IMG/VR virus record: IMGVR_UViG_3300045971_000344
Location: 62,001-126,000 of that record
Direction: 5' to 3' (one strand)
DNA length: 64,000 nt
In this document: in pieces, positions 1-64,000 of the stretch
Numbering within the stretch: the stretch's first letter is position 1
Layout of the letters: each line of letters opens with the position of its first letter
The notes under the pieces: model-generated
Seen by the model: only the letters and a program-made list of their open reading frames with translations
Told to the model about the DNA's origin: nothing
Database searches by the model: none
Made by a program: the position numbers and the translations under genes

Positions 1-72
1 CAAAGGGTAAGGACTATCTCATGTCATTATTAACCGTACCACTGGTTTAACAAATAAATAAAGGAGAAACCG

Positions 73-354
73 ATGAGCACAGATAAACTTGAACTTTATA
101 TTTGTACAACCTGCAATCAAGGTTTCAACGCTAAACTAGATGCAGAAAGATGTCATAAAGCGATACCAGTAAAAGTTGAAGGTACGCTATACACTGAGTT
201 TAATACCGTTCAGGTAGAAATAGTTTCTGATGTTAAAGACTACTACTATAAAAATTCTCATGGAAACCTTAGGAGCGTACCACCAAGAGCAAAAATAGTA
301 GCAATTTGGGATGCACCAGTAGTTGACGGCGAAACCTTGATGGAGGTATACTAA
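73..354 (+). CDS. hypothetical protein
   Basis: ORF with AAGGAG RBS; first of a tightly packed + strand run. Confidence 0.7.
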   Translation: MSTDKLELYICTTCNQGFNAKLDAERCHKAIPVKVEGTLYTEFNTVQVEIVSDVKDYYYKNSHGNLRSVPPRAKIVAIWDAPVVDGETLMEVY

Positions 355-355
355 A

Positions 356-997
356 ATGAGAGATGAAGAACTCTGTGCTTTCGACCGCAAGTATGGATCA
401 AAGCATCCAGACTTAATTCAGCGCATGGCCTTTCGCAAAGAGCCTAGAAAGACACCGTTTGACTTTGATGATTTGCTGTCAATGGATTACATGGGTTCAT
501 CAGAGTTTGAGTGGGGTGCAATGCCTAAGTCACTAAAGCGTATTGTCAGGACGATAAACTCAAGGTTTATCCACAAGTATCCTGCAGTTGACTTTCGTGG
601 TGACAACCTTTGCTTGCTGGCCCGAACACAAGAAGAAGCGGATAAGTACTATGGCTGGCTCGTCCAACTTTTGTCAGGTAAATCATATCAGGAAGTTGGT
701 TGGAAACCACGAGAGTTTACAAACTTGTGGGAACAACTTCCACATGAAAAACCGTATTTGAATGACCCTGTTATTCACCGACAGAAAATTGAGGTCTACC
801 GCTATGGTAGAGAGTCAACTAATGCTTGGTGGGACTTGGAATTCGATATAGTTTTCTGCTTCGGTCATAAAAAGTTGACAAAAATAAAACACTCTATTAT
901 ACAAATACTGAGGAATAAACAAGCCATTATATTTGAACCTACGACTATGCCGAATGAGCGTATGAAGGCAGAGGAATGGGTTAACGAACCTGAATAA
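356..997 (+). CDS. hypothetical phage protein (MDYMGSSEFEWG motif)
   Basis: 213-aa ORF abutting upstream stop. Confidence 0.75.
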   Translation: MRDEELCAFDRKYGSKHPDLIQRMAFRKEPRKTPFDFDDLLSMDYMGSSEFEWGAMPKSLKRIVRTINSRFIHKYPAVDFRGDNLCLLARTQEEADKYYGWLVQLLSGKSYQEVGWKPREFTNLWEQLPHEKPYLNDPVIHRQKIEVYRYGRESTNAWWDLEFDIVFCFGHKKLTKIKHSIIQILRNKQAIIFEPTTMPNERMKAEEWVNEPE

Positions 998-1007
998 GGA
1001 GTGAACT

Positions 1008-1250
1008 ATGGCACGGATGAAGTACATTGTTATTGACCGAGAGAAAGTTGCGGTGTTCAGCGATTTATTTACCCACTCGGAGTTTAAACCAATGGGTAAT
1101 ATCACCAGTGCAGGATTTGTTGTTATAGGTGAAGACCACGGTAAGTGCGATACCACTTGTACCATTTGGGGCGAGTCAGTTTCCTTGGGAGTTAAGTCAG
1201 ACCAAGAACTTGACGAAAAGTTGATAAACAGAATGTTGACCAGATACTAG
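1008..1250 (+). CDS. hypothetical protein, paralog of 37423..37719
   Basis: AAGGAG RBS; shared SAGF...GES.SL..KS motif. Confidence 0.75.
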   Translation: MARMKYIVIDREKVAVFSDLFTHSEFKPMGNITSAGFVVIGEDHGKCDTTCTIWGESVSLGVKSDQELDEKLINRMLTRY

Positions 1251-1259
1251 GAGGTACTA

Positions 1260-1766
1260 ATGGAAAGAATAAAATGTCCTGTGTGCAATCGAAAAGTTGA
1301 CGTTATAAGGAATCGACTAAAGTCACATCCAGTCTATATTGGGAACAGCACAATGAGTGGCGGAATCTGCCAAGGAAGTATGTTAGATATAACAAGAGAA
1401 AAGGAGAAAGTTATGGGAGCAAAAGGTAAGAAGAAGATATATGTACCGACCAGAGCAGAGGGTATCGTGCTGTCCGTAATGGATATTATGGTGCTGACTA
1501 AAATACTATTAACTCCAGGTTGTTATTTCAGTATGAATGGAATACCTTTCATTGAAAAAGAATCAATTACTTATTTGGAAGAACACCAGTTGATTGATAC
1601 TACTGATGAATGGGTTGCACCGGAAGATTCAGATGAGGATGACGACTGTGATGACTCAGAAGGTGAATTCTACAAGGTAACAGAGAAGGGTGAAATATAT
1701 TTGGATGCACTGACTAAAGTTAAACTTCCAATCCCAACAACTGTGTGGGCTATACCAAAGGAGTGA
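1260..1766 (+). CDS. hypothetical protein (N-terminal CxxC, acidic patch)
   Basis: GGAGG RBS, packed ORF. Confidence 0.7.
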   Translation: MERIKCPVCNRKVDVIRNRLKSHPVYIGNSTMSGGICQGSMLDITREKEKVMGAKGKKKIYVPTRAEGIVLSVMDIMVLTKILLTPGCYFSMNGIPFIEKESITYLEEHQLIDTTDEWVAPEDSDEDDDCDDSEGEFYKVTEKGEIYLDALTKVKLPIPTTVWAIPKE

Positions 1767-1769
1767 ACC

Positions 1770-2066
1770 ATGCAAGGTAAACCAGTGGAAGTAATAAGAC
1801 ACATTGATACCGGAAGACTAGGTTTCTACGGAACTTATACGGGACGGTCAGTTGGAAGAATAATTCACTTCCTCTATGACATTTATAAACTGCATAATGC
1901 AGACCGATATACTATAGGCTCAGGTGAAGTTATGTATGCCAGAGATTTAGTGGCTACTTATAGTTGGCTTGAGGATACAGATGTACCTATATTTGATGAT
2001 AACTCGCTGGGTATACTCCACAAACAAACAGAATTTTTAACCGAGCATGGGCTTATAAAGGAGTAG
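1770..2066 (+). CDS. hypothetical protein
   Basis: packed ORF with RBS. Confidence 0.7.
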   Translation: MQGKPVEVIRHIDTGRLGFYGTYTGRSVGRIIHFLYDIYKLHNADRYTIGSGEVMYARDLVATYSWLEDTDVPIFDDNSLGILHKQTEFLTEHGLIKE

Positions 2067-2069
2067 GTT

Positions 2070-2435
2070 ATGTCAGACCACATGGATGCATACTTAACAC
2101 ATATAAAGCAGATACCAGTCCGAAAACGTATTGACTGTCTTGAGGAGTTTGTTACTGGTTTAAACTTGGACCACATTTATTCGGTACTGGACAAGATGGA
2201 AACAATCGACCGTTCTGGTTACAGAATAATTATTGGACCAAAACCAGTACAGAGAAAGATTCATTTCAAGATAGTAACGGACATAGGTACTCAAGTTAAA
2301 TGCCCTGTAGCCAATGGGATGTCAACAAGAGCACTAAACCGATTGAAACTTACTGAGGATACGAAAAAAGTAACATGCAAAAAATGTTTGGCTATACTTG
2401 ATAGTCAAACTAAAGAGGAGAATCCAAATGAGTAA
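2070..2435 (+). CDS. hypothetical protein
   Basis: packed ORF with RBS. Confidence 0.7.
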   Translation: MSDHMDAYLTHIKQIPVRKRIDCLEEFVTGLNLDHIYSVLDKMETIDRSGYRIIIGPKPVQRKIHFKIVTDIGTQVKCPVANGMSTRALNRLKLTEDTKKVTCKKCLAILDSQTKEENPNE

Positions 2436-2652
2436 TTGTCCAATGTGTGAGCACAATATTCCAGTAACACTTTATGTGTATCTTCCACTTGACCCACAAG
2501 ACTATCCCGGTGGCGGTAACTTAAAGATTACAAAGTCAACTATAGTCAGGTACAATGTTCCTACTGATAGAAAGTTGACCAAACAGGATATTGAAAAGTT
2601 GCAGCGTCAAATTGAAGAGTTTGAACACAGTTTAACGGTAGGTCACTTATGA
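2398..2652 (+). CDS. hypothetical protein (likely start ATG 2428)
   Basis: GAGGAG RBS before MSNCPMC. Confidence 0.6.
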   Translation: MIVKLKRRIQMSNCPMCEHNIPVTLYVYLPLDPQDYPGGGNLKITKSTIVRYNVPTDRKLTKQDIEKLQRQIEEFEHSLTVGHL

Positions 2653-2975
2653 TAAACCTAAATAAGAAAGAAGACCTGTTACGGTTATTGTTAAAGATTG
2701 AGTTTAGTCTTTACTCACCAATAGCAGAAAGAAAAGGAAAAAAGACTTGTCCTTACTGCGCTCAGTTTGAGATCCACGATAAAGAGTGTGAACTTAATAA
2801 TGGGATACTGAATATTATTGGTGATAACTTTACCTTTGAGACAAAGGAAGTAATCCAAGAAACCCTTGAAGAAATTGAGTGGTGTGGATTCAACAAAATT
2901 TGTCCGTGTTGTCAAAATCAAATTGGCGAAGGGCATGCCGAGGATTGTTGGATGAAAGGGGTGACTGACCTATGA
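2649..2975 (+). CDS. hypothetical protein with two CPxC...H...C Zn-binding-like motifs
   Basis: CPYCAQFEIHDKEC and CPCCQNQIGEGHAEDC; ATGA overlap. Confidence 0.7.
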   Translation: MINLNKKEDLLRLLLKIEFSLYSPIAERKGKKTCPYCAQFEIHDKECELNNGILNIIGDNFTFETKEVIQETLEEIEWCGFNKICPCCQNQIGEGHAEDCWMKGVTDL

Positions 2976-3199
2976 GAATAATAGAAGTAGTAGGTTGTAC
3001 TTGTTGTCCGTACTTTAAACAGACGGATGGGTATAATAGAGTTTATGTATGTACGCATCCAAAGTTTACCGGTGGATTCACCATGAGCCATAGATTGAAA
3101 AAGGACGGAACTTATCCATTAGCATTGAGGAAGAAGGTACATAAAAATTGTCCACTACAAATAAAGGAGCCTCGCTATGGTATCTACCCAAAAGGTTGA
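2972..3199 (+). CDS. hypothetical Cys-rich protein
   Basis: ATGA overlap with upstream gene. Confidence 0.65.
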   Translation: MRIIEVVGCTCCPYFKQTDGYNRVYVCTHPKFTGGFTMSHRLKKDGTYPLALRKKVHKNCPLQIKEPRYGIYPKG

Positions 3200-3506
3200 G
3201 AAACAGAAGTTGAAACTAACTAAAACTCAGTTTATCCAATTGAATGTGGACCGACTGCATAAGTATATTTGGGAAAAGACAATAATGGGCCAACGCTTCG
3301 GCTCATCAAGTTCTTATGACCTGGCACAGTTTATAATGAAGGATACACAGTTTATTATGCCTAATCTCTGGTGGGGTAAGTGGTCAGGTTCTTTTAAAGA
3401 AGACGGATTAAAAAAAGCAGCTACTAATCAGTATACAAGGGCTTTGAAAAAGTTTAAAGCGTTATATGACATTATAGGTCATGGTCCTGTTGGTACATTT
3501 CTATAA
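3177..3506 (+). CDS. hypothetical protein
   Basis: AAGGAG RBS. Confidence 0.65.
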   Translation: MVSTQKVEKQKLKLTKTQFIQLNVDRLHKYIWEKTIMGQRFGSSSSYDLAQFIMKDTQFIMPNLWWGKWSGSFKEDGLKKAATNQYTRALKKFKALYDIIGHGPVGTFL

Positions 3507-3530
3507 AACTATCAGAAAAAGGAGAAACTA

Positions 3531-3746
3531 ATGGTAATATTCACTAAATGCCCAGAGTGCGGAGTACCGACTACAGCCAACATCCACCAAGACATTCAAC
3601 TGGTTGAACCAAAAGCAAAATTCGAGCAAAATATTGATTGCTTGAATTGTAAGACAAATTACCAGATAGTTATAAAGTTGAAAGCGCGGACCAAGAAAGA
3701 CAAAAAGGATATTGACGAAAAAATTGCAGAACACTATGGGAGGTAA
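3531..3746 (+). CDS. small Zn-ribbon protein, paralog of 50282..50509
   Basis: AAAGGAG RBS; CPEC...CLNC. Confidence 0.75.
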   Translation: MVIFTKCPECGVPTTANIHQDIQLVEPKAKFEQNIDCLNCKTNYQIVIKLKARTKKDKKDIDEKIAEHYGR

Positions 3747-3748
3747 TC

Positions 3749-4093
3749 ATGGAAACAATTTCACAACCAATAACACTTAAACATCTGAACTATCAGGCTT
3801 GCCCACATTGTGGTTCTCGCTGTAAGAAAATTACGCAGGAATCCCGTCACACTAATGGACAGTGGAATGAGTATCAGTACTTTGAGTGTGGGTTTACCGT
3901 ACACTTTAGTCCTAACTATGGGAAAGAGCAGATTCTTATTGAGTGTGAAAAAACTGATGAGTACAAGGAAAAGAAACGGCTTAAAACTGAGAGCATGAAA
4001 AAAGTTATGAATTATATTTCTAAGCTAAATTGTGATGCTGCTTTTAAGGCCACGCTAAAAGATAAGGTGGAATCAGCAAAATATAGCATATAA
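3749..4093 (+). CDS. hypothetical Zn-ribbon protein
   Basis: GGAGG RBS; CPHCGS. Confidence 0.7.
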   Translation: METISQPITLKHLNYQACPHCGSRCKKITQESRHTNGQWNEYQYFECGFTVHFSPNYGKEQILIECEKTDEYKEKKRLKTESMKKVMNYISKLNCDAAFKATLKDKVESAKYSI

Positions 4094-4104
4094 GGAGATA
4101 CTAG

Positions 4105-4608
4105 ATGGAAAACCAAATAAGGACTAGACTTACCACTTGGAAAGAACAGGCACAACTGTGGCTCGTAACTAAGGCGAAGCCACTGACGGATGAGCAGATG
4201 CCTATTTATATCAAGCTGTCTATGAATGAGGACCAAATGGACAGTGATACAACTTTTAGACGAAAAATACAGAGCGATAGTATGGGCGCACTTGTATTTA
4301 GTCGCTCAAAGGCAATAGGGTTGGACATAAACCATGTAGTCCTGGCGTTCATAGCTGGATGGTTATGTGAAAATCCAGCACAGGCTGTAATGTACCTTTC
4401 TTACTTACGGTTAGTACAGATTGAACGAAAACAAGTAGTTAATATGCTGGAGTTTTCATCTATTTTTGCGGAAGGTTTCTTTGATAACGATACGTTATCG
4501 GATTTGTGGGACTTGCAGAAAGTTCGTGGAGAAGAATATGAATGGTTGAGAAACTCTGGTGCATACCAAACTGATAACTTACTTGACTACTTAGAGTTTT
4601 TCAAATAA
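4105..4608 (+). CDS. hypothetical protein
   Basis: AAGGAG RBS, 167 aa. Confidence 0.75.
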   Translation: MENQIRTRLTTWKEQAQLWLVTKAKPLTDEQMPIYIKLSMNEDQMDSDTTFRRKIQSDSMGALVFSRSKAIGLDINHVVLAFIAGWLCENPAQAVMYLSYLRLVQIERKQVVNMLEFSSIFAEGFFDNDTLSDLWDLQKVRGEEYEWLRNSGAYQTDNLLDYLEFFK

Positions 4609-4626
4609 CTAAAGGTGGATTAAATA

Positions 4627-4899
4627 ATGGATAATAAAAAATTAGTTAAAAGAGAGTATACCGTCTGGCTTTTGGTCGATAAAAATCTTTCAATTTTAGA
4701 CGATGAGAATTTAAGGTACATTGGTAGTAGTATTATCCATACAGTCGAGATAGTTGAAGTGTTGGCACATTTATACAGCGTTCTTCAGGGACATAATACA
4801 ACTATACCTTTTAGTGAACGCAAGGTATATTTAGTAAAGCTAGATAGAGACTTGTGGTTCATGCCGGGTAATGGTAAATTCAAAAAGCTAACAGTATAG
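4627..4899 (+). CDS. hypothetical protein
   Basis: packed ORF. Confidence 0.6.
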   Translation: MDNKKLVKREYTVWLLVDKNLSILDDENLRYIGSSIIHTVEIVEVLAHLYSVLQGHNTTIPFSERKVYLVKLDRDLWFMPGNGKFKKLTV

Positions 4900-4923
4900 T
4901 CTTATATACAAAAGGAGCGTTCT

Positions 4924-5253
4924 ATGAAGACCACCAAAATACCGATAGATGAATTCTTTAAAGCTGATTCTTTACGTCTGCCTACGAACTTCAAATCAAA
5001 AAATTTGAGGTCTCTTGCAAAAGGTAGGACTATAAAGAAAATAGTTATAAATCGACCTAAAAAGGATTCACCTTCTCCAATGCTAGACATACCTGTTCAG
5101 GGAATAAAGGTCTTATTTACTGATGGATCCTGTATGTTCATTGATGCTTGGCTCGGAGAATTTGACCAGCGTCCAGAGGTATCAAAGAATAAAAGATCCG
5201 GTGCATTCTTAACAGGTGCATTCCATGAACCACCAGCTCCTCTTGAAGATTAA
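4924..5253 (+). CDS. hypothetical protein
   Basis: AAGGAG RBS. Confidence 0.7.
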   Translation: MKTTKIPIDEFFKADSLRLPTNFKSKNLRSLAKGRTIKKIVINRPKKDSPSPMLDIPVQGIKVLFTDGSCMFIDAWLGEFDQRPEVSKNKRSGAFLTGAFHEPPAPLED

Positions 5254-5260
5254 GACTAAA

Positions 5261-5270
5261 ACTGTAAATA
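5261..5270 (+). promoter_or_regulatory. candidate phage promoter motif ACTGTAAATA
   Basis: same decamer at 5613 and 35838 and near-copies at 19653, 24320, 26493, 38215, mostly between genes. Confidence 0.4.
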
Positions 5271-5346
5271 TAGATATGGCAGTTAACTTTAATCTGATGA
5301 GGAACAAGCTTCATGAGAAAAATATCTGTAATAGAGTCTGAACACC

Positions 5347-5619
5347 ATGAATAAGATAACAGAGAAGCAAATAAAGAGATATGTGCTAAATCGAAGGTTG
5401 AAAGAGCTCCAAGTTAAAGATAATAATATAGTTCTAACGCTGACTGATAATAGACGGATATTGATAAATAGAAAAAGCGGAAGCATAAGGATCAAATCTG
5501 GGGATGAGTATATGTCGGAACGCGATCTGGAAAGGTTTAACGACCAAGTAGAAGCCGCAGTTAAAAGAGCACAGGCAAACATTCCTGCAGAGTGTAGGAA
5601 TTGTGGGCCTCAACTGTAA
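5347..5619 (+). CDS. hypothetical protein
   Basis: ORF between two ACTGTAAATA motifs. Confidence 0.6.
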   Translation: MNKITEKQIKRYVLNRRLKELQVKDNNIVLTLTDNRRILINRKSGSIRIKSGDEYMSERDLERFNDQVEAAVKRAQANIPAECRNCGPQL

Positions 5620-5657
5620 ATATTTAGAGCTAGAGCTGGAGTTGTAATTTATATACA

Positions 5658-7808
5658 ATGATTGAGATTGAAATTGAGCGGAGGTATCGCGTGGCAAAAA
5701 AAGAAAAAGAAGAGAAGAGTTATACTGAAAAACGAAGAGAAGCAGAAAAACCAGTTAAGATAAAAACAAAGAAAATAAAGGCTTATGATGAAGACAGCTT
5801 TAAATTTCATACACTAGACGTAGACAAAGTTAGAGCTCGTCCCTCCATGTATATGGGTTCGACACCAATCTTCCAATGTGTTAAAGAAGTTGTGGACAAT
5901 TCTATAGATGAGTACAATGAGACAGAGCAGAGTGCAAAACACTGGAATATTTATATTAGTTATACTTGTGATAAAAAATCTGGTAAGCACACCTTTACTG
6001 TAGCAGACAAAGGCAGAGGAATTCCGATAGGAATTAATAAAGATATAAAAGTAAGTACCTTAACAGGTGCCTTTACACAACTTCAAGGTGGAGGTAAATT
6101 TGATGCAAAAGCCTATGAAGCAGGTAAAGGTACAAATGGAACGGGTGTTTGTGCTACCAATGCTTTATCTGAGCAATTAGAAGTATGGACACACAGAGAT
6201 AAGCGCTGGTGGTATCAAAAGTTTGAATTTGGTAAGCCCGTTACGGAAGTAATAAGAAAAAAACCTGAAAAACAATTTATAAAAAATAGCTGTGGGACTG
6301 TTGTTTCGTTTACCGTAGATAATTCTATAGAACAAATCTCTGTGGATACTTTTGATTTATCTGGTTTTAAAACCTGGTTGAACGTTACCTCCATGATTGA
6401 TAGCCCTATCCGTATTCTTTTTGAATATGGATCAAGTAAAAAGGGATTGAAAACAATAGAGTACTTTAAACCCGATGGCGCAGTTGAATATTTAAAGATG
6501 AAACTTGAAGAGTATAAGCTTGAAACTTTTGGTAAAAAGCCGTTTGTGTTTACTCATAAATTTATGTCATGTATTTTTCAATGGGCCTCTACAGAGGAAA
6601 CACACTTTGATGCCTACACTAATGGTATTTACAACATAGACGGAGGTACGCATTTACAGGGTTTTTATTCTTCTCTTGTAAAGGCGTTTAATATAGTCGT
6701 AAATAATAAGAAAAAAGAATTAAAAGAATCTGACTTACGGGCAGGTCTAATTGGATTAGTAAACGTAAGAGTACCCGAGGCACAGTATAAAGATCAGGTT
6801 AAGAATGAGTTAAAATCACCTGTAAAGAAAAAAGTAGAAGAAACATTAATTGAACCCTTAACAGCGTGGTTTAATAGTCATAAATCCTTGGTTAAGGAAA
6901 TTCAAGAGCGAGCCACTGCTTTGAGGGATGCAAAAGAAAAAGCAAAAGAGCTTATGAAGGCCGCCTCTAAAGTTAAGACAAAAGGTCAGAGTTTGCCTTC
7001 TAAGCTGGTTATGTGTGATAGTAAAACACCTGTTGGAGAACGAGAGTTGTTTATTCTTGAAGGGGACTCTGCAGGTGGGCCAGCTAAACGAGCTAGAGAT
7101 CGTAGATACCAAATGGTTTTGCCTTTGAAAGGAAAGCCCATAAATGTCGCCCGCTGTTCAGTCGCAAAGGCATTAGGATCTGTTCCAGTAAAAGAAATAC
7201 TTACCACAATAGGTTTTGACGCCAAGAGTTATGCAAAAATAGGAAAAAGCTTAGTTCCTTTCAATGTAGGGCGTATCGTGTTAACTGCAGATGCCGATGA
7301 AGACGGTCGCCATATTGAGAACCTTATACTTACAGTATTGTATAAATTTGTACCAGATGTCTTTAAGAACAACATGGTATACCTAGTTGATTCACCTTTA
7401 TACATAGTTAGATCAAAAGGTAAAAAGAACTATGCTTATACTTATAAAGAAGCGGTTAAAAAATACGGTGATAAGGCTCAATTAAAACGTATGAAAGGCT
7501 GGGCAGAGGCTAATGATGACGAGCTAGAGTATATCGCTTTTAAAAAAGATACAAGAAAGCTATGGCTTGTCCGTCCAGTTCCTACCGCAGACGGAAAAGC
7601 TTTTCTTAAAATAGTAGGCGAGGATACTGCAGAAAGAAAAAGAATTCTTAAAATAGAATCTTATGCTGACCCTAAAAAGTTAAAAGATTCTTCTCCTAAA
7701 CCTAAGAAAGATAAAAAAGTAAAAGAGATAAAAGAAGAAACTAAGGTTAGTAAGAAACGGGGAACTAAAAATGATTATAGCAAAAAAGAAAGATTCAAAG
7801 AAAACTAA
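5658..7808 (+). CDS. type IIA DNA topoisomerase subunit B (GyrB/ParE-like); likely start GTG 5691
   Basis: RARPSMYMGS, EVVDNSIDE, DKGRGIP, GGKFD, NALS, FILEGDSAGG, LPLKGK, DADEDGRHI motifs. Confidence 0.97.
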   Translation: MIEIEIERRYRVAKKEKEEKSYTEKRREAEKPVKIKTKKIKAYDEDSFKFHTLDVDKVRARPSMYMGSTPIFQCVKEVVDNSIDEYNETEQSAKHWNIYISYTCDKKSGKHTFTVADKGRGIPIGINKDIKVSTLTGAFTQLQGGGKFDAKAYEAGKGTNGTGVCATNALSEQLEVWTHRDKRWWYQKFEFGKPVTEVIRKKPEKQFIKNSCGTVVSFTVDNSIEQISVDTFDLSGFKTWLNVTSMIDSPIRILFEYGSSKKGLKTIEYFKPDGAVEYLKMKLEEYKLETFGKKPFVFTHKFMSCIFQWASTEETHFDAYTNGIYNIDGGTHLQGFYSSLVKAFNIVVNNKKKELKESDLRAGLIGLVNVRVPEAQYKDQVKNELKSPVKKKVEETLIEPLTAWFNSHKSLVKEIQERATALRDAKEKAKELMKAASKVKTKGQSLPSKLVMCDSKTPVGERELFILEGDSAGGPAKRARDRRYQMVLPLKGKPINVARCSVAKALGSVPVKEILTTIGFDAKSYAKIGKSLVPFNVGRIVLTADADEDGRHIENLILTVLYKFVPDVFKNNMVYLVDSPLYIVRSKGKKNYAYTYKEAVKKYGDKAQLKRMKGWAEANDDELEYIAFKKDTRKLWLVRPVPTADGKAFLKIVGEDTAERKRILKIESYADPKKLKDSSPKPKKDKKVKEIKEETKVSKKRGTKNDYSKKERFKEN

Positions 7809-9222
7809 AAAACGTTCAACTCTTGATCTTACTAGTAACATAAAAGAAGATATAAAAGAAAAAGACTTAGTAACCTTGGCTACAGAGAACACCGAACGCT
7901 ATGGTAAAGAAACAATTGAAGAGCGTGCGTTGGCCGCCCAAGACGGCTTTAAACCCGTTCATAGACGGATTTTGTATTCCATGTATACTATGGGTATGAC
8001 ACCTAAATCAAACTTCAAAAAAGCTGCAAGAGTTGCGGGCGATGTAATGGGCAGATTTCACCCACATGCGGATACCGGCATTGTTGGTGCAATGGTAACT
8101 ATGGCAAATTCTCCTGAACCTATTATAGACGGAGAAGGTAACTGGGGTGACCATACAGATGCCGCTGGAGCAATGCGTTATATCGAATGCCGAATAACAA
8201 AGTATGCAGAACAGTATTTGCTGGACCCAGATTATTTACATCCGTCTGTTACGGATATGGTTAAAAATTATGATGGTGAAGAGATGGAACCAGTATTACT
8301 TCCGGCTAAACTACCTAATATACTAATAAACGGTAGTGAAGGTATTGCGATGGGTGTATCCTCTTACATTCCTAGTTTTACCAAAGACAGTGTTGTAAAG
8401 CTCGTTAAAATAGCGTTAATCGGAAAAGAAGCTACATCTAAGCTCTGTAATAAATACCTTGAGTTTAATTTTAAATATGGAGGATTTTACGTAGGTACCG
8501 CTGAGGAATTACTTTCATATTATGAGACGGGTAAGGCTTCACTTAAATTTAGATCTACAACTGAGTATGAGCCAAATAAGCATTTTGTAATAACAGCACT
8601 ACCCCCTAGAATTAGAGTGGAAACTATGCTAGACTCTTATAGGGACTTACCAGAAGTGTCTAAGGCTGAAGAAACTACTGATAAGAACGGTATTAGTTTC
8701 ACCATAAAATTGAAGAAAAATGATAATCCCAAATTGCAAGATAAACTTTTATCCATCGTAACATCTACCTTACCTTTTCAGACCTACCTAACTGAAAGAT
8801 CATTAAATGAGAATAAAGAAGTTCAAGTAAAATTCAAGAAAACAACAGTTCCAGAAATTATAAATGACTGGGTTAAATGGAGAATAGCTTTAGAGCTAAA
8901 GGTAATAAAATACCTTTTGATAAAGACCGAGCGAGAATTAGAACGCTTAACCTTATTACAGCTCGCGGCAAAAAATATGGACGTAATGAAGTCCATGCTT
9001 GACCAAAAAGATCCAATAAAATTCCTTATATCTAAATTAAAATTCAATGGTGCGAAGCTCACAGAAGATCAAGCCAATTATTTGCTCGATATCCGGTTTC
9101 GCCAATTGACGAAGCTAAATATCCAGAAGTTATTGGACGATATAAAGAAAGTAAAACTTACTATTACGGAGCTGAATAAAGACCTAAAGGATCCTAATAC
9201 TAGAATACTTAAGAGTTTGTGA
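7771..9222 (+). CDS. type IIA DNA topoisomerase subunit A (GyrA/ParC-like, no C-terminal beta-pinwheel)
   Basis: DGFKPVHRRILYSM, KKAARVAGDVMGRFHPH, GEGNWG, AMRYIECR catalytic Tyr; only 483 aa. Confidence 0.97.
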   Translation: MIIAKKKDSKKTKKRSTLDLTSNIKEDIKEKDLVTLATENTERYGKETIEERALAAQDGFKPVHRRILYSMYTMGMTPKSNFKKAARVAGDVMGRFHPHADTGIVGAMVTMANSPEPIIDGEGNWGDHTDAAGAMRYIECRITKYAEQYLLDPDYLHPSVTDMVKNYDGEEMEPVLLPAKLPNILINGSEGIAMGVSSYIPSFTKDSVVKLVKIALIGKEATSKLCNKYLEFNFKYGGFYVGTAEELLSYYETGKASLKFRSTTEYEPNKHFVITALPPRIRVETMLDSYRDLPEVSKAEETTDKNGISFTIKLKKNDNPKLQDKLLSIVTSTLPFQTYLTERSLNENKEVQVKFKKTTVPEIINDWVKWRIALELKVIKYLLIKTERELERLTLLQLAAKNMDVMKSMLDQKDPIKFLISKLKFNGAKLTEDQANYLLDIRFRQLTKLNIQKLLDDIKKVKLTITELNKDLKDPNTRILKSL

Positions 9223-9266
9223 GTGACGTGGGTTGAAACTTATCTAACCTGAGGAGAATAATCACA

Positions 9267-10682
9267 ATGCCTACCGAAACTGAAGAAGTAATAAAGCCCA
9301 ACACCGCAGTCCCAGCAAAACCCAAGCCCCTTGGATCATTTACTAAAAAAGAAATTAGGCGACTGGACAACCTTTCTGACGGACGAATGAAATCATCACA
9401 GGGTAAGTATGAGCTTGAATCTGATTACCTAGATGACTACGCAGATCGGATCCGTAAAGAAGATAGGATGCAACACTTCGAGCAAGAGTTTTACGGAGAG
9501 TTGAATAAACAGCTCGATGAATACGCAAGACAAGTCATGCACTTAAAAACAGACGTACCGGGTATTTGTGTTGTTCAAAGAGGGCCCGTTATTCCTATTA
9601 GTCCTAACCTTTCTAAATTGGTGTCTGTCCGAGAAGGAGGTAAAAAAGAAGACCAATCAAAAGCAAAATCGTACTCAGGGTTGAAGATAACACAGTACGC
9701 AGGCATAAAGGTTGCCCACGTTGCTGGTTATTATATCTTTGAGGACCAAATATTACTGGGTGTGAAAATAACAGAGCTTGCTAAGCAAGATGCGGTTGTT
9801 AGCACTTATAGATCTACCTGTAAAATGTATTTGGACAAAATACATGAACTTCAAAACAAGTTACTTCCGTTAGAACTTTTGAGAAAACGCCTGAAAGAGA
9901 TTTATGAAGAAGTAGATGAGTTGTTAAACGCAAAAGAAGATCCTAATAGAGATCAAAGAGTAGATGCAAATGAAGCACGAACACAAAGAAAAGACTTCTT
10001 AATTGAAGAAGGATCTAAATTAACGGCAAAGATAAAAGAAGAAGAAGATGCTAATGTAGGACCCCTTGTAGAGCTCAATAATGTCCATGTAGAATATGAT
10101 AACTATAAGACGATGGAAAAACTAAAATTAAGTACCCAGCTAGAGAAGTCCATTAGTGGTCATAAGAGTTTGTCTGAGGCAATCTTAGAGAAGGCTATCG
10201 CAGGCGTTAGTCAACTAAATGAAAAGCTCGAAGGTGATGATAGCTTGGTCTTCGTAACCTCATTTGGATTTGACCCAACGGCTACCCTTGGAAAAGTACA
10301 AGCAAAAAGTATTGTTGTTAATCCCATTCTTCATGGTAATTTAGCTTATTTCTGGCTCATGAAGATCCGGACGGTAAATATCATAAAACGTTTCTTAGGT
10401 TCAGACGTCCATATAACAGGATATTCTTTCCCTAAGAAAGAGCGGTCTAAGATAATGAAGCGCGTAGATAATGAGGTTAAAGTAACGGGTGGGTTTACCG
10501 ATGAAATACTTAAACTTAGAAAATTCGGAACCTTAAGAGATAACGCCTTTAAGAAAATGCAAGTATTTTTGATAAAACAGCATAAAGAAATGGATGCGTA
10601 CTTTACAGAGTTGTTTGATAAAATCTGGGCAGAGTCAGAAGAGGTCTTAAAAGAAATGAAGAATAAAGGTGGCTCAAAATGA
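9267..10682 (+). CDS. coiled-coil hypothetical protein, paralog of 11050..12681
   Basis: GAGGAG RBS; shared AG..IFE.QI.L and YFWLMK motifs. Confidence 0.85.
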   Translation: MPTETEEVIKPNTAVPAKPKPLGSFTKKEIRRLDNLSDGRMKSSQGKYELESDYLDDYADRIRKEDRMQHFEQEFYGELNKQLDEYARQVMHLKTDVPGICVVQRGPVIPISPNLSKLVSVREGGKKEDQSKAKSYSGLKITQYAGIKVAHVAGYYIFEDQILLGVKITELAKQDAVVSTYRSTCKMYLDKIHELQNKLLPLELLRKRLKEIYEEVDELLNAKEDPNRDQRVDANEARTQRKDFLIEEGSKLTAKIKEEEDANVGPLVELNNVHVEYDNYKTMEKLKLSTQLEKSISGHKSLSEAILEKAIAGVSQLNEKLEGDDSLVFVTSFGFDPTATLGKVQAKSIVVNPILHGNLAYFWLMKIRTVNIIKRFLGSDVHITGYSFPKKERSKIMKRVDNEVKVTGGFTDEILKLRKFGTLRDNAFKKMQVFLIKQHKEMDAYFTELFDKIWAESEEVLKEMKNKGGSK

Positions 10683-10966
10683 CTAAGTTAATAGCTGGTG
10701 AAGAGGTTGTCTTTATAGGAATTATGGATCCAGTCTTAAAAGACTCCAGAGCAGTTGTAGTTGAGAAATTAAATAGGTTTGACTACAAGGTAGCAACTAA
10801 AGATGGATTTATGCTAACTGTTGCTGAAGTATTTCTAAAGAGGGCGACCTTACTAGATAATACCTTAATCCCAATTCCAAAAGAAGAACCTAAAGTAGAA
10901 GTTACACTTAGTGAAGGTACTCCTTATGTCCTTGTTGAAGGGGATGAATGTGAAGGGCGTAATTAA
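10679..10966 (+). CDS. hypothetical protein
   Basis: ATGA overlap. Confidence 0.65.
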   Translation: MTKLIAGEEVVFIGIMDPVLKDSRAVVVEKLNRFDYKVATKDGFMLTVAEVFLKRATLLDNTLIPIPKEEPKVEVTLSEGTPYVLVEGDECEGRN

Positions 10967-10987
10967 TTAAATTTAATATTAATGGCC

Positions 10988-11017
10988 TTGACAATACATA
11001 TAAGAATATGTTATAAT
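10988..11017 (+). promoter_or_regulatory. sigma70-type promoter
   Basis: TTGACA-18 nt-TATAAT with extended TGn -10, in an AT-rich intergenic gap. Confidence 0.8.
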
Positions 11018-11049
11018 CAAATTAAGGAATATCCCGAGATACCTAGATT

Positions 11050-12681
11050 GTGAGCGAGAGGGGAAATACGATGATACTGAGCAAAAATCTTGCTGGAATA
11101 ATTTCCAGCATTCCAGGGCTGTGCCAGAGGTTATCCAGCTTATCAGAGAAATGGAATACAGAAAGAGCAGAAAAGATAAAAGAAGAGATAGATAGCATAA
11201 TTCCGTTGTTAAGAAAAAAGGACTTTGGTCCCATAAAGAAAGGTCTGCAACATTGCAACTCTACTCTAGCTGGATGCATAGCAGGTAAGGTAGAGCAATT
11301 ACTAACTAAGTCTAAGTGTAAGTCATACATAAGAAAACTAGGGTTAACTATAACGCCCATCCTTGAGGCTATTCATGCTCTTGAAATAGATACGATACCA
11401 GAAAAAGAAGAATTACCTACGATTAGCTTTAAGCCCGGCGTTGACCTTTTAGACCAATCCATTCAAGAACGCTTATCCCTTCATACGTTAGACGATAACG
11501 GAAATCCTAGGCAAAGTGCTAATAAAGATCTTTCTACAATGGAACAGATTTGGGAAGAAGCAGAGTATAAAAATATATTACGCCAAGAGTCTTTAAATGC
11601 TTGGGATAAAAAGTTCTATGGACCCTTGGATATGGCTTATGAAAAATATAAATCCCAGATTGATAAAATACCTCGTTTCTTAAATAAACCTGCAGAGTTG
11701 TTTAGGGTGCCTATCGTTCCCTATTCCGCAAAAGAAGTAATTTTTAGAGATAAAGAACTTGCTAAGACAGATGTAGAATTGGTCTTTATAGCGGGCTTTC
11801 CTATATTTGAAAATCAAATTGTTTTGGCAATAAATACAAACAGATTTCAAGATGAGATGCTAGGGATACAGGCATACGAGTTTGAACGATCTAAGCACAG
11901 TTCTACTTTAGCTAATGCAAGAGATAAATATTTACCTATAAGAAAAATGGAACTCCAAATAAAAGAATATCAGGAAGAGCTTTCGTTCTTAACTGAACCT
12001 TTAGTAGAAGGTACCGGTATAAACAAAGAGGATGCACAAGCAGTAAGAACACTGAGATCTTCTTGGATTAACGCTGAGATTGAAAAATTGATTGTAAATA
12101 TAAACGCTAGAAAGGTCAAATATGCTGACCTGTTTAAGGAATTGGAAGTAGGTACAGCTAAGCTACGCGAGATATCAAAAGGTAAACCAAAAGATAGCGG
12201 AGACAGTGTAAAGCGCACGCTGGAAACAGCTGAAGAATACTTGAAGATAATAAATAGTAAGCTATCTTTTGAAGAACAGCTTGGACTTGTTACAAATACA
12301 CCATATCCTTATGGGTATGGAACAACGTATTTTTGGTTAATGAAGGATTCTAATCTAGCAAAGTGGAACGTAAATTTATCTTTCAACAGAGAAAAACTAA
12401 ATATATCTAGTTGGTCATTTGTAAATCCACCTGAAACAAAATCTGCTTTTGAGCACCTTCAAGCGTTTCAAACAGAGTTGCAAAACTTCGTACTGTCCTC
12501 AATTCGGAACGGTTTAACCATTGACCAATGTTGTTTGAAGTTAAAGGTGTATCTAAAGAAACGCCGTAAGACCTATGGCAATGAACATCGTGAGCTCGTA
12601 AAGAAAATTTATTCGGACTTTTCAGATAGTGGGATTAAGCGCGTTGACCTTAAGGCTCCAAAGGTGAGGTTTCTTGTATGA
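11050..12681 (+). CDS. coiled-coil hypothetical protein, paralog of 9267..10682 (likely start ATG 11071)
   Basis: 543-aa ORF downstream of consensus promoter. Confidence 0.85.
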   Translation: MSERGNTMILSKNLAGIISSIPGLCQRLSSLSEKWNTERAEKIKEEIDSIIPLLRKKDFGPIKKGLQHCNSTLAGCIAGKVEQLLTKSKCKSYIRKLGLTITPILEAIHALEIDTIPEKEELPTISFKPGVDLLDQSIQERLSLHTLDDNGNPRQSANKDLSTMEQIWEEAEYKNILRQESLNAWDKKFYGPLDMAYEKYKSQIDKIPRFLNKPAELFRVPIVPYSAKEVIFRDKELAKTDVELVFIAGFPIFENQIVLAINTNRFQDEMLGIQAYEFERSKHSSTLANARDKYLPIRKMELQIKEYQEELSFLTEPLVEGTGINKEDAQAVRTLRSSWINAEIEKLIVNINARKVKYADLFKELEVGTAKLREISKGKPKDSGDSVKRTLETAEEYLKIINSKLSFEEQLGLVTNTPYPYGYGTTYFWLMKDSNLAKWNVNLSFNREKLNISSWSFVNPPETKSAFEHLQAFQTELQNFVLSSIRNGLTIDQCCLKLKVYLKKRRKTYGNEHRELVKKIYSDFSDSGIKRVDLKAPKVRFLV

Positions 12682-13097
12682 TTTGCTACGTTTGTCACTG
12701 CACCCCAGAAGTTCCTCATGAACACCATCCAGAGTTGCAGGCGTACGGTGGGACAGATAAGGGTACAGTAATACTATGTAGTAACTGTCATAATTCTCTC
12801 CATAAAGAAATCTCAAGGTTGCATGCGCTTTATAAAAAAGGGAAAGGAGGTGAAGGCGTAAGGTGGAACACTGCACGACACAGTCAAGAAGTTGAAAACG
12901 CTAAAAATCTTGTTTTATGTGGCTTAAAAAGTATCGTAATGTTTGAAGGACAGAAAAAGACAAAAGTGAATATAAGTGTTGACCAACAAACCCACCAAAC
13001 TATCACGGCGTTAAAGGGAAAATTGGGTGCATCCAACATACAGGACACCATACTCCATTGTATAAAATACACCGCCAAAGTGCACGGTTTGGGATAA
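12678..13097 (+). CDS. HNH-type Zn-binding nuclease domain with C-terminal ribbon-helix-helix-like segment
   Basis: CxxC...HEHH...LCSNCHNSLH; C-terminal KVNISVDQQTHQTITALK. Confidence 0.65.
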   Translation: MICYVCHCTPEVPHEHHPELQAYGGTDKGTVILCSNCHNSLHKEISRLHALYKKGKGGEGVRWNTARHSQEVENAKNLVLCGLKSIVMFEGQKKTKVNISVDQQTHQTITALKGKLGASNIQDTILHCIKYTAKVHGLG

Positions 13098-13146
13098 ACC
13101 CATCCTTTTATAAGGATTAGACATTTACCCTCTTGGGTATTAAATT

Positions 13147-13917
13147 TTGGGAGGCACGACCTTAATGGCAAAACCCGGCATACCGAAACTTGTTAAATTC
13201 TGCGGAACCTGTCGTCATTATTGTTGGATAGTTGGACCAAATAGAAAAACAACCTGTAACAACTTAGGGTCAATAGATACAACCCCTGGGTGTCTTGATT
13301 ATGCAATTAATCCCTTTGTCTTAAAGGATTATATCTCGGTCCTAAAGCCCTTATCTGAAGTATTGAGAGTTATGCCTCTAACTGTCTTACCTATGTTTTA
13401 TGAAATCATAGCGCAAGAAAAGGTTTTACGCAGACGTGGTTTCTATTTCATGGAAAAAGTAGCAATTAAGTATTATGGTTCAGCTGCAGACAAGTATATA
13501 AGCAACTACGTAGTTGCTCATGTCTTTAGCTCGACTGATGAAGGTGTACTCGTAATAAGTAAAAGCGGTATAAGAATGTTTGTTCTAAAGGAAAACGTAA
13601 TTAAGTTTGCACTTTTTCTGGAGATGCGTAGGGACCTAAAAGAGGCAGGAAAGAATGTCGATCCTACAATAAAGATGCGTTCTGTAAAACAGAAGCTCGC
13701 ATTGACCGAAACCTTGGATGATATTTTAGACCGAGGTCTTTTAGACGATGAGGATCTTGACAAATCCTTGAAGTCAAAATTCAGTACGAGTAAAATAAAC
13801 AGGCGGATTACTGATCCAGAAGAAGGGTTGGGTATAAAAGAAAAGAAGAAAACTATGAAGTTTTCAGAGATGGAAATTTCTACTAGGTCTCCTATTAAGA
13901 AAGGAGGGTCCAAGTAG
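13147..13917 (+). CDS. hypothetical protein (N-terminal CxxC..C..C)
   Basis: 256-aa ORF, GGAGG RBS before ATG 13165. Confidence 0.8.
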   Translation: MGGTTLMAKPGIPKLVKFCGTCRHYCWIVGPNRKTTCNNLGSIDTTPGCLDYAINPFVLKDYISVLKPLSEVLRVMPLTVLPMFYEIIAQEKVLRRRGFYFMEKVAIKYYGSAADKYISNYVVAHVFSSTDEGVLVISKSGIRMFVLKENVIKFALFLEMRRDLKEAGKNVDPTIKMRSVKQKLALTETLDDILDRGLLDDEDLDKSLKSKFSTSKINRRITDPEEGLGIKEKKKTMKFSEMEISTRSPIKKGGSK

Positions 13918-15045
13918 ATGAATAGATCTCTAGCTAAATACATACGCGAATATTTTGGTTTTATGTACGGTACAAAAGAGTTTATGGACATTTATTTGTA
14001 TAGCCTACAGTATATAACTAAGTCAATGTCGGCATCAAGATTCCATAAACTAGTTAAATGTATCTCCTCTAGGTCTATTAAAGATTTCAGACTTGGACTA
14101 ACCAATATCGGTTATTATATTCTAAATCTAAAAATGTATGTTCTGCATAGCATAGCGAAGACCGTAGATAAAACTTTATCAGATACAATCCGTAAGAAAG
14201 ATAAGCAATATGCAGTGTTCTTTTTTAAAGATAAAATGCTTAAGACTACAGTAAAAATGTTAAAAGCACAGTTCAAAGTTTTACCTTCATTGAACGAAAT
14301 AAAGGTTTTACTTGTCAAGGTGTCTGCAATGGCAGATGTAAAGCTCAAGCCCTTAATAAACAACATTGTATGGCGTCGCCTTAAATTTTTATCTTATAGT
14401 AATTCAATTGATTTAGAATCTATTAGAGCAGAGTTGAAGGCAAAACTTGTACAGTCATTCTATTGGCTAATGCCGTATAAAAAAGAAACGGTCTATCATT
14501 GGGTAATGACCATGATAAAGCCCCTAAAGAATCACGCTATAAACTTGGTTAATTTTTACACGACCAAAAAGAGAGTCCGGATGTATGAGGACCACGAAGG
14601 AAAGTATAAGGTTAAGGAAATAAGTATTGATGCAATTCTTTCAGATGAAAATAGAGAAGGTATGCAGTTAAGCGATGGAAACGAGTATAAAGTAAATGTA
14701 GAGAACAAGGTAGCATTAAAACAAGTATATGATAGGTTCGCAATAACTAGTAAGCGTATTTTAGCATTCAAACTATTGAGTGGAACCTTTGATGGTGAAT
14801 TTACACAGTGGTTAAGGGCGAATAAGTATATTAGTGGTCTATCCAATATGGATAATACGGATTATCAAGATAAAGAAGACCCAATGCTATTCTTGCGGCT
14901 CGTAGCGGCCTTTGTAGGAATACGATGGGACCATTTTTATCGCATGATAACCCGAATCCGTAGTTCCTTAGTTGAGCCTACATCTACAAAGGGGGTGTCG
15001 GATAATTATGTGCTCAATTCCGCTTACGCCTCATCAAGCCCCTGA
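13918..15045 (+). CDS. putative divergent RNA polymerase sigma factor
   Basis: region-2-like LINNIVWRRL...DLESIRAELKAKL...LKNHAINLVNFYTTKKR followed by region-3-like ISIDAIL. Confidence 0.5.
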   Translation: MNRSLAKYIREYFGFMYGTKEFMDIYLYSLQYITKSMSASRFHKLVKCISSRSIKDFRLGLTNIGYYILNLKMYVLHSIAKTVDKTLSDTIRKKDKQYAVFFFKDKMLKTTVKMLKAQFKVLPSLNEIKVLLVKVSAMADVKLKPLINNIVWRRLKFLSYSNSIDLESIRAELKAKLVQSFYWLMPYKKETVYHWVMTMIKPLKNHAINLVNFYTTKKRVRMYEDHEGKYKVKEISIDAILSDENREGMQLSDGNEYKVNVENKVALKQVYDRFAITSKRILAFKLLSGTFDGEFTQWLRANKYISGLSNMDNTDYQDKEDPMLFLRLVAAFVGIRWDHFYRMITRIRSSLVEPTSTKGVSDNYVLNSAYASSSP

Positions 15046-15421
15046 GACTAATATCTCAAGGTTGTTTGAATTAAACTTTGATCCAATCTTGTATAAAGAT
15101 AACCAAGAGTATCAGTCTTCTTATAGAGAGAAAGCGTGTTATTATTGCCTATCAGCAATTGGTTTAAATAAAGGCATTACGATAAATCAGCTTTCCTCAT
15201 TACTAAGAAATGTCTTAAATGTTCCTCTTGAACTGACTCAGTCAACAGTTGTCCTATTAGAGAACGCGGATCTAATAACCAGATATAAGTATAAAAAAGA
15301 TACAGATACTACAATAGTACATCTATCAATAAAACCCAGTGCAGAAGTCTTAATGGAACAGTTATGCACTAAGTATGTAGAGTTGCGTGAGTGGTGCGTG
15401 CCTAATTATAGGCATAAATAA
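14972..15421 (+). CDS. putative winged-helix DNA-binding protein (start probably ATG 15008)
   Basis: GITINQLSSLL...TVVLLENADLITRYK pattern. Confidence 0.5.
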   Translation: MSLHLQRGCRIIMCSIPLTPHQAPETNISRLFELNFDPILYKDNQEYQSSYREKACYYCLSAIGLNKGITINQLSSLLRNVLNVPLELTQSTVVLLENADLITRYKYKKDTDTTIVHLSIKPSAEVLMEQLCTKYVELREWCVPNYRHK

Positions 15422-15540
15422 TCTTGGTTTCACTAGCCAATAGGAGGTGAAGAGGTTCATAGTGAACTACGGAATTTCGGCACAATCTAGAGTAGTGTAA
15501 CTAAATACAAGTAATTCATAGCTACACTAAATTTTCCTAT

Positions 15541-16227
15541 GTGCTGGAGTGTTCTGTACAGGAGGAAATTGTGGAAAAGATATTACGACTGTATGAGGTT
15601 GTGGACTTTGGAATAACTAAAAAGCGTGTATTAGTTGAAATGTTTTTAACCGTGTGGGCGGTAGTAAAGTTATTAGTGATTTTGTCCTCTTGTTACTTGG
15701 TTGTACTAGGGGCAAGGACTTATCACAGCAGTTTACCCGTCCCTATGAAGTTAATTCAAAAGCCTACGATCTCTACAACAGTAGTAAAACCAATTGAGGT
15801 TCAAAAGCTTGAGATTGCTCTTAAGTATTTGAATTGTCCAAAGGAAAAGTGGAGTACACTTTCTGATGCGATCCTCAAAGCAGCGCAGGCCATTAGAGTG
15901 CAACCGGAGTTTGTTGCCGTCCTGATATTTACGGAATCTCGCTTCAATATGCGAGCCGTGAGCTCAAAAGGGTATAAGGGATTGTTACAAACTCCTATGG
16001 CGTCTAAAACCTATGCAGATGTAGACGTTCTTTATGGCTGTAGGATTCTGGAAGAAAAAATGAAAGATCCTAGAGCCAAAAGAAATGGACAGGTTGATAT
16101 GAGGACAGTATTGGCTCTGTATAAAGGTGGATATAACAAAATGGCCTTTAAGCAAGCAGACGAGGTATTAACAGTCTATAAACGACTACAACAAAAAATA
16201 AAGGAGAACATAGAAAATGCAGGATAA
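15541..16227 (+). CDS. SLT-family lytic transglycosylase with N-terminal membrane anchor
   Basis: AVLIFTESRFNMRAVSSKGYKGLLQ (catalytic Glu and G-L-x-Q motifs), ALYKGG. Confidence 0.85.
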   Translation: MLECSVQEEIVEKILRLYEVVDFGITKKRVLVEMFLTVWAVVKLLVILSSCYLVVLGARTYHSSLPVPMKLIQKPTISTTVVKPIEVQKLEIALKYLNCPKEKWSTLSDAILKAAQAIRVQPEFVAVLIFTESRFNMRAVSSKGYKGLLQTPMASKTYADVDVLYGCRILEEKMKDPRAKRNGQVDMRTVLALYKGGYNKMAFKQADEVLTVYKRLQQKIKENIENAG

Positions 16228-16516
16228 TAACAATAAAATACTGTCGGCGCTGGACACGGTTATTACCAAGGAACAGCAATTTTTGTTATTACGCCACAAA
16301 CTCCAGATCTTTGCATTTTGGGCAGTAATATTAATGGCAATAGGAGCCTTTTGTGGACTTCAATACTCTTCCCGAGAAAATAAAAAGTTTTTTAAGGTTG
16401 CTACGGTATCCGGCAGCTTCTACTATGTAGACGAAAAGGGGAAGGAAAGAGTATATGACATCACTGAGAGGATTATTAGCGCTCCTGCAGCACAGTCTAC
16501 AACACCCATTAAGTGA
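16217..16516 (+). CDS. single-pass membrane protein
   Basis: IFAFWAVILMAIGAFCG hydrophobic helix; AAGGAG RBS. Confidence 0.7.
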   Translation: MQDNNNKILSALDTVITKEQQFLLLRHKLQIFAFWAVILMAIGAFCGLQYSSRENKKFFKVATVSGSFYYVDEKGKERVYDITERIISAPAAQSTTPIK

Positions 16517-16644
16517 GCTAACAGAGGACCAAGTTAATATTGTTTTACCTTATATCTGTAGAGCCTTTGCGGTAGGATCTTTAGTAGGGCTTGCCGTAGG
16601 CTTACTCTATGCATCTAAATATTTAGGTTAAGTAGGCTTTAAAT

Positions 16645-16684
16645 AGACGCACACTTCTTAATCGGAGTTGTGCGTCTTTTTTTT
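16645..16684 (+). terminator. rho-independent terminator
   Basis: AGACGCACA/TGTGCGTCT stem followed by T run. Confidence 0.85.
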
Positions 16685-16729
16685 GTAATTTAAGGGTATA
16701 TATTCGATAACAAAGGAGGAATAGCATAT

Positions 16730-18709
16730 ATGAAGTTTTCAGATGTAGTAGCTGATCTAAAGAAAAGCGGATTATCCGAGGCTAAGGCTCTTGAAGTCGT
16801 AAAGACCAGACTTGCCGCAAAGGGGCACGAGCTCACCCCTGTAAAGATGCAACTGTTCCATAATACTTGGGAGACTACAGAAGCCCCGGTGGTTAATAAG
16901 CCCCAAAAGACTAAGAAAGAAAGGGCGGTTAAACCGTCAGGGCCTGTAGTAATTAATCCCTTGGTCGCCCCAAGCATAGATAACGCGGACGAACTTTTTA
17001 AAGCTCTTGCTACTTTTGGACTCGCAGTAATAGCCTGGACAAATGGGGTGAAGTTAGACCCAATTAGACAGCTCTTGTCAACTAATAAGCCCACCTTAGA
17101 TAGCTTCTTCAAAAACTCTAAGATGAATACAACCGCGTATAATGTAATATGCGGGTTAATTTTAGAGAAAAAAGCGTACAGCGCAGACAAAAGAAAGGCC
17201 GATGTTACCGCCTTTGGAAATGATTTAAAAGGAATACCTGATATTTTGTCTTCAAGGCAATATAAGTTATTACCAGCCAAAGTAACCTATCTAAAGAACA
17301 TAGCAGGATATTTGAAATCTAGTGCACCCACTGATAATGCTTATAAAAATATCGTAAATAAGGCCTCCTCTATTAGGGTCCCTCAAGCATCCGCCTTATT
17401 TACGTCCCACGTTGCCGAAAAGGTTAATCTTCCAGCTAACATAGGCGAAATGGTAACCAACTATAAAAAATTAAATAAAAAATTCGGTGGGAATGAAGGT
17501 TACACTATTCCAACAGACACTTTGAAAAAATATAGAGATACTCCTACAAAGGAATACACTAATTATTGTGCAATTGAAAAGGATTTGAATGCTCAACTTA
17601 AGTTGTTGACCCGGGTTGTAGTAGATAGTAGTGGGCAACAGACGATGGATGTGGAAGACTTTAAGAAACAGATAAAAGCAAAAGGTTTTGACTTTAATAA
17701 AGTTCCCGTTGGATTCATTGGTCGTATTGATGCTCAAGGAAAGTTCTATACAAAAGAAGGGTACTTGCTAAAGGACCAGCCTTCTGGTGTAATAAAAACA
17801 ATGAGTACAAAAGCGTATAATTCTAAAGATGGAACTGGTGCATACTGTGTGTACTTAAAAGCTGGTGGAAAGGCCCAACGTTGTTACACCATGATGCACC
17901 ATAGCGGTAAGCGAGAAGATAAGAAACAAGATATCGTAGACGATTTTATTAAGAATATGGTCGCCTATAGAAAACACTGGATGAAGGACTTAAAGGCTGG
18001 GTCCAAGATCTTAACAGACAAAGCAATAGCTGCATTGGTTATTGAAATAATGTTCCAGCTCTGTCCGAGACCGGGCTACGAAGAACATGGAAACAATAAG
18101 AAATTTGAAAATACAAAAGGGTTTATTTATCTTACCCGAGGAGAAGTTAAGCTCGAAGGTAACGATATTCACTTTAAATACACAGATAAGAACGGACCTC
18201 AGCATTTAATTTACACTAAGGGAGAAATGTACGGATCAGTTAGTGATGATACCCTTGTAGTTAACTGCTTAAAGAAATTAATGGAGAATAAAGATAAAGA
18301 TGAGTATTTATGGAAATACAGTGGAGATAACGTTGACTACGACCAGATTAAGAATTATGCAAGATCTGTAATACCCGGGTTTAACTTACATAAGTTTAGG
18401 AATTCTAAAGCGTCAATGATGGCAAAAGACATGCTAGGTGCGTGTAAACTCCCTAAAGGTTCTACCCCTAAAGAAGTATCAGATTACTACATGGATGTAA
18501 TGACAAAGGTAGGAGAAGAACTAGGTCATAGATCGGGTGAAGAAGCGAGTCCCTCAATGGCAATTTCTTCATATGTCTTAAAAAGCATCTCCAATGAGTT
18601 CTTTGATAGGTATGATGTTAGTCCTACTCAAAAAATAGCTGCTCAGATAAATACTGCAGAAGCTTCATCTTCGGGGTTGACGGTCCACATAGGCCGAAGA
18701 AAGTCATGA
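16730..18709 (+). CDS. type IB DNA topoisomerase-like protein with long N-terminal extension
   Basis: pentad R (CPRPG), K (FKYTDKNG), R (HKFRN), H (LGHR), Y (SSYV) in poxvirus TopIB order and spacing. Confidence 0.8.
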   Translation: MKFSDVVADLKKSGLSEAKALEVVKTRLAAKGHELTPVKMQLFHNTWETTEAPVVNKPQKTKKERAVKPSGPVVINPLVAPSIDNADELFKALATFGLAVIAWTNGVKLDPIRQLLSTNKPTLDSFFKNSKMNTTAYNVICGLILEKKAYSADKRKADVTAFGNDLKGIPDILSSRQYKLLPAKVTYLKNIAGYLKSSAPTDNAYKNIVNKASSIRVPQASALFTSHVAEKVNLPANIGEMVTNYKKLNKKFGGNEGYTIPTDTLKKYRDTPTKEYTNYCAIEKDLNAQLKLLTRVVVDSSGQQTMDVEDFKKQIKAKGFDFNKVPVGFIGRIDAQGKFYTKEGYLLKDQPSGVIKTMSTKAYNSKDGTGAYCVYLKAGGKAQRCYTMMHHSGKREDKKQDIVDDFIKNMVAYRKHWMKDLKAGSKILTDKAIAALVIEIMFQLCPRPGYEEHGNNKKFENTKGFIYLTRGEVKLEGNDIHFKYTDKNGPQHLIYTKGEMYGSVSDDTLVVNCLKKLMENKDKDEYLWKYSGDNVDYDQIKNYARSVIPGFNLHKFRNSKASMMAKDMLGACKLPKGSTPKEVSDYYMDVMTKVGEELGHRSGEEASPSMAISSYVLKSISNEFFDRYDVSPTQKIAAQINTAEASSSGLTVHIGRRKS

Positions 18710-19650
18710 TTACTAAATTATTACTCATAGGTCTACTACAGATTTTTCTTATAACATGCTTTGGTTGCAGTACAACTCATAAAGTTACTACTCCTACTTC
18801 TCTTGTAGTTAGTTCTACCTCAATAGAAAAAGTATTCTCCAATACTAGTAGCGTCACCGAGGATAAAGAATCTGTAACAATGCCTTTAATTGCTGTTAAG
18901 GCCTCCTCACCTGAGCCTTTGGAAGTAATACGACCAAAAGAGCTACTAATAAAAGATTCTTACTCGGTAAGAACATACTTTACATCTTTAGAGGATAACA
19001 CAACTACAACTAATGCTATTAAAGAAAGTAAAACTGTAAATAGCAATAAAGTAAAAGTAGCTTCCCCGTCAACCTATGTTAAAGAACTGGAGCAGCAGAA
19101 ACTAGAGTATGAATGGGGAACAATTGTTTATGAGGTCCCACTCCTCATGAAGGTAGGAAAGAAATTTGAGTTAACTGTATCTATAGATAAGGGTGTGAAG
19201 TTAATAACTGCCCAACAACAGCCTAATAAGGACAAAATAAAAGTGTATGCCTTAATGGCAGTCCATTTGTTTGCCACAGATGGAGAGTTTGATGTTATTC
19301 CTTTATCAGATGAACAGCAAGTTATTGATGGATCAGCTCAATGGAAGTTTGCAGTTATCCCTCGTAAACTTGGCTTAAAAAGATTGCATTTCAAAGTATG
19401 CGCCCGTTTGAAGCTCAATGATAAAGACTTGGAGACAATAAACTTTCCTATCGTAGATAAAGATATAACCGTTAGGATCTCTATTTGGTATTATGTCCTA
19501 AAGGTGTTAAGCTATTGGCAAACCTGGTTAGGTATAATAACAGGTAGTGGAATATTCAGTATACTTGTAAAGAAATTTTTTGATAGTACAACAACGCCGC
19601 CGCCGCCGCCAGCTCCTCTCGTCACTACTCCAGACCAAAAAGCAGAATGA
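18706..19650 (+). CDS. putative lipoprotein with beta-sandwich domain and C-terminal TM/Pro tail
   Basis: signal peptide with lipobox-like CFGC, S/T-rich linker, C-terminal hydrophobic helix, PPPPP. Confidence 0.65.
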   Translation: MITKLLLIGLLQIFLITCFGCSTTHKVTTPTSLVVSSTSIEKVFSNTSSVTEDKESVTMPLIAVKASSPEPLEVIRPKELLIKDSYSVRTYFTSLEDNTTTTNAIKESKTVNSNKVKVASPSTYVKELEQQKLEYEWGTIVYEVPLLMKVGKKFELTVSIDKGVKLITAQQQPNKDKIKVYALMAVHLFATDGEFDVIPLSDEQQVIDGSAQWKFAVIPRKLGLKRLHFKVCARLKLNDKDLETINFPIVDKDITVRISIWYYVLKVLSYWQTWLGIITGSGIFSILVKKFFDSTTTPPPPPAPLVTTPDQKAE

Positions 19651-19680
19651 TAACTGTTAATATAAAAGGAGAAACGATTT

Positions 19681-19827
19681 ATGTTAGTAGAAGTCGAAAT
19701 TGCTAAGTTGTCCGCTAAGGTAGATCATCAGGAAAGAAAAATAGAAAAATTGGAAAATGAAATTCTTTCTCTAAAAGAAAGACTAATGATTCTTGATACA
19801 CATGTCTTTGACTTGCAGAAATCATAA
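19681..19827 (+). CDS. small leucine-zipper-like protein (48 aa, not in ORF track)
   Basis: AAAGGAG RBS; MLVEVEIAKLSAKVDHQERKIEKLENEILSLKERL. Confidence 0.6.
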   Translation: MLVEVEIAKLSAKVDHQERKIEKLENEILSLKERLMILDTHVFDLQKS

Positions 19828-19849
19828 TTTATATTTGAGTGGTGTATTA

Positions 19850-19986
19850 CGGTGCATCACTAGCGACACCTGCCCAATGTTAGATACAGTTGTACCCTTA
19901 GTGTCTTGCACATCCAATAGGGAACTTCTCCAAACAAAGACATTTGGATACAAGTGGTGCGACAACCCGGAGAGACGGGTTAACTA
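19850..19986 (+). ncRNA. unnamed structured element, copy 1
   Basis: shares GCGACACCTGC, CCCTTAGTG, AAGTGGTGYGACA and GGAGAGAC hairpin with 21408..21548. Confidence 0.55.
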
Positions 19987-19991
19987 AATGA

Positions 19992-21386
19992 GTGAGAGTG
20001 GGATGGGGTATGCCAAAGATATTTGACTGTTTTACGTTCTTCAATGAGTTTGAACTTCTGGAAATTCGTTTGAACGAGTTAAAAGATGTTGTAGACACTT
20101 TTGTTATCTGCGAATCCAGTTATACCTTTACGGGCAAACCTAAGCAGTTGTTATTGGCAAATAACTTGGGCGCCCTTAAAGGGTTTAACGTAAAATTACT
20201 GGCGTACAGCCCACACACTCCAGCTGAAAATGCTTGGGATAATGAACGGGGGCAAAGGGCATATCTAAAGGTAGGTCTGGACGAACTGGCTATTGAAGAC
20301 AATGACTTGGTTATGCTTACAGACGTGGATGAGATACCATCTGCCGAGATCATAAGAAAGATTAATCCAATTCAGATAATTGATTTAGAAATGGAGACAT
20401 CTTATTACTATGTGAACAATAGGACTAGCGAAGTTTGTTACGCGCCTAAGCTATTTAAATCACACTGGTTAAAAAGCTTTAGCATTGACCAAATACGGAA
20501 CATGAATCCTGGGTATTTCGTAGCAAATTCAGGAAATCATTTTTCTTACTTAGGTGGGATTGAGCGTATTAAAGATAAAATTGAGTCGTTCTCCCACCAA
20601 GAGTTTAATAATGAGGCATTTAATACGACTGAGAAATTAGAGCAGAAATTGAGCTCTAACGTAGATCTGTTTAATCGTAAATTGGATTATCGGACAATAC
20701 CTTTGTCTGCAGTAAGGAACTGTCCACAGTATTTATTGGATAATCAAGAACGCTTTTCACACATGATAAAGGTTACCCTACCTCAGTTGGATCTACCTCA
20801 GGTTACGCTAATTGCTATTGATTGTGTTGACCCAGTTAGAGCAGAACGAGTCTTGGAGATTTGTAAGGGTCATTGTAACTTCGGGTCAATAAAGCTCTTA
20901 ACCTCTGGTTATACCTCTAGTGAGTACGCAGTAAAGATTTCTAATATAGGATCTCTTAAGGAGTATACTGAGTTTATACTAACGGAACTGTATAAGCACA
21001 TAGACACCGAATACGTTATGCTTGTCCAGCACGATGGGTACATCTTGGATTCGTCTAAGTGGGACCCGGAATTCTTAAAATATGACTATATTGGGGCACC
21101 TTGGGATTCAAGGTTATTAGACCAGAAGGTTTCAAATAACTACTTGGTCGGTAATGGGGGCTTTAGCTTAAGGTCCAAAAAGTTATGCAAGCTCACGGCT
21201 AAAATGAGTCATAGATTGTTGAGACATGAATTTGAAGATGTTTCGATATGTCAGCTCAATAGGTCATATCTAGAAACCTTCGGTATTAAGTACGCGCCCG
21301 TAGAGCTCGCAAGACAGTTTAGCTGGGAAACTGAGAGTAGACCACCTGGTGGTACTTTTGGGTTTCACGGTAAGGACAAACTTTAA
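19992..21386 (+). CDS. glycosyltransferase family 17-like domain fused to DUF5672-like domain (start probably ATG 20010)
   Basis: FDCFTFFNEFELLEIRLNEL..VDTFVICES; QHDGYI...WDPEFLKYDYIGAPW...VGNGGFSLRSKK. Confidence 0.85.
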   Translation: MRVGWGMPKIFDCFTFFNEFELLEIRLNELKDVVDTFVICESSYTFTGKPKQLLLANNLGALKGFNVKLLAYSPHTPAENAWDNERGQRAYLKVGLDELAIEDNDLVMLTDVDEIPSAEIIRKINPIQIIDLEMETSYYYVNNRTSEVCYAPKLFKSHWLKSFSIDQIRNMNPGYFVANSGNHFSYLGGIERIKDKIESFSHQEFNNEAFNTTEKLEQKLSSNVDLFNRKLDYRTIPLSAVRNCPQYLLDNQERFSHMIKVTLPQLDLPQVTLIAIDCVDPVRAERVLEICKGHCNFGSIKLLTSGYTSSEYAVKISNIGSLKEYTEFILTELYKHIDTEYVMLVQHDGYILDSSKWDPEFLKYDYIGAPWDSRLLDQKVSNNYLVGNGGFSLRSKKLCKLTAKMSHRLLRHEFEDVSICQLNRSYLETFGIKYAPVELARQFSWETESRPPGGTFGFHGKDKL

Positions 21387-21407
21387 GTACGTGCTGCATA
21401 AACCGCG

Positions 21408-21548
21408 GAGTTGCGTACTGCGACACCTGCCTGACACTAACGTAGTATAATGTTTTCCCTTAGTGCTCGTAGCACGTGCAGGGGCATTTATCCACCAATG
21501 AAAGTGTTTAGATAAAAGTGGTGTGACACGCTGGAGAGACAGCGATAA
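21408..21548 (+). ncRNA. unnamed structured element, copy 2
   Basis: diverged copy of 19850..19986 with compensatory stem changes. Confidence 0.55.
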
Positions 21549-21569
21549 GCATTTAGGCTATAATTATAC

Positions 21570-21644
21570 CACGGGTTACCTCAGTGGTAGAGGACATTCC
21601 TCATAGGGATAGAAGTCGCAGGTTCGATTCCTGCACCCGTATCA
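21570..21644 (+). tRNA. tRNA with CAT anticodon (Met or Ile2), atypical
   Basis: cloverleaf: ACGGGT/ACCCGT acceptor, CCTC/GAGG D arm, CTCATAG loop, GCAGG-TTCGATT-CCTGC T arm; no intact CCA. Confidence 0.85.
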
Positions 21645-21648
21645 AGAT

Positions 21649-21803
21649 TTCCAAGTCACGGTTAAGTATGAGAACTATCAGACTTCACGCTAAGCGTTTT
21701 CTCTTGTTAGCTTGCACTGACTACTTTTTAAACGTATTCCTTACAAAAAACCGAGCCACTGTGGGTGGGAAGAATTATTCAGGGGAAGTTACGTGACTTG
21801 GAA
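21649..21803 (+). ncRNA. candidate ~155-nt structured RNA between two tRNAs
   Basis: perfect 12-bp terminal inverted repeat TTCCAAGTCACG/CGTGACTTGGAA. Confidence 0.4.
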
Positions 21804-21814
21804 CAAAATTTTAT

Positions 21815-21889
21815 AGGGGATTCGCCAAGCGGTAAGGCAACTGGTTTTGATCCAGTCATTCACTCGTTCGATCCGAGTATCCTCTGCCA
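21815..21889 (+). tRNA. tRNA-Gln(TTG)
   Basis: AGGGGAT/ATCCTCT acceptor, ACTGG-TTTTGAT-CCAGT anticodon arm, TTCGATC T loop, encoded CCA. Confidence 0.95.
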
Positions 21890-21897
21890 ATTACGAC

Positions 21898-21981
21898 TTG
21901 TGCTATATTCCAGGCGCATCAGGAGAAATCTTGACCTATGGAAGCGGCTAATAAACGTGCAGAAATAACCGTATAGCACAA
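21898..21981 (+). ncRNA. candidate ~84-nt structured RNA
   Basis: 10-bp terminal stem TTGTGCTATA/TATAGCACAA; inner TTCCA/TGGAA and TCAGGA-GAAA-TCTTGA hairpin. Confidence 0.35.
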
Positions 21982-21999
21982 AAGATTTGGAGCGCGTAG

Positions 22000-22854
22000 A
22001 TGAAATTAAAAGTATGCATAGAGGAATCTCTAGCTATAGATAAATATTGTTTCAACTTCCCTAAGGATGACCAAAAAGCTCAGTATGCAAAGGACTTCGC
22101 AAAACAGCTAAAAAGATATTTACTTGAAGGTTTTACTGAGCCAAACACTATAAACAAAATTGGATATTTAGCCCCTAAAGAACTTATTGAAAGTAAACCT
22201 TTAGTAGTATATAGAATATGGAAATTCACCCCAACAAGAGCTTTGAGACTAGCATGCGAAGATTCTTTTAAGATAAAACTCAAGGGTAGGCCCGCATATT
22301 CAGCTACGCTTGATAATATTCTTAAAATGAAGTCTCTAAAAGAGAACATTTTAGAGACTATCTTAGATTGTATTCACGATGGAACTATTGTAATAGTCTC
22401 TAAGGTTAAAACGCATAAGTATATAAACTTAGTTAAATCCGTAGAGTGGTTAATTTCTAACTATGGAGGAGATAAACCTGAAGTAGTACCCGTAAGTAAC
22501 GCACGAAAAACAAAAAAAGTAAACAGTACTCCAGACACTGTTTCTTTAGATGAAAGTGCAGTTAAAATACTGGAAAAAGAAAAAGAAGTTATAGTTCTAG
22601 ATAAAGTTGAATGGATGAAAAACTCTGTAGTAGCTATTGGCTGTTATAACTGTGACAACCAAAGCGCTAATCTTTTACCACCTAATTTAAACTCAGTAAA
22701 AATAAGTTTTGACTTAGCTGAAGACATAGATAAAAATATGATAAAGTCTGAACGAGAGTTTAGAAATAAAAATAACCCAGTTAAACTAATAAAAAGCTTA
22801 ACTCTAAGAGAGAAAAAAGAATTAGAGGAAATGCAAAGGCAAAGGGACTTCTAA
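22000..22854 (+). CDS. hypothetical protein (MKLKVCIEES N-terminus)
   Basis: 284-aa ORF. Confidence 0.8.
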   Translation: MKLKVCIEESLAIDKYCFNFPKDDQKAQYAKDFAKQLKRYLLEGFTEPNTINKIGYLAPKELIESKPLVVYRIWKFTPTRALRLACEDSFKIKLKGRPAYSATLDNILKMKSLKENILETILDCIHDGTIVIVSKVKTHKYINLVKSVEWLISNYGGDKPEVVPVSNARKTKKVNSTPDTVSLDESAVKILEKEKEVIVLDKVEWMKNSVVAIGCYNCDNQSANLLPPNLNSVKISFDLAEDIDKNMIKSEREFRNKNNPVKLIKSLTLREKKELEEMQRQRDF

Positions 22855-22877
22855 AAATTCTTAGATACCCTTAGAGT

Positions 22878-23387
22878 TTGATTTTAGTGAGTAAAGTCTG
22901 CACGATGGTAGTTATGTATCCTAGGGGAACATCGTGGTGAGTGAGGCCCTCTTATAAGTCCCACAAGGGCATAGAGGCGCAGGGGATTGCCGAAGTGGAG
23001 AAGCCCAGGAGCAGGCAAGGATGTATGCGTGAAGTAGTATAAGTACTTGAGACGTGGCTACAAAATGAGAAGCCGGAGTACTGAGAAAGCGTGTGCGAGG
23101 GTATCCAACTAGACAGGACTAACCGTAAAGTAAGGCCTAACGATAAGGCAGCGGCGAACAGTAACTATGCACAAAACCTGTACTCTATTTGTTTATGGGG
23201 AGCATAGCGAAGATAACGGGTACTTGAGAGTGTGCCGAAACTCTCCTTGATTCGGATGGGTGCATTATTAGCGTTTACAACTTCTAGCGAATTTAAGTCC
23301 TAGGATGGGACGTATATTCAAGTGCGTGTGCTTGCGCTCTGATGCACTGCTTGTGGTGGTTTGAGTCCACCAACTCACTAAAATCAA
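22878..23387 (+). ncRNA. large structured ncRNA, GOLLD/ROOL-like
   Basis: ~510-nt gap without a long ORF, closed by a perfect 15-bp stem, with T-loop-like GGTGG-TTTGAGT-CCACC at the 3' end, near tRNAs and tmRNA. Confidence 0.6.
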
Positions 23388-23418
23388 GATCAAAAATAAC
23401 CTAAAAGGGAGAAACAAA

Positions 23419-23685
23419 ATGCCAGGTATTCCAACTTTAATCAAAGGTTCCGTAAAGAACGCAGCAGGTGTAGGTATTGATAGTGCGGCAGTTAAAGGTG
23501 TACTAGGTACTGGATCCTTTACTACTACAACAGCCGCAGATGGATCGTATTTTGCATCGTGGGTAGGAACAGGTACGATTATTATTACAGCTACAAAAAC
23601 GGGGTATCAAACTACATCGGTTAGCTGTCCTATAACTAAACAAGGTGGAACTGTTACTGCACCTACTATTGTAATGCCTGTATGA
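23419..23685 (+). CDS. small Ig/prealbumin-like fold protein (carboxypeptidase-regulatory-like); possible virion decoration protein
   Basis: IKGSVKNAAGVGI..A.V...TTTAADGSY...ITATKTGYQT. Confidence 0.6.
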   Translation: MPGIPTLIKGSVKNAAGVGIDSAAVKGVLGTGSFTTTTAADGSYFASWVGTGTIIITATKTGYQTTSVSCPITKQGGTVTAPTIVMPV

Positions 23686-23840
23686 TAGAAGAACCTAAAG
23701 AAGAGATTAGTCAAGAAGAAATTGAGAAAAAGATGTGCCAGTGGAAAAAGTTTGAAATAGCTATGATTATTTTTATAGGTACGCTGTTTACTGGAGGTAT
23801 CTGGTTTCTAAGCCGGTTACACCATATAATAGCAAAATGA
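23682..23840 (+). CDS. small membrane protein (52 aa, not in ORF track)
   Basis: ATGA overlap; IAMIIFIGTLFTGGIWF helix. Confidence 0.5.
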   Translation: MIEEPKEEISQEEIEKKMCQWKKFEIAMIIFIGTLFTGGIWFLSRLHHIIAK

Positions 23841-23844
23841 TTTA

Positions 23845-24257
23845 GGGGGCGTAAAGGTTTCGACTGGCGGTAATAGATATTAGTTGCGCTCGGAGGATGA
23901 TGGTTGGCCTCTTGAATAACCCATCACTTATTAATTGCCAACTTTGCAAATGCAGTAGCAGACAACTATGGTTTTGAGGCTCGCCTCGCTGCCTGAGTTG
24001 TAACAATCCCTACAGAAAATCGTAGGTACGGTAAGTAGTAGATAACATTTGTAGCTACTCGCCGCGTAACAGAAGATGTGGATGGTTAGCCGCCCACTGA
24101 CTAATGAACTCCAGGTGTTGGTCTGGCTAAACACCGACTAGGTGGGAAAGATTTGTCTATTTTGTTAATAGCCACCGAAATACTAAATAGACTATGAGCG
24201 TAGGGACTATATTGAAAAGCTGTTAGGACGTGGGTTCAACTCCCACCGCTTCCACCA
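23845..24257 (+). ncRNA. ssrA: tmRNA
   Basis: 5' GGGGGCGTAAAGGTTTCGAC, 3' GTGGG-TTCAACT-CCCAC CGCTTCC ACCA, internal tag ORF 23937..23996 ANFANAVADNYGFEARLAA*. Confidence 0.95.
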
Positions 24258-24432
24258 ATTTGCTGACCTAGTAGTAACCCGCTGTGTACCTTAATGGGTC
24301 AAAAGTGACCTGGGAGTAGTCTGTAAATAAACCAGATGAAAACACCTATTTACATCTAGGCGATATAGGGCAGAATGAATGGTCGAACGGTCAGTAACAC
24401 TGTTTAACAATCCGTATACCAGGTAGCTAAGT

Positions 24433-24897
24433 ATGGGCAACCTAAAGTGTTGCGCCGCAAAAGGTATACGGAGATATCCTATGGTATCGCTACCATGCCG
24501 GACGGAGCCAAAAAAAATTATGAGTAATGACCTTGTTATTATAGAAGAAGGCATAATGCGAGCCTACCCAAAGTTTGATTTGGCTCGCAATAGAGTGACT
24601 ATCTTCAAGGGTAAAGAGTTTGACATAAATGATTTTACTTGCCTTCAAATGCTGACTAATCATGACCCAGGCGCTGTGGCTATGGTAACTATTGATGGTC
24701 AAGACCTTTGGATCTATTATGATAATGGTGCTCCAAAACGAGTAGTTGGCATCGAAGAACGAAAAGTCTTGTGGGAGAAATATACTGAGTTTATGATAGC
24801 AGTTCGTAGGAAGATGTTACCTGTAACTAATCCAGAACATCCAGATTATGTTGAGCCAAAGCTAATAAAAGAGAGCAAGGTAATCGTTATTAGTTAG
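24433..24897 (+). CDS. hypothetical protein (true start probably ATG 24520)
   Basis: upstream part overlaps hairpin-rich sequence. Confidence 0.65.
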   Translation: MGNLKCCAAKGIRRYPMVSLPCRTEPKKIMSNDLVIIEEGIMRAYPKFDLARNRVTIFKGKEFDINDFTCLQMLTNHDPGAVAMVTIDGQDLWIYYDNGAPKRVVGIEERKVLWEKYTEFMIAVRRKMLPVTNPEHPDYVEPKLIKESKVIVIS

Positions 24898-25056
24898 TAG
24901 GGAAGTTAGCACTCTGAACATCTGCTGCCACGGCTAACGGCTTGTAATGTGGGGTAATGCAAAATAATTAGGGAGTGTTTTTGTCGGCGCCACCCTAGGC
25001 GAGTACATCTCGGGCTTGAGCTCTGTACTCGCCACCCTAAATAACTAGGAGGTCAA

Positions 25057-25224
25057 ATGAATAGTGCAGATACGTATAAGATTATTCGGGCCTTTGATAT
25101 TGATGAACTAGCTGAGAAGGTAAATGAAGCACTTTTATTAGGTTATAAAGCAATAGGCGGAATGGTAATAGAAAGTCACGCAAAGATGGGTAAGATATAC
25201 TATCAAAGTTTAGTTACTATCTAA
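25057..25224 (+). CDS. DUF1737-like small protein (55 aa, not in ORF track)
   Basis: AGGAGG RBS; YKII...ELAEKVNEALLLGYKAIGG...YYQSL. Confidence 0.65.
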   Translation: MNSADTYKIIRAFDIDELAEKVNEALLLGYKAIGGMVIESHAKMGKIYYQSLVTI

Positions 25225-25363
25225 ACAGGAGGATTTATCCAAATGAAAAGCAAAAGAGTGTTGGGTGAGATCTGTGGGAAATGTAAATCTGTTGTTTACC
25301 TCAAAAACGGACATTTACAATGCGGGTGTGCTAAAATCCTATAAATAATAGGAAACGTTTAGT

Positions 25364-25879
25364 ATGAAGATAAAAACTGTGGTTATAGAAACGTCCTCAA
25401 AGGATCTTCTTACTGCTGAAGAGCGCTTAGCCTTGTGGGATAAGAAAATGCGGACCTCGGGAAAGCCTTATGGTTCCGTCCGTGTAAAGCACACTCTTAA
25501 GAGGGTAGGACTTGATCCTAAAATGTTTAAGATCAGATCCTCAATGAGCCAAAGAAAAGGGTCTTCGACTAAGGTAAATTTTCTTGGGTATACAACAGAA
25601 CACAGACAGGATCTTAAAGAGAAAATACCAGCTCTTATAGAGAACGGAATGGACGTAACCATTATGGTTATGGATAATATCATTACGGCGATAATAGTTG
25701 ATTCCAATAACCCGTCTGCGGATCCTGAGCTCGAAGTACATGGAGTGTCGCCTGGAGAGTTTGCGTATTGGACTAGTGATGAAAAGAATAAATATGGAAG
25801 AGATTTATATCTTAAGTTTAATGGGTCTCAGGCGATTGAGAAGGCTAAGGAGTATTGCGCTAAGTTTAAAGTGAGGTAA
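25364..25879 (+). CDS. hypothetical protein (MKIKTVVIETSS N-terminus)
   Basis: 171-aa ORF preceded by TATAAATA. Confidence 0.8.
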   Translation: MKIKTVVIETSSKDLLTAEERLALWDKKMRTSGKPYGSVRVKHTLKRVGLDPKMFKIRSSMSQRKGSSTKVNFLGYTTEHRQDLKEKIPALIENGMDVTIMVMDNIITAIIVDSNNPSADPELEVHGVSPGEFAYWTSDEKNKYGRDLYLKFNGSQAIEKAKEYCAKFKVR

Positions 25880-25924
25880 ATTGTGCGCTCGTGGGTAGTA
25901 TAATCCTTCTTAAGATGTAAAGGG

Positions 25925-26167
25925 TTGGAGCCTATGGTGTCATATTTTGTATCAAAGTTTAAATTGTATAGTTTGGTCTATACAGAATACCTAAAGACCT
26001 CAACTATAGTTGAGGCAGGAAACAGAACAGACAATACCTTATCTTCTATACCCAGCGAACGCTGGGTTGAATTGACCAATGAGCTATTAGCTAGTCCTGA
26101 CCATAAAATGGAACATATCATAGAAAAGTACGTACCTAAGAGTACGGAGACTACTGAGTATCAGTAG
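25925..26167 (+). CDS. hypothetical protein
   Basis: ORF with GGAG before internal ATG. Confidence 0.55.
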
Positions 26168-26216
26168 TAATAAAAGGCAATACCAAAGGGTTATTGCAAC
26201 AAAGGAGAGTAGTACA

Positions 26217-26417
26217 ATGGCAAAGGGAACGGTGAAATGGTTTAATCCAGAAAAAGGCTTTGGCTTTATCGCACAAGATGGAGGAGAAGACGTATTCGTA
26301 CATTTTTCTGCTATTCAGAGCGAGGGATTCAAGACCTTGAATGAAGGCGATTCTGTTAAGTTTGACGTAGTTAGCGGTCAAAAAGGAATGCAAGCGTCTA
26401 ACGTAGTAGTAGCCTAA
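26217..26417 (+). CDS. cspA: cold-shock protein
   Basis: [15 protein letters not shown] (RNP1), DVFVHFSAI (RNP2), 66 aa. Confidence 0.98.
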
Positions 26418-26440
26418 AAAGAATTAGTAGAATGAAACAG

Positions 26441-26482
26441 TGGCCTTGAGCATTTGATTGTGCTCAAGGCCATTCTCTTTTT
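26441..26482 (+). terminator. rho-independent terminator after csp
   Basis: 12-bp stem TGGCCTTGAGCA/TGCTCAAGGCCA followed by T-rich tract. Confidence 0.85.
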
Positions 26483-26520
26483 CAGAACGAAAACTGTTAA
26501 TAACATAAAAATGAGGACAG

Positions 26521-26790
26521 GTGCTTATGTTTCCTATTAAAGAAATTTGCTCAGCATTAGCGAATGGAACAATAATGGTGGCGACGTACTATCAAGTTAA
26601 AGGAAAATGGCACATTGCCTTTCCTCTTTACTTAGTAAGCTCTGTCCTATTTTTAATATATGGAATAATCCAGAACGATTATAGTTTTATTATTCTAAAT
26701 GCAGTATATTTTATTCCAATGAACATTATTGGAGTCCTGAAATGGAGGCGAAATGCTAGACTTTACGACAATCTTAACGAAGAACCTTAA
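26521..26790 (+). CDS. small multi-pass membrane protein (PnuC/YgjV-like half module)
   Basis: three hydrophobic segments, Y..MNIIG..KW. Confidence 0.55.
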   Translation: MLMFPIKEICSALANGTIMVATYYQVKGKWHIAFPLYLVSSVLFLIYGIIQNDYSFIILNAVYFIPMNIIGVLKWRRNARLYDNLNEEP

Positions 26791-27001
26791 AGGTGATCCT
26801 TATGCAGAATATTATAGAGGTATAAAAGATGAAGTAGGTGGTTCGACTAAAAAGATCGAGTGTAAAAGTACTCGCTTATCTAATTGTCCTCATTGCTCTA
26901 CCGTAGGTCGCCATTTAGTTATAGAGAAAAAGAGTAGAGACTCAATTATAGAATGTTTGTTCTGTTATAAGACATTCGGTTCAGTTGGTAACTGTAGATA
27001 G
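26753..27001 (+). CDS. hypothetical Zn-ribbon protein
   Basis: CPHC...CLFC. Confidence 0.65.
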   Translation: MLDFTTILTKNLKGDPYAEYYRGIKDEVGGSTKKIECKSTRLSNCPHCSTVGRHLVIEKKSRDSIIECLFCYKTFGSVGNCR

Positions 27002-27019
27002 AGATAAAGAGGGAACCTT

Positions 27020-27325
27020 ATGGAGATTACACTTTTAAAGAAGATAATTAAAAAGAGAACTACGGCTAATCCTAATGAAGTATTTCATGTAGACCATAGC
27101 ATACCGCGTAACCATGAGCGAGGTCTAAGTATAAATTGTGAAGGATGTCCTCATGTAAGATCAGGTCTATGTATATATGTAGAGACCCCAAAGAAGAAAA
27201 GGTTCCCTTGTTTCTTCAAAGTCTACGTTGAGCCCGGGGGCTTTGATGGTCAATATACTGCTACTATTCCCCGAATAAGTCATAAAGGGAGTACCGCCAT
27301 AAAAGTAGATGGAGCAACAGAGTAA
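27020..27325 (+). CDS. hypothetical protein
   Basis: GAGGG RBS. Confidence 0.65.
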   Translation: MEITLLKKIIKKRTTANPNEVFHVDHSIPRNHERGLSINCEGCPHVRSGLCIYVETPKKKRFPCFFKVYVEPGGFDGQYTATIPRISHKGSTAIKVDGATE

Positions 27326-27353
27326 TAAAATTATAGATAGGAGGAACTAGCAC

Positions 27354-28442
27354 ATGACAATGATAGCAACCTCAGCCTGGACCGGCAGTATGAGCAACAA
27401 TCAGTACATAATTTACACGAGTCCTGCGGGGACGGAATTGACCTCACAGTACCAGACGCAACAGGAAGTTCCACAGGAGATACCGGAACTGGTGGGACCT
27501 CTGCCAAAAGAAGAGGCAGACAGAAGAAAGAACCGCCAGAAACAGATTCAACAGATAGCGAAGTTAAAGAAGAAGGGTAAAGTAACAGCGGGGTCTAATA
27601 TACCACCTAAGGTATTCTTTAAATTTGTGAAGTCCAAACTGGACTCGATTGACCAAGACCAGTTACAGAGAAATCTTGATAAGCTGGTTAAGTTAGTGGT
27701 TGTCACTGAGGAAATCGGACAGCAGGCTTTGTTTGAAGAATTCTCTACCCAGCTTGCCATAGCAGTCAGGGAACAAGAAGCATCAGCAGCAGGTTACAAC
27801 AAGCGAATTGAACTCCGTCATATCCAGCGTTTTATCAAATCCGTAACAGATAGACTGGTTAAGTTCAAACCGCTGGAGGAATTCCCTAGGGTAATACCTT
27901 CCAATATCATGAAGGAAATTAAACATTGTCAGGATCTTTGTATCTTCGATGAGTTTCATGTACTGTTCATCGACCATGTAGAGTCGTCTAAGGAAAATGA
28001 AGAGTTGAAGACCAATAAGCAGAAGGTAAAAGAAAAAGACCCTATCTTATTCGGGGCCTTCAAATTTCAACCAGACGTGCTGTACTATATAGTGGATTGG
28101 ATAGATGAATACTGCGATTTGTCTTTTAGAGAACTTTTGAAGGCCCTTACTCTTGATGACCCTACATTTGAGCTTAGTCTTGTACAAACTGTAAATAAAG
28201 AGTATGTGGATTCGATTGTAAAGGAAGTCCATGATAGAGTTGAACGGTTGAAGAAAACACGACCATCTAATTTTAAAGATCTAATGGCACAAGAAGAGCA
28301 GGTAAAAGAACAGAGAAAGAAACAAAGAGCAACAACAAGCTCTAATACTCCTACTAAGAAAGAAGATCAGTCATTAGGCGATAAGATAGTTGATGCACTA
28401 AAAATCCCCTTTGGACGAAAGAAAGGAAAAGCTAATGTTTAA
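27354..28442 (+). CDS. hypothetical protein
   Basis: 362 aa, AGGAGG RBS. Confidence 0.85.
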   Translation: MTMIATSAWTGSMSNNQYIIYTSPAGTELTSQYQTQQEVPQEIPELVGPLPKEEADRRKNRQKQIQQIAKLKKKGKVTAGSNIPPKVFFKFVKSKLDSIDQDQLQRNLDKLVKLVVVTEEIGQQALFEEFSTQLAIAVREQEASAAGYNKRIELRHIQRFIKSVTDRLVKFKPLEEFPRVIPSNIMKEIKHCQDLCIFDEFHVLFIDHVESSKENEELKTNKQKVKEKDPILFGAFKFQPDVLYYIVDWIDEYCDLSFRELLKALTLDDPTFELSLVQTVNKEYVDSIVKEVHDRVERLKKTRPSNFKDLMAQEEQVKEQRKKQRATTSSNTPTKKEDQSLGDKIVDALKIPFGRKKGKANV

Positions 28443-28641
28443 GAAAAATGACAGAGTGAGTCACATTAAATTTGGACCAGCTATAGTAGTTGGGCGATAC
28501 AAGAGTAGTTGGGCTGAAATTCCAGATGAAACTATCTTGATAAAACCAGATGTACAAAGAGAAAACCACGCGGCAGTTCTTATGGTTGATGAGTGTGCTT
28601 GTAAATTAATAGAAAAAGAAGGAGTAACAGCGAATGATTGA
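28411..28641 (+). CDS. hypothetical protein (start probably ATG 28435)
   Basis: packed ORF. Confidence 0.6.
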   Translation: MDERKEKLMFKKNDRVSHIKFGPAIVVGRYKSSWAEIPDETILIKPDVQRENHAAVLMVDECACKLIEKEGVTAND

Positions 28642-29113
28642 AAACCTTATTTATGATTATGCTCGTACAACCCGGGGCTTGCAGGTAGTGGCAACCAAAG
28701 AGTATTCCTTCGAGTTTAAGTCGCTAGTTGCAGAATACAGAGGTCTTTATGGAGGTCAAAGAGCCCACCCTAAGAATACCTTTGAGTTCATTATCAGAGA
28801 GACCAAAGGTGCTCCACTAGTTACATTCTGCGCGGGTGTAGACAAAGAGACTCGAATGTTCTACATTGGGTACTCTGCGTGTAAAACAACAGAGGATACC
28901 TTCAATAAAGAAGAGGGTAGGGCAGGAGCAGAACTTAGAATGATGATTGATGACGGGGTAGAATTACAGGCCCTTTTTAGTACTTTCCCTGTGAGTCAAA
29001 AGACGGCATTACAGAATTTTTTGGTACGCTGTGAAAAATATTACCAAGGGTGTACCGTAGGGTACCCATATCTCAATTGGATAGAAAAAGGAGAGTCTGA
29101 AAATGAGCATTGA
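28634..29113 (+). CDS. hypothetical protein with GYSAC...D.FNKEEGR..A motif
   Basis: AAGGAG RBS. Confidence 0.75.
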   Translation: MIENLIYDYARTTRGLQVVATKEYSFEFKSLVAEYRGLYGGQRAHPKNTFEFIIRETKGAPLVTFCAGVDKETRMFYIGYSACKTTEDTFNKEEGRAGAELRMMIDDGVELQALFSTFPVSQKTALQNFLVRCEKYYQGCTVGYPYLNWIEKGESENEH

Positions 29114-29933
29114 AATCGTTAAGGCAAATGTAGTACCTATTGTTACGCCTTCAACCTTTAAGAACATGAGAGTTTCGGGAATCGCCGCAAAGACCTGTAC
29201 CAGTGCAGATAGTTTTGCCGAGATATTAGATGCAGATACTGACTATTTGGATGTCCTTAAAAGAGTAATAAATTATGGGCATTTATCTGTAACTGAATTT
29301 GACACTTGGGTTTTTGGTGTTGAAAACGTGAGTCGGACAATGACACACCAACTGGTTAGGAAGCGCATCGGGGTGGCTTACGGGCAAGAGTCTATGCGAT
29401 ATGCTTCACAGGCCGGAGTGTATAAGATTATTGTTCCTGATACTCTGAAAGATAAAAGGTATGATATTGACTTACCAAATCTAGGTGGGAAAATAAATCT
29501 ATCTCTTGAGGACTTAGCAACAATTTCGCATAACTGGTATGAAGCCGCTCAGGTAGAAGGCGTGCCCAACGAAGATGCACGCTTCGGACTTCTTGAGGCC
29601 TCAAAAACAAAGATACTGGTCGGTATGAATACTCATGCTCTTCTTGATTTCTTTAAAGAACGAACCTGTAATACCGCACAATGGGAGATCCGAGATGTAG
29701 CTAAAAAGATGCTTATGATCTGTAAAGAATATGACCCTGAAGTATTTGAAGGCGCAGGTCCAAAATGTAACTATACCAACGTATGCAATGAACCAAAAGT
29801 AAAATGGAAAACCTGCCAAAGGGTTCCACATAAGTCAAATTCCGCGCTTATAGGTGATGTAGCGAGCTTTATTGAGCAGCTTAACCTTACCGAAGCACAA
29901 ATAGAGACCGCGCTTAAGATCCTAAAAGGGTGA
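29103..29933 (+). CDS. thyX: FAD-dependent thymidylate synthase
   Basis: GHLSVTEF, SRTMTHQLVRKR, QESMRY, EDARF, ERTCNTAQWEIR. Confidence 0.95.
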   Translation: MSIEIVKANVVPIVTPSTFKNMRVSGIAAKTCTSADSFAEILDADTDYLDVLKRVINYGHLSVTEFDTWVFGVENVSRTMTHQLVRKRIGVAYGQESMRYASQAGVYKIIVPDTLKDKRYDIDLPNLGGKINLSLEDLATISHNWYEAAQVEGVPNEDARFGLLEASKTKILVGMNTHALLDFFKERTCNTAQWEIRDVAKKMLMICKEYDPEVFEGAGPKCNYTNVCNEPKVKWKTCQRVPHKSNSALIGDVASFIEQLNLTEAQIETALKILKG

Positions 29934-29942
29934 GTGTAAGGT

Positions 29943-30149
29943 ATGTCAGCTCAAAGAACAACTCTCAACTATCTTGAAGGTTCCGTCCTCATAGCTCCTG
30001 TTAGGTCTATGCCTGGATTAAAAGAGGCTAGTCCTAGTAGTTTTATTGATGCTGAAATAGATCCTGAGTGTACGGTATTAGTAATTATTGCCAGCTGGAG
30101 AAATAAACTTATAAAAACGTCTATATCACTGAAAGGATTATTCATATGA
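29943..30149 (+). CDS. hypothetical protein
   Basis: packed ORF. Confidence 0.5.
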   Translation: MSAQRTTLNYLEGSVLIAPVRSMPGLKEASPSSFIDAEIDPECTVLVIIASWRNKLIKTSISLKGLFI

Positions 30150-30472
30150 TGAATATAGCTCCAAATACGCCTGTATTGGCAAAACTTGTAGATGGAACCT
30201 TTGTTATTGGGACAAAAGGAGAGGACTCAATAACGGATTGCTATACACTTATGCTGCGCCAAGGGCCTGATGGAAACGTAGGCGTTGCTATAACGGACTT
30301 TCACGCACCTTTTATTCAGGATGGTAAGGGCATAGCTATTTCCTACAAAGATATTCTTGGCCCTTTATCGGTAATGCCTGAGAGTTTGCAATCAGAGTAT
30401 TTGAGTAGAAAGACCGGCATTGTCTTGGCCACGTCTATGCCTACTAATAATCCTATGGGTAGACGAGGTTGA
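30146..30472 (+). CDS. Sm-like fold phage protein (tentative)
   Basis: LAKLVDGTFVIG...APF...EYLSRKTGIVL pattern. Confidence 0.5.
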   Translation: MMNIAPNTPVLAKLVDGTFVIGTKGEDSITDCYTLMLRQGPDGNVGVAITDFHAPFIQDGKGIAISYKDILGPLSVMPESLQSEYLSRKTGIVLATSMPTNNPMGRRG

Positions 30473-30475
30473 TCC

Positions 30476-31003
30476 ATGACAAATAAAGTCCTTTTAGATG
30501 AAGATAACATAGCCCGTCTAGTTAGATCATTAAGCGTTAGTGTAGATACCTTTGTTACAGACAAATATGACCCTAAAGACGTTGTCTTAATAGGTATAAT
30601 GGACGGTGCCTTATTCTTTTTATCCGACTTCTTAAGGTCGAGCATTTATGATTACTCGTACACTATAGTTTCATCTAGTTCCTACATAGGAAATATTTCT
30701 ACTAAAATAGTGTCTATGGATAATCTAAATGATCTTCAAAAGAGAGTTAAGGATAAAGTTGTGTTTTTGCTAGATGAAATCTGCGATACTGGACATACCT
30801 TGATTGCTACTAAAAAACGAATGTTGGATTTTGGGGCAAAAGGGGTCTATACTGTTTGTCTATTGAATAAGAAAGAGAAAAGAGAGGTAAGCATAACACC
30901 AGATTTTATTGGACTCGAGATCGAAGACCATTTTGTAATTGGCTATGGTCTTGACTTAGACGGGTCTCATAGAACAACTTCATTCATTTACTATAAAGAG
31001 TAG
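30476..31003 (+). CDS. hpt: hypoxanthine-guanine phosphoribosyltransferase
   Basis: IGIMDGALFFLSD, VFLLDEICDTGHTL PRPP motif, FVIGYGLD. Confidence 0.93.
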   Translation: MTNKVLLDEDNIARLVRSLSVSVDTFVTDKYDPKDVVLIGIMDGALFFLSDFLRSSIYDYSYTIVSSSSYIGNISTKIVSMDNLNDLQKRVKDKVVFLLDEICDTGHTLIATKKRMLDFGAKGVYTVCLLNKKEKREVSITPDFIGLEIEDHFVIGYGLDLDGSHRTTSFIYYKE

Positions 31004-31017
31004 TAGGTATATACTAA

Positions 31018-31365
31018 ATGATAGTCACTCTACCTAAATTGGACAATATAAAAAATGCTACAGGCGGATCAGCCAATGAGGTCTATATTGGTCGGGCAGG
31101 TCACGGTTATGATGGGTATTTCGGCAACCCTGTAAGAAAAAATGAGAAGTGTATGGTGTGCAACAAAGTTCACACTAGGACCAAAGAAGTTATTAAATGC
31201 TTTGAGGTCTATGCAAGACGAAGGATTAACACTGACCCTGTGTTCAAAAGTAAAGTAAAAGAACTAACTGGTAAGACCTTGTTGTGCTTTTGCTGGCCAA
31301 AGCATTGTCATGGAGAAGTTTTGATAACTCTCTGTAAGGAATTAAATTCAAATACACTATTCTAA
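31018..31365 (+). CDS. DUF4326-like protein
   Basis: VYIGR...YFGNP...LTGKTLLCFCWPKHCHGEVL. Confidence 0.8.
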   Translation: MIVTLPKLDNIKNATGGSANEVYIGRAGHGYDGYFGNPVRKNEKCMVCNKVHTRTKEVIKCFEVYARRRINTDPVFKSKVKELTGKTLLCFCWPKHCHGEVLITLCKELNSNTLF

Positions 31366-31384
31366 ACTAAAGGAGAAACAACAA

Positions 31385-32143
31385 ATGAAGACAAAATCTC
31401 TGAACAACTCCGATGCAAATGGAGCGCGTAAGAATGTTAAAGACATAAAGTTTTATGGTGATGGTGATACCTTTAGATTGATCTGTAAAGCTTCTTCTGA
31501 GGCTGAGAGTTGGATGAAAAGTACAAAGGCAATGGATATTCCTGGTGCGGGTTGCGTGGTCCAGATAACTACACAGCAACGAAACCCGGATAATTCTTAT
31601 GCGATTGCCGAAGCAGTTACTTTTGTTCCCAATGTCCGAATTTCAGAAATTACTGTTCCTTCAGAGACAGGTGAGATTCAAGTAATCAGAAAATTGGTTG
31701 CTATCGAGCACGCGTTTATCGGTGCGGTTCTTGAAGAACAGAAACATGAGGGTGAGAATATTCGGATCGAAAACTTGATTATAAATATGAAGGACGTGTT
31801 TAAAGAAGAACCTGAATGTGAATATGAAGACGATTCTGAAGGTGGCTGTGGAGGTGACTGTTACTGTGAAGATGAAGATGGATATGAAGATGAAGATGAG
31901 GATGAAGACCTGCAATTAGCTAGCGATTGCATACGCCAAGTTCCGTTAAGAGAAGTCCGCTTCTTTGACAATGCAGATGGTGTACGTGGTCATTACTGTA
32001 TTGGATTTGTGGATAACAACGTATCCTGGTTTTGGAATGAACGCAACGAGGATTGGGCATCAGCAGGGACTCTTTATGTGGGCGTAATTGCCCTTCTAAA
32101 GGCAATGGAAACCTTGAAAAGAATGGACATTATTTACGAATAA
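31385..32143 (+). CDS. hypothetical protein with internal acidic/Cys linker
   Basis: AAAGGAG RBS; 252 aa. Confidence 0.75.
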   Translation: MKTKSLNNSDANGARKNVKDIKFYGDGDTFRLICKASSEAESWMKSTKAMDIPGAGCVVQITTQQRNPDNSYAIAEAVTFVPNVRISEITVPSETGEIQVIRKLVAIEHAFIGAVLEEQKHEGENIRIENLIINMKDVFKEEPECEYEDDSEGGCGGDCYCEDEDGYEDEDEDEDLQLASDCIRQVPLREVRFFDNADGVRGHYCIGFVDNNVSWFWNERNEDWASAGTLYVGVIALLKAMETLKRMDIIYE

Positions 32144-32505
32144 AAAAGGAAGGTCAAGGTATGATAAAAAAGTATATATCTAAGTCAGGGCTAAATAGGT
32201 ATAGCTCTTATCATACCTATAGAGAGTGTCCAAAGTTAAATTCACCCAGGTCTAATCAAGACAGTATTATTGAACTCACACCAGACGAATCTTTCGTAGA
32301 CCTAAAGAAATGCAGTTGGTGTAAGCAACGTTCAGAAAAGACATCACCAGAGGTTGTTTTAAATACCTTGAGTGCACTAAACAGATACAAACTAGGGGTG
32401 GTTCAGTCCACCCCTAGTGGTTTCACTATATCCGTAAAGTCACAACCCACGCTCCATATAAGTCATGAGGGCTCATGGAGGTTTGAATCAAATGACCCAG
32501 ATTGA
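32053..32505 (+). CDS. hypothetical protein (start probably ATG 32161)
   Basis: YHTYRECPKL...CSWC. Confidence 0.6.
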   Translation: MGISRDSLCGRNCPSKGNGNLEKNGHYLRIKKEGQGMIKKYISKSGLNRYSSYHTYRECPKLNSPRSNQDSIIELTPDESFVDLKKCSWCKQRSEKTSPEVVLNTLSALNRYKLGVVQSTPSGFTISVKSQPTLHISHEGSWRFESNDPD

Positions 32506-32782
32506 AGAGTTTGAGAAATTAGTAGATGAAACTAAAGGTGCAACAATAACAATACAAAGAAATAAGAAAAGAAAAATATGGATATTGAGATTTGCAGCGG
32601 TAATGGTAGGTACAAAACAACAATCTATTGAAGATAACTCACTTGATGCACTTATTGTTAAGGGTACTAAGTGGTTGAAGGATAATACAGTTGACGGTGT
32701 AGTAAAAGTGGCAAGATGCAAAGGTGGAGCCTGGACTTCTGGTCCCCAGAGGAAAAAGAAATCTAGAATTGAGGAGTACTAG
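32465..32782 (+). CDS. hypothetical protein
   Basis: packed ORF. Confidence 0.6.
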   Translation: MRAHGGLNQMTQIEEFEKLVDETKGATITIQRNKKRKIWILRFAAVMVGTKQQSIEDNSLDALIVKGTKWLKDNTVDGVVKVARCKGGAWTSGPQRKKKSRIEEY

Positions 32783-33256
32783 ATGAAACTTAGAATATAT
32801 AGAACGTGGACTTGGGAATTAGATTGTAGTCCACTAGACGTAGTATTAGGTGGAAGAAATACAATGAAATTGGTTAGTCATGATAAACTCCAGTATCTGG
32901 ATTCTAACATACCGTATTCTAAACATATAGAAACACCAGAGGGTACTTGGGTAGACGTACCTATAGTTGAGGAACCAAAACCTGAACACCCAAGGGATAA
33001 AGAAGAAAGAGAAAAGTACGAACGTATGCACGCCGATATGAAACCTTTTATTGAAAAAATAAAGTCATCGAATGTTTTTACAAATCTCGGGGAATCAATT
33101 TCTGAGCTAAAGATGAACCGTGAAGATAAATCAGTTTGTCCTTTTAACTGTTTGGATGGAAAGCATGAGTATGAAACTATAAGGAACAGCGATTCCGAAG
33201 GAGCTTTAATAGCAAAAATATATAAGTGTAAACACTGTGGAAAGGAGAAATTATGA
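32783..33256 (+). CDS. hypothetical protein
   Basis: GAGGAG RBS. Confidence 0.65.
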   Translation: MKLRIYRTWTWELDCSPLDVVLGGRNTMKLVSHDKLQYLDSNIPYSKHIETPEGTWVDVPIVEEPKPEHPRDKEEREKYERMHADMKPFIEKIKSSNVFTNLGESISELKMNREDKSVCPFNCLDGKHEYETIRNSDSEGALIAKIYKCKHCGKEKL

Positions 33257-34230
33257 CGGACATTACAGGTTACTTTCATCGGATTGACTATGACGGAAAG
33301 AACAGCGCGTATTGGATTAAGAAATGGGCAGACCTTAACAGTTTAAGCGTTAAGTTAATTGGTATTAACTACGGGGAAACCTTCGACCCAGAAGATGTTA
33401 AGAATAAGACAGTAATAATATCGGACTTTACATTCTTGCCAGGAGAAATGTTTAATATTCTAGCACTAGCAAAAGAAGTAATTTGGCTCGACCATCACAA
33501 GACCTCTATAAATGATATGACTGTCTATATGAAAGAGCACAATATAGATAATCCATTTAGAGGAATCCAGAAACTTGGATTTGGAGGGTGCGCTCTGACT
33601 TGGTTATATTTCTTCGGGTGTAACCATATCGAACGAAAGCCTGCAGGAAGTGACTACTGTGAACTTGCGAGTATTTCAATGGAGTTTATTACGCATGAGT
33701 CCGAAGAATACTTAGATCGCGCGCCTATGCTTGTTCAGTTACTGTCTACCTATGATACCTGGGACCTAAGATCAAATCTTTGGGCTGATGCACTTGATCT
33801 TCAATATGCGTTAAAACAATTTGACCTACAGCCAGATAGTTCTCGTTGGAACGTTATTGTAGAGGACGCACTTTATCTTCGACAGTTAGTAGAAGAAGGA
33901 CCAAAATTTAGAGAATATACCAATCAACAGCAACTCTGGTATATGGATGAGTATGGATACCAAGCAATTTTCAGCAAAGGACCTTTTGCACATCTTAAAG
34001 TCTATGCTATGAATACCGGTTTCAAAGGCTCAAATAACTTTGTAGACCGCATGGAAAAATATGATGTTCTCTTAGCGTATGTTCACAAGGCAGACGGGAC
34101 TTTTACCTGTTCGGTGTACTCCGCAACTGGAACTGATGTATCGGTAATTGCAAAGTTCTTCGGAGGTGGTGGACACCCAGGTGCTGCTGGGTTTACTGTA
34201 AGCGAGTTGCCGGTACGGAGGTCCCAATGA
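33253..34230 (+). CDS. DHH/DHHA1-family phosphoesterase
   Basis: FHRIDYDG, ISDFT, WLDHHKT, FGGGGHPGAAGF. Confidence 0.9.
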   Translation: MTDITGYFHRIDYDGKNSAYWIKKWADLNSLSVKLIGINYGETFDPEDVKNKTVIISDFTFLPGEMFNILALAKEVIWLDHHKTSINDMTVYMKEHNIDNPFRGIQKLGFGGCALTWLYFFGCNHIERKPAGSDYCELASISMEFITHESEEYLDRAPMLVQLLSTYDTWDLRSNLWADALDLQYALKQFDLQPDSSRWNVIVEDALYLRQLVEEGPKFREYTNQQQLWYMDEYGYQAIFSKGPFAHLKVYAMNTGFKGSNNFVDRMEKYDVLLAYVHKADGTFTCSVYSATGTDVSVIAKFFGGGGHPGAAGFTVSELPVRRSQ

Positions 34231-34454
34231 AAACAATAGAACTTGTTAGCGAAAAGTTATCTCACTATGATTCAGATAATGATCCAAATACTCGCCGAAT
34301 ACTAAAACCATCAGATAAGTTAAAAGATGGGCAAGCCTTTGGGCACATTTCCGGTAGTTCCTATTTACATGATACCCTAAGTAATAGACATTTATTGGAA
34401 ACTCTAGGAAGGATGCACCAAATTGAGTTTATGATAAAGAGGAGTAACAACTAA
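34227..34454 (+). CDS. hypothetical protein
   Basis: ATGA overlap. Confidence 0.55.
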
Positions 34455-35098
34455 TGGAACCCGTAAAAGTTACACAAGCATTTGACCTTACGCTAATGAT
34501 GCAGAATCAGATTTCTGTAATTCAGGAAATGCAGGATAAACACCTAAGCACTATAAGTACAATAGTAGATATTATGGTCACAGCGTTTAAATCCGAGAAT
34601 AAAGTTTTGATTTGTGGCAACGGAGGGTCAGCAGGGGACGCCCAGCACTTCGCGGCGGAACTAGTAGCAAGGTTCAAACTTAACCGACCGGCATTACCTG
34701 CATTGGCACTTACCACAGATACTTCCTTGATTACCGCTATAAGTAATGACTTTGGATTTGACCGAGTATTTGACCGCCAAGTCTGGGCATTCGGGAAACC
34801 TGGAGATGTACTAATAGGGATATCTACAAGTGGTAACTCAGAAAACGTATATCTAGCAATGGATGCGGCTAAAGATATTGGACTGTGTACTATAGGACTC
34901 TTAGGAAAAGATGGTGGAACTATAAAAGGTCTGTGTGATGTTGATCTTACAATCGGTGAAGAAACTGCTAGAACTCAAGAGGCGCATATACTTGTAATCC
35001 ATTGTATCTGTGAATTAGTAGAACGGATAATGGCAAACTGGTATGGGTCAAAAGAAATGGTTGAAAATCTTGTGGCACTAGGAGTATTAGATGAGTAA
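34454..35098 (+). CDS. gmhA: phosphoheptose isomerase (SIS domain)
   Basis: [49 protein letters not shown]-like TQEAH. Confidence 0.95.
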
Positions 35099-35783
35099 AG
35101 GATTATTTATTACTCTTGAGGGCGGAGAAGGCAGTGGTAAGACCACTCAAATAAAGCTCTTACGATCCGCATTAGAAGCAATTGGTAAGACCGTTGTGGT
35201 AACCCGTGAGCCCGGAGGTTCGCCTTTGGCAGAAAAAATACGACAGTTATTACTGAATCCGGATTTTTCAGAGATTAATTACAAGACTGAATTTCTTTTA
35301 TTTTTGGCGGCCCGAGCACAGCACATAAAGGATACAATTGCGCCGGCCCTTAAAGAAGGGTCCACTGTAATTTGTGACCGTTATCTAGATAGTTCTTTTG
35401 TATACCAGCATTACGCTAGAGGTATTGTATCAAATAAAGAATTTGTAGAAATGAATACTTGGACAATAACTCATGAGCATAAAGAGTATTATCCAGATAT
35501 TACACTTATGTTGGATATAGACGTAGAGGTTGGACATCAAAGAGCGCTTAATAGAAACAACCACTTAAAAGATCAGTCTGAAGCACGCTTTGATAACGAA
35601 GAACGAGCGTTCCATGAAAAGGTAAACCAAGGCTATAGAGAACGCGCGGCAATAAATCCAATAAGAATTAGGGTTGTTAACGCCAATCAAGACCTAAGGA
35701 TGGTCCACGAAGATATTTGTAAGACAATAAATGAAGTAGTTAGATCGTGGAAGATTCATCCTTTGGATGGGCATGAAATTTAG
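35091..35783 (+). CDS. tmk: thymidylate kinase
   Basis: [47 protein letters not shown]. Confidence 0.96.
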
Positions 35784-35792
35784 AACAGGACT

Positions 35793-35835
35793 ATGGGTGT
35801 GGTGGATATTCTCTGTCACACCCATTATTTTTATT
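35793..35835 (+). terminator. probable terminator after tmk
   Basis: ATGGGTGTG/CACACCCAT stem followed by T-rich tract. Confidence 0.6.
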
Positions 35836-36128
35836 ATACTGTAAATATTTATCAGTACGTAAATCTAGAGTGAGTGAGTTAGGGAACAAATCATGGAAAG
35901 TATTCAGAGTAATATCCAAAGAGGAGCCGTAAGAGTATCTGACACATTAATCATTGGTGGTCATGCTGAAACCTGCAACCTATGCAACTCTTATGTGTCT
36001 TCAGAGGGTGTACAAATTTTAATTGTTTGGAATTCCGAGGAGAACCTATACTTCAGATGATCTTGCGGGCCCGTAATAATCTAAATCTTAGCTTAACCTC
36101 TAAAGATCTGGCATAAAGGAGAAATAAA

Positions 36129-36641
36129 ATGAAGAATAATACTGAAGTGCAAGTAATAATCACAATGGATAACGTTGACCACGCAGATGCCTTAATTAAG
36201 GCATTGAACTCATTCTTTTCAATCTCGGATGCAGGCGGTGACTCTTATTTAGTTCATTCAGAAGATTGGAACTGTGCTATTCCTAATACCGATATATCTA
36301 GTTGTGGATTTATTGGGCATGACGTAAGAAAACCAAAGAGTATCAGATTAATGCCAGCAGATGAACCGATTGAAATGCAAGTAGGTAAGGTAGAAATTGA
36401 GTACCAGTCCTACTACGTCTGGAGAAAACAAGGTGGAACTTTTAGCACTCCGCATACAAGTTTAGAATCGGCTAAGACCGAGGCAACTAGGTTGGCAATC
36501 AAGCACAATGATGAGGTCTTTATTTTGGCAACCATTGGTTCCGTGGCCCCAGTAACACCACAGGTAGCATTTAAGAGTCTGGAGAAAGGTTTTGTAGAAA
36601 AGTTATTTGAAGAGTGTAAGAGGAGTTCTTATGACGACTAA
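36129..36641 (+). CDS. hypothetical protein
   Basis: AAGGAG RBS. Confidence 0.75.
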   Translation: MKNNTEVQVIITMDNVDHADALIKALNSFFSISDAGGDSYLVHSEDWNCAIPNTDISSCGFIGHDVRKPKSIRLMPADEPIEMQVGKVEIEYQSYYVWRKQGGTFSTPHTSLESAKTEATRLAIKHNDEVFILATIGSVAPVTPQVAFKSLEKGFVEKLFEECKRSSYDD

Positions 36642-36906
36642 TACTCCAACTTGTATACTTTGCCTAATGCCTATGACTCCAAAGTATCAGGACCATATGA
36701 TAGTCGGTGATAAAAAACCACATAAAATATTAATGGGATATGAATGTCCACCCTGTAGAGAGATATTAGAAAACAGGCTTGAGGAAACAAATTGGCATAG
36801 TTGCGAGGATATAGCTAGAAATGAGTACAGATTGAAAATCCTTATTCGTTATAAGGAATTATCAGATGGCAATGAAAAATTACCAGAAGGATATAGTTAT
36901 CCATAG
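36607..36906 (+). CDS. hypothetical protein (start probably 36631)
   Basis: AGGAG RBS; CxxC motifs. Confidence 0.6.
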   Translation: MKSVRGVLMTTNTPTCILCLMPMTPKYQDHMIVGDKKPHKILMGYECPPCREILENRLEETNWHSCEDIARNEYRLKILIRYKELSDGNEKLPEGYSYP

Positions 36907-36914
36907 GAGAGATT

Positions 36915-37220
36915 ATGAAGTACAAAGCTAATACTACCTATACAAAAGAAGATGCAAAGTCAGCAATACTTGAAATGCTTGATACCCATGAGTGTATTAG
37001 AGGAGATGTTATTGTCCGTTGGATGAACCTACAGTTGCAACTAGCTCTAGTCCCTACCCACCTTCATGCCAATTATGACATTAAACAATGCCTAGATGAA
37101 TTATCCAATGAAGGCAAGGTTATTGAAATGATTTATAGAAAAAATAATGCCATTGAGTTTAAATCTGTTTATTTCCGAAAAGACTTAACTGTTATACCAC
37201 TTTTTAAAAATAAACCTTAG
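36915..37220 (+). CDS. hypothetical protein
   Basis: AGGAG RBS. Confidence 0.7.
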   Translation: MKYKANTTYTKEDAKSAILEMLDTHECIRGDVIVRWMNLQLQLALVPTHLHANYDIKQCLDELSNEGKVIEMIYRKNNAIEFKSVYFRKDLTVIPLFKNKP

Positions 37221-37228
37221 GAGTTGAA

Positions 37229-37426
37229 ATGAATCCTGAGCATCCTTATTTAAAATATCAGGCGGATAGACCTGATAAGAATGGAGTGTACTGGGTGGAT
37301 ATGTCAAAAGTACCATGGTGGCGGAAAGACGGATTAGGTTGGCCTATTGAGACCGTTAAAGGAAAACCTATTTCAAACTTTATACGTTTGGTGGTTCAAA
37401 ACATAAGGAAATGGTGCGGTAAATGA
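37229..37426 (+). CDS. hypothetical protein
   Basis: AGGAG RBS. Confidence 0.6.
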   Translation: MNPEHPYLKYQADRPDKNGVYWVDMSKVPWWRKDGLGWPIETVKGKPISNFIRLVVQNIRKWCGK

Positions 37427-37719
37427 AATACGTTATGTTTAGAAACAAGGTATCATATATTCCAATTATCTTTCCGGACACAGTTCCACATATTTGCGTT
37501 GCCGAGGCTTTCAAGGAACATCCTGACTTATGCAAGTTAGAGTTGATAAGCGCAGGATTTATAGAATTAGAGTGTGGTACAACCTATGGAGAATCAGAAA
37601 CTTTGCAGATAAAAAGTAGAGAATTGGATGCAAAGATTATCGACCTGTATTCTATTACTCATGGTATAATCGGACTTCATCCAGACGACCCGGAGGAGAT
37701 TAAAGATGGAAGCACCTAA
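37423..37719 (+). CDS. hypothetical protein, paralog of 1008..1250
   Basis: SAGF...YGESETLQIKS. Confidence 0.75.
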   Translation: MKYVMFRNKVSYIPIIFPDTVPHICVAEAFKEHPDLCKLELISAGFIELECGTTYGESETLQIKSRELDAKIIDLYSITHGIIGLHPDDPEEIKDGST

Positions 37720-37888
37720 GCTTGCGGAATTAGAATCAAGACCCTGTAGTTTGGAAGAACTACAAGCAGCATTAGTTCAGTTAATTAAGTTGCATAACGG
37801 GATGCACGAAGATATAAATAATATGATTAGACAGGGACGTATCCGCTCTAGTGCAGAAGCAAACATGGATAGGCCGTATACTATTTAA
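37706..37888 (+). CDS. hypothetical protein
   Basis: GGAGG RBS. Confidence 0.55.
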   Translation: MEAPKLAELESRPCSLEELQAALVQLIKLHNGMHEDINNMIRQGRIRSSAEANMDRPYTI

Positions 37889-38210
37889 AGGAAAGCCTAT
37901 GAAAAAGATATTTGAAGTAGAATACCCAGACTATTGTTCATATAACGCTTCGGATATTCAGGAAGCTTTACAGGATGCAACTGGTTGGGCAGTCGCTTTT
38001 ATCGTTAAAGAGATAATAGTTGAGGTGGGAAAATCTGAGTATAAGGAGAATTTGATGAACGCACAGGAATTTAAAGACTGGTCGGATTCATACAGAAAGA
38101 AAAGTTCGTACCACATGATGTGCAAAGTAGATAAAAGAATGATAGACCTACTTATGTCTCAAAGACAAAAGGAACTAAATGAAGAAGAAAAGAGTTTTGA
38201 CAGAAATTAA
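37851..38210 (+). CDS. hypothetical protein (start probably 37899)
   Basis: AAGGAA RBS. Confidence 0.6.
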   Translation: MQKQTWIGRILFKGKPMKKIFEVEYPDYCSYNASDIQEALQDATGWAVAFIVKEIIVEVGKSEYKENLMNAQEFKDWSDSYRKKSSYHMMCKVDKRMIDLLMSQRQKELNEEEKSFDRN

Positions 38211-38267
38211 CTAAACTGTAAATGATATGTAAATAATAGAGTTGTGGACTGTTTACTCCCAAGGACA

Positions 38268-38436
38268 CAGATTGCCAGACGCAGGATTAGATACCCTTCG
38301 ACTAGAGCGGTGTTGGCATAAGAGTAGGCAGTCTGCAAATAGTTGGGTAATTATGGGCGGTCGCCCCGTTCGGTACAGTTAGGAAATAATGAGGAGGGCG
38401 TACTCTGAGAATGTTCAACCCTGTACTAATTACCCA
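38268..38436 (+). ncRNA. candidate structured RNA
   Basis: CAGATTGCC/GGCAGTCTG and TGGGTAATTA/TAATTACCCA stems in a gap without ORFs. Confidence 0.4.
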
Positions 38437-38440
38437 TTAG

Positions 38441-38662
38441 TTGGTGGTTAGTCTAAGTCAAGGACACTAAGAGAACAAGACCAGCGGGGTATAATGGTAC
38501 GTGGGTTAATAACCTGTGGTGCAGTAGTACTCTATGCGGATAGTGTAGAGAAGCGCATAATCTATCCTGACGTATGAATTAGGGGCGCAATGTTCTTATC
38601 AGGTCTTTCCTGCAACACTTACCTTCTCCGAAGATGTTGGTATAACTTAGGCTAACCACCAA
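38441..38662 (+). ncRNA. candidate ~220-nt structured RNA
   Basis: 18-bp closing stem TTGGTGGTTAGTCTAAGT/ACTTAGGCTAACCACCAA (one G-U). Confidence 0.5.
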
Positions 38663-38675
38663 ACAAAGGAAATTT

Positions 38676-38990
38676 ATGTTTTTCCATGATATGAACTACA
38701 CAATACCTCAAGAATTTAGACTTCCATGGTTGTTATTTCTTTTGATGTATATTCCATTTCTTTACTGGTTTATTATTCGCGATGGATACAGGAAGTTTAA
38801 ATGGTTGAGGGAAATTCATGAGGTAGGATTTTATAATTGGGTATGGTTTGTACTATATCTAAAACGCAATGAATTTCATCCATCACTGGATAGGATAAAA
38901 ATAGTTGATGGTAGGTATTTATTGGAGGAACGACAGGGCAGAAGACAACTCGCGCATAAAATAGCTTTAAAGTTTGAGGAGCTAAAATGA
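38676..38990 (+). CDS. hypothetical membrane protein
   Basis: AAGGAA RBS; hydrophobic segment. Confidence 0.65.
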   Translation: MFFHDMNYTIPQEFRLPWLLFLLMYIPFLYWFIIRDGYRKFKWLREIHEVGFYNWVWFVLYLKRNEFHPSLDRIKIVDGRYLLEERQGRRQLAHKIALKFEELK

Positions 38991-38997
38991 GGACTAT

Positions 38998-39216
38998 ATG
39001 GGGTGTATAAGAATAGAACATGGCTACATCTGTGGACCTGATGCATTTGTTAATCTTGAACAATTCGGTGCAAATGTATGGGTCTCATGGCATAACTATA
39101 TGGGACCTACTTTCTATAGGAGTAAGAACATGATAAAACCAATAGAAGTTCCAAGTAAAAAGACTTGGGACGCTTTCACTAAATGGAGGACTTATGAATC
39201 TACAAGCAACAAATGA
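38998..39216 (+). CDS. hypothetical protein
   Basis: GAGG RBS. Confidence 0.65.
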   Translation: MGCIRIEHGYICGPDAFVNLEQFGANVWVSWHNYMGPTFYRSKNMIKPIEVPSKKTWDAFTKWRTYESTSNK

Positions 39217-39889
39217 AATTAAACCTCATCACTACTCAGCAGAAATTATTTTTCACTTCACTTGCCAAACCTGTAGGAAATGGTGGTCAATAGCAGACTG
39301 GACCCCAGTTGAAACTTTAACCTGCCCACATTGTTCTACTACCTCAAGCGTAGAAGAGTCTCCAAATTTAATAGAGGAGCAGGAAAATATGGTATCAATA
39401 ATTTCTGGTACTGTAGCTGTAGCGGATGTTCCTAATGCAAATGGAGTAGTGTACCCAAAAGAGGTACTAGAAGACCTTGTGAAAAACAACAAAAATTTTA
39501 GTATGGAAGAGGACAATCTCACGGTTAAGATTGAAACCGCTTACTCAGAACTAAAGGAACTTCATAATAAATATGATATAATAGGTTTTGATATGGAAAA
39601 GGTAGAGTCACTTAAAAGTGAGTTAGAACAGGAAATTGATATTTCACCTATTAGCAGCGAGACAATAGAACAACTAACACGAGAAGGTTATTTGGGAAAG
39701 CTAGTTAATATGGACATACCGGAATTTACTGAACAGGAAAAACAAGATGAAGCGTATTTGTTAAAAGGTCCGTGCAATACCTGTGGTTGTAGGGATACCA
39801 CATCAACTACTGCATCAGGTTATATCTGTCTTTCAGGTTCGCCAATGCCTAGAGAGAAATTTTGTAAAGACTGGAGGAGAAAAGGCTAA
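39194..39889 (+). CDS. mosaic hypothetical protein (Zn ribbon plus prohead-protease-like fragment)
   Basis: CQTC...CPHC; DVPNANGVVYPKEVL. Confidence 0.7.
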   Translation: MNLQATNEIKPHHYSAEIIFHFTCQTCRKWWSIADWTPVETLTCPHCSTTSSVEESPNLIEEQENMVSIISGTVAVADVPNANGVVYPKEVLEDLVKNNKNFSMEEDNLTVKIETAYSELKELHNKYDIIGFDMEKVESLKSELEQEIDISPISSETIEQLTREGYLGKLVNMDIPEFTEQEKQDEAYLLKGPCNTCGCRDTTSTTASGYICLSGSPMPREKFCKDWRRKG

Positions 39890-40254
39890 TGGATATCCTT
39901 ATTTCATTGCTAGGAACATTTTTCAAAACAATAGGGTTGGTTTTATTTACTATTCTAACTTATTTTATACTCCAGCATTGGTTTATCTGTCGCAGAAACA
40001 GACTTGCACTTGATAAATACTTGGAGTTGAAGGCCTGGGCAGAGAACTATGGGTATATTATAGAAACTGGAAGTACAGAGTTGAGTAAGAAATGGCTGGC
40101 CTTAAAAGGCGATATTTATTTCTTCACTTCCGAATACAATCGAGCCTTACGCTGTACTAGGTTGCAGGATGCAGAGAGCGTTGCCCGTTATTGTGAACTA
40201 TGTAGTTATAAAATAGAGAAGTACTCTAATTCACCGGAAGACCACTATGTTTAG
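39889..40254 (+). CDS. hypothetical membrane protein
   Basis: N-terminal TM helix. Confidence 0.65.
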   Translation: MDILISLLGTFFKTIGLVLFTILTYFILQHWFICRRNRLALDKYLELKAWAENYGYIIETGSTELSKKWLALKGDIYFFTSEYNRALRCTRLQDAESVARYCELCSYKIEKYSNSPEDHYV

Positions 40255-40447
40255 TAAACGTGAAGTAGGACCTTGGCATGTTAGGGCCTGCCACAAGTCA
40301 CGGGCATTCTATGCACCGAAAAATTGGCGACAGAAATTGTGGTTGCTGATAATGGGTTGGAGACCTTATCATGGTGGACTAAAAGGATGGTGGAGTAAAT
40401 CCTCGGATGACTTACGAACAAAATGGAAAAACAAGGGGAAGCGATGA
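40247..40447 (+). CDS. hypothetical protein
   Basis: packed ORF. Confidence 0.5.
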   Translation: MFSKREVGPWHVRACHKSRAFYAPKNWRQKLWLLIMGWRPYHGGLKGWWSKSSDDLRTKWKNKGKR

Positions 40448-40683
40448 AAAGTGAAAAAATGACAGAACAGTTTAACAAGTTAGAGCGGGATATAAATGAA
40501 GCACTGGATAAACCAAATGCAAGGCTCTTTACAAGGGAATTTACCCTAACAGACGGAACTAGAGTTCGAGATGAGTTCAATATCCAAACAGGTGCTCTTG
40601 ACCGGTATGTTATGCCAGTGATTCCAATAGAAATGATTAGGGTTAAGGTAACAATAGACAAGGAAGGAGCAAAAATCGAATGA
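40423..40683 (+). CDS. hypothetical protein
   Basis: packed ORF. Confidence 0.55.
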   Translation: MEKQGEAMKSEKMTEQFNKLERDINEALDKPNARLFTREFTLTDGTRVRDEFNIQTGALDRYVMPVIPIEMIRVKVTIDKEGAKIE

Positions 40684-41000
40684 TGATAAGACGAATTAGG
40701 GTTCATATAAATGGTCAATATGATGATGATAAATATATTGACCAGGCAGTAAATGAGAAACTTAAAGAAAACGAAATAAGAGTTGAAGAAGTAATAAGTA
40801 TAAACTGCCTTGAAAGGGCAAAACTGTACGAGATATTCTACAGAGGTGTGTAATGAGTGAGAACCGTAATTGGGATGTAATATATAAAATTACTGGTCAT
40901 GTAATAGGTCATCTTATGCGACCTGTTTGGATGAAAAGATTTTGGAATCTAACCAATTTCAAGAATACAGATTTTACACTAAAGTATAAAGGGAGGTCCA

Positions 41001-41357
41001 ATGGATGTATGGGTTAAGATTACTGTACCACAGTACGCACAGTTACCTGAGCAAGCTATTCAGGAGGCATTAGACAGATATTTCCAAGGCATAGAAATCA
41101 GAGTCCAAGAAATTGATGACCCGTCAGAGATACTGAGAAAATACCGGAATAGACACATAGTACAGAAGGTTTCAACTATGGATGATTTTAATAACAGAGG
41201 ACTACAGTATGAACTGATACATAAACATGGGTCAGGTAATGATAATGATGCGTTGCTTTGCCAGAGTCCAGACTTGGGTGCCATAATGACTCAGATTAAA
41301 CTTAGCGCAGAGTGTGGATTCAATAATCAACTTTATGAGTTCAACACGAAGAGGTAA
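41001..41357 (+). CDS. hypothetical protein
   Basis: GGAGG RBS. Confidence 0.7.
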   Translation: MDVWVKITVPQYAQLPEQAIQEALDRYFQGIEIRVQEIDDPSEILRKYRNRHIVQKVSTMDDFNNRGLQYELIHKHGSGNDNDALLCQSPDLGAIMTQIKLSAECGFNNQLYEFNTKR

Positions 41358-41360
41358 CCT

Positions 41361-41609
41361 ATGATAGTAAAATTTCTGGACTTCAAAACAAAAGAATTCG
41401 TTTTTGAGATGAATTGCGTAGTAGTACCTAGACGTGGTGAGAACATTCAATATCACTATTTTTCTGAGGAACAGAATAAGGTAGTGTTCTCAGAGCATAG
41501 AGTGTTAAATGTAAACCACGTACTTATGGGTGTAAATCATACTATTGTCTGTCTAGTAACTGACCCACAAAGCTGGTTAGACTATGAGTATGGACCAAAA
41601 AAGGAGTGA
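41361..41609 (+). CDS. hypothetical protein
   Basis: GAGG RBS. Confidence 0.65.
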   Translation: MIVKFLDFKTKEFVFEMNCVVVPRRGENIQYHYFSEEQNKVVFSEHRVLNVNHVLMGVNHTIVCLVTDPQSWLDYEYGPKKE

Positions 41610-41612
41610 CTA

Positions 41613-41921
41613 ATGTATATCTTAACACCACTAATGTCAAGGGGAGAAATTCATATCGCTTCTTGTAAGGTATTCTCATCCATTCTCGAAATTCAAGACT
41701 TTCTGGATTCTGTGGCAAACACATGGGATAAATTTTCTGTATGCCCGGAAGTTATTAAGATAGCCCCAGGAGTAGGGTTAGTAAAAGAGAGTGAGGAGTT
41801 TCATAAAGAATATATCTGGTCGCATAGTTATAACTCAAGAAAGAATAAAAAGCTGGAAGAGCTTAAACAGTACGGTGAGTTTAAACCTCAGGTATTAAAT
41901 ACTTTTGTAGCAAAGGAGTGA
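41613..41921 (+). CDS. hypothetical protein
   Basis: AAGGAG RBS. Confidence 0.65.
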   Translation: MYILTPLMSRGEIHIASCKVFSSILEIQDFLDSVANTWDKFSVCPEVIKIAPGVGLVKESEEFHKEYIWSHSYNSRKNKKLEELKQYGEFKPQVLNTFVAKE

Positions 41922-42430
41922 GTATGCCAAGTAAAATAAAAAGAAGACTGGCCTTGAAGGAAGCAATACTTCTATACAACCCCGAAATAGAAGCTACTTT
42001 GGACTCAGAAGAAAGAATAATTGTAGAGGCTACTTCAATTCTTCATCTTTTGAAAAAGAGTAGTCAGCATAATGTAGTAACCTGTGTTTACTGTGGGCAT
42101 GAATATCGAGAAGGTACACCAGCGTGTAAAGCCCAAGAGTTGACGGCTCATATAAAAATCTGTACTGAACATCCAATGAGAGCCTTAGAAGAAGAGAATG
42201 AAAGGTTGAGAGAGGTAATTGATAAGCAGATAATTCTTCCACCTTGTGATTTCTGTGACCGTAAGGACCTGATGCCAAATGACCAAGAAGAAGTAAAACT
42301 TAATTCACATAAAATGATAGCATGTCCTACATGCTACTCCAAGATATGCGATATAATAACCAACCTGGAACTTGAACGTAACATTGAAGGTTATGATTTT
42401 GTTAAACGCGACAGTAAGGCAGGTAAATAG
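41918..42430 (+). CDS. hypothetical Zn-finger protein
   Basis: CVYCG...HIKICTEHP; CDFC; CPTC. Confidence 0.7.
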   Translation: MSMPSKIKRRLALKEAILLYNPEIEATLDSEERIIVEATSILHLLKKSSQHNVVTCVYCGHEYREGTPACKAQELTAHIKICTEHPMRALEEENERLREVIDKQIILPPCDFCDRKDLMPNDQEEVKLNSHKMIACPTCYSKICDIITNLELERNIEGYDFVKRDSKAGK

Positions 42431-42432
42431 CT

Positions 42433-42693
42433 ATGAGCAAAGTTACTGTTAAGTGTGATGACTGTGGTCTAGTTTTAAATGCAGAAAATGCGTTCTTTGA
42501 TAGTAGTGAAGGCTTGGACTTATGTGAATTCCATCATATAGAGAGGAGATTAACTAAGGCCCTTAGAGAAAGGGATGAAAAGCAAAAATGGTTAGAAGAT
42601 ACGCACTTGAGAGATATTAAAACTATGAATGAAAAGATATCTGAACTTCGGACAAGATACGCAGAATTGTCACCTGAAAAGGAGAAGGTATGA
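42433..42693 (+). CDS. hypothetical protein
   Basis: CDDC...CEFH. Confidence 0.65.
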   Translation: MSKVTVKCDDCGLVLNAENAFFDSSEGLDLCEFHHIERRLTKALRERDEKQKWLEDTHLRDIKTMNEKISELRTRYAELSPEKEKV

Positions 42694-42947
42694 TTGATGG
42701 AAATATAAGTAGAGCCTCTGAGATAACTGACCAGACAGAAGAACAAATGGCAGAACTAGGAGATATTTTTAAGTCAACAAAAGGGCCAATTTTCTGTTGG
42801 GAATGTGGGCGTAAATTACGCTGGCCTCACTACGTAGAAATTGAGATTGATGGGCACATGAGAAGGATACACAAAGAGTGCAAGAATCCAAAAATGGCTG
42901 AATTGAAAACCAAGTATCCACTTGGAGGTAATTTTGAAATGGAGTGA
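42690..42947 (+). CDS. hypothetical protein
   Basis: ATGA overlap; CWECG...HKEC. Confidence 0.65.
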   Translation: MIDGNISRASEITDQTEEQMAELGDIFKSTKGPIFCWECGRKLRWPHYVEIEIDGHMRRIHKECKNPKMAELKTKYPLGGNFEME

Positions 42948-43176
42948 TGTAAAACAAGATACTAATAAAGATATACAAAAGCCATACGATGGAAGCATAA
43001 GGTATCGGTGTAAATTTCTTATCCTACCAAAGAAAATAGGGCATGTAACTCGTTGGCTTGAATATGCAACATGGTCAGAAGAGTATAGGTGGTTTCGCAA
43101 GGAATGGCTACCCGAAATGAAAATATGGACTAATATACGGGTGTTCAAATGGGAACCTATCCAGTGGGAAGATTAA
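42922..43176 (+). CDS. hypothetical protein
   Basis: packed ORF. Confidence 0.5.
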   Translation: MEVILKWSDVKQDTNKDIQKPYDGSIRYRCKFLILPKKIGHVTRWLEYATWSEEYRWFRKEWLPEMKIWTNIRVFKWEPIQWED

Positions 43177-43206
43177 TAATTACTATAAACAAAAGGAATA
43201 GATATT

Positions 43207-43881
43207 ATGTCTGATGAAATAAGTTCAAGTACAGTTGTAAGTATTTCGGAACATCGAATACTCAAGGATATTGCAGAACAAACAGGGTTGACAAAAGACA
43301 ATAGCAATATAGTACAGGCATTACAGGATGCCAAAGAACGGGCAGATGCCTATGAGCAGCTTGACTTACAGAAGGCACGTAAGTTGGCAGAAGCTGGACT
43401 GGAACCTTGTCCATGCTTTAACATAGTTTGTAAGCATTATCATCAAGATTCTATAGAAACTAATCGTATGAATTGGTGTGATAGAGAAATCGCTTGCCAT
43501 TCATGTTTGTTTCAGATGCTTGAAGAACCGCCTAATAGTCTTAATTATGATGAACCTATGCCTAGCCATAAAGCGGCCTTGACCAAATTGGAAGAACTTG
43601 GCCAGTTGAAAGGGCAGTTTCTGGAACACCAAACAGAAAACTCCAGGTATGAGAGGGTTACTAGAACAGAAAGAAATGAACACATGATAAGTGGTATAAC
43701 TATGGACTGTTTGTCAATTGTCATTGAGACAGCAATTCAGGATTTAATTGATAATCCTTACGTACCGGATGAAGAAAAAATTGGACTCGACCAAAACAAA
43801 CAGGTTATTGCAAGGAACGCAACAGTAGAAGTAGAAAAGGCCATGGGGATATTTCCAAATCTGAGGAGAGTAAAACTGTGA
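43207..43881 (+). CDS. hypothetical protein
   Basis: 224 aa, AAGGAA RBS. Confidence 0.75.
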   Translation: MSDEISSSTVVSISEHRILKDIAEQTGLTKDNSNIVQALQDAKERADAYEQLDLQKARKLAEAGLEPCPCFNIVCKHYHQDSIETNRMNWCDREIACHSCLFQMLEEPPNSLNYDEPMPSHKAALTKLEELGQLKGQFLEHQTENSRYERVTRTERNEHMISGITMDCLSIVIETAIQDLIDNPYVPDEEKIGLDQNKQVIARNATVEVEKAMGIFPNLRRVKL

Positions 43882-44038
43882 ATATACTATATAAAGTAGC
43901 AGAAGAAGATAAAGAAGACTTTGGGTGTGAAGTGTGTGACTGTCCAAACAGAGCAGATTTATACGTAGAAGACTTTGACGGGGATTCAGGTTACATCTGC
44001 CAAAAGTGTTACGATGAGGATTTAGCGGAGAGTCAAAA

Positions 44039-44296
44039 ATGAAAATCAAATATATAAATGCAATTAATGGGCATGAAGTAACTTCTAGTATACCTGATTT
44101 AGTTGAGGCAATCGTATCTGACACCTCATACTACGCAGGTGAAATTGAGTCTCTACAAGAAAAGATAAGCAATTTGACCAAGCTAACTGGAAATATACTT
44201 GATGCTCTTGTAACTAAGGGTACGCTAAAGGATAATGCCGTCCGTGAGATTCTTAATTCATACCAAGTTGAAAAGTTGTCAATAATAGAGGAGTGA
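44039..44296 (+). CDS. hypothetical protein
   Basis: GGAG RBS. Confidence 0.65.
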   Translation: MKIKYINAINGHEVTSSIPDLVEAIVSDTSYYAGEIESLQEKISNLTKLTGNILDALVTKGTLKDNAVREILNSYQVEKLSIIEE

Positions 44297-44583
44297 ATAT
44301 GACCGGGGATAAGATAGAAAAATTTGAAGACTGCGCCATGAACTATCTGTCCGATTTAGAGATGGCATTTAAGGTCCGTATGCTTATGAGGAATGATTTA
44401 GACCATGAGGCGGTATGTACTGCTGCTAGGGATAGAATTATGTGGCTATCCCAACAGCTTGAAGAACAACGGACAAAGATAATTGAGGACTGTGCTACAA
44501 TCGCTGAACGCCTGACCGACCGTTATGATAGACAACCGGATATCGCAGGTTCAATCAGAGAACAAATGGGTATAGCCTCATGA
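44293..44583 (+). CDS. hypothetical protein
   Basis: packed ORF. Confidence 0.65.
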   Translation: MNMTGDKIEKFEDCAMNYLSDLEMAFKVRMLMRNDLDHEAVCTAARDRIMWLSQQLEEQRTKIIEDCATIAERLTDRYDRQPDIAGSIREQMGIAS

Positions 44584-44849
44584 ACAATACAAAAGAAATT
44601 GAAAAATTAAATCTTGAGATTATAGACTTAAACAGAATCATTGGAATGTTAAGAAACCAGCGAGGTCTTGAGCAGTTACGGTTAGATAACTTAAATACGG
44701 AATTACAGCTAGAAAAGAAAAAGTACTCAGACCTTGAGGATGATTATGACCTCCAGTGTCAATGTCGTGATGGGTACCGTTCTGAGGTTATGGCATTGAA
44801 GAAACAAATGCAGAAAAAAGAAGATTACTTAAATTCTATTTTGACGTGA
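44580..44849 (+). CDS. hypothetical coiled-coil protein
   Basis: ATGA overlap. Confidence 0.65.
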   Translation: MNNTKEIEKLNLEIIDLNRIIGMLRNQRGLEQLRLDNLNTELQLEKKKYSDLEDDYDLQCQCRDGYRSEVMALKKQMQKKEDYLNSILT

Positions 44850-44856
44850 GGTATTT

Positions 44857-45234
44857 ATGGAATGTCCATACTGTAAAGGTACTGACTTTTATGAAGGTCC
44901 AACTGGTGGAATGATGATGAACGTAATCTGTGCTGATGAAGAGTGCAGACACAAGTTTAATCTTAATACTTTGACCGGAGAGCTTGAGGACCTTAAGTCA
45001 GTACAGCCCAAAGAAAAGACTATTCAGGAACGTGAGGCAGAGCGAGCAAAAGAAGTGTCAGATGCAAAGACTGCTGCATATTTAGAGGGTGTGGAGCTAT
45101 TTAAAACCAAAGGTTCTGCTGTTGACTGTATTCAGCAATCTGGAGTTGGCTGGCACTATTTTTGTGGCGCAGATTTATTTAGACTAGCTGGATACATGGA
45201 CCAATTTCACGGACGAGTTAAGGAAAGTCTATGA
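44857..45234 (+). CDS. hypothetical Zn-ribbon protein
   Basis: CPYC...C....C. Confidence 0.7.
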   Translation: MECPYCKGTDFYEGPTGGMMMNVICADEECRHKFNLNTLTGELEDLKSVQPKEKTIQEREAERAKEVSDAKTAAYLEGVELFKTKGSAVDCIQQSGVGWHYFCGADLFRLAGYMDQFHGRVKESL

Positions 45235-45494
45235 AAATGTCGGAGTCAATAGAAACAACTAGAAAAAGTCACCCATATTATGGAATGACCGAATCTAATT
45301 TTCCAGAGGACTTTACAGAATATAAAATACTCGAGGTTATAAAACATGAGGATTCAAAGACATTCGGTAATAGGGCTTACACTCATTCCTCTTATATGTT
45401 TTGTAAGGCCTGTAAAAGAATTGTTTTTACTCATAGTTATTATGGAAATAAAAATAAAGGATGCGATATTTGTACTCCAATGGAGGTAATATGA
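45231..45494 (+). CDS. hypothetical protein
   Basis: ATGA overlap. Confidence 0.6.
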   Translation: MKMSESIETTRKSHPYYGMTESNFPEDFTEYKILEVIKHEDSKTFGNRAYTHSSYMFCKACKRIVFTHSYYGNKNKGCDICTPMEVI

Positions 45495-45679
45495 AAATCA
45501 AGATAACTAGAAGGTTATTTGACTCTGACACTGACTTAGTTTTAGTTCCAAAGGATACAGAGATAGAAGCAGTTCCAGTAGACCCAAAGATTATTGATGT
45601 TGTGGATAATGCGGTAGTAATAAAGTACAACGGTCAAGACGTTTTGGTTTTTGAAGATGAATACGAGGAGATAATATGA
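45461..45679 (+). CDS. hypothetical protein (start probably 45491)
   Basis: GGAGG RBS. Confidence 0.6.
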   Translation: MRYLYSNGGNMKIKITRRLFDSDTDLVLVPKDTEIEAVPVDPKIIDVVDNAVVIKYNGQDVLVFEDEYEEII

Positions 45680-45885
45680 TAGTATGGAAATCATTGAAGG
45701 AGTCTATTCCACCAAGGCATAGGCATGTACTAACGGTAAATGCTAATATCGAGGCCCCAACCATTTTCCACAATATACACTTGGAGGAAGGTAGGTTTAT
45801 ACTAACAGCTCAAGAGAATAATCAAGATGGACGAATGGTTCATTTTCCAACGCACTGGGCATTTATGAATTTCCCGAAAGGATAA
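45676..45885 (+). CDS. DUF551-like small protein
   Basis: W.S..E..P...PTHWAF pattern. Confidence 0.5.
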   Translation: MIVWKSLKESIPPRHRHVLTVNANIEAPTIFHNIHLEEGRFILTAQENNQDGRMVHFPTHWAFMNFPKG

Positions 45886-45889
45886 ACTG

Positions 45890-46180
45890 ATGAATAAAAC
45901 AGAACACTTGTTCCAATGTTTGGCAGAGGAATCCGGAGAAGTAATACAGGCGGCAATGAAGTGCACAAGATTTGCAGTTGAAGGTCACTATCCTGACGGA
46001 ACTCCAAATATGGTTAAGCTAATAATGGAGTTGAATGATTTGACTGCCGTTGTGGAACTAATGGTTGAGCACGGAATTCCTATACTGGTAGGTTTAGGTG
46101 ATAGAGAACAGATAAATACAAAGAAAATTAAGGTCATTCAAATGATGGAAGTTGCTAAAGAGCGAGGAGCACTACAATGA
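45890..46180 (+). CDS. MazG-like all-alpha NTP pyrophosphohydrolase
   Basis: LAEESGEVIQAAMK...ELNDL. Confidence 0.7.
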   Translation: MNKTEHLFQCLAEESGEVIQAAMKCTRFAVEGHYPDGTPNMVKLIMELNDLTAVVELMVEHGIPILVGLGDREQINTKKIKVIQMMEVAKERGALQ

Positions 46181-46653
46181 TACTGAGCGATAAAGCTATT
46201 CAGGAGATACTTGATAAAGCTGTACCTGCTAGTGAGTATGGTGTGTACCCAAGTTACTTTGAAGTTGAGACTATAAATCCAGAAATTATTGCTTGGTTCG
46301 AGGCCATGCACCGAGAACTACACGAAAAGGTAAAAAACTTTTCGGTTCTGAAGAACAATTTTGGTGGCTTAATGGGTATTATTCCTGTTGACTACAATTT
46401 AGTAAAAGATGTAGTAGTGTTTAGCGCAGATTACTGGTTAGAAAATTCAATGGGTTCTAGTTGGACCTTTAAACGAATGGATGTAAGTTTTATCCAAGAA
46501 CAGGTAGATCTAGAAGTTGCAAAGGGCAATGTACCACTATTCATACCCACTGCTTTCCTACCTGCAAGACTTAAAGAAACGATAAAAATACCAGGATTAA
46601 GAAAAATGTATTTTATCAAAAAGGATTTGAATGATGCGAATAACTGTAAATAA
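46177..46653 (+). CDS. hypothetical protein
   Basis: ATGA overlap. Confidence 0.7.
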   Translation: MILSDKAIQEILDKAVPASEYGVYPSYFEVETINPEIIAWFEAMHRELHEKVKNFSVLKNNFGGLMGIIPVDYNLVKDVVVFSADYWLENSMGSSWTFKRMDVSFIQEQVDLEVAKGNVPLFIPTAFLPARLKETIKIPGLRKMYFIKKDLNDANNCK

Positions 46654-47017
46654 GTTGTATGATGAACAATATTTAAAAGAGAACTATAAAAGATTAGACC
46701 TAGACCAGTTTAAGGCGATGTGCAAAAGAAGGATCGGGCGTTCTACTGGAATTGCCCTGCAGTTAGTAGGAAAGGCTATGGTTAATCCAGATAAGAAAAT
46801 TTGGTTATTTGACCATTATGAGGAACCAACTGCCTCAGTGCAGGGCAGAAACATTGCAGAAATAGTTACTAACATAATAGATGAATTAAATATTAGGTTT
46901 ATCAGTTTAAACTATGATGAACACCCAGAAGGAAAAATACCTACATACTATATAATATACGAGCCCTTCACTGATATGGAGTTTTCAGATGAATCAGAAG
47001 CAAACTCAGGACCATAA
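46631..47017 (+). CDS. hypothetical protein with degenerate P-loop-like RRIGRSTG
   Basis: packed ORF. Confidence 0.6.
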   Translation: MMRITVNKLYDEQYLKENYKRLDLDQFKAMCKRRIGRSTGIALQLVGKAMVNPDKKIWLFDHYEEPTASVQGRNIAEIVTNIIDELNIRFISLNYDEHPEGKIPTYYIIYEPFTDMEFSDESEANSGP

Positions 47018-47321
47018 ATTTCAGGTACTAACAGAAGCCATTGGTAAATGTTACCATGACTGGCACGTTCCACCAACTAATTCCTTGAGTCCATACCAAT
47101 GCACTAAATGTGGATTGAAGGTTCCAAATATAAGAGATACCGAAATTGACTTCAATGACTGGACTGGATTCGGCTTATTACTAGCTTGGTGTAGGTCTCA
47201 ATATAAGTTTCACGGGTTACTTAACGATATAACCTTATTGGAACTAAGTACAAAAGAGTTTTCAGACCGAGTATATAGAATAGTATTGGAGGAACGTATT
47301 TATGCGAGTAATAGAGAGTGA
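46989..47321 (+). CDS. hypothetical protein
   Basis: CYHDW...CTKCG. Confidence 0.6.
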   Translation: MNQKQTQDHKFQVLTEAIGKCYHDWHVPPTNSLSPYQCTKCGLKVPNIRDTEIDFNDWTGFGLLLAWCRSQYKFHGLLNDITLLELSTKEFSDRVYRIVLEERIYASNRE

Positions 47322-47601
47322 ACGGACAGTCCATATAGAAGATGGTGGGCAATATTCTGACAGTTATCGACAGACCCTGACCACTGTGCTACTCCAGCTT
47401 TTGAGTTTAAAACGGTACACCAAGGTTCAGCTTGCGGAACTCATGAAGTACGACCCAAAGGTAGTTGATAACTTGGTAGAGGAAGGATTCCGTGGCTTTA
47501 GTTCGCCACAGATTGTTCGAGTCCTCCACATTCTTGGATATGAAGTACAGGTCAAGATAACTGCGATAGAAAAGGAGTCAAAAAATGAAAGTAAATCTTG
47601 A
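47302..47601 (+). CDS. XRE-like HTH protein
   Basis: YTKVQLAELM...FSSPQIVRVLHILGYEVQVKI. Confidence 0.6.
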   Translation: MRVIESERTVHIEDGGQYSDSYRQTLTTVLLQLLSLKRYTKVQLAELMKYDPKVVDNLVEEGFRGFSSPQIVRVLHILGYEVQVKITAIEKESKNESKS

Positions 47602-48145
47602 CAACTACGTTGAACTAGCAACAGCCACAGAGGCACCAGTTACCGAGGAAATGAAAGAACGATTTGTTGGCTCTCTATCAATATTGGAGTCCTTACTCTA
47701 TGACCAAATTACCTTGAGTACAAAACTGGATGTGCTGAAAAAACATTTGTTTTATGGAGCACCGAGACCAGAAGTAGAAGAACATGCAGTAGAATATCTC
47801 CAAGCCGCAAATAGGATTCAGGACGAGCAAGTAATAAGGTTGCTCCATTGTGCAATAGGTCTTGCCACAGAAACAGGTGAGCTTATGGAAGCACTCTATG
47901 AGCATATCTATGGTGGACAGCCATTGGATACAACTAATTGCGGTGAAGAACTTGGTGATGCAGGTTGGTACATAGGGATTGGCTGTTCAGCTTTGAGACT
48001 TCCTCTGATCCAGATGTTACAGACCAACCATGATAAACTAGCACTGAGATTTCCTCAGAGATTCACACAATTTCACGCTGAGGAAGTAAACAGAAATCGG
48101 GAGGCAGAGCGTAAGCTTTTGGAGGACTCGAATGTTACTCCATAA
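47585..48145 (+). CDS. MazG-like NTP pyrophosphohydrolase
   Basis: GLATETGELME...EELGDAGWY...NHDKLALRFP. Confidence 0.85.
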   Translation: MKVNLDNYVELATATEAPVTEEMKERFVGSLSILESLLYDQITLSTKLDVLKKHLFYGAPRPEVEEHAVEYLQAANRIQDEQVIRLLHCAIGLATETGELMEALYEHIYGGQPLDTTNCGEELGDAGWYIGIGCSALRLPLIQMLQTNHDKLALRFPQRFTQFHAEEVNRNREAERKLLEDSNVTP

Positions 48146-48401
48146 TTTGATAATACCATCCCTAGTTTGCTTATCCTTGTTAATAGGATTTTGTTGCGCC
48201 TTAATCATCTTTGCTGAAAAGAGAGTGACTGTAGGTATCCTCCTAGTTTCAGTTCTTGGCTTTTTATTTACTGTGCCTATGTTAATTGCTACCTTGCTAT
48301 CACTAGCTGTGGTCCAGGTATACTACATGATAAAGGAAAGGCAGCCTCCAGGTATATGTAGAATCTTGAGTAGGGAAATATTTTCTTGGAGACATTTATG
48401 A
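48132..48401 (+). CDS. hypothetical membrane protein
   Basis: two hydrophobic helices. Confidence 0.6.
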   Translation: MLLHNLIIPSLVCLSLLIGFCCALIIFAEKRVTVGILLVSVLGFLFTVPMLIATLLSLAVVQVYYMIKERQPPGICRILSREIFSWRHL

Positions 48402-49120
48402 ATCTTATAAACCTTCATGCTCATTCAAAGTTTTCGGATGGACATTCTACAGTCAAGGAAATGGCAGAGACTTGTAGGTCACTCAAACATTCTGCCTGTG
48501 TCTTGACCGACCACTTGTATTCCAAACGAGAACCAAAGGTATACACAAACGCAGGAACAAGTCCAGATTTTTCACTTAACCTCCAAACATGGGCCGCACA
48601 AAAGTTTGAAGCCGCAGATGTTGAGCAAGAACTAGGATATCCAGTTATTTGTGGAGTAGAAGTAGCAGTAGCAGAAACTGGAGAAGAGGTGGTAGTAATC
48701 GGGACTTCTGCTATAGATATGCTGTTTAAAATCAGAGAGCGAAAATTTAGAATTGACATAGAGAACTTAAAGGGTTTGAGAAAAAACTTTGAGTGTGTTA
48801 TCAACTTGTGTCATCCAGGTGACGGCGAAAAGTTCAGGACCGAGGGTGGGGTCTCTATACTTTCGGCTTATGAGTTTATACACACGGGTAGCCCAATGTT
48901 TACTCACCGTGAAGACCCCTACGAAAGCTCTGGACTTGTTCAACTCTGCAACAGTGATGCCCACCATGCTCGACTCCTATATCGCTGTGCCAATCGAACA
49001 GAGATCCCACTTACTACAGAGACCGATATTATTCGGTATATAAAGGCTAAACTTCCTATAGGTTTTCATATTGAACCACATCGACCAACAAAAGAAATAT
49101 TTGCAAACGAGGTGTTCTAA
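48386..49120 (+). CDS. PHP-family phosphoesterase
   Basis: LHAHSKFSDG, LTDH, GVE, HP, NSDAH. Confidence 0.88.
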   Translation: METFMNLINLHAHSKFSDGHSTVKEMAETCRSLKHSACVLTDHLYSKREPKVYTNAGTSPDFSLNLQTWAAQKFEAADVEQELGYPVICGVEVAVAETGEEVVVIGTSAIDMLFKIRERKFRIDIENLKGLRKNFECVINLCHPGDGEKFRTEGGVSILSAYEFIHTGSPMFTHREDPYESSGLVQLCNSDAHHARLLYRCANRTEIPLTTETDIIRYIKAKLPIGFHIEPHRPTKEIFANEVF

Positions 49121-49308
49121 TGGCTAACGAAACTACTCACGAATTTAGGATATACCAGGGCCAGACGCAGGTAACGGTCAAGCTAGATAACAAAAGAACC
49201 TGGGTATTCAGACATAATAGAGGTAAGGTAAGACGTAAAATGGTACGGAAGTTTTTTAAATCTGTACAAGGACATTTTGAGGAGTTTGTCAATGGAACTA
49301 ACGGATGA
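49120..49308 (+). CDS. hypothetical protein
   Basis: TAATG overlap. Confidence 0.55.
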   Translation: MANETTHEFRIYQGQTQVTVKLDNKRTWVFRHNRGKVRRKMVRKFFKSVQGHFEEFVNGTNG

Positions 49309-49422
49309 CCAAAGAGGTATATTGGATAAAATAAAATTTTGTGCTGGAGAAACGTCAACAAACGAGGTATTGATTTTAAACTGGTACTTGGTACTACCTT
49401 TTGGAGAATTTAGGAGGATCCA

Positions 49423-49821
49423 ATGATTAGAGCAACCTGTACTTGGGGCGAAGGCACGGATGTACTATTGGTCATAGAAGACCATATAGTAGTAGCGCAT
49501 GAGGAACAAATTTTAAGAGATAAGTTTACTCACGGTGCTATTAAGCGTGGGTCAGCTGATTTAACAGTAGACCAAGCAGAGTCCTTGGGCCATCAGTTAT
49601 TAAACGCAGTTCAAGCATGTAGGGAACTTGATAAATCCGCCGAAGAGTATTTTAAAATGAATCAGGGTCAAGACCCTCAACAGATTGAACTCATAGAAGT
49701 ACCGAGTAATCCAGAGGTAAAAGAACTTAATGAGGCTGTAAGTTACTTCGAGACCAAAGTAAAAGAAGCATTTGAACTACCTAAACCAAGACCAAAGAAT
49801 AGCTGGGAGCCACTCCAATGA
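49423..49821 (+). CDS. hypothetical protein
   Basis: AGGAGG RBS. Confidence 0.7.
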   Translation: MIRATCTWGEGTDVLLVIEDHIVVAHEEQILRDKFTHGAIKRGSADLTVDQAESLGHQLLNAVQACRELDKSAEEYFKMNQGQDPQQIELIEVPSNPEVKELNEAVSYFETKVKEAFELPKPRPKNSWEPLQ

Positions 49822-50270
49822 CATGGTCCGAGGGTGATATAAATCCAAAGCACTTTGAGTTCATTATCCGAATACTTTTAACGGTTTTGATTATAGTAAT
49901 ATCGGCAGGGCTTCTTGCAGGTATAGTTTATACTGCATACGATTTGAGATTAATCTGGACAAAAAATTTCTATGTAGGTTTTAAAACGGTCATGGTAAAT
50001 GTCCTGACTCTTTTGGGGGTATTAGAAGCATTAAGAACTGTCTTGGCATATTATTCAGAAGGGCGGGTCCGAATAACTTTATTAGTAGATGCAGTACTTG
50101 TAACTATTCTTTCGGAACTACTTGCGTTCTGGTACAAGGAAATGGATTGGGAACGAATACTGATGATGATATGTTTGGCCTTAACACTTTCGGTAATAAG
50201 AGTACTAGCAGTTAGATTTAGTCCTCGACCAGTAGACCATAAACATCCCCATCCACATAACGGAAATTAA
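49818..50270 (+). CDS. PsiE-like (phosphate-starvation-inducible) membrane protein
   Basis: four TM helices; LEALRTVLAYY..GRVRITLLVDAVLV. Confidence 0.7.
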   Translation: MTWSEGDINPKHFEFIIRILLTVLIIVISAGLLAGIVYTAYDLRLIWTKNFYVGFKTVMVNVLTLLGVLEALRTVLAYYSEGRVRITLLVDAVLVTILSELLAFWYKEMDWERILMMICLALTLSVIRVLAVRFSPRPVDHKHPHPHNGN

Positions 50271-50281
50271 AGGAGGAACAA

Positions 50282-50509
50282 ATGGTAATATTTAGTGAGT
50301 GTCCACAATGTAAGGGAAGTCACACCGTAAAAATTAACAAGGATATCTCCCTAGTAGAGAGAAAGACAAAGTTCAAGCGTGAAGTGGTTTGTAATACAGA
50401 AGGTTGCGGTGCTATGTATTTAATATCGGTCAGAATAAAGGCGAGGTTGATTATTCCAGATTCAGAAGCAGTAGAAGAAACTGGGGATGACAATGGGAAT
50501 GACGCATAG
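50282..50509 (+). CDS. small Zn-ribbon protein, paralog of 3531..3746
   Basis: MVIFSECPQC...KAR. Confidence 0.75.
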   Translation: MVIFSECPQCKGSHTVKINKDISLVERKTKFKREVVCNTEGCGAMYLISVRIKARLIIPDSEAVEETGDDNGNDA

Positions 50510-50669
50510 TGATATAGCACTGGCTTTAAGTATTTCAATAGATCAAGTGTATAGACTTGAGGAACGGGCCTTGAGAAAACTCAAGGCCAGTGGTGACTAT
50601 AAGAAATTACAGGAATTTTTGGTCCGTGAGAAATCAGAAGATAACGTTGACCCATCAATTTACGACTAA
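50487..50669 (+). CDS. stand-alone sigma70 region-4 HTH protein
   Basis: MTHSDIALALSISIDQVYRLEERALRKLK. Confidence 0.75.
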   Translation: MTMGMTHSDIALALSISIDQVYRLEERALRKLKASGDYKKLQEFLVREKSEDNVDPSIYD

Positions 50670-50860
50670 CAGGAGCTACAGATGAAGACCGGAATAATAA
50701 CGATAGAACTTGAGCTATATGGATCTGATGAAGAACTAGGTCCAACGGAAATAGATGCCAAGTTAAAGGAACTTCTTAATAAGTTTGAAGACCAATGTAG
50801 GCAGCAATCTTGGGTTAAAGATATTTACGACAGCTCTTACGAAACACAGGAGGACTGACC

Positions 50861-51151
50861 GTGAAAGAAATAACTATGGTAATGGTAAAGCAACCTAAGC
50901 TACTAAAAACCTTTTGTGATCTTTGTGGCACAGAGCAAATTGGAGGTACTTGGACTAATGATGGAATAGTTAAGGCTAACCTTGAACGAGAGGTCAAAAT
51001 AAAATATAAGGAACTAATTTCTGACCCAGATGGCGGCGGTGAATCTCATACTTATGAACTTGATATTTGCCCCACTTGTTTCTTGACCAAGGTCAAGCCA
51101 ATGCTAGAACAATTAGGTGCAAAGGTTGAAGTAAAGACCGTAATATTTTAG
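50861..51151 (+). CDS. hypothetical protein
   Basis: GGAGG RBS; CDLC...CPTC. Confidence 0.65.
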   Translation: MKEITMVMVKQPKLLKTFCDLCGTEQIGGTWTNDGIVKANLEREVKIKYKELISDPDGGGESHTYELDICPTCFLTKVKPMLEQLGAKVEVKTVIF

Positions 51152-51334
51152 ATGGAGACCGTGATGCCAAAAACTGATTTGTCCGATAGTGAAATCGCTA
51201 CCTTAATCCTGATCCGGCTTGAAGCTATACGGGATAAGAAATATGCGTCTAACCGAATGGCAGCCCAGGCATTACTTGACGCAATCAAAGACTGTAAAAT
51301 AATAAAGAACAGAGACCGAGGACAAAATGAGTGA
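51152..51334 (+). CDS. hypothetical protein
   Basis: packed ORF. Confidence 0.5.
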   Translation: METVMPKTDLSDSEIATLILIRLEAIRDKKYASNRMAAQALLDAIKDCKIIKNRDRGQNE

Positions 51335-51499
51335 TAGTCAAAATCCGTTTCACGACCATTTAGATATATGCGAACAGTGTAGAAACCATCCATTTGGTCT
51401 ATGTAAGGTAGGTATGAATATAATACAGAATATGGTGCTCAGTAAAGGGGCATCAGCTACTATCAACCTTGACCCTAATAAAATTCCAAGGAGTTTCAA

Positions 51500-52039
51500 A
51501 TGAGTAATTTAAGTTTAATAGGCATGGCACAGTTGATGGAAGTAATCAGACTTGCTAGGACAACACCAGTAGAGGGTATAATTGTAGAAGTAGGAGTTTA
51601 TAAAGGTGGATCAGCAATAGAGTTGTTAAAGGTTGCAAAAGAACGCGGTCAAGAGCTCTGGCTATTCGATACTTTTAGTGGTATGCCAGAATCAACAGCA
51701 GGTTTAGACCACCACAGGATAGGGGAGTTCTCTGACTGTAGTGTAGAAGCAGTAAGGGCATTAGTACCAGAAGCCAGAATTTTTAAAGGATTCTTTCCTG
51801 ATACTTGGAACTCCGAGGTAACAGAACTACCTAAAATTAGTTTTGCCCACATTGACTGTGACCAGTATGTTTCTATTTCAAACTGCATAAAGATTTTTAA
51901 ACCGCTTATGCTTAAGGGAGGAATAATGTGGTTTGATGATTACGGTCAACCTTGGTTGCCAGGGGCTACTAAAGCAGTAGAAGAACAGTTACCTGAAAGA
52001 ATTGTCCACCCTATGGGCAGAGCGTATTATATTTTCTGA
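51500..52039 (+). CDS. TylF/MycF-like O-methyltransferase
   Basis: VEVGVYKGGS, LFDTFSGMP, KGFFPDT, AHIDCDQY, FDDYG. Confidence 0.88.
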   Translation: MSNLSLIGMAQLMEVIRLARTTPVEGIIVEVGVYKGGSAIELLKVAKERGQELWLFDTFSGMPESTAGLDHHRIGEFSDCSVEAVRALVPEARIFKGFFPDTWNSEVTELPKISFAHIDCDQYVSISNCIKIFKPLMLKGGIMWFDDYGQPWLPGATKAVEEQLPERIVHPMGRAYYIF

Positions 52040-52167
52040 GGAGTTTCAAATGAGTATGGTCCAAATATTGTATGCTCTTGGAATAACTATCGGGCTTGTA
52101 TTAGGATTTGCAGCAATAATAGCATTGATTCTTACATATGTGCTAAGTAATAAAAAGGAGGATTAGG

Positions 52168-52380
52168 ATGAAAATATATTACGATGGACATACAGATGAT
52201 GAGGTAGTAGCATATCTTAAATCAATGGGAATCCCGCCAAATATAGTGGTCGAAGTTAATGAACAGCAGTTGTATGAGATAATTGAAAAGTCAAAAGTCA
52301 TCTTGACCTTCGGCTATGAGTATGGACGTAGTAGTGAACTAAAAGATGTAGTAGTTATTGGGCACCCTTATGACTTTTAG
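52168..52380 (+). CDS. hypothetical protein
   Basis: GGAGG RBS. Confidence 0.6.
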   Translation: MKIYYDGHTDDEVVAYLKSMGIPPNIVVEVNEQQLYEIIEKSKVILTFGYEYGRSSELKDVVVIGHPYDF

Positions 52381-52404
52381 TCCTGATCCTGACAAGGAGA
52401 AATT

Positions 52405-52614
52405 ATGAGTAGGAAAACCGGGACCAAATGGAAGACCAGTGAGTGTGGACGTTGCGGAGAACCGCATGAAGGTTATAGTGGTAAACTAAATGCGGAGAAC
52501 GTAGAATACGTTGTCTGTGGTATAACTGGTAAGCCGATGGTAGTCAATACTGAGTTAGCCTATGGAAATAGTTTTGCATTTCCAACCTACTGGACAAAAG
52601 AAGAACCAGAATGA
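52405..52614 (+). CDS. hypothetical Zn-binding protein
   Basis: AAGGAG RBS; CGRCG..H. Confidence 0.65.
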   Translation: MSRKTGTKWKTSECGRCGEPHEGYSGKLNAENVEYVVCGITGKPMVVNTELAYGNSFAFPTYWTKEEPE

Positions 52615-52788
52615 ATACCCTCTTGTACTTCATAACGCTTTGTGTATGGACCATATTTTGTCTAGTTCTATGGGCCACCATAAAAGATTTAATATATCAG
52701 GAGTTTGAGGAAAATGCAAGGTCACATATAACGGCAATCATTATTTGCTGTCTGTGGCTTATAAGCTATTACTACTGAGGAGAATCCG

Positions 52789-53310
52789 ATGAAAATAAAA
52801 GTAAGTATAGAGACCTCAGCAGGAGGTAAAAAAGGAATTAAATTTTTATTATCAAACGGTGGTAAACAGGTACAATTCAAGAAATTACCTACCAATCATA
52901 AACTAGCTATTTTGGTCTATATGATAGAGTCCGATATGGAAGTTCCAACTGGATTTAAATATGGATCTTCAATAAAAACCTATCTAAATTCCTGTAAAGC
53001 TAATATGGAATTTTTTGACTCTACTTACGGTTATAAAAAGTTTATTATCGCTGATGTTCCTATAAAGGTAATAGAAAAGGTTTTGCTTCCAACTATTGAT
53101 GACCGTCTTAATTCAATTGAAGACTACTATAAATTTTATACTGGAGGTAAAAAATTAGGATCTGAGTATAAAGAACTTGACTGGCCTTGCATAATAAGTG
53201 GGTTTTTCCCTGAAGAAGTTTTTGAAGATGGATGGCATAGGTTTAGCTATTATTTGAGTAAGAAACTTCAAAAAATTCCTTGCATAGATTTTGTAGAACC
53301 GTTTTTATGA
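52789..53310 (+). CDS. hypothetical protein (MKIKVSIETSA N-terminus)
   Basis: GAGGAG RBS. Confidence 0.75.
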   Translation: MKIKVSIETSAGGKKGIKFLLSNGGKQVQFKKLPTNHKLAILVYMIESDMEVPTGFKYGSSIKTYLNSCKANMEFFDSTYGYKKFIIADVPIKVIEKVLLPTIDDRLNSIEDYYKFYTGGKKLGSEYKELDWPCIISGFFPEEVFEDGWHRFSYYLSKKLQKIPCIDFVEPFL

Positions 53311-53334
53311 TCTAAACTAAAACTGGAGAACCCA

Positions 53335-54123
53335 ATGATATACTATTGTGAAAGCTGTCAGACTGTAAGCAAGGTCAAATTGCTGACCCAACATAAACTT
53401 ACTTGCACTGATAATACGGTAATTGAATTCCAGGATATTCATGATTATACCTCGTACTGGATTGAAGAAGAACAGAAACTAAGATATGAAATTAGTATGC
53501 ACTCGACCATGAGAAAACAGGCAGAGCTTCAATTAGAACGTGCGATTAAGAAAATCCGAAAGACAATGAAGAGTCAAGCACTCAATCTGGAGCAATATTT
53601 ATCAAGGGTCGTAATAAAAGATGAGATTAAGGTCCAATTCGACCAAGAGGATGAAGATATAGAATACAGTCTAGGAGTTAAACCCATAAACTGTCAGGAC
53701 CAAGGTGGTATTCCTATTTATGAGGAGGCTAGTATTGGAGTACCAACATACCTTCCTCCTACCGGACACTGGACGAAGGATATCCAAAACCGAAGCCAAT
53801 ATGAAGGACAAACAGTAGACTCTCGCTGGGTAGAACCTAGACTTCCGGACTTTGATACCATTATGAAAATCGGTAGATCGTGCGGTTACTCAATTGCAAT
53901 ACACGGGTCACTTAAGCGTGATGTAGACCTTATTGCAGTTCCTTGGGTTGATGAAGCAAAAGGTGCTTTGAGTCTTATTCATGCTTTATGTGAAGGCCTA
54001 AATGCTAAACAAATAGGAACTGTTGAAGAAAAGCCGTGGGGACGCATGGCTGTAGTCATACAAATAGATGGTTATTATAAACCTATTGACTTGTCTATTA
54101 TACGAAAAGGAGTACCAGGATGA
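53335..54123 (+). CDS. mosaic protein with C-terminal nucleotidyltransferase-like HGS..RDVD motif
   Basis: GYSIAIHGSLKRDVDLIAVPW. Confidence 0.6.
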   Translation: MIYYCESCQTVSKVKLLTQHKLTCTDNTVIEFQDIHDYTSYWIEEEQKLRYEISMHSTMRKQAELQLERAIKKIRKTMKSQALNLEQYLSRVVIKDEIKVQFDQEDEDIEYSLGVKPINCQDQGGIPIYEEASIGVPTYLPPTGHWTKDIQNRSQYEGQTVDSRWVEPRLPDFDTIMKIGRSCGYSIAIHGSLKRDVDLIAVPWVDEAKGALSLIHALCEGLNAKQIGTVEEKPWGRMAVVIQIDGYYKPIDLSIIRKGVPG

Positions 54124-54320
54124 AAGCATTAAGCAATATTCTTATTTATGGCGGATTGCTCTTAGGGTTTTCCTCGATTATTGCCCTAATAAGTTTTTAT
54201 GTAAAAGACATACGGTGTATCGTAGGTTTGCACTTATGGACATTGAGAGGAGACTTTTGGCTAATAGACTCACCTCCACCATCTGCAAAATGTAAGCGAT
54301 GCGGAGTTACCCATGGATAG
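54120..54320 (+). CDS. small membrane protein
   Basis: TM helix; C..G.H.W...C.RCG. Confidence 0.6.
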   Translation: MKALSNILIYGGLLLGFSSIIALISFYVKDIRCIVGLHLWTLRGDFWLIDSPPPSAKCKRCGVTHG

Positions 54321-54335
54321 ATCTAGGAAGTTACG

Positions 54336-54572
54336 GTGCTCAAGATATTGCGTCTTGACTGTGATATGGATGGTAATAAAACGAAAGGAAATTTTATGAA
54401 TACGAGCAACGCTCTGGATAGATTTAATCCTCTACTTGGCACAGACGAAGAACCGATCTTATGCCTCAGATGTAAAGCATTTTTGAAAAAATGCACCTGT
54501 CTAACACCTGAACTTCGATGTGATCCATTAAAACATAAACTAAATTGCGCGTGTAAGTCACTAATAAATTAA
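54336..54572 (+). CDS. hypothetical Cys-rich protein (start probably 54397)
   Basis: AAAGGA RBS. Confidence 0.5.
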   Translation: MLKILRLDCDMDGNKTKGNFMNTSNALDRFNPLLGTDEEPILCLRCKAFLKKCTCLTPELRCDPLKHKLNCACKSLIN

Positions 54573-54597
54573 AAGGAGAATAAATTGGAGGTGTATA

Positions 54598-55050
54598 ATG
54601 AGTACTAATTTCAATGCGGAACGCTTATTCGCTGAACCTTGTGCTAACTGTGGTCATCCTGCTGATGCACACTCAGGAACTTGCAGGTATCCAATGTGGG
54701 ATACTGAACCAGGGCCAAGAGAAACTGAAATCAGTATCGATGGGACAGATAGGGAATGTGGCTGCCCTGAGTTCAAGGGTATCGGGTATGGTATCCCAGA
54801 CCTTTACGTTCTTAACGCAGAAGTAGTGCCGTTTGACCCAACACAAGACCAGTCAGTGGTACTTACCCAAAATGGTCCTGATATACAAGAGCAGTCAGTA
54901 ATATTTACGTTCGAGGGTTCAGGTGAAATGCTGAAAATCACACCCAATGGTTTTTATGTCAGAGGCTCTAAAGTACTACTTGATGAGAATGAAGCCCTAA
55001 CAGTGTATACCGCGTTCAAGGAGTGGATGGACAGAGTGAGGACTTTATGA
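54598..55050 (+). CDS. hypothetical protein
   Basis: GGAGG RBS. Confidence 0.7.
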   Translation: MSTNFNAERLFAEPCANCGHPADAHSGTCRYPMWDTEPGPRETEISIDGTDRECGCPEFKGIGYGIPDLYVLNAEVVPFDPTQDQSVVLTQNGPDIQEQSVIFTFEGSGEMLKITPNGFYVRGSKVLLDENEALTVYTAFKEWMDRVRTL

Positions 55051-55289
55051 AGTCTGAGGATACAATTTCGGGATTTACAAGTCCTACAGATTACCAGTTT
55101 ACACTCTCAGGTTTACTTGGACGAATAGAAACTCATAGGTTACTGCAGGACATACGTGTAGAACCTTTTGAAGACCCTGACCCGAAGAAGGAAGCAAAGT
55201 CGAAAAAGATTTCAGTTCCTAAATTGATTAAGACCAAGATTCCAACTAGAGAAGGATATAAAGCGCGTAAAGAATACTGGAGGTCTTAG
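55023..55289 (+). CDS. hypothetical protein
   Basis: packed ORF. Confidence 0.55.
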   Translation: MDGQSEDFMKSEDTISGFTSPTDYQFTLSGLLGRIETHRLLQDIRVEPFEDPDPKKEAKSKKISVPKLIKTKIPTREGYKARKEYWRS

Positions 55290-55458
55290 TGGTTAGTTAT
55301 ACAATTTCTGGCCCACAAGTAAAGTTAGTAGAGGATTCTGTAAATAGAATACGAAAGGCCCTTGGTAATAGGCCACAGTCCAAGACCGAGGTTTCAGAAA
55401 TTCATTCTATGTGTAATATGATAATGAGTCAGTTGTTGGTGGTCAAGGGAGAACACGA

Positions 55459-55677
55459 ATGAAATTTAAGACCGCAGTAAAGACGTGGCCTAGTTTTATT
55501 ACCAAGACCGGACGAATACATTTTGTTCGTTCATTTTATCGAACACTTGATAATAAGGTAAAGGGGAGCGGTATTTGCGGAACCCAGGTATACGGGTCCT
55601 TCAATCTAGAAAACAAACTGACTGGTATAAGTGCATATTGCCCACACTGTTTGGAAACAATGGAGGCAACTAAATGA
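55459..55677 (+). CDS. hypothetical protein
   Basis: GGGAG RBS. Confidence 0.6.
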   Translation: MKFKTAVKTWPSFITKTGRIHFVRSFYRTLDNKVKGSGICGTQVYGSFNLENKLTGISAYCPHCLETMEATK

Positions 55678-56183
55678 ATGATAACTTCATAAATGTTAAT
55701 AGTCCCACTGAGAGTAGATATTGTGATATCTGTGGGCACACTGGATGGGTCAACACGCCATTTTACAAGGAAGGTATTATGAACCGGCAGCGATGTGAGT
55801 GTAACCCTATTATGCAGGTCACTAAACAGCAACTGGATAAGGTTAGGGAGGAGTCAGAAGTAGACCTAGAGCCCGAGTGTAATCCATGTACCTGTGATGC
55901 TGGTCTTTCTCGTTGTGTATGCACCACTACATTTGACGAGGATCTAGATTTACTCCGGAATAAGGTCCGACTTGAGTATTCAAAGATCTGTGAGGAACAA
56001 ATAACACCAGACTGGTATTCAGTTCTCTGCGTAAAAGCCGATGTGATTCAGAAAATGGGACTCTCTGAGTTCAAGCAGTTAATAGAAGACTGGGAATTAG
56101 GACAAGCAGTAAGGACCCATTTTAAACAGGGTTCGACACAAATGTTGTTACGGTCTGATGTAGACCGATATTTAAGAGAATAG
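55674..56183 (+). CDS. hypothetical Cys-rich protein
   Basis: ATGA overlap. Confidence 0.65.
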   Translation: MNDNFINVNSPTESRYCDICGHTGWVNTPFYKEGIMNRQRCECNPIMQVTKQQLDKVREESEVDLEPECNPCTCDAGLSRCVCTTTFDEDLDLLRNKVRLEYSKICEEQITPDWYSVLCVKADVIQKMGLSEFKQLIEDWELGQAVRTHFKQGSTQMLLRSDVDRYLRE

Positions 56184-56204
56184 GGAAAGGGAGGTCAGAC
56201 CAGT

Positions 56205-56444
56205 ATGAGAACAAAGGATATAGATAAAATTAGGCAGACCATAGATTACGTTAGACAAGTATGCGCCCAAGAGTTGCCGACCATGAAAACATTAAAAAGG
56301 GATGGACATATTATTGCTATAAAAACAGCGATGAATGACATAGAATCCATCGTATCTCAGTTAAAACGCAGGGAACCCAGAGAACTTAAAATAGGGACTC
56401 GATCCTATGATATAAATTCTGAGTCAGAAGAGGAATACGAATGA
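56205..56444 (+). CDS. hypothetical protein
   Basis: GGAGG RBS. Confidence 0.6.
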   Translation: MRTKDIDKIRQTIDYVRQVCAQELPTMKTLKRDGHIIAIKTAMNDIESIVSQLKRREPRELKIGTRSYDINSESEEEYE

Positions 56445-56770
56445 ATCCTATTTTAGCGCATTTCGTAGGCGATTATCTACTTCAGAATGATTGGATGGCA
56501 CAAAATAAGAAACTAAACTCCTGGGTATGTTTGATCCATGTGTTGGCTTATTTAGCTCCTTTTTGGTTTTGCAATCTAAGCTATTGGCAGATAGTCTTAA
56601 TAGGGATCCAGCATTTTCTACAGGATAGAACAAATTTTATACTGTGGCTCATGAAGATTAAAGGAAGTGAAGTCTTTGCAACAGGTCCGTGTAGTCCATG
56701 GTCAATAATTGTAACCGATAATATTGTCCATATTATCTTTATAGCCATTATAACACAAATAAAAATATAA
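56441..56770 (+). CDS. DUF3307-like membrane protein
   Basis: AHFVGDYLLQNDWMA..K...HVLAY...QHFLQD. Confidence 0.8.
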   Translation: MNPILAHFVGDYLLQNDWMAQNKKLNSWVCLIHVLAYLAPFWFCNLSYWQIVLIGIQHFLQDRTNFILWLMKIKGSEVFATGPCSPWSIIVTDNIVHIIFIAIITQIKI

Positions 56771-56782
56771 AAGGGGAAGCGC

Positions 56783-57142
56783 ATGACAAGTAAAAATGAG
56801 AAAAACAAAGTTAAATCTATTTTGGAAGGTCGTAAGAAAAAGTCTAACAAAAGATTTGAAAGAGGCATACTAGTAGAGGCGGACCATATAGTAAACACAG
56901 ATCGACCAGATAGGTATGGGGATGTAGGAGAATCTTTTGATAGGGCTGCTAAGATTGCTACCTTAATGATGACACCCAAGCAACTTGAAGGTGGAGAAAT
57001 TACGCCCCAAATGGTATGTATAATCGTTAGAGCCCTTAAGGCGACCCGTGATGTCTATAGCCCAGAAAATCCTGACCACATGAGAGACCAATGTGGATAC
57101 GCAGAGTTGCAGGACCAACTACGCCAATTGGGGTACGAATAA
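56783..57142 (+). CDS. DUF6378-like all-alpha protein
   Basis: ADHIVNTDR..RYGD..ESF...K..R...DH..D.CGY. Confidence 0.75.
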   Translation: MTSKNEKNKVKSILEGRKKKSNKRFERGILVEADHIVNTDRPDRYGDVGESFDRAAKIATLMMTPKQLEGGEITPQMVCIIVRALKATRDVYSPENPDHMRDQCGYAELQDQLRQLGYE

Positions 57143-57570
57143 TGAGTACAATACCTTATCCATACTTTTACTTAGGCTTAGAAATTAATATAGAACAAAT
57201 CTCACAAGAAACCTTAACCGATCCAACTGTATGGAGAACATTTACTAAAGAAGAAATAACTGTTCCGTGTGATCCCAATATGCTTAGAATTGTTCAGGCA
57301 ATAGGAGGGACGCCAATTCCAGATAAACCTTCGGTTGAGTACACGCATATAGGTCTTAAAGAATTTATTAGCACAGGCGGAGTAATTCCAGAAGAGTGCG
57401 ACTTAACAGATATACAAAATATAAGGATTTATTTTAATGGTAAGCCTGCTGAGGAAGGAGAGGACTACGAATTGGTCCATAAAGAACATAAAATAAAGAT
57501 CCTTTGGGATAAAATAGAAGACACTGATATATTTTCTTTTAGTCTCCCTTTAAAGGTTGACTTATGGTAA
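57091..57570 (+). CDS. hypothetical protein (start probably 57142)
   Basis: TAATG overlap. Confidence 0.65.
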   Translation: MWIRRVAGPTTPIGVRIMSTIPYPYFYLGLEINIEQISQETLTDPTVWRTFTKEEITVPCDPNMLRIVQAIGGTPIPDKPSVEYTHIGLKEFISTGGVIPEECDLTDIQNIRIYFNGKPAEEGEDYELVHKEHKIKILWDKIEDTDIFSFSLPLKVDLW

Positions 57571-57767
57571 TAAAGAAATATGAAGTTAGAACCTTTAAAG
57601 AAGTATACGAATGTACGGATTGTAGAATAGGAGAATCTAATTTTGACTCTACAGTTATAAGCGAAGGAAAAGTCTTTTATGAGCATCGCTGCTCACATTG
57701 TGGATCAATGGTAGTACTGGATAAAAAATTTCCTAATCTAATCTACATACCTATGAAGAACATTTAA
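57564..57767 (+). CDS. small Zn-ribbon protein
   Basis: CTDC...H.CSHCG. Confidence 0.65.
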   Translation: MVIKKYEVRTFKEVYECTDCRIGESNFDSTVISEGKVFYEHRCSHCGSMVVLDKKFPNLIYIPMKNI

Positions 57768-57790
57768 TGTTTTGTTCATAATTTATATGT

Positions 57791-58156
57791 ATGAAGGCAT
57801 TAATAACGACTAGGAAAGGTAGACCAAAAATGCTTAAAAAGAATCGACCAAAAGTTGTTTCCTCAGTAACGTACCAAAACCGCTGTGGTTGCGGTGATAT
57901 CTTTGTAACTTGTTCAGACCACCAAGGTTCACTCTTTGAGGTATTTGCTGTTTTGGGTAAGGCTGGAGGATGTGGGCAGGCAAACAAAACGTCTGTAGGC
58001 AAGCTAATTTCAGTTGCATTGAGATCAGGCACAGAGCCAAAGTCAATAATAAAGGCAATTGAAGGCGTGAGCTGTCATAAGGCTTCTACAACAACTCCGT
58101 CTTGTATTGATGCAATCGCCCTTGCTATAAAAGAACACGTAGGTAAAGCGAGTTAA
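57791..58156 (+). CDS. stand-alone TSCPD domain (class II ribonucleotide reductase C-terminal domain)
   Basis: GCGDIFVT...EVF..GKAGGC...GKLISVALRSG...I...EGVSC...SCIDAIA. Confidence 0.85.
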   Translation: MKALITTRKGRPKMLKKNRPKVVSSVTYQNRCGCGDIFVTCSDHQGSLFEVFAVLGKAGGCGQANKTSVGKLISVALRSGTEPKSIIKAIEGVSCHKASTTTPSCIDAIALAIKEHVGKAS

Positions 58157-58158
58157 AC

Positions 58159-58536
58159 ATGAAACCCATCTACCTAATCCAGGAACATCATGCAACTAAA
58201 TTGCACTATGATCTCCGTCTTCAAGTTAATTCTGTACTGTTTAGCTGGGCAGTACCTAAAAATATTTCAGATGAAGTAGGGGTTAAAAGACTTGCGATCC
58301 GTACGGATGACCACGCACTTAGCTGGGCAACATTTGAAGGACGAATAACCGAAGGGTACGGAAAAGGTACTGTAAAGATCTGGGATAAAGGCCATTATAT
58401 ACCTCTTGAGATAAAAAGCGGTAAAATGGTCTTTAAGATCAAAGGGAAGAAGAGGAAGGGTATTTGGAGCCTAAGTAAGATGAAGGGTGAAGAATCAAAA
58501 TGGATTCTGGAAAAGATAGGGGGATTAAGTGATTGA
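58159..58536 (+). CDS. stand-alone LigD 3'-phosphoesterase domain
   Basis: IQEHHATKLHYDLRL...SWAVPK...KRLAI..DDH...FEG.I..GYGKGTV.IWDKG. Confidence 0.92.
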   Translation: MKPIYLIQEHHATKLHYDLRLQVNSVLFSWAVPKNISDEVGVKRLAIRTDDHALSWATFEGRITEGYGKGTVKIWDKGHYIPLEIKSGKMVFKIKGKKRKGIWSLSKMKGEESKWILEKIGGLSD

Positions 58537-59023
58537 TAAATATGGATTATCCAAGGTAGGTGAAGGTCTTTCAGACGAAGCTAAAGAACTGGTAAGTATC
58601 GCCCTTAAAAACGCAGAGAACAAAATAACGATTACTACAGTGGGTTCACATTGGAAAGAAATTGCTATCTTTATCCTTATTATTCTTGCATCCCTTTTTT
58701 ACTATCAGGGTCTTAAGGCTAAAAATGAATTGAAGACAAAGCAAGAAACCTTCAATAGGCTTGAAAAAATAGAGAACATTGACAAGACATTGAAGACCGT
58801 AGAAGAAAACCAGAAAATTTTGTACCCTAAAATAGACTCAGATTTAGCTGAGATCGCGCGCACCCGAGCGTCCTTAGAGGAGTTATCAAAGAAGATAAAG
58901 ATACTACCCAAAGAGTCTTTTAGAAAAGAAGTAGCTAAATTACCTATTGAGACCATTTCAGAAGAACTGAATAAACTAGGGTACTCTAATACTATTGTAA
59001 CCGAAGAGGGAACTCAAAAATGA
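58529..59023 (+). CDS. membrane-anchored coiled-coil protein (i-spanin-like, tentative)
   Basis: one TM helix followed by coiled coil. Confidence 0.6.
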   Translation: MIDKYGLSKVGEGLSDEAKELVSIALKNAENKITITTVGSHWKEIAIFILIILASLFYYQGLKAKNELKTKQETFNRLEKIENIDKTLKTVEENQKILYPKIDSDLAEIARTRASLEELSKKIKILPKESFRKEVAKLPIETISEELNKLGYSNTIVTEEGTQK

Positions 59024-59448
59024 AGATCAAGATCTTGTCTTATATAACCATACTTTCTATGCTTTTTAACTTAATACCAAGCTCAGCACTTGCAGTCGAA
59101 GATGTAGTAAAGATCAGAATAGACAAAGAGAATTCTGCAAAGCTTTTGGGAGATATAAAGTATTATAAAGACACTATAACCAAGATGCAAGAGATGGTTA
59201 CAGTTAGAGATAATACAATTACCGTATCAGATAAAGAAATTGCACTTTTGAAACAGAAAACAGACCTACAGAAGACTGATATTGATTTACTCATAAAAGC
59301 AAAAGACGATTATAAGGATTTGTATACTAAAGAGAATATTGCACGATTAAAAGCCGAAGAAGAAAAACCTAGTCGGACCCTGTGGTTTACAGGTGGGGTT
59401 CTTACGGCGGTCGTTATTGGGGTATTAGGAATACTTGTTACTAAATAG
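59020..59448 (+). CDS. secreted coiled-coil protein with C-terminal TM
   Basis: signal peptide ending ALA; LWFTGGVLTAVVIGVLGILV. Confidence 0.65.
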   Translation: MKIKILSYITILSMLFNLIPSSALAVEDVVKIRIDKENSAKLLGDIKYYKDTITKMQEMVTVRDNTITVSDKEIALLKQKTDLQKTDIDLLIKAKDDYKDLYTKENIARLKAEEEKPSRTLWFTGGVLTAVVIGVLGILVTK

Positions 59449-59459
59449 TAAGCTAGTAT

Positions 59460-59494
59460 AGTGGGCCTGTAGAGTTGCTATCTACAGGCCCACT
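59460..59494. terminator. bidirectional terminator at strand switch
   Basis: 14-bp perfect stem AGTGGGCCTGTAGA/TCTACAGGCCCACT between convergent genes. Confidence 0.85.
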
Positions 59495-59500
59495 CTTACT

Positions 59501-62335
59501 TTAAATGTCAATTAGATCTAAATTACTATTTGCGGACTCTACTTTCTTCTTTGCTTTTGCCGCAAGCTTAGGATACTTTTTCTCAAAATAGGATGCGAGC
59601 TTTACTGGATCTTGCTTTAAATAGTATGAAACTAATTCTTCAACAACCGCCGTTATATATTCCTCTTTATTCTTATCATCATCTTCGGATTTTTCCTCAG
59701 GTGCATCTGCGTCTTCATCGCTATTAACCCCTTCACTCTTATCCTCACCTTTATCCTCTTCAGTCTGATCTTCCTTTTTAGTATCAGCAGGAACTTTATC
59801 GTCTTTTAAGTCCTTAGTGGTTTTTTCTACTTCATCAAAATCAATCTTATTTTCTTCATCAATATCTTCATCCGCTTCTTTCACGGTTGGAACTTTATCA
59901 TCCTTTAAATCCTTCGTAACTTTTGTAACCGCGTCAAAATCAATCTTACCTGTTTCTTCGGGTTCATCTTCAACTTCAGCCTCAACTTCGCTTTCCTTTA
60001 CTTCCAAATCATTGTTTACTTTAGTATCCTCGTCCTTACGGTCCAATTCAGGAACAGAAACTTGTTTGACCTCTCCTGATTGTTTCTCTTGTTTATCTTC
60101 TTCCTCTAATTCCTCAGGTTTAGGGTCAGGTGCTTCCTTATGGACTTCTTTTAACTTTTGTTGGACATGATGAGGCAATACCTTTAAGGTATTTTCATTT
60201 AGAATATTCCTTATTTCAGCCGCAGATTGCGCGATAAATAATACTGAAGATGTAACCTCGTTCTTTTTGCCACCATTACTACCACTACTTGGAATTATGT
60301 GAGTATTTTTCTCTATTTTCTTCTTAAGAGCCTGGATTATGGTCTCTCTAGAATCGTAAACCTTATCCTCTAATTCTTCATAATCATCATAGGGTCCAAA
60401 TTTCTTTTTCCCTATTTCAACTTCATACTCACCCGACTTACTTCCATTTTCTTTGGCCTTTCTAAGACGCTTTTTTATATATTCATCAGGTTGCAACTCC
60501 GAAATATCTTTATCATTCAGCATAGGATATTTTTTCTTTATCTTAACTGTATCCATAGTTGTCAAATCAATATCTACCTGATCTTCTGTATGGCCCAGCT
60601 TTTCAAATTTCCTTTTCTTTTTAGAGCCCTTACCTTTATAGCTAAAGTCTTCTTCATCGTACTCATAGTCCTGTCCCTCAGATCGATCCTTCAAGACCTT
60701 TAGTTGTTCTTTCAACTCATCTTGATTACCCTTAAATACTACGTCACCATAGAGAGGAACTTCATACATTCCATTTTTATCCGGAACAGCCGAGGTTAAG
60801 GTTCTGATCTGTTCATCATAATCTTTGTAATCAAAAAACAGTTTGTCGATTTCTTCATCCATCTTATCTAAAGTATCCGCTTCTACCTCTGGGTATTTAG
60901 ACAGATACTGTTTTTGTGAAATCGCGTTTTTATCTACGTTTGTAAAGCGAAGATCATCGAAACGATCTTTATCTACAAATGGGTATTTCTTTAAGAAATC
61001 TTCGCGCTCAAATTTTTCGTCTTCATTACCTATAGTGTTGAAATCCTCTATAAATTTATTGTACTCGTCTTCAGTATAACCAGATGGTACTAGAGATTTT
61101 AGTTTCTGACAATCATTGGCCGCACCGTCATTTATTTTCTTTAGATTTTGGATAATTTCATGTTTTCGGTCCTCACTAACCTTACCCTTTAAATGCTTTT
61201 CCAGTATAGGATAATGAAAGACGAACCTATATTTATCTAAGTATTCATCTTTGGGCAATACACAAAAATCACGCTTTATTTCCATACGCTGAGCATACGT
61301 CAAGTTTTTAGGTAAATGAGATTCTAAGTATTTACCTTGTGCTGTGAGGTTAGTCTCTTCACGCTTTTGTTTATTTTTCTCGTCCAAATCCTTTAACTTG
61401 TCATCTATGTCTGCTACGAGCTGTACCCCTTCATGGGCGATTACAAGTGCAAAAGGTCCTAAAATAATGAAGGCGGCACTATACAATGCGAGCTTTGCAT
61501 AGATAGACTCACCTAAAATCTTTGCGGCCTTCGAGACAACTGTCCTACCATTTACTTCTACTGTAGTTACACCCTTTTTAACTAATTCATATAACTCAGT
61601 TGCACCTATTTTAGTCAACGCTGTTGTAACCACGTCTTTAGAGATTGGACCTGTATCACGCTTTGCTATTTCATTGGTTACATTATCTTGTGAATCAGGC
61701 CCTTTCTTTTTAGGGTCATTTTGCTTTTTCATCTCTACATAAAGATTTCTATTATCTTCATTATCTTCTAACCCGTATTTCTTAAAGAGCTCTGACCTAG
61801 TCATTTTAAACAAGTCATTTTTTATCTGTTCTAATTCATCCTCGCTTGTAACATCAGAGTCTGAGTCTTCATTCTCTCCTTTGTTATCTGTAGAATCTCC
61901 GGAACCGTTATTTTTGTCTTTCCATTCCTTTACATAAGTATATTCTTCATAGTCATCTAAGCCCTGTTTCTTACGTTCAGCATTGTCTTCAGATAAGAGT
62001 TTGTCGTACTCAGCTACGTACTGTTTTCTTTGATCCTCATCAGCCTTATCCCAATCTGACTTGTTAAACAGGGTCTGACTATTTTTCTTAGTAGTAGTAC
62101 CAGAATCTGAAGGGGAAGTAGATGGCTTAGACGCAGGTGTATCTGGCTTTTTAGGCGCTTCTGCAGGTTTAGTCGCCTCAGGTTTTTTAGGGGCCTCCGC
62201 GGTCTTAGCAGTGGGCTTAATATTTTTCTTATGTTTAGGTGATTGTCCACCAGTCTTTTTGGATTGTCGTTTATTCGACAATTCGGTATTAAGGACATTT
62301 CCTTTTATCTTAACAGCAGATAGATTCAATTTCAT
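59501..62335 (-). CDS. large acidic low-complexity protein with central hydrophobic segment
   Basis: 944-aa ORF; D/E/K-rich; internal repeats. Confidence 0.88.
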   Translation of the reverse strand: MKLNLSAVKIKGNVLNTELSNKRQSKKTGGQSPKHKKNIKPTAKTAEAPKKPEATKPAEAPKKPDTPASKPSTSPSDSGTTTKKNSQTLFNKSDWDKADEDQRKQYVAEYDKLLSEDNAERKKQGLDDYEEYTYVKEWKDKNNGSGDSTDNKGENEDSDSDVTSEDELEQIKNDLFKMTRSELFKKYGLEDNEDNRNLYVEMKKQNDPKKKGPDSQDNVTNEIAKRDTGPISKDVVTTALTKIGATELYELVKKGVTTVEVNGRTVVSKAAKILGESIYAKLALYSAAFIILGPFALVIAHEGVQLVADIDDKLKDLDEKNKQKREETNLTAQGKYLESHLPKNLTYAQRMEIKRDFCVLPKDEYLDKYRFVFHYPILEKHLKGKVSEDRKHEIIQNLKKINDGAANDCQKLKSLVPSGYTEDEYNKFIEDFNTIGNEDEKFEREDFLKKYPFVDKDRFDDLRFTNVDKNAISQKQYLSKYPEVEADTLDKMDEEIDKLFFDYKDYDEQIRTLTSAVPDKNGMYEVPLYGDVVFKGNQDELKEQLKVLKDRSEGQDYEYDEEDFSYKGKGSKKKRKFEKLGHTEDQVDIDLTTMDTVKIKKKYPMLNDKDISELQPDEYIKKRLRKAKENGSKSGEYEVEIGKKKFGPYDDYEELEDKVYDSRETIIQALKKKIEKNTHIIPSSGSNGGKKNEVTSSVLFIAQSAAEIRNILNENTLKVLPHHVQQKLKEVHKEAPDPKPEELEEEDKQEKQSGEVKQVSVPELDRKDEDTKVNNDLEVKESEVEAEVEDEPEETGKIDFDAVTKVTKDLKDDKVPTVKEADEDIDEENKIDFDEVEKTTKDLKDDKVPADTKKEDQTEEDKGEDKSEGVNSDEDADAPEEKSEDDDKNKEEYITAVVEELVSYYLKQDPVKLASYFEKKYPKLAAKAKKKVESANSNLDLIDI
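59788..59947 (-). repeat. two-copy coding repeat KIDFD.V.K.TKDLKDDKVP (33-aa period)
   Basis: seen in translation and DNA. Confidence 0.85.
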
Positions 62336-62338
62336 AGA

Positions 62339-63265
62339 CTAATCCTTTAGCGACTCATATTTTTCTTTTAGAAATTCTAACACTGTAGAAGCGTCTCGTA
62401 ACTTATGTCGGCGCATATTAGCGATAAAGTCATCCACAATCATTTTTTCTGCCTTAGACCCAGAACGAGAATTGTGTATATTGTTCTCTATAGAGATTTG
62501 AATATCTCTTCTATCAGATCCGTAGTATAATCTTGACCTCAAATCATCTGCGTCTTCTGAAAGAACATCTCCACAGTTTTTCTTAAAAAGCTCATTTATT
62601 AGGTCCACGTATCCTCTAGATGAAGTAAATCCTTTTGTTGCCTTGTTTTTGTTCTGCACCATATAAGCGTTGTAATCCTTATAGAAATAAATAGGGATAC
62701 CATAGGCGGTTCCATATTCACCTATCTTTCTATACATCTTAGCAAAGTCATAATACTTATCGAATTCTTTGCTTGTCAATTCTCTCTTTTTGTCAATACT
62801 TATAACTGCGTACTCACAAAGGTTTATGTGGACCTCAGTTATATACTTATTTAGGGGCTTTATAGTTGGTTCTGTAGAGTAAATGCGATCCTCATTCTCT
62901 TGATACCTAAGTGGTGCCTCATCATCTGAAGATCCATTTCGGAATTCTCTACCCCAGTAATCTACGGATTCACCTGAGTATTTCTCTGCGAGCTTATGTC
63001 CGTTAATTACCAAGCAACAAGCCCAATCCGGACTTGCCTGTCGTGCGTATCCTCCAAACTTAACCCTAGACATAGACAAAAAGTAAGGTTTAAACTTCTT
63101 GGACTTATTTGTTCTATCTGAAGATGTACCTAGGTTATTGGTCAAGTGTATGTTATTGTCTTCCATTATATTTACAAGTTTATCCACAGTAGTATTATGG
63201 TACACGATAGGAGATATACCTGCCAGTTCTGTATTAGTGTTAACATGTACTTTATTTATCTTCAT
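62339..63265 (-). CDS. putative ADP-ribosyltransferase-fold protein
   Basis: VYHNT...FLSMSR...QENEDRIY in ART strand order. Confidence 0.45.
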   Translation of the reverse strand: MKINKVHVNTNTELAGISPIVYHNTTVDKLVNIMEDNNIHLTNNLGTSSDRTNKSKKFKPYFLSMSRVKFGGYARQASPDWACCLVINGHKLAEKYSGESVDYWGREFRNGSSDDEAPLRYQENEDRIYSTEPTIKPLNKYITEVHINLCEYAVISIDKKRELTSKEFDKYYDFAKMYRKIGEYGTAYGIPIYFYKDYNAYMVQNKNKATKGFTSSRGYVDLINELFKKNCGDVLSEDADDLRSRLYYGSDRRDIQISIENNIHNSRSGSKAEKMIVDDFIANMRRHKLRDASTVLEFLKEKYESLKD

Positions 63266-63540
63266 AAGTTATCCCTAAATTCCCTATCATTTTTGACCCA
63301 CCTGTCTACTTCCTCTTTAGTTACATCTGCAGGTTTGTGTTTACTACATCTAAAACAGAGTAGTTTCTTCCCTGCCTTTGCTTCAGCTTTTTTAACTTCC
63401 TCGTAGTGGTAACACTCTAAAACAACTATATAGAGCGTACCTTTTGGTACTAATTTACTTACTACGTGTATTATTTTTCTTTTTGGAGTGACTGTAGGTT
63501 TCTCATCTACAGCGATAACTGTCTTTCTCATCTTAATCAC
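63262..63540 (-). CDS. hypothetical Zn-binding protein
   Basis: LECYH...CFRC; ATGA overlap with next gene. Confidence 0.65.
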   Translation of the reverse strand: MIKMRKTVIAVDEKPTVTPKRKIIHVVSKLVPKGTLYIVVLECYHYEEVKKAEAKAGKKLLCFRCSKHKPADVTKEEVDRWVKNDREFRDNL

Positions 63541-63666
63541 CTTTATTTTTGTATCGGTCCAAACCCCAAGCTATAACTGCACAAATTGCTAGGGCTACAA
63601 GGACCACCCCTATCATTCCATTTTCTGAGAGTGTCATAGTTGTTCTCCCTTATATAAATTATTGGC

Positions 63667-63978
63667 TTAGTCTAGATGTAATGGAGAGATGTCCTTTGCA
63701 TTTTTAAGGTCCTCTTCAGTAAGGTGCTTACGTTTTAGTCCGATTAAGAACTTGCCTAAACTTTGTTTAACCGGAGGAAGTATACCCACTATTTGGTCAG
63801 GGCTAACAGTACCTTCTTTCATGAGCCATCGACCTAAGCCGTTAGAAGACTCATGGTGTTTGTCTTGAACGTACTGACTTTTATCGTCTTTGAACTTAAT
63901 TATGGACAATACTGTATAGTCCTTTTCTTGATTTATGGCCCAACACGCCTTCATTACCCACGCTACCGCGTCTACCAA
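63667..63978 (-). CDS. hypothetical protein, probably the 3' part of a gene entering from beyond the window
   Basis: open frame at window edge. Confidence 0.55.
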   Translation of the reverse strand: MVDAVAWVMKACWAINQEKDYTVLSIIKFKDDKSQYVQDKHHESSNGLGRWLMKEGTVSPDQIVGILPPVKQSLGKFLIGLKRKHLTEEDLKNAKDISPLHLD

Positions 63979-64000
63979 GTCTTCAAAGGCATAGACATAC

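What the first reader, a model, noticed from the sequence alone, without database searches (positions are those of the whole stretch)
22878..23387. ~510-nt large structured ncRNA (GOLLD/ROOL-like or a new class)
This gap has no long ORF and is GC-richer than the flanking genes. A perfect 15-bp stem (TTGATTTTAGTGAGT 22878-22892 / ACTCACTAAAATCAA 23373-23387) closes it. A tRNA T-arm mimic (GGTGG TTTGAGT CCACC) lies directly before the 3' strand, and there are internal hairpins such as GAGAG-TGTGCCGAAA-CTCTC. Large ornate RNAs with 3' T-loop ends near phage tRNA clusters (GOLLD, ROOL) are established and their function is unknown. I found no RNase P or group I/II core motifs.
Basis: partly seen in the sequence, partly recalled or inferred. 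Interest (0 to 1): 0.8.

Follow-up and report, generated by a model that had tools for sequence, protein, structure and literature searches.

The report
Orphan phage RNA with tRNA-like end
A 510-base gene-free, GC-rich stretch in the tRNA/tmRNA cluster of a giant pond phage is probably an unclassified structured RNA whose two ends and a tRNA-style T-arm stack into one long helix, but no distant relatives or expression data exist to prove it.

Summary
22855-23418 has no ORF in any frame and is the GC-richest 500 nt of the window. A perfect 15-bp stem closes it (22878-22892 / 23373-23387). A T-arm-like hairpin (23355-23371) lies 1 nt before the 3' strand.

Rfam 15 gives no match, even at E<=10, to GOLLD, ROOL, OLE, RNase P, tmRNA, tRNA or group I/II introns, so it belongs to no described family.

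The strongest positive evidence is statistical. This T-arm pattern occurs four times on the + strand: tRNA-Met, tRNA-Gln, the tmRNA and this element. In 847 kb scanned, it is the only such hairpin followed by a long-range perfect stem of 12 bp or more. The topology therefore resembles a tmRNA: an acceptor/T-arm minihelix closing a body of about 460 nt.

One close relative, a 153-nt contig from another pond study, starts its similarity at the first base of the stem. It differs only in one hairpin loop.

No distant homolog turned up in any collection, so there is no covariation. No RNA-seq run is listed, and folding energy is uninformative.

Verdict: a plausible orphan ncRNA gene (about 0.5) in a jumbo phage likely infecting Geobacteraceae. 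Its function is unknown and its interest moderate.

The parts
22877..22892 (+). 5' strand of terminal helix P1. 15 perfect pairs at 22878-22892, plus a terminal U-G at 22877/23388.
   Evidence: Pair probability 0.96 in the partition function. The relative in run X3 begins its similarity at 22877.
22893..22900 (+). Junction AAAGUCUG between P1 and hairpin P2. Identical in the X3 relative.
   Evidence: No pairing partner established.
22901..22936 (+). Hairpin P2: 7-bp stem 22901-22907 / 22930-22936 with a 22-nt loop carrying the palindrome CCUAGG (22920-22925).
   Evidence: In the X3 relative, all 3 substitutions and 6 inserted or deleted letters fall in the loop (22910-22927). The stem and CCUAGG are unchanged. 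Enforcing this hairpin costs only 2.2 kcal/mol against the MFE.
22937..23353 (+). Body of about 417 nt; its global fold is undetermined.

Best-supported local helices:
- 23042-23048 / 23076-23082 enclosing 23055-23059 / 23071-23075
- 23135-23138 / 23146-23149
- 23176-23181 / 23216-23221
- 23297-23302 / 23306-23311
- 23321-23327 / 23342-23348

Pseudoknots proposed by eye only:
- 23226-23230 / 23241-23245 with 23235-23239 / 23251-23255
- 22983-22985 / 23004-23006 with 22987-22991 / 23014-23018

A second CCUAGG lies at 23299-23304.
   Evidence: Pair probabilities 0.7-0.97. An alternative near-isoenergetic fold exists. Palindromes are listed. The pseudoknots were not tested statistically.
23354..23372 (+). 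T-arm-like hairpin: 5-bp stem GGUGG/CCACC (plus U23354-A23372) and a 7-nt loop UUUGAGU. The loop matches tRNA T-loop positions U54, U55, R57 and A58, and the closing pair matches G53-C61. Position 56 is U instead of C.
   Evidence: (P 0.88)
23373..23388 (+). 3' strand of P1. It is contiguous with the T-stem, so P1 and the T-stem can stack into a helix of about 22 bp, as the acceptor and T arms do in tRNA and tmRNA.
21570..21889 (+). Context: tRNA-Met (21570-21643) and tRNA-Gln (21815-21889), about 1 kb upstream on the same strand.
23845..24257 (+). Context: full-length tmRNA 457 nt downstream on the same strand.
   Evidence: (121 bits)

Best explanation
The region most likely encodes a stable non-coding RNA of about 510 nt on the + strand. 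It sits in the RNA-gene cluster (tRNA-Met, tRNA-Gln, this element, tmRNA) of a 295-kb jumbo phage.

Shown:
- The two ends form a perfect 15-16-bp helix.
- That helix is contiguous with a T-arm-like hairpin.
- The element is ORF-free and GC-rich.
- It is a discrete module, conserved from its first base in a second pond population.

Inferred:
- The terminal helix plus T-arm mimics the acceptor/T-arm stack of tRNA and tmRNA. It would define and protect the ends of the RNA when it is cut out of a long + strand transcript.
- Candidate processing routes are host tRNA enzymes (RNase P, 3' trimming, CCA addition, T-loop modification) or RNase III acting on the helix of about 22 bp.
- The body of about 460 nt, made of hairpins and possible pseudoknots, carries the unknown function.

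Weak lead: the loop palindrome CCUAGG, kept in the relative while the loop around it changed, could mediate loop-loop contacts within or between molecules.
For: - No coding capacity in six frames, and no single-stop-type frame. No Pfam match to ten stop-free pieces.
- GC-richest 500 nt of the window, +3.4 sd. The other GC peaks are the tRNA region, the tmRNA region and one GC-rich gene at 27354-28442.
- The T-arm pattern on the + strand occurs only at the three known RNA genes and here.
- It is the only T-arm-like hairpin in 847 kb followed by a perfect long-range stem of 12 bp or more.
- G-U pairs in P1 and in the hairpins 23297-23311 and 23321-23348 fit the + strand. The MFE is -159.6 on the + strand against -125.9 on the - strand.
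- All neighbouring genes and RNA genes are on the + strand.
- The X3 relative is identical over 22877-22909 and 22928-22961, with changes only in the P2 loop. Its upstream 53 nt do not align.
- The sequence is identical in three independent assemblies, so it is not an assembly artefact.
Against: - No homolog beyond one near-identical fragment, so there is no covariation at all.
  - INPHARED and PLSDB.
  - IMG/VR.
  - JGI metagenomes.
  - GTDB genomes.
  - Translated-antisense searches.
- No RNA run is listed.
- Folding-energy z-scores are unremarkable.
- The global fold is ambiguous.
- The 15-bp stem alone arises in 11% of shuffled windows.
- No promoter or terminator brackets the element.
- The T-loop has U where tRNAs have the near-invariant C56.
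- No CCA is encoded.
- The helix continues 8 bp past a 7-bp acceptor, which would hinder RNase P.
Confidence: 0.5

Rival explanations
1. A non-autonomous mobile DNA element (MITE-like) whose 15-bp perfect terminal inverted repeats are transposase-binding ends. Its GC-rich interior would be foreign DNA with no RNA function.
For: - The inverted repeat is perfect and sits at the exact ends.
- GC content is foreign to the phage.
- The X3 relative carries the element with an unalignable upstream flank, as expected for an insertion in another context.
- A GC-rich PHROG 'transposase' gene lies 4 kb downstream.
Against: - No target-site duplication flanks the repeats.
- No second copy of the repeat or the interior exists in the 64-kb window, in IMG/VR, or in the metagenome and genome scans.
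- The flanks of the transposase-like gene lack the repeat.
- A mobile-element model does not explain a T-arm-like hairpin abutting the right repeat, in a cluster of tRNA-type genes.
Confidence: 0.12
2. A dead tRNA-type gene. An ancestral tRNA-like gene of the cluster was split by an insertion of about 400 nt after its 5' acceptor strand. That left an intact acceptor/T-arm pairing around decaying, functionless sequence.
For: - The T-arm and complementary acceptor strands are tRNA-like.
- At 80% of its threshold, ARAGORN draws a weak class II cloverleaf at 23286-23380.
- The location is inside a tRNA/tmRNA cluster.
Against: - The low-threshold cloverleaf is not significant: about 20-29 such calls per 64 kb arise in shuffled sequence.
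- A proposed duplication of the 5' tRNA part is not significant: alignment score 14 against a shuffle mean of 14.9.
- The helix is 15 bp rather than 7 bp, and the phage's real tRNAs show no leader-trailer pairing.
- The supposed junk next to the 5' strand is identical in a second population while a loop evolved.
- The high GC content is maintained.
Confidence: 0.12
3. A cis-acting processing or stability element, or long leader, for the downstream 88-aa gene (23419-23685). The long terminal helix would be an RNase III-type site, and the structured RNA would protect or regulate the mRNA that starts 31 nt after it.
For: - No terminator separates the element from the 88-aa gene.
- That gene's Shine-Dalgarno-like AGGGAG lies directly after the helix.
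- All genes are co-oriented.
- A coaxial helix of about 22 bp is the size RNase III recognises (established knowledge).
Against: - 510 nt is far longer than known phage processing hairpins.
- The only homolog of the 88-aa protein (55% identity) sits in a bacterial contig without this element.
- The T-arm feature is not explained.
Confidence: 0.1
4. Non-transcribed or functionless spacer, or a DNA-level site such as a replication origin, a packaging site or a remnant of acquired DNA. The stem and hairpin would be coincidental.
For: - The 15-bp stem alone is not significant.
- Fold energies are ordinary.
- There is no conservation beyond a near-identical relative, and no expression data.
Against: - The joint occurrence of the ORF-free GC peak, boundary-matching stem, adjacent T-arm and RNA-gene neighbourhood is unlikely by chance.
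- The module boundary is conserved in the relative.
Confidence: 0.12

Closest known systems
tmRNA (SsrA; Rfam RF00023 and clan CL00001)
   Same: Topology: a 5' strand and a 3' strand pair as an acceptor-type helix that stacks on a T-arm, and the two strands are separated by several hundred nucleotides of hairpins and pseudoknot-like elements. It lies 457 nt from a bona fide phage tmRNA, on the same strand.
   Different: - No covariance-model match even at E<=10.
- ARAGORN finds no tmRNA, even with a lowered threshold.
- No G3-U70 pair, no encoded CCA and no recognisable tag reading frame.
- The helix is 15-16 bp, not 7.
- No sequence similarity to the neighbouring tmRNA.
GOLLD and ROOL RNAs (Rfam RF01071, RF03087)
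   Same: Large non-coding RNAs of phages and prophages, often next to tRNA genes, of unknown function (PMC12286853). The size is in the ROOL range. A palindromic loop motif here recalls the symmetric kissing loops seen in GOLLD and OLE (PMC12286853), as a lead only.
   Different: No match to either model. There is no covariation-supported ornate structure and no family of relatives. Oligomerisation is untested.
T4 RNAC and RNAD (small stable RNAs of the T4 tRNA region)
   Same: Phage-encoded stable RNAs transcribed from the tRNA gene region, with unknown roles (PMC3014915).
   Different: From my own knowledge those RNAs are about 120-140 nt, and this element is 510 nt. Sequence relatedness could not be tested because no model or sequence was at hand.
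YrlA / bacterial Y RNAs
   Same: Non-coding RNAs with a tRNA-like module including a T-arm; some are RNase P and CCA-adding substrates (PMC4201824).
   Different: In YrlA the acceptor-like stem is a hairpin between the T and D arms, and the RNAs are about 100 nt and lie next to a Ro60 gene (PMC4201824). Here there is no Rfam match and no TROVE-domain hit among the 40 proteins scanned.

Membership tests
GOLLD RNA (RF01071) | Match to the family covariance model (conserved 3' half) | tested here: not met
   No hit at gathering score on the window, nor at E<=10 on 22600-23700 or 22871-23394.
GOLLD RNA (RF01071) | Phage or prophage location near tRNA genes; many members exceed 800 nt | tested here: inconclusive
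   The location criterion is met. Many GOLLD members exceed 800 nt (PMC12286853); at 510 nt this element is far below that.
ROOL RNA (RF03087) | Match to the family covariance model | tested here: not met
ROOL/GOLLD/OLE | RNA-only homo-oligomer (nanocage or dimer) | not testable with these tools
   Needs SEC-MALS or cryo-EM. The only lead is the loop palindrome CCUAGG, which is not statistically enriched.
OLE RNA | Match to the family covariance model | tested here: not met
tmRNA | Covariance-model or ARAGORN detection | tested here: not met
   (none at 80% threshold)
tmRNA | Acceptor stem stacked on a T-arm, enclosing a large insert | tested here: met
tmRNA | G3-U70 alanine identity pair, 3' CCA and a tag-peptide frame | tested here: not met
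   The sequence reads AGUGAGU/ACUCACU followed by AAAA. No tag was called.
tRNA | Cloverleaf with D and anticodon arms | tested here: not met
   No call at default settings. The low-threshold call is at the background rate of shuffled sequence. No RF00005 match.
RNase P RNA (bacterial A/B, archaeal, nuclear) | Covariance-model match; P4 helix formed by the CR-I and CR-V segments | tested here: not met
   No model match. GAGUAAAGUCUG resembles CR-I by eye, but I found no complementary CR-V/P4 partner in the sequence.
Group I / group II introns | Covariance-model match and an interrupted host gene | tested here: not met
   No match. The upstream ORF ends with its own stop, and the downstream ORF has its own ribosome-binding site and a free-standing homolog.
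YrlA / Y RNA | Covariance-model match and an adjacent Ro60 (TROVE) gene | tested here: not met
   No RNA match. No TROVE hit among the 40 proteins scanned against Pfam. The remaining ORFs of the window were not scanned.
MITE-type mobile element | Terminal inverted repeats | tested here: met
   15-bp perfect inverted repeat at the exact ends
MITE-type mobile element | Target-site duplication and multiple genomic copies | tested here: not met
   The flanks are AGAGT and GATCA, with no duplication. The window holds a single copy. The other 231 kb of the contig were not examined in full.

The most novel reading that the evidence does not exclude
The element is the first seen member of a new class of large phage RNAs built on a tmRNA-like chassis. 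An extended acceptor/T-arm helix would recruit host tRNA-processing or tRNA-binding factors, and would close a folded body of about 460 nt with its own function. That function could be self-association through palindromic loops as in GOLLD/ROOL/OLE, or sequestration of a host translation or RNA-repair factor. It would work alongside the phage's own tRNAs and tmRNA during infection of Geobacteraceae.
Probability: 0.3. Interest if true: 0.75.

Novelty: new variant of a known kind. Interest (0 to 1): 0.45.

Why it matters
Large structured RNAs beside phage tRNA genes (GOLLD, ROOL) are among the least understood RNAs, and only a few classes are known. If this element is expressed and folded, it would add a class with a different design: a tmRNA-like acceptor/T-arm closure. 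That would suggest that giant phages diversify tRNA-type scaffolds for purposes beyond decoding and ribosome rescue. It would also give a concrete test object, because RNase P, CCA-adding and pseudouridine-synthase assays are simple. As it stands it is a single-lineage candidate, so its main value is as a flagged locus for transcriptomics of Geobacteraceae phages.

Tried and rejected
1. Known RNA families. Three Rfam searches gave only noise: freshwater-2 at 20 bits against a cut-off of 49.9, PyrD leader, and human lncRNA fragments.

2. Recoded or decayed protein gene. Every frame mixes at least two stop types. There were no Pfam hits on ten stop-free pieces. The 70-aa antisense piece gave only two low-complexity hits at E about 1e-4 among 1.84 billion representatives. 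The 57-aa piece shared no words with any protein.

3. Homologs by synteny. The upstream 284-aa and topoisomerase IB-like proteins have no relatives other than self. Distant relatives of the glycosyltransferase (31-39% identity) lack the element. The one homolog of the 88-aa protein is in an unrelated bacterial contig.

4. Homologs by DNA motif.
   - The 15-mer GAGTAAAGTCTGCAC gave 59 IMG/VR stretches, every one but the source contig itself a chance match (in what look like coding sequences).
   - A gapped two-motif pattern and a 17-mer returned only the source contig.
   - A 20-mer in JGI metagenomes returned nothing.
   - The T-arm 20-mer hit three copies of one protein gene.
   - A 22-mer in GTDB genomes returned nothing.

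5. The tmRNA as anchor. The tag pattern and the 5' 20-mer fetched 92 tmRNA-bearing viral loci (783 kb). None had sequence similarity or a comparable architecture.

6. tRNA with a giant insertion. ARAGORN's low-threshold cloverleaf is at background frequency.

7. Internal duplication of a tRNA 5' part. Not significant.

8. RNase P, group I and group II readings by eye (CR-I-like GAGUAAAGUC, R/S-like elements, a GUGAG 5' end). No consistent partner strands were found and no model supported them.

9. Thermodynamic z-scores as evidence. Dropped, because the bona fide tmRNA is not distinguished either.

10. Palindrome enrichment. Not significant: total count p = 0.74, and two duplicated hexamers p = 0.08.

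11. Partner protein. The 284-aa neighbour is an orphan with a poor model in the ESM Atlas (pTM 0.17) and no informative look-alike.

Full report
**Source and setting.** The window is part of IMG/VR contig IMGVR_UViG_3300045971_000344 (294,944 bp; contig position = window + 62,000) from a pond metagenome. The same sequence is present in a sister JGI sample and in a Logan assembly, so it is not an assembly artefact. Nearly all ORFs of 100 aa or more are on the + strand. Recognisable genes are phage-type: topoisomerase II subunits, a topoisomerase IB-like protein, ThyX and thymidylate kinase. The topoisomerase II large subunit is at most 34% identical to that of any GenBank phage. This is a deep-branching jumbo phage without close sequenced relatives.

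**The observation.**
- The inverted repeat 22878-22892 / 23373-23387 is perfect over 15 bp. It extends to 16 pairs with a U-G, and to 22 nt at 86%.
- GGTGG-TTTGAGT-CCACC occupies 23355-23371, one nucleotide before the 3' strand.
- The hairpin GAGAG/CTCTC is at 23226-23245.
- The stretch 22855-23418 has 6-16 stop codons in each of the six frames (10-16 on the + strand). Each frame carries at least two stop-codon types, and all three + frames carry all three, which excludes a gene hidden by stop-codon reassignment.
- Ten stop-free translated pieces match no Pfam family.
- With GC 0.47 it is the GC-richest 500-nt stretch of the window (mean 0.383, sd 0.027). The lesser GC peaks are the tRNA region, the tmRNA region and one GC-rich gene.

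**Is it more than chance?**
- Taken alone, the stem is not. 22 of 200 Markov shuffles of the window hold a perfect 15-bp inverted repeat within 700 nt.
- Folding energy is not informative either. The whole element has z = -1.85 on the + strand and -1.29 on the - strand. The 160-nt windows inside it range from -1.2 to +1.1, and the one spanning its 5' edge reaches -2.25. The neighbouring genuine tmRNA scores only -0.2 to -1.75.
- The informative statistic is the T-arm. A perfect 5-bp stem with a 7-nt loop of the form TTNRANN is expected about 1.2 times per strand in 64 kb. On the + strand it occurs exactly four times: in tRNA-Met, in tRNA-Gln, in the tmRNA and in this element.
- I then searched the window plus 92 tmRNA-bearing viral loci (847 kb, both strands). 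I asked for such hairpins whose 3' flank, within 1 nt, is perfectly complementary to a strand 90-1000 nt upstream. Only 11 cases reach 9 bp, and this element, at 15 bp, is the only one of 12 bp or more.
- The stem and the T-arm therefore belong together. They form the arrangement that the acceptor and T arms have in tRNA and tmRNA, with about 460 nt inserted between the 5' acceptor strand and the T-arm.

**Neighbourhood.** The order on the + strand is as follows.

| Feature | Coordinates |
|---|---|
| tRNA-Met | 21570-21643 |
| tRNA-Gln | 21815-21889 |
| Orphan 284-aa ORF | 22000-22854 |
| This element | 22877-23388 |
| 88-aa ORF with a CarboxypepD_reg-like domain | 23419-23685 |
| 52-aa ORF | 23682-23840 |
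| Complete tmRNA (121 bits) | 23845-24257 |

No sigma-70-like promoter or intrinsic terminator brackets the element. It is therefore probably made as part of a longer transcript and would need processing.

**Known families.** Rfam 15 gives no match at gathering thresholds. It gives none at E<=10 with relaxed filters on 1.1 kb or on the element alone. The only rows are noise. This excludes membership of GOLLD, ROOL, OLE, RNase P, tmRNA, tRNA, group I and II introns, HEARO and YrlA as currently modelled. ARAGORN finds no tRNA or tmRNA at default settings, and no tmRNA at 80% threshold. Its low-threshold cloverleaf at 23286-23380 occurs at the background rate of shuffled sequence. By eye, GAGUAAAGUCUG resembles the RNase P CR-I segment, and some segments resemble group I R/S elements. 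I could find no consistent pairing partners for either, so I reject both.

**Relatives.** Every route gave nothing beyond the source.
- blastn against GenBank phages and plasmids.
- Neighbour-protein synteny in IMG/VR and in the 5.8-billion-protein set.
- Six DNA motifs across IMG/VR, JGI metagenomes and GTDB genomes. All hits outside the source contig were chance matches, most of them in what look like protein-coding sequences.
- Two searches with translated antisense pieces, meant to catch spurious ORFs called on relatives.

The single exception is run X3, from a different pond study. It holds a 153-nt contig that aligns to 22877-22961. That contig is identical except for 3 substitutions and 6 inserted or deleted letters, all within 22910-22927. 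Its preceding 53 nt do not align with the window. Two inferences follow:
- The element is a discrete module whose left boundary is the first base of the stem.
- The variable segment is the loop of a local hairpin (stem 22901-22907 / 22930-22936), not part of the long-range helices of the MFE fold.

Enforcing that hairpin costs only 2.2 kcal/mol and rearranges the rest of the fold, so the global structure is undetermined. The palindrome CCUAGG in that loop is retained in the relative and recurs at 23299-23304. It is a lead for a loop-loop contact, like the palindromic kissing loops of GOLLD and OLE (PMC12286853). Palindromes are not statistically enriched here.

**Most likely mechanism (confidence about 0.5).** I read the element as a stable + strand RNA of about 510 nt.
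- Shown: the closure by a 15-16-bp helix contiguous with a T-arm-like hairpin; the absence of coding capacity; the GC enrichment; the modular conservation.
- Inferred: the coaxial helix of about 22 bp capped by a T-loop serves as the processing and stabilising handle. This would work either by mimicry of tRNA and tmRNA for host enzymes or as an RNase III site. Counting 12 bp from the T-loop, as RNase P does, lands on the pair G22887-C23378. The helix continues below that point, however, which would disfavour RNase P.
- Not known: the function of the body. Candidates are self-association or sequestration of a host factor.

**Rivals.**
- A MITE-like mobile element (0.12). It explains the perfect terminal repeats, the foreign GC content and the different flank in X3. 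But there is no target-site duplication and no second copy, and it does not explain the T-arm.
- A dead, split tRNA-type gene (0.12). It explains the acceptor/T-arm remnant. But the cloverleaf and the duplication are not significant, and the interior next to the 5' strand is conserved in X3.
- A cis-acting leader or processing element for the 88-aa gene (0.10).
- Functionless spacer or a DNA-level site (0.12).

**Comparison with known systems.** The element works most like tmRNA in topology, and most like GOLLD/ROOL and the T4 RNAC/RNAD RNAs (PMC3014915) in genomic niche. It is a member of none of them (see the membership table). I rate it a new variant of a known kind: phage stable RNAs of the tRNA region built on a tRNA-type end. 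If relatives and expression are found, it would be a new class.

**Limits.**
- Read laying could be used only once, so the X3 contigs covering about 23200-23250 were not examined in detail.
- The remaining 231 kb of the contig were not scanned.
- The pseudoknots are proposals by eye.

Noticed in passing
window 23845-24257: The phage tmRNA encodes the tag ADNYGFEARLAA. In GTDB genomes the same tag ending occurs only in tmRNAs of Geobacteraceae (L081, L092 Trichlorobacter, L095 Geobacter). These share the first 20 nt, about 30 nt around the tag, and 74% identity over the 5' 220 nt. The host is therefore probably a Geobacteraceae bacterium, although the phage has 38% GC.
   Followed up: yes
window 21649-21803: A second stem-enclosed element lies between tRNA-Met and tRNA-Gln. 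It has a perfect 12-bp inverted repeat (21649-21660 / 21792-21803) around 131 nt, with fold z = -2.4. About 4.6 perfect 12-bp inverted-repeat matches per window arise by chance, so it is only a lead for another small RNA or a processing stem.
   Followed up: partly
window 22331-22359 (inside ORF 22000-22854): An 11-bp hairpin is flagged as terminator-like on the - strand. The 160-nt window 22260-22419 has the most negative fold z-score of the scanned region (-4.81), although it lies inside the orphan 284-aa ORF.
   Followed up: no
window 16730-18709: A 659-aa protein matches the eukaryotic-type topoisomerase IB catalytic core (PF01028, 2e-10) and PHROG 23460. It is an unusual enzyme for a phage and has no close relative in IMG/VR.
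   Followed up: no
window 27354-28442: A GC-rich (0.45) 362-aa gene matches PHROG 10081 'transposase' (1e-21) but no Pfam family. It is possibly a mobile element in the phage genome. Its flanks do not carry the inverted repeat of the finding.
   Followed up: partly
window 38208-38645 and 24895-25351: Two further ORF-free stretches of about 440-460 nt (GC 0.44 and 0.40) have no Rfam match at gathering score. They are possible additional non-coding elements.
   Followed up: no
L109, L128, L169, L189 (e.g. L169 7272-7452): Four tmRNA-bearing IMG/VR loci share a T-arm-like hairpin (GGAGT-TTGGAAA-ACTCC) whose 3' flank pairs over 9 bp with a strand 155 nt upstream. There is no Rfam match at E<=1. 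It may be a small conserved RNA, or homologous coding sequence.
   Followed up: partly
window 19992-21386: A 464-aa fusion of a glycosyltransferase family 17 domain with DUF5672. The only IMG/VR relatives match one half each, at 31-39% identity.
   Followed up: no
window 23845-23992 in runs X1-X3: Several other contigs in the same ponds match the 5' part and tag region of the tmRNA at about 85-94% identity, some at higher depth than the phage. They are probably the host's or related bacteria's tmRNA genes.
   Followed up: no
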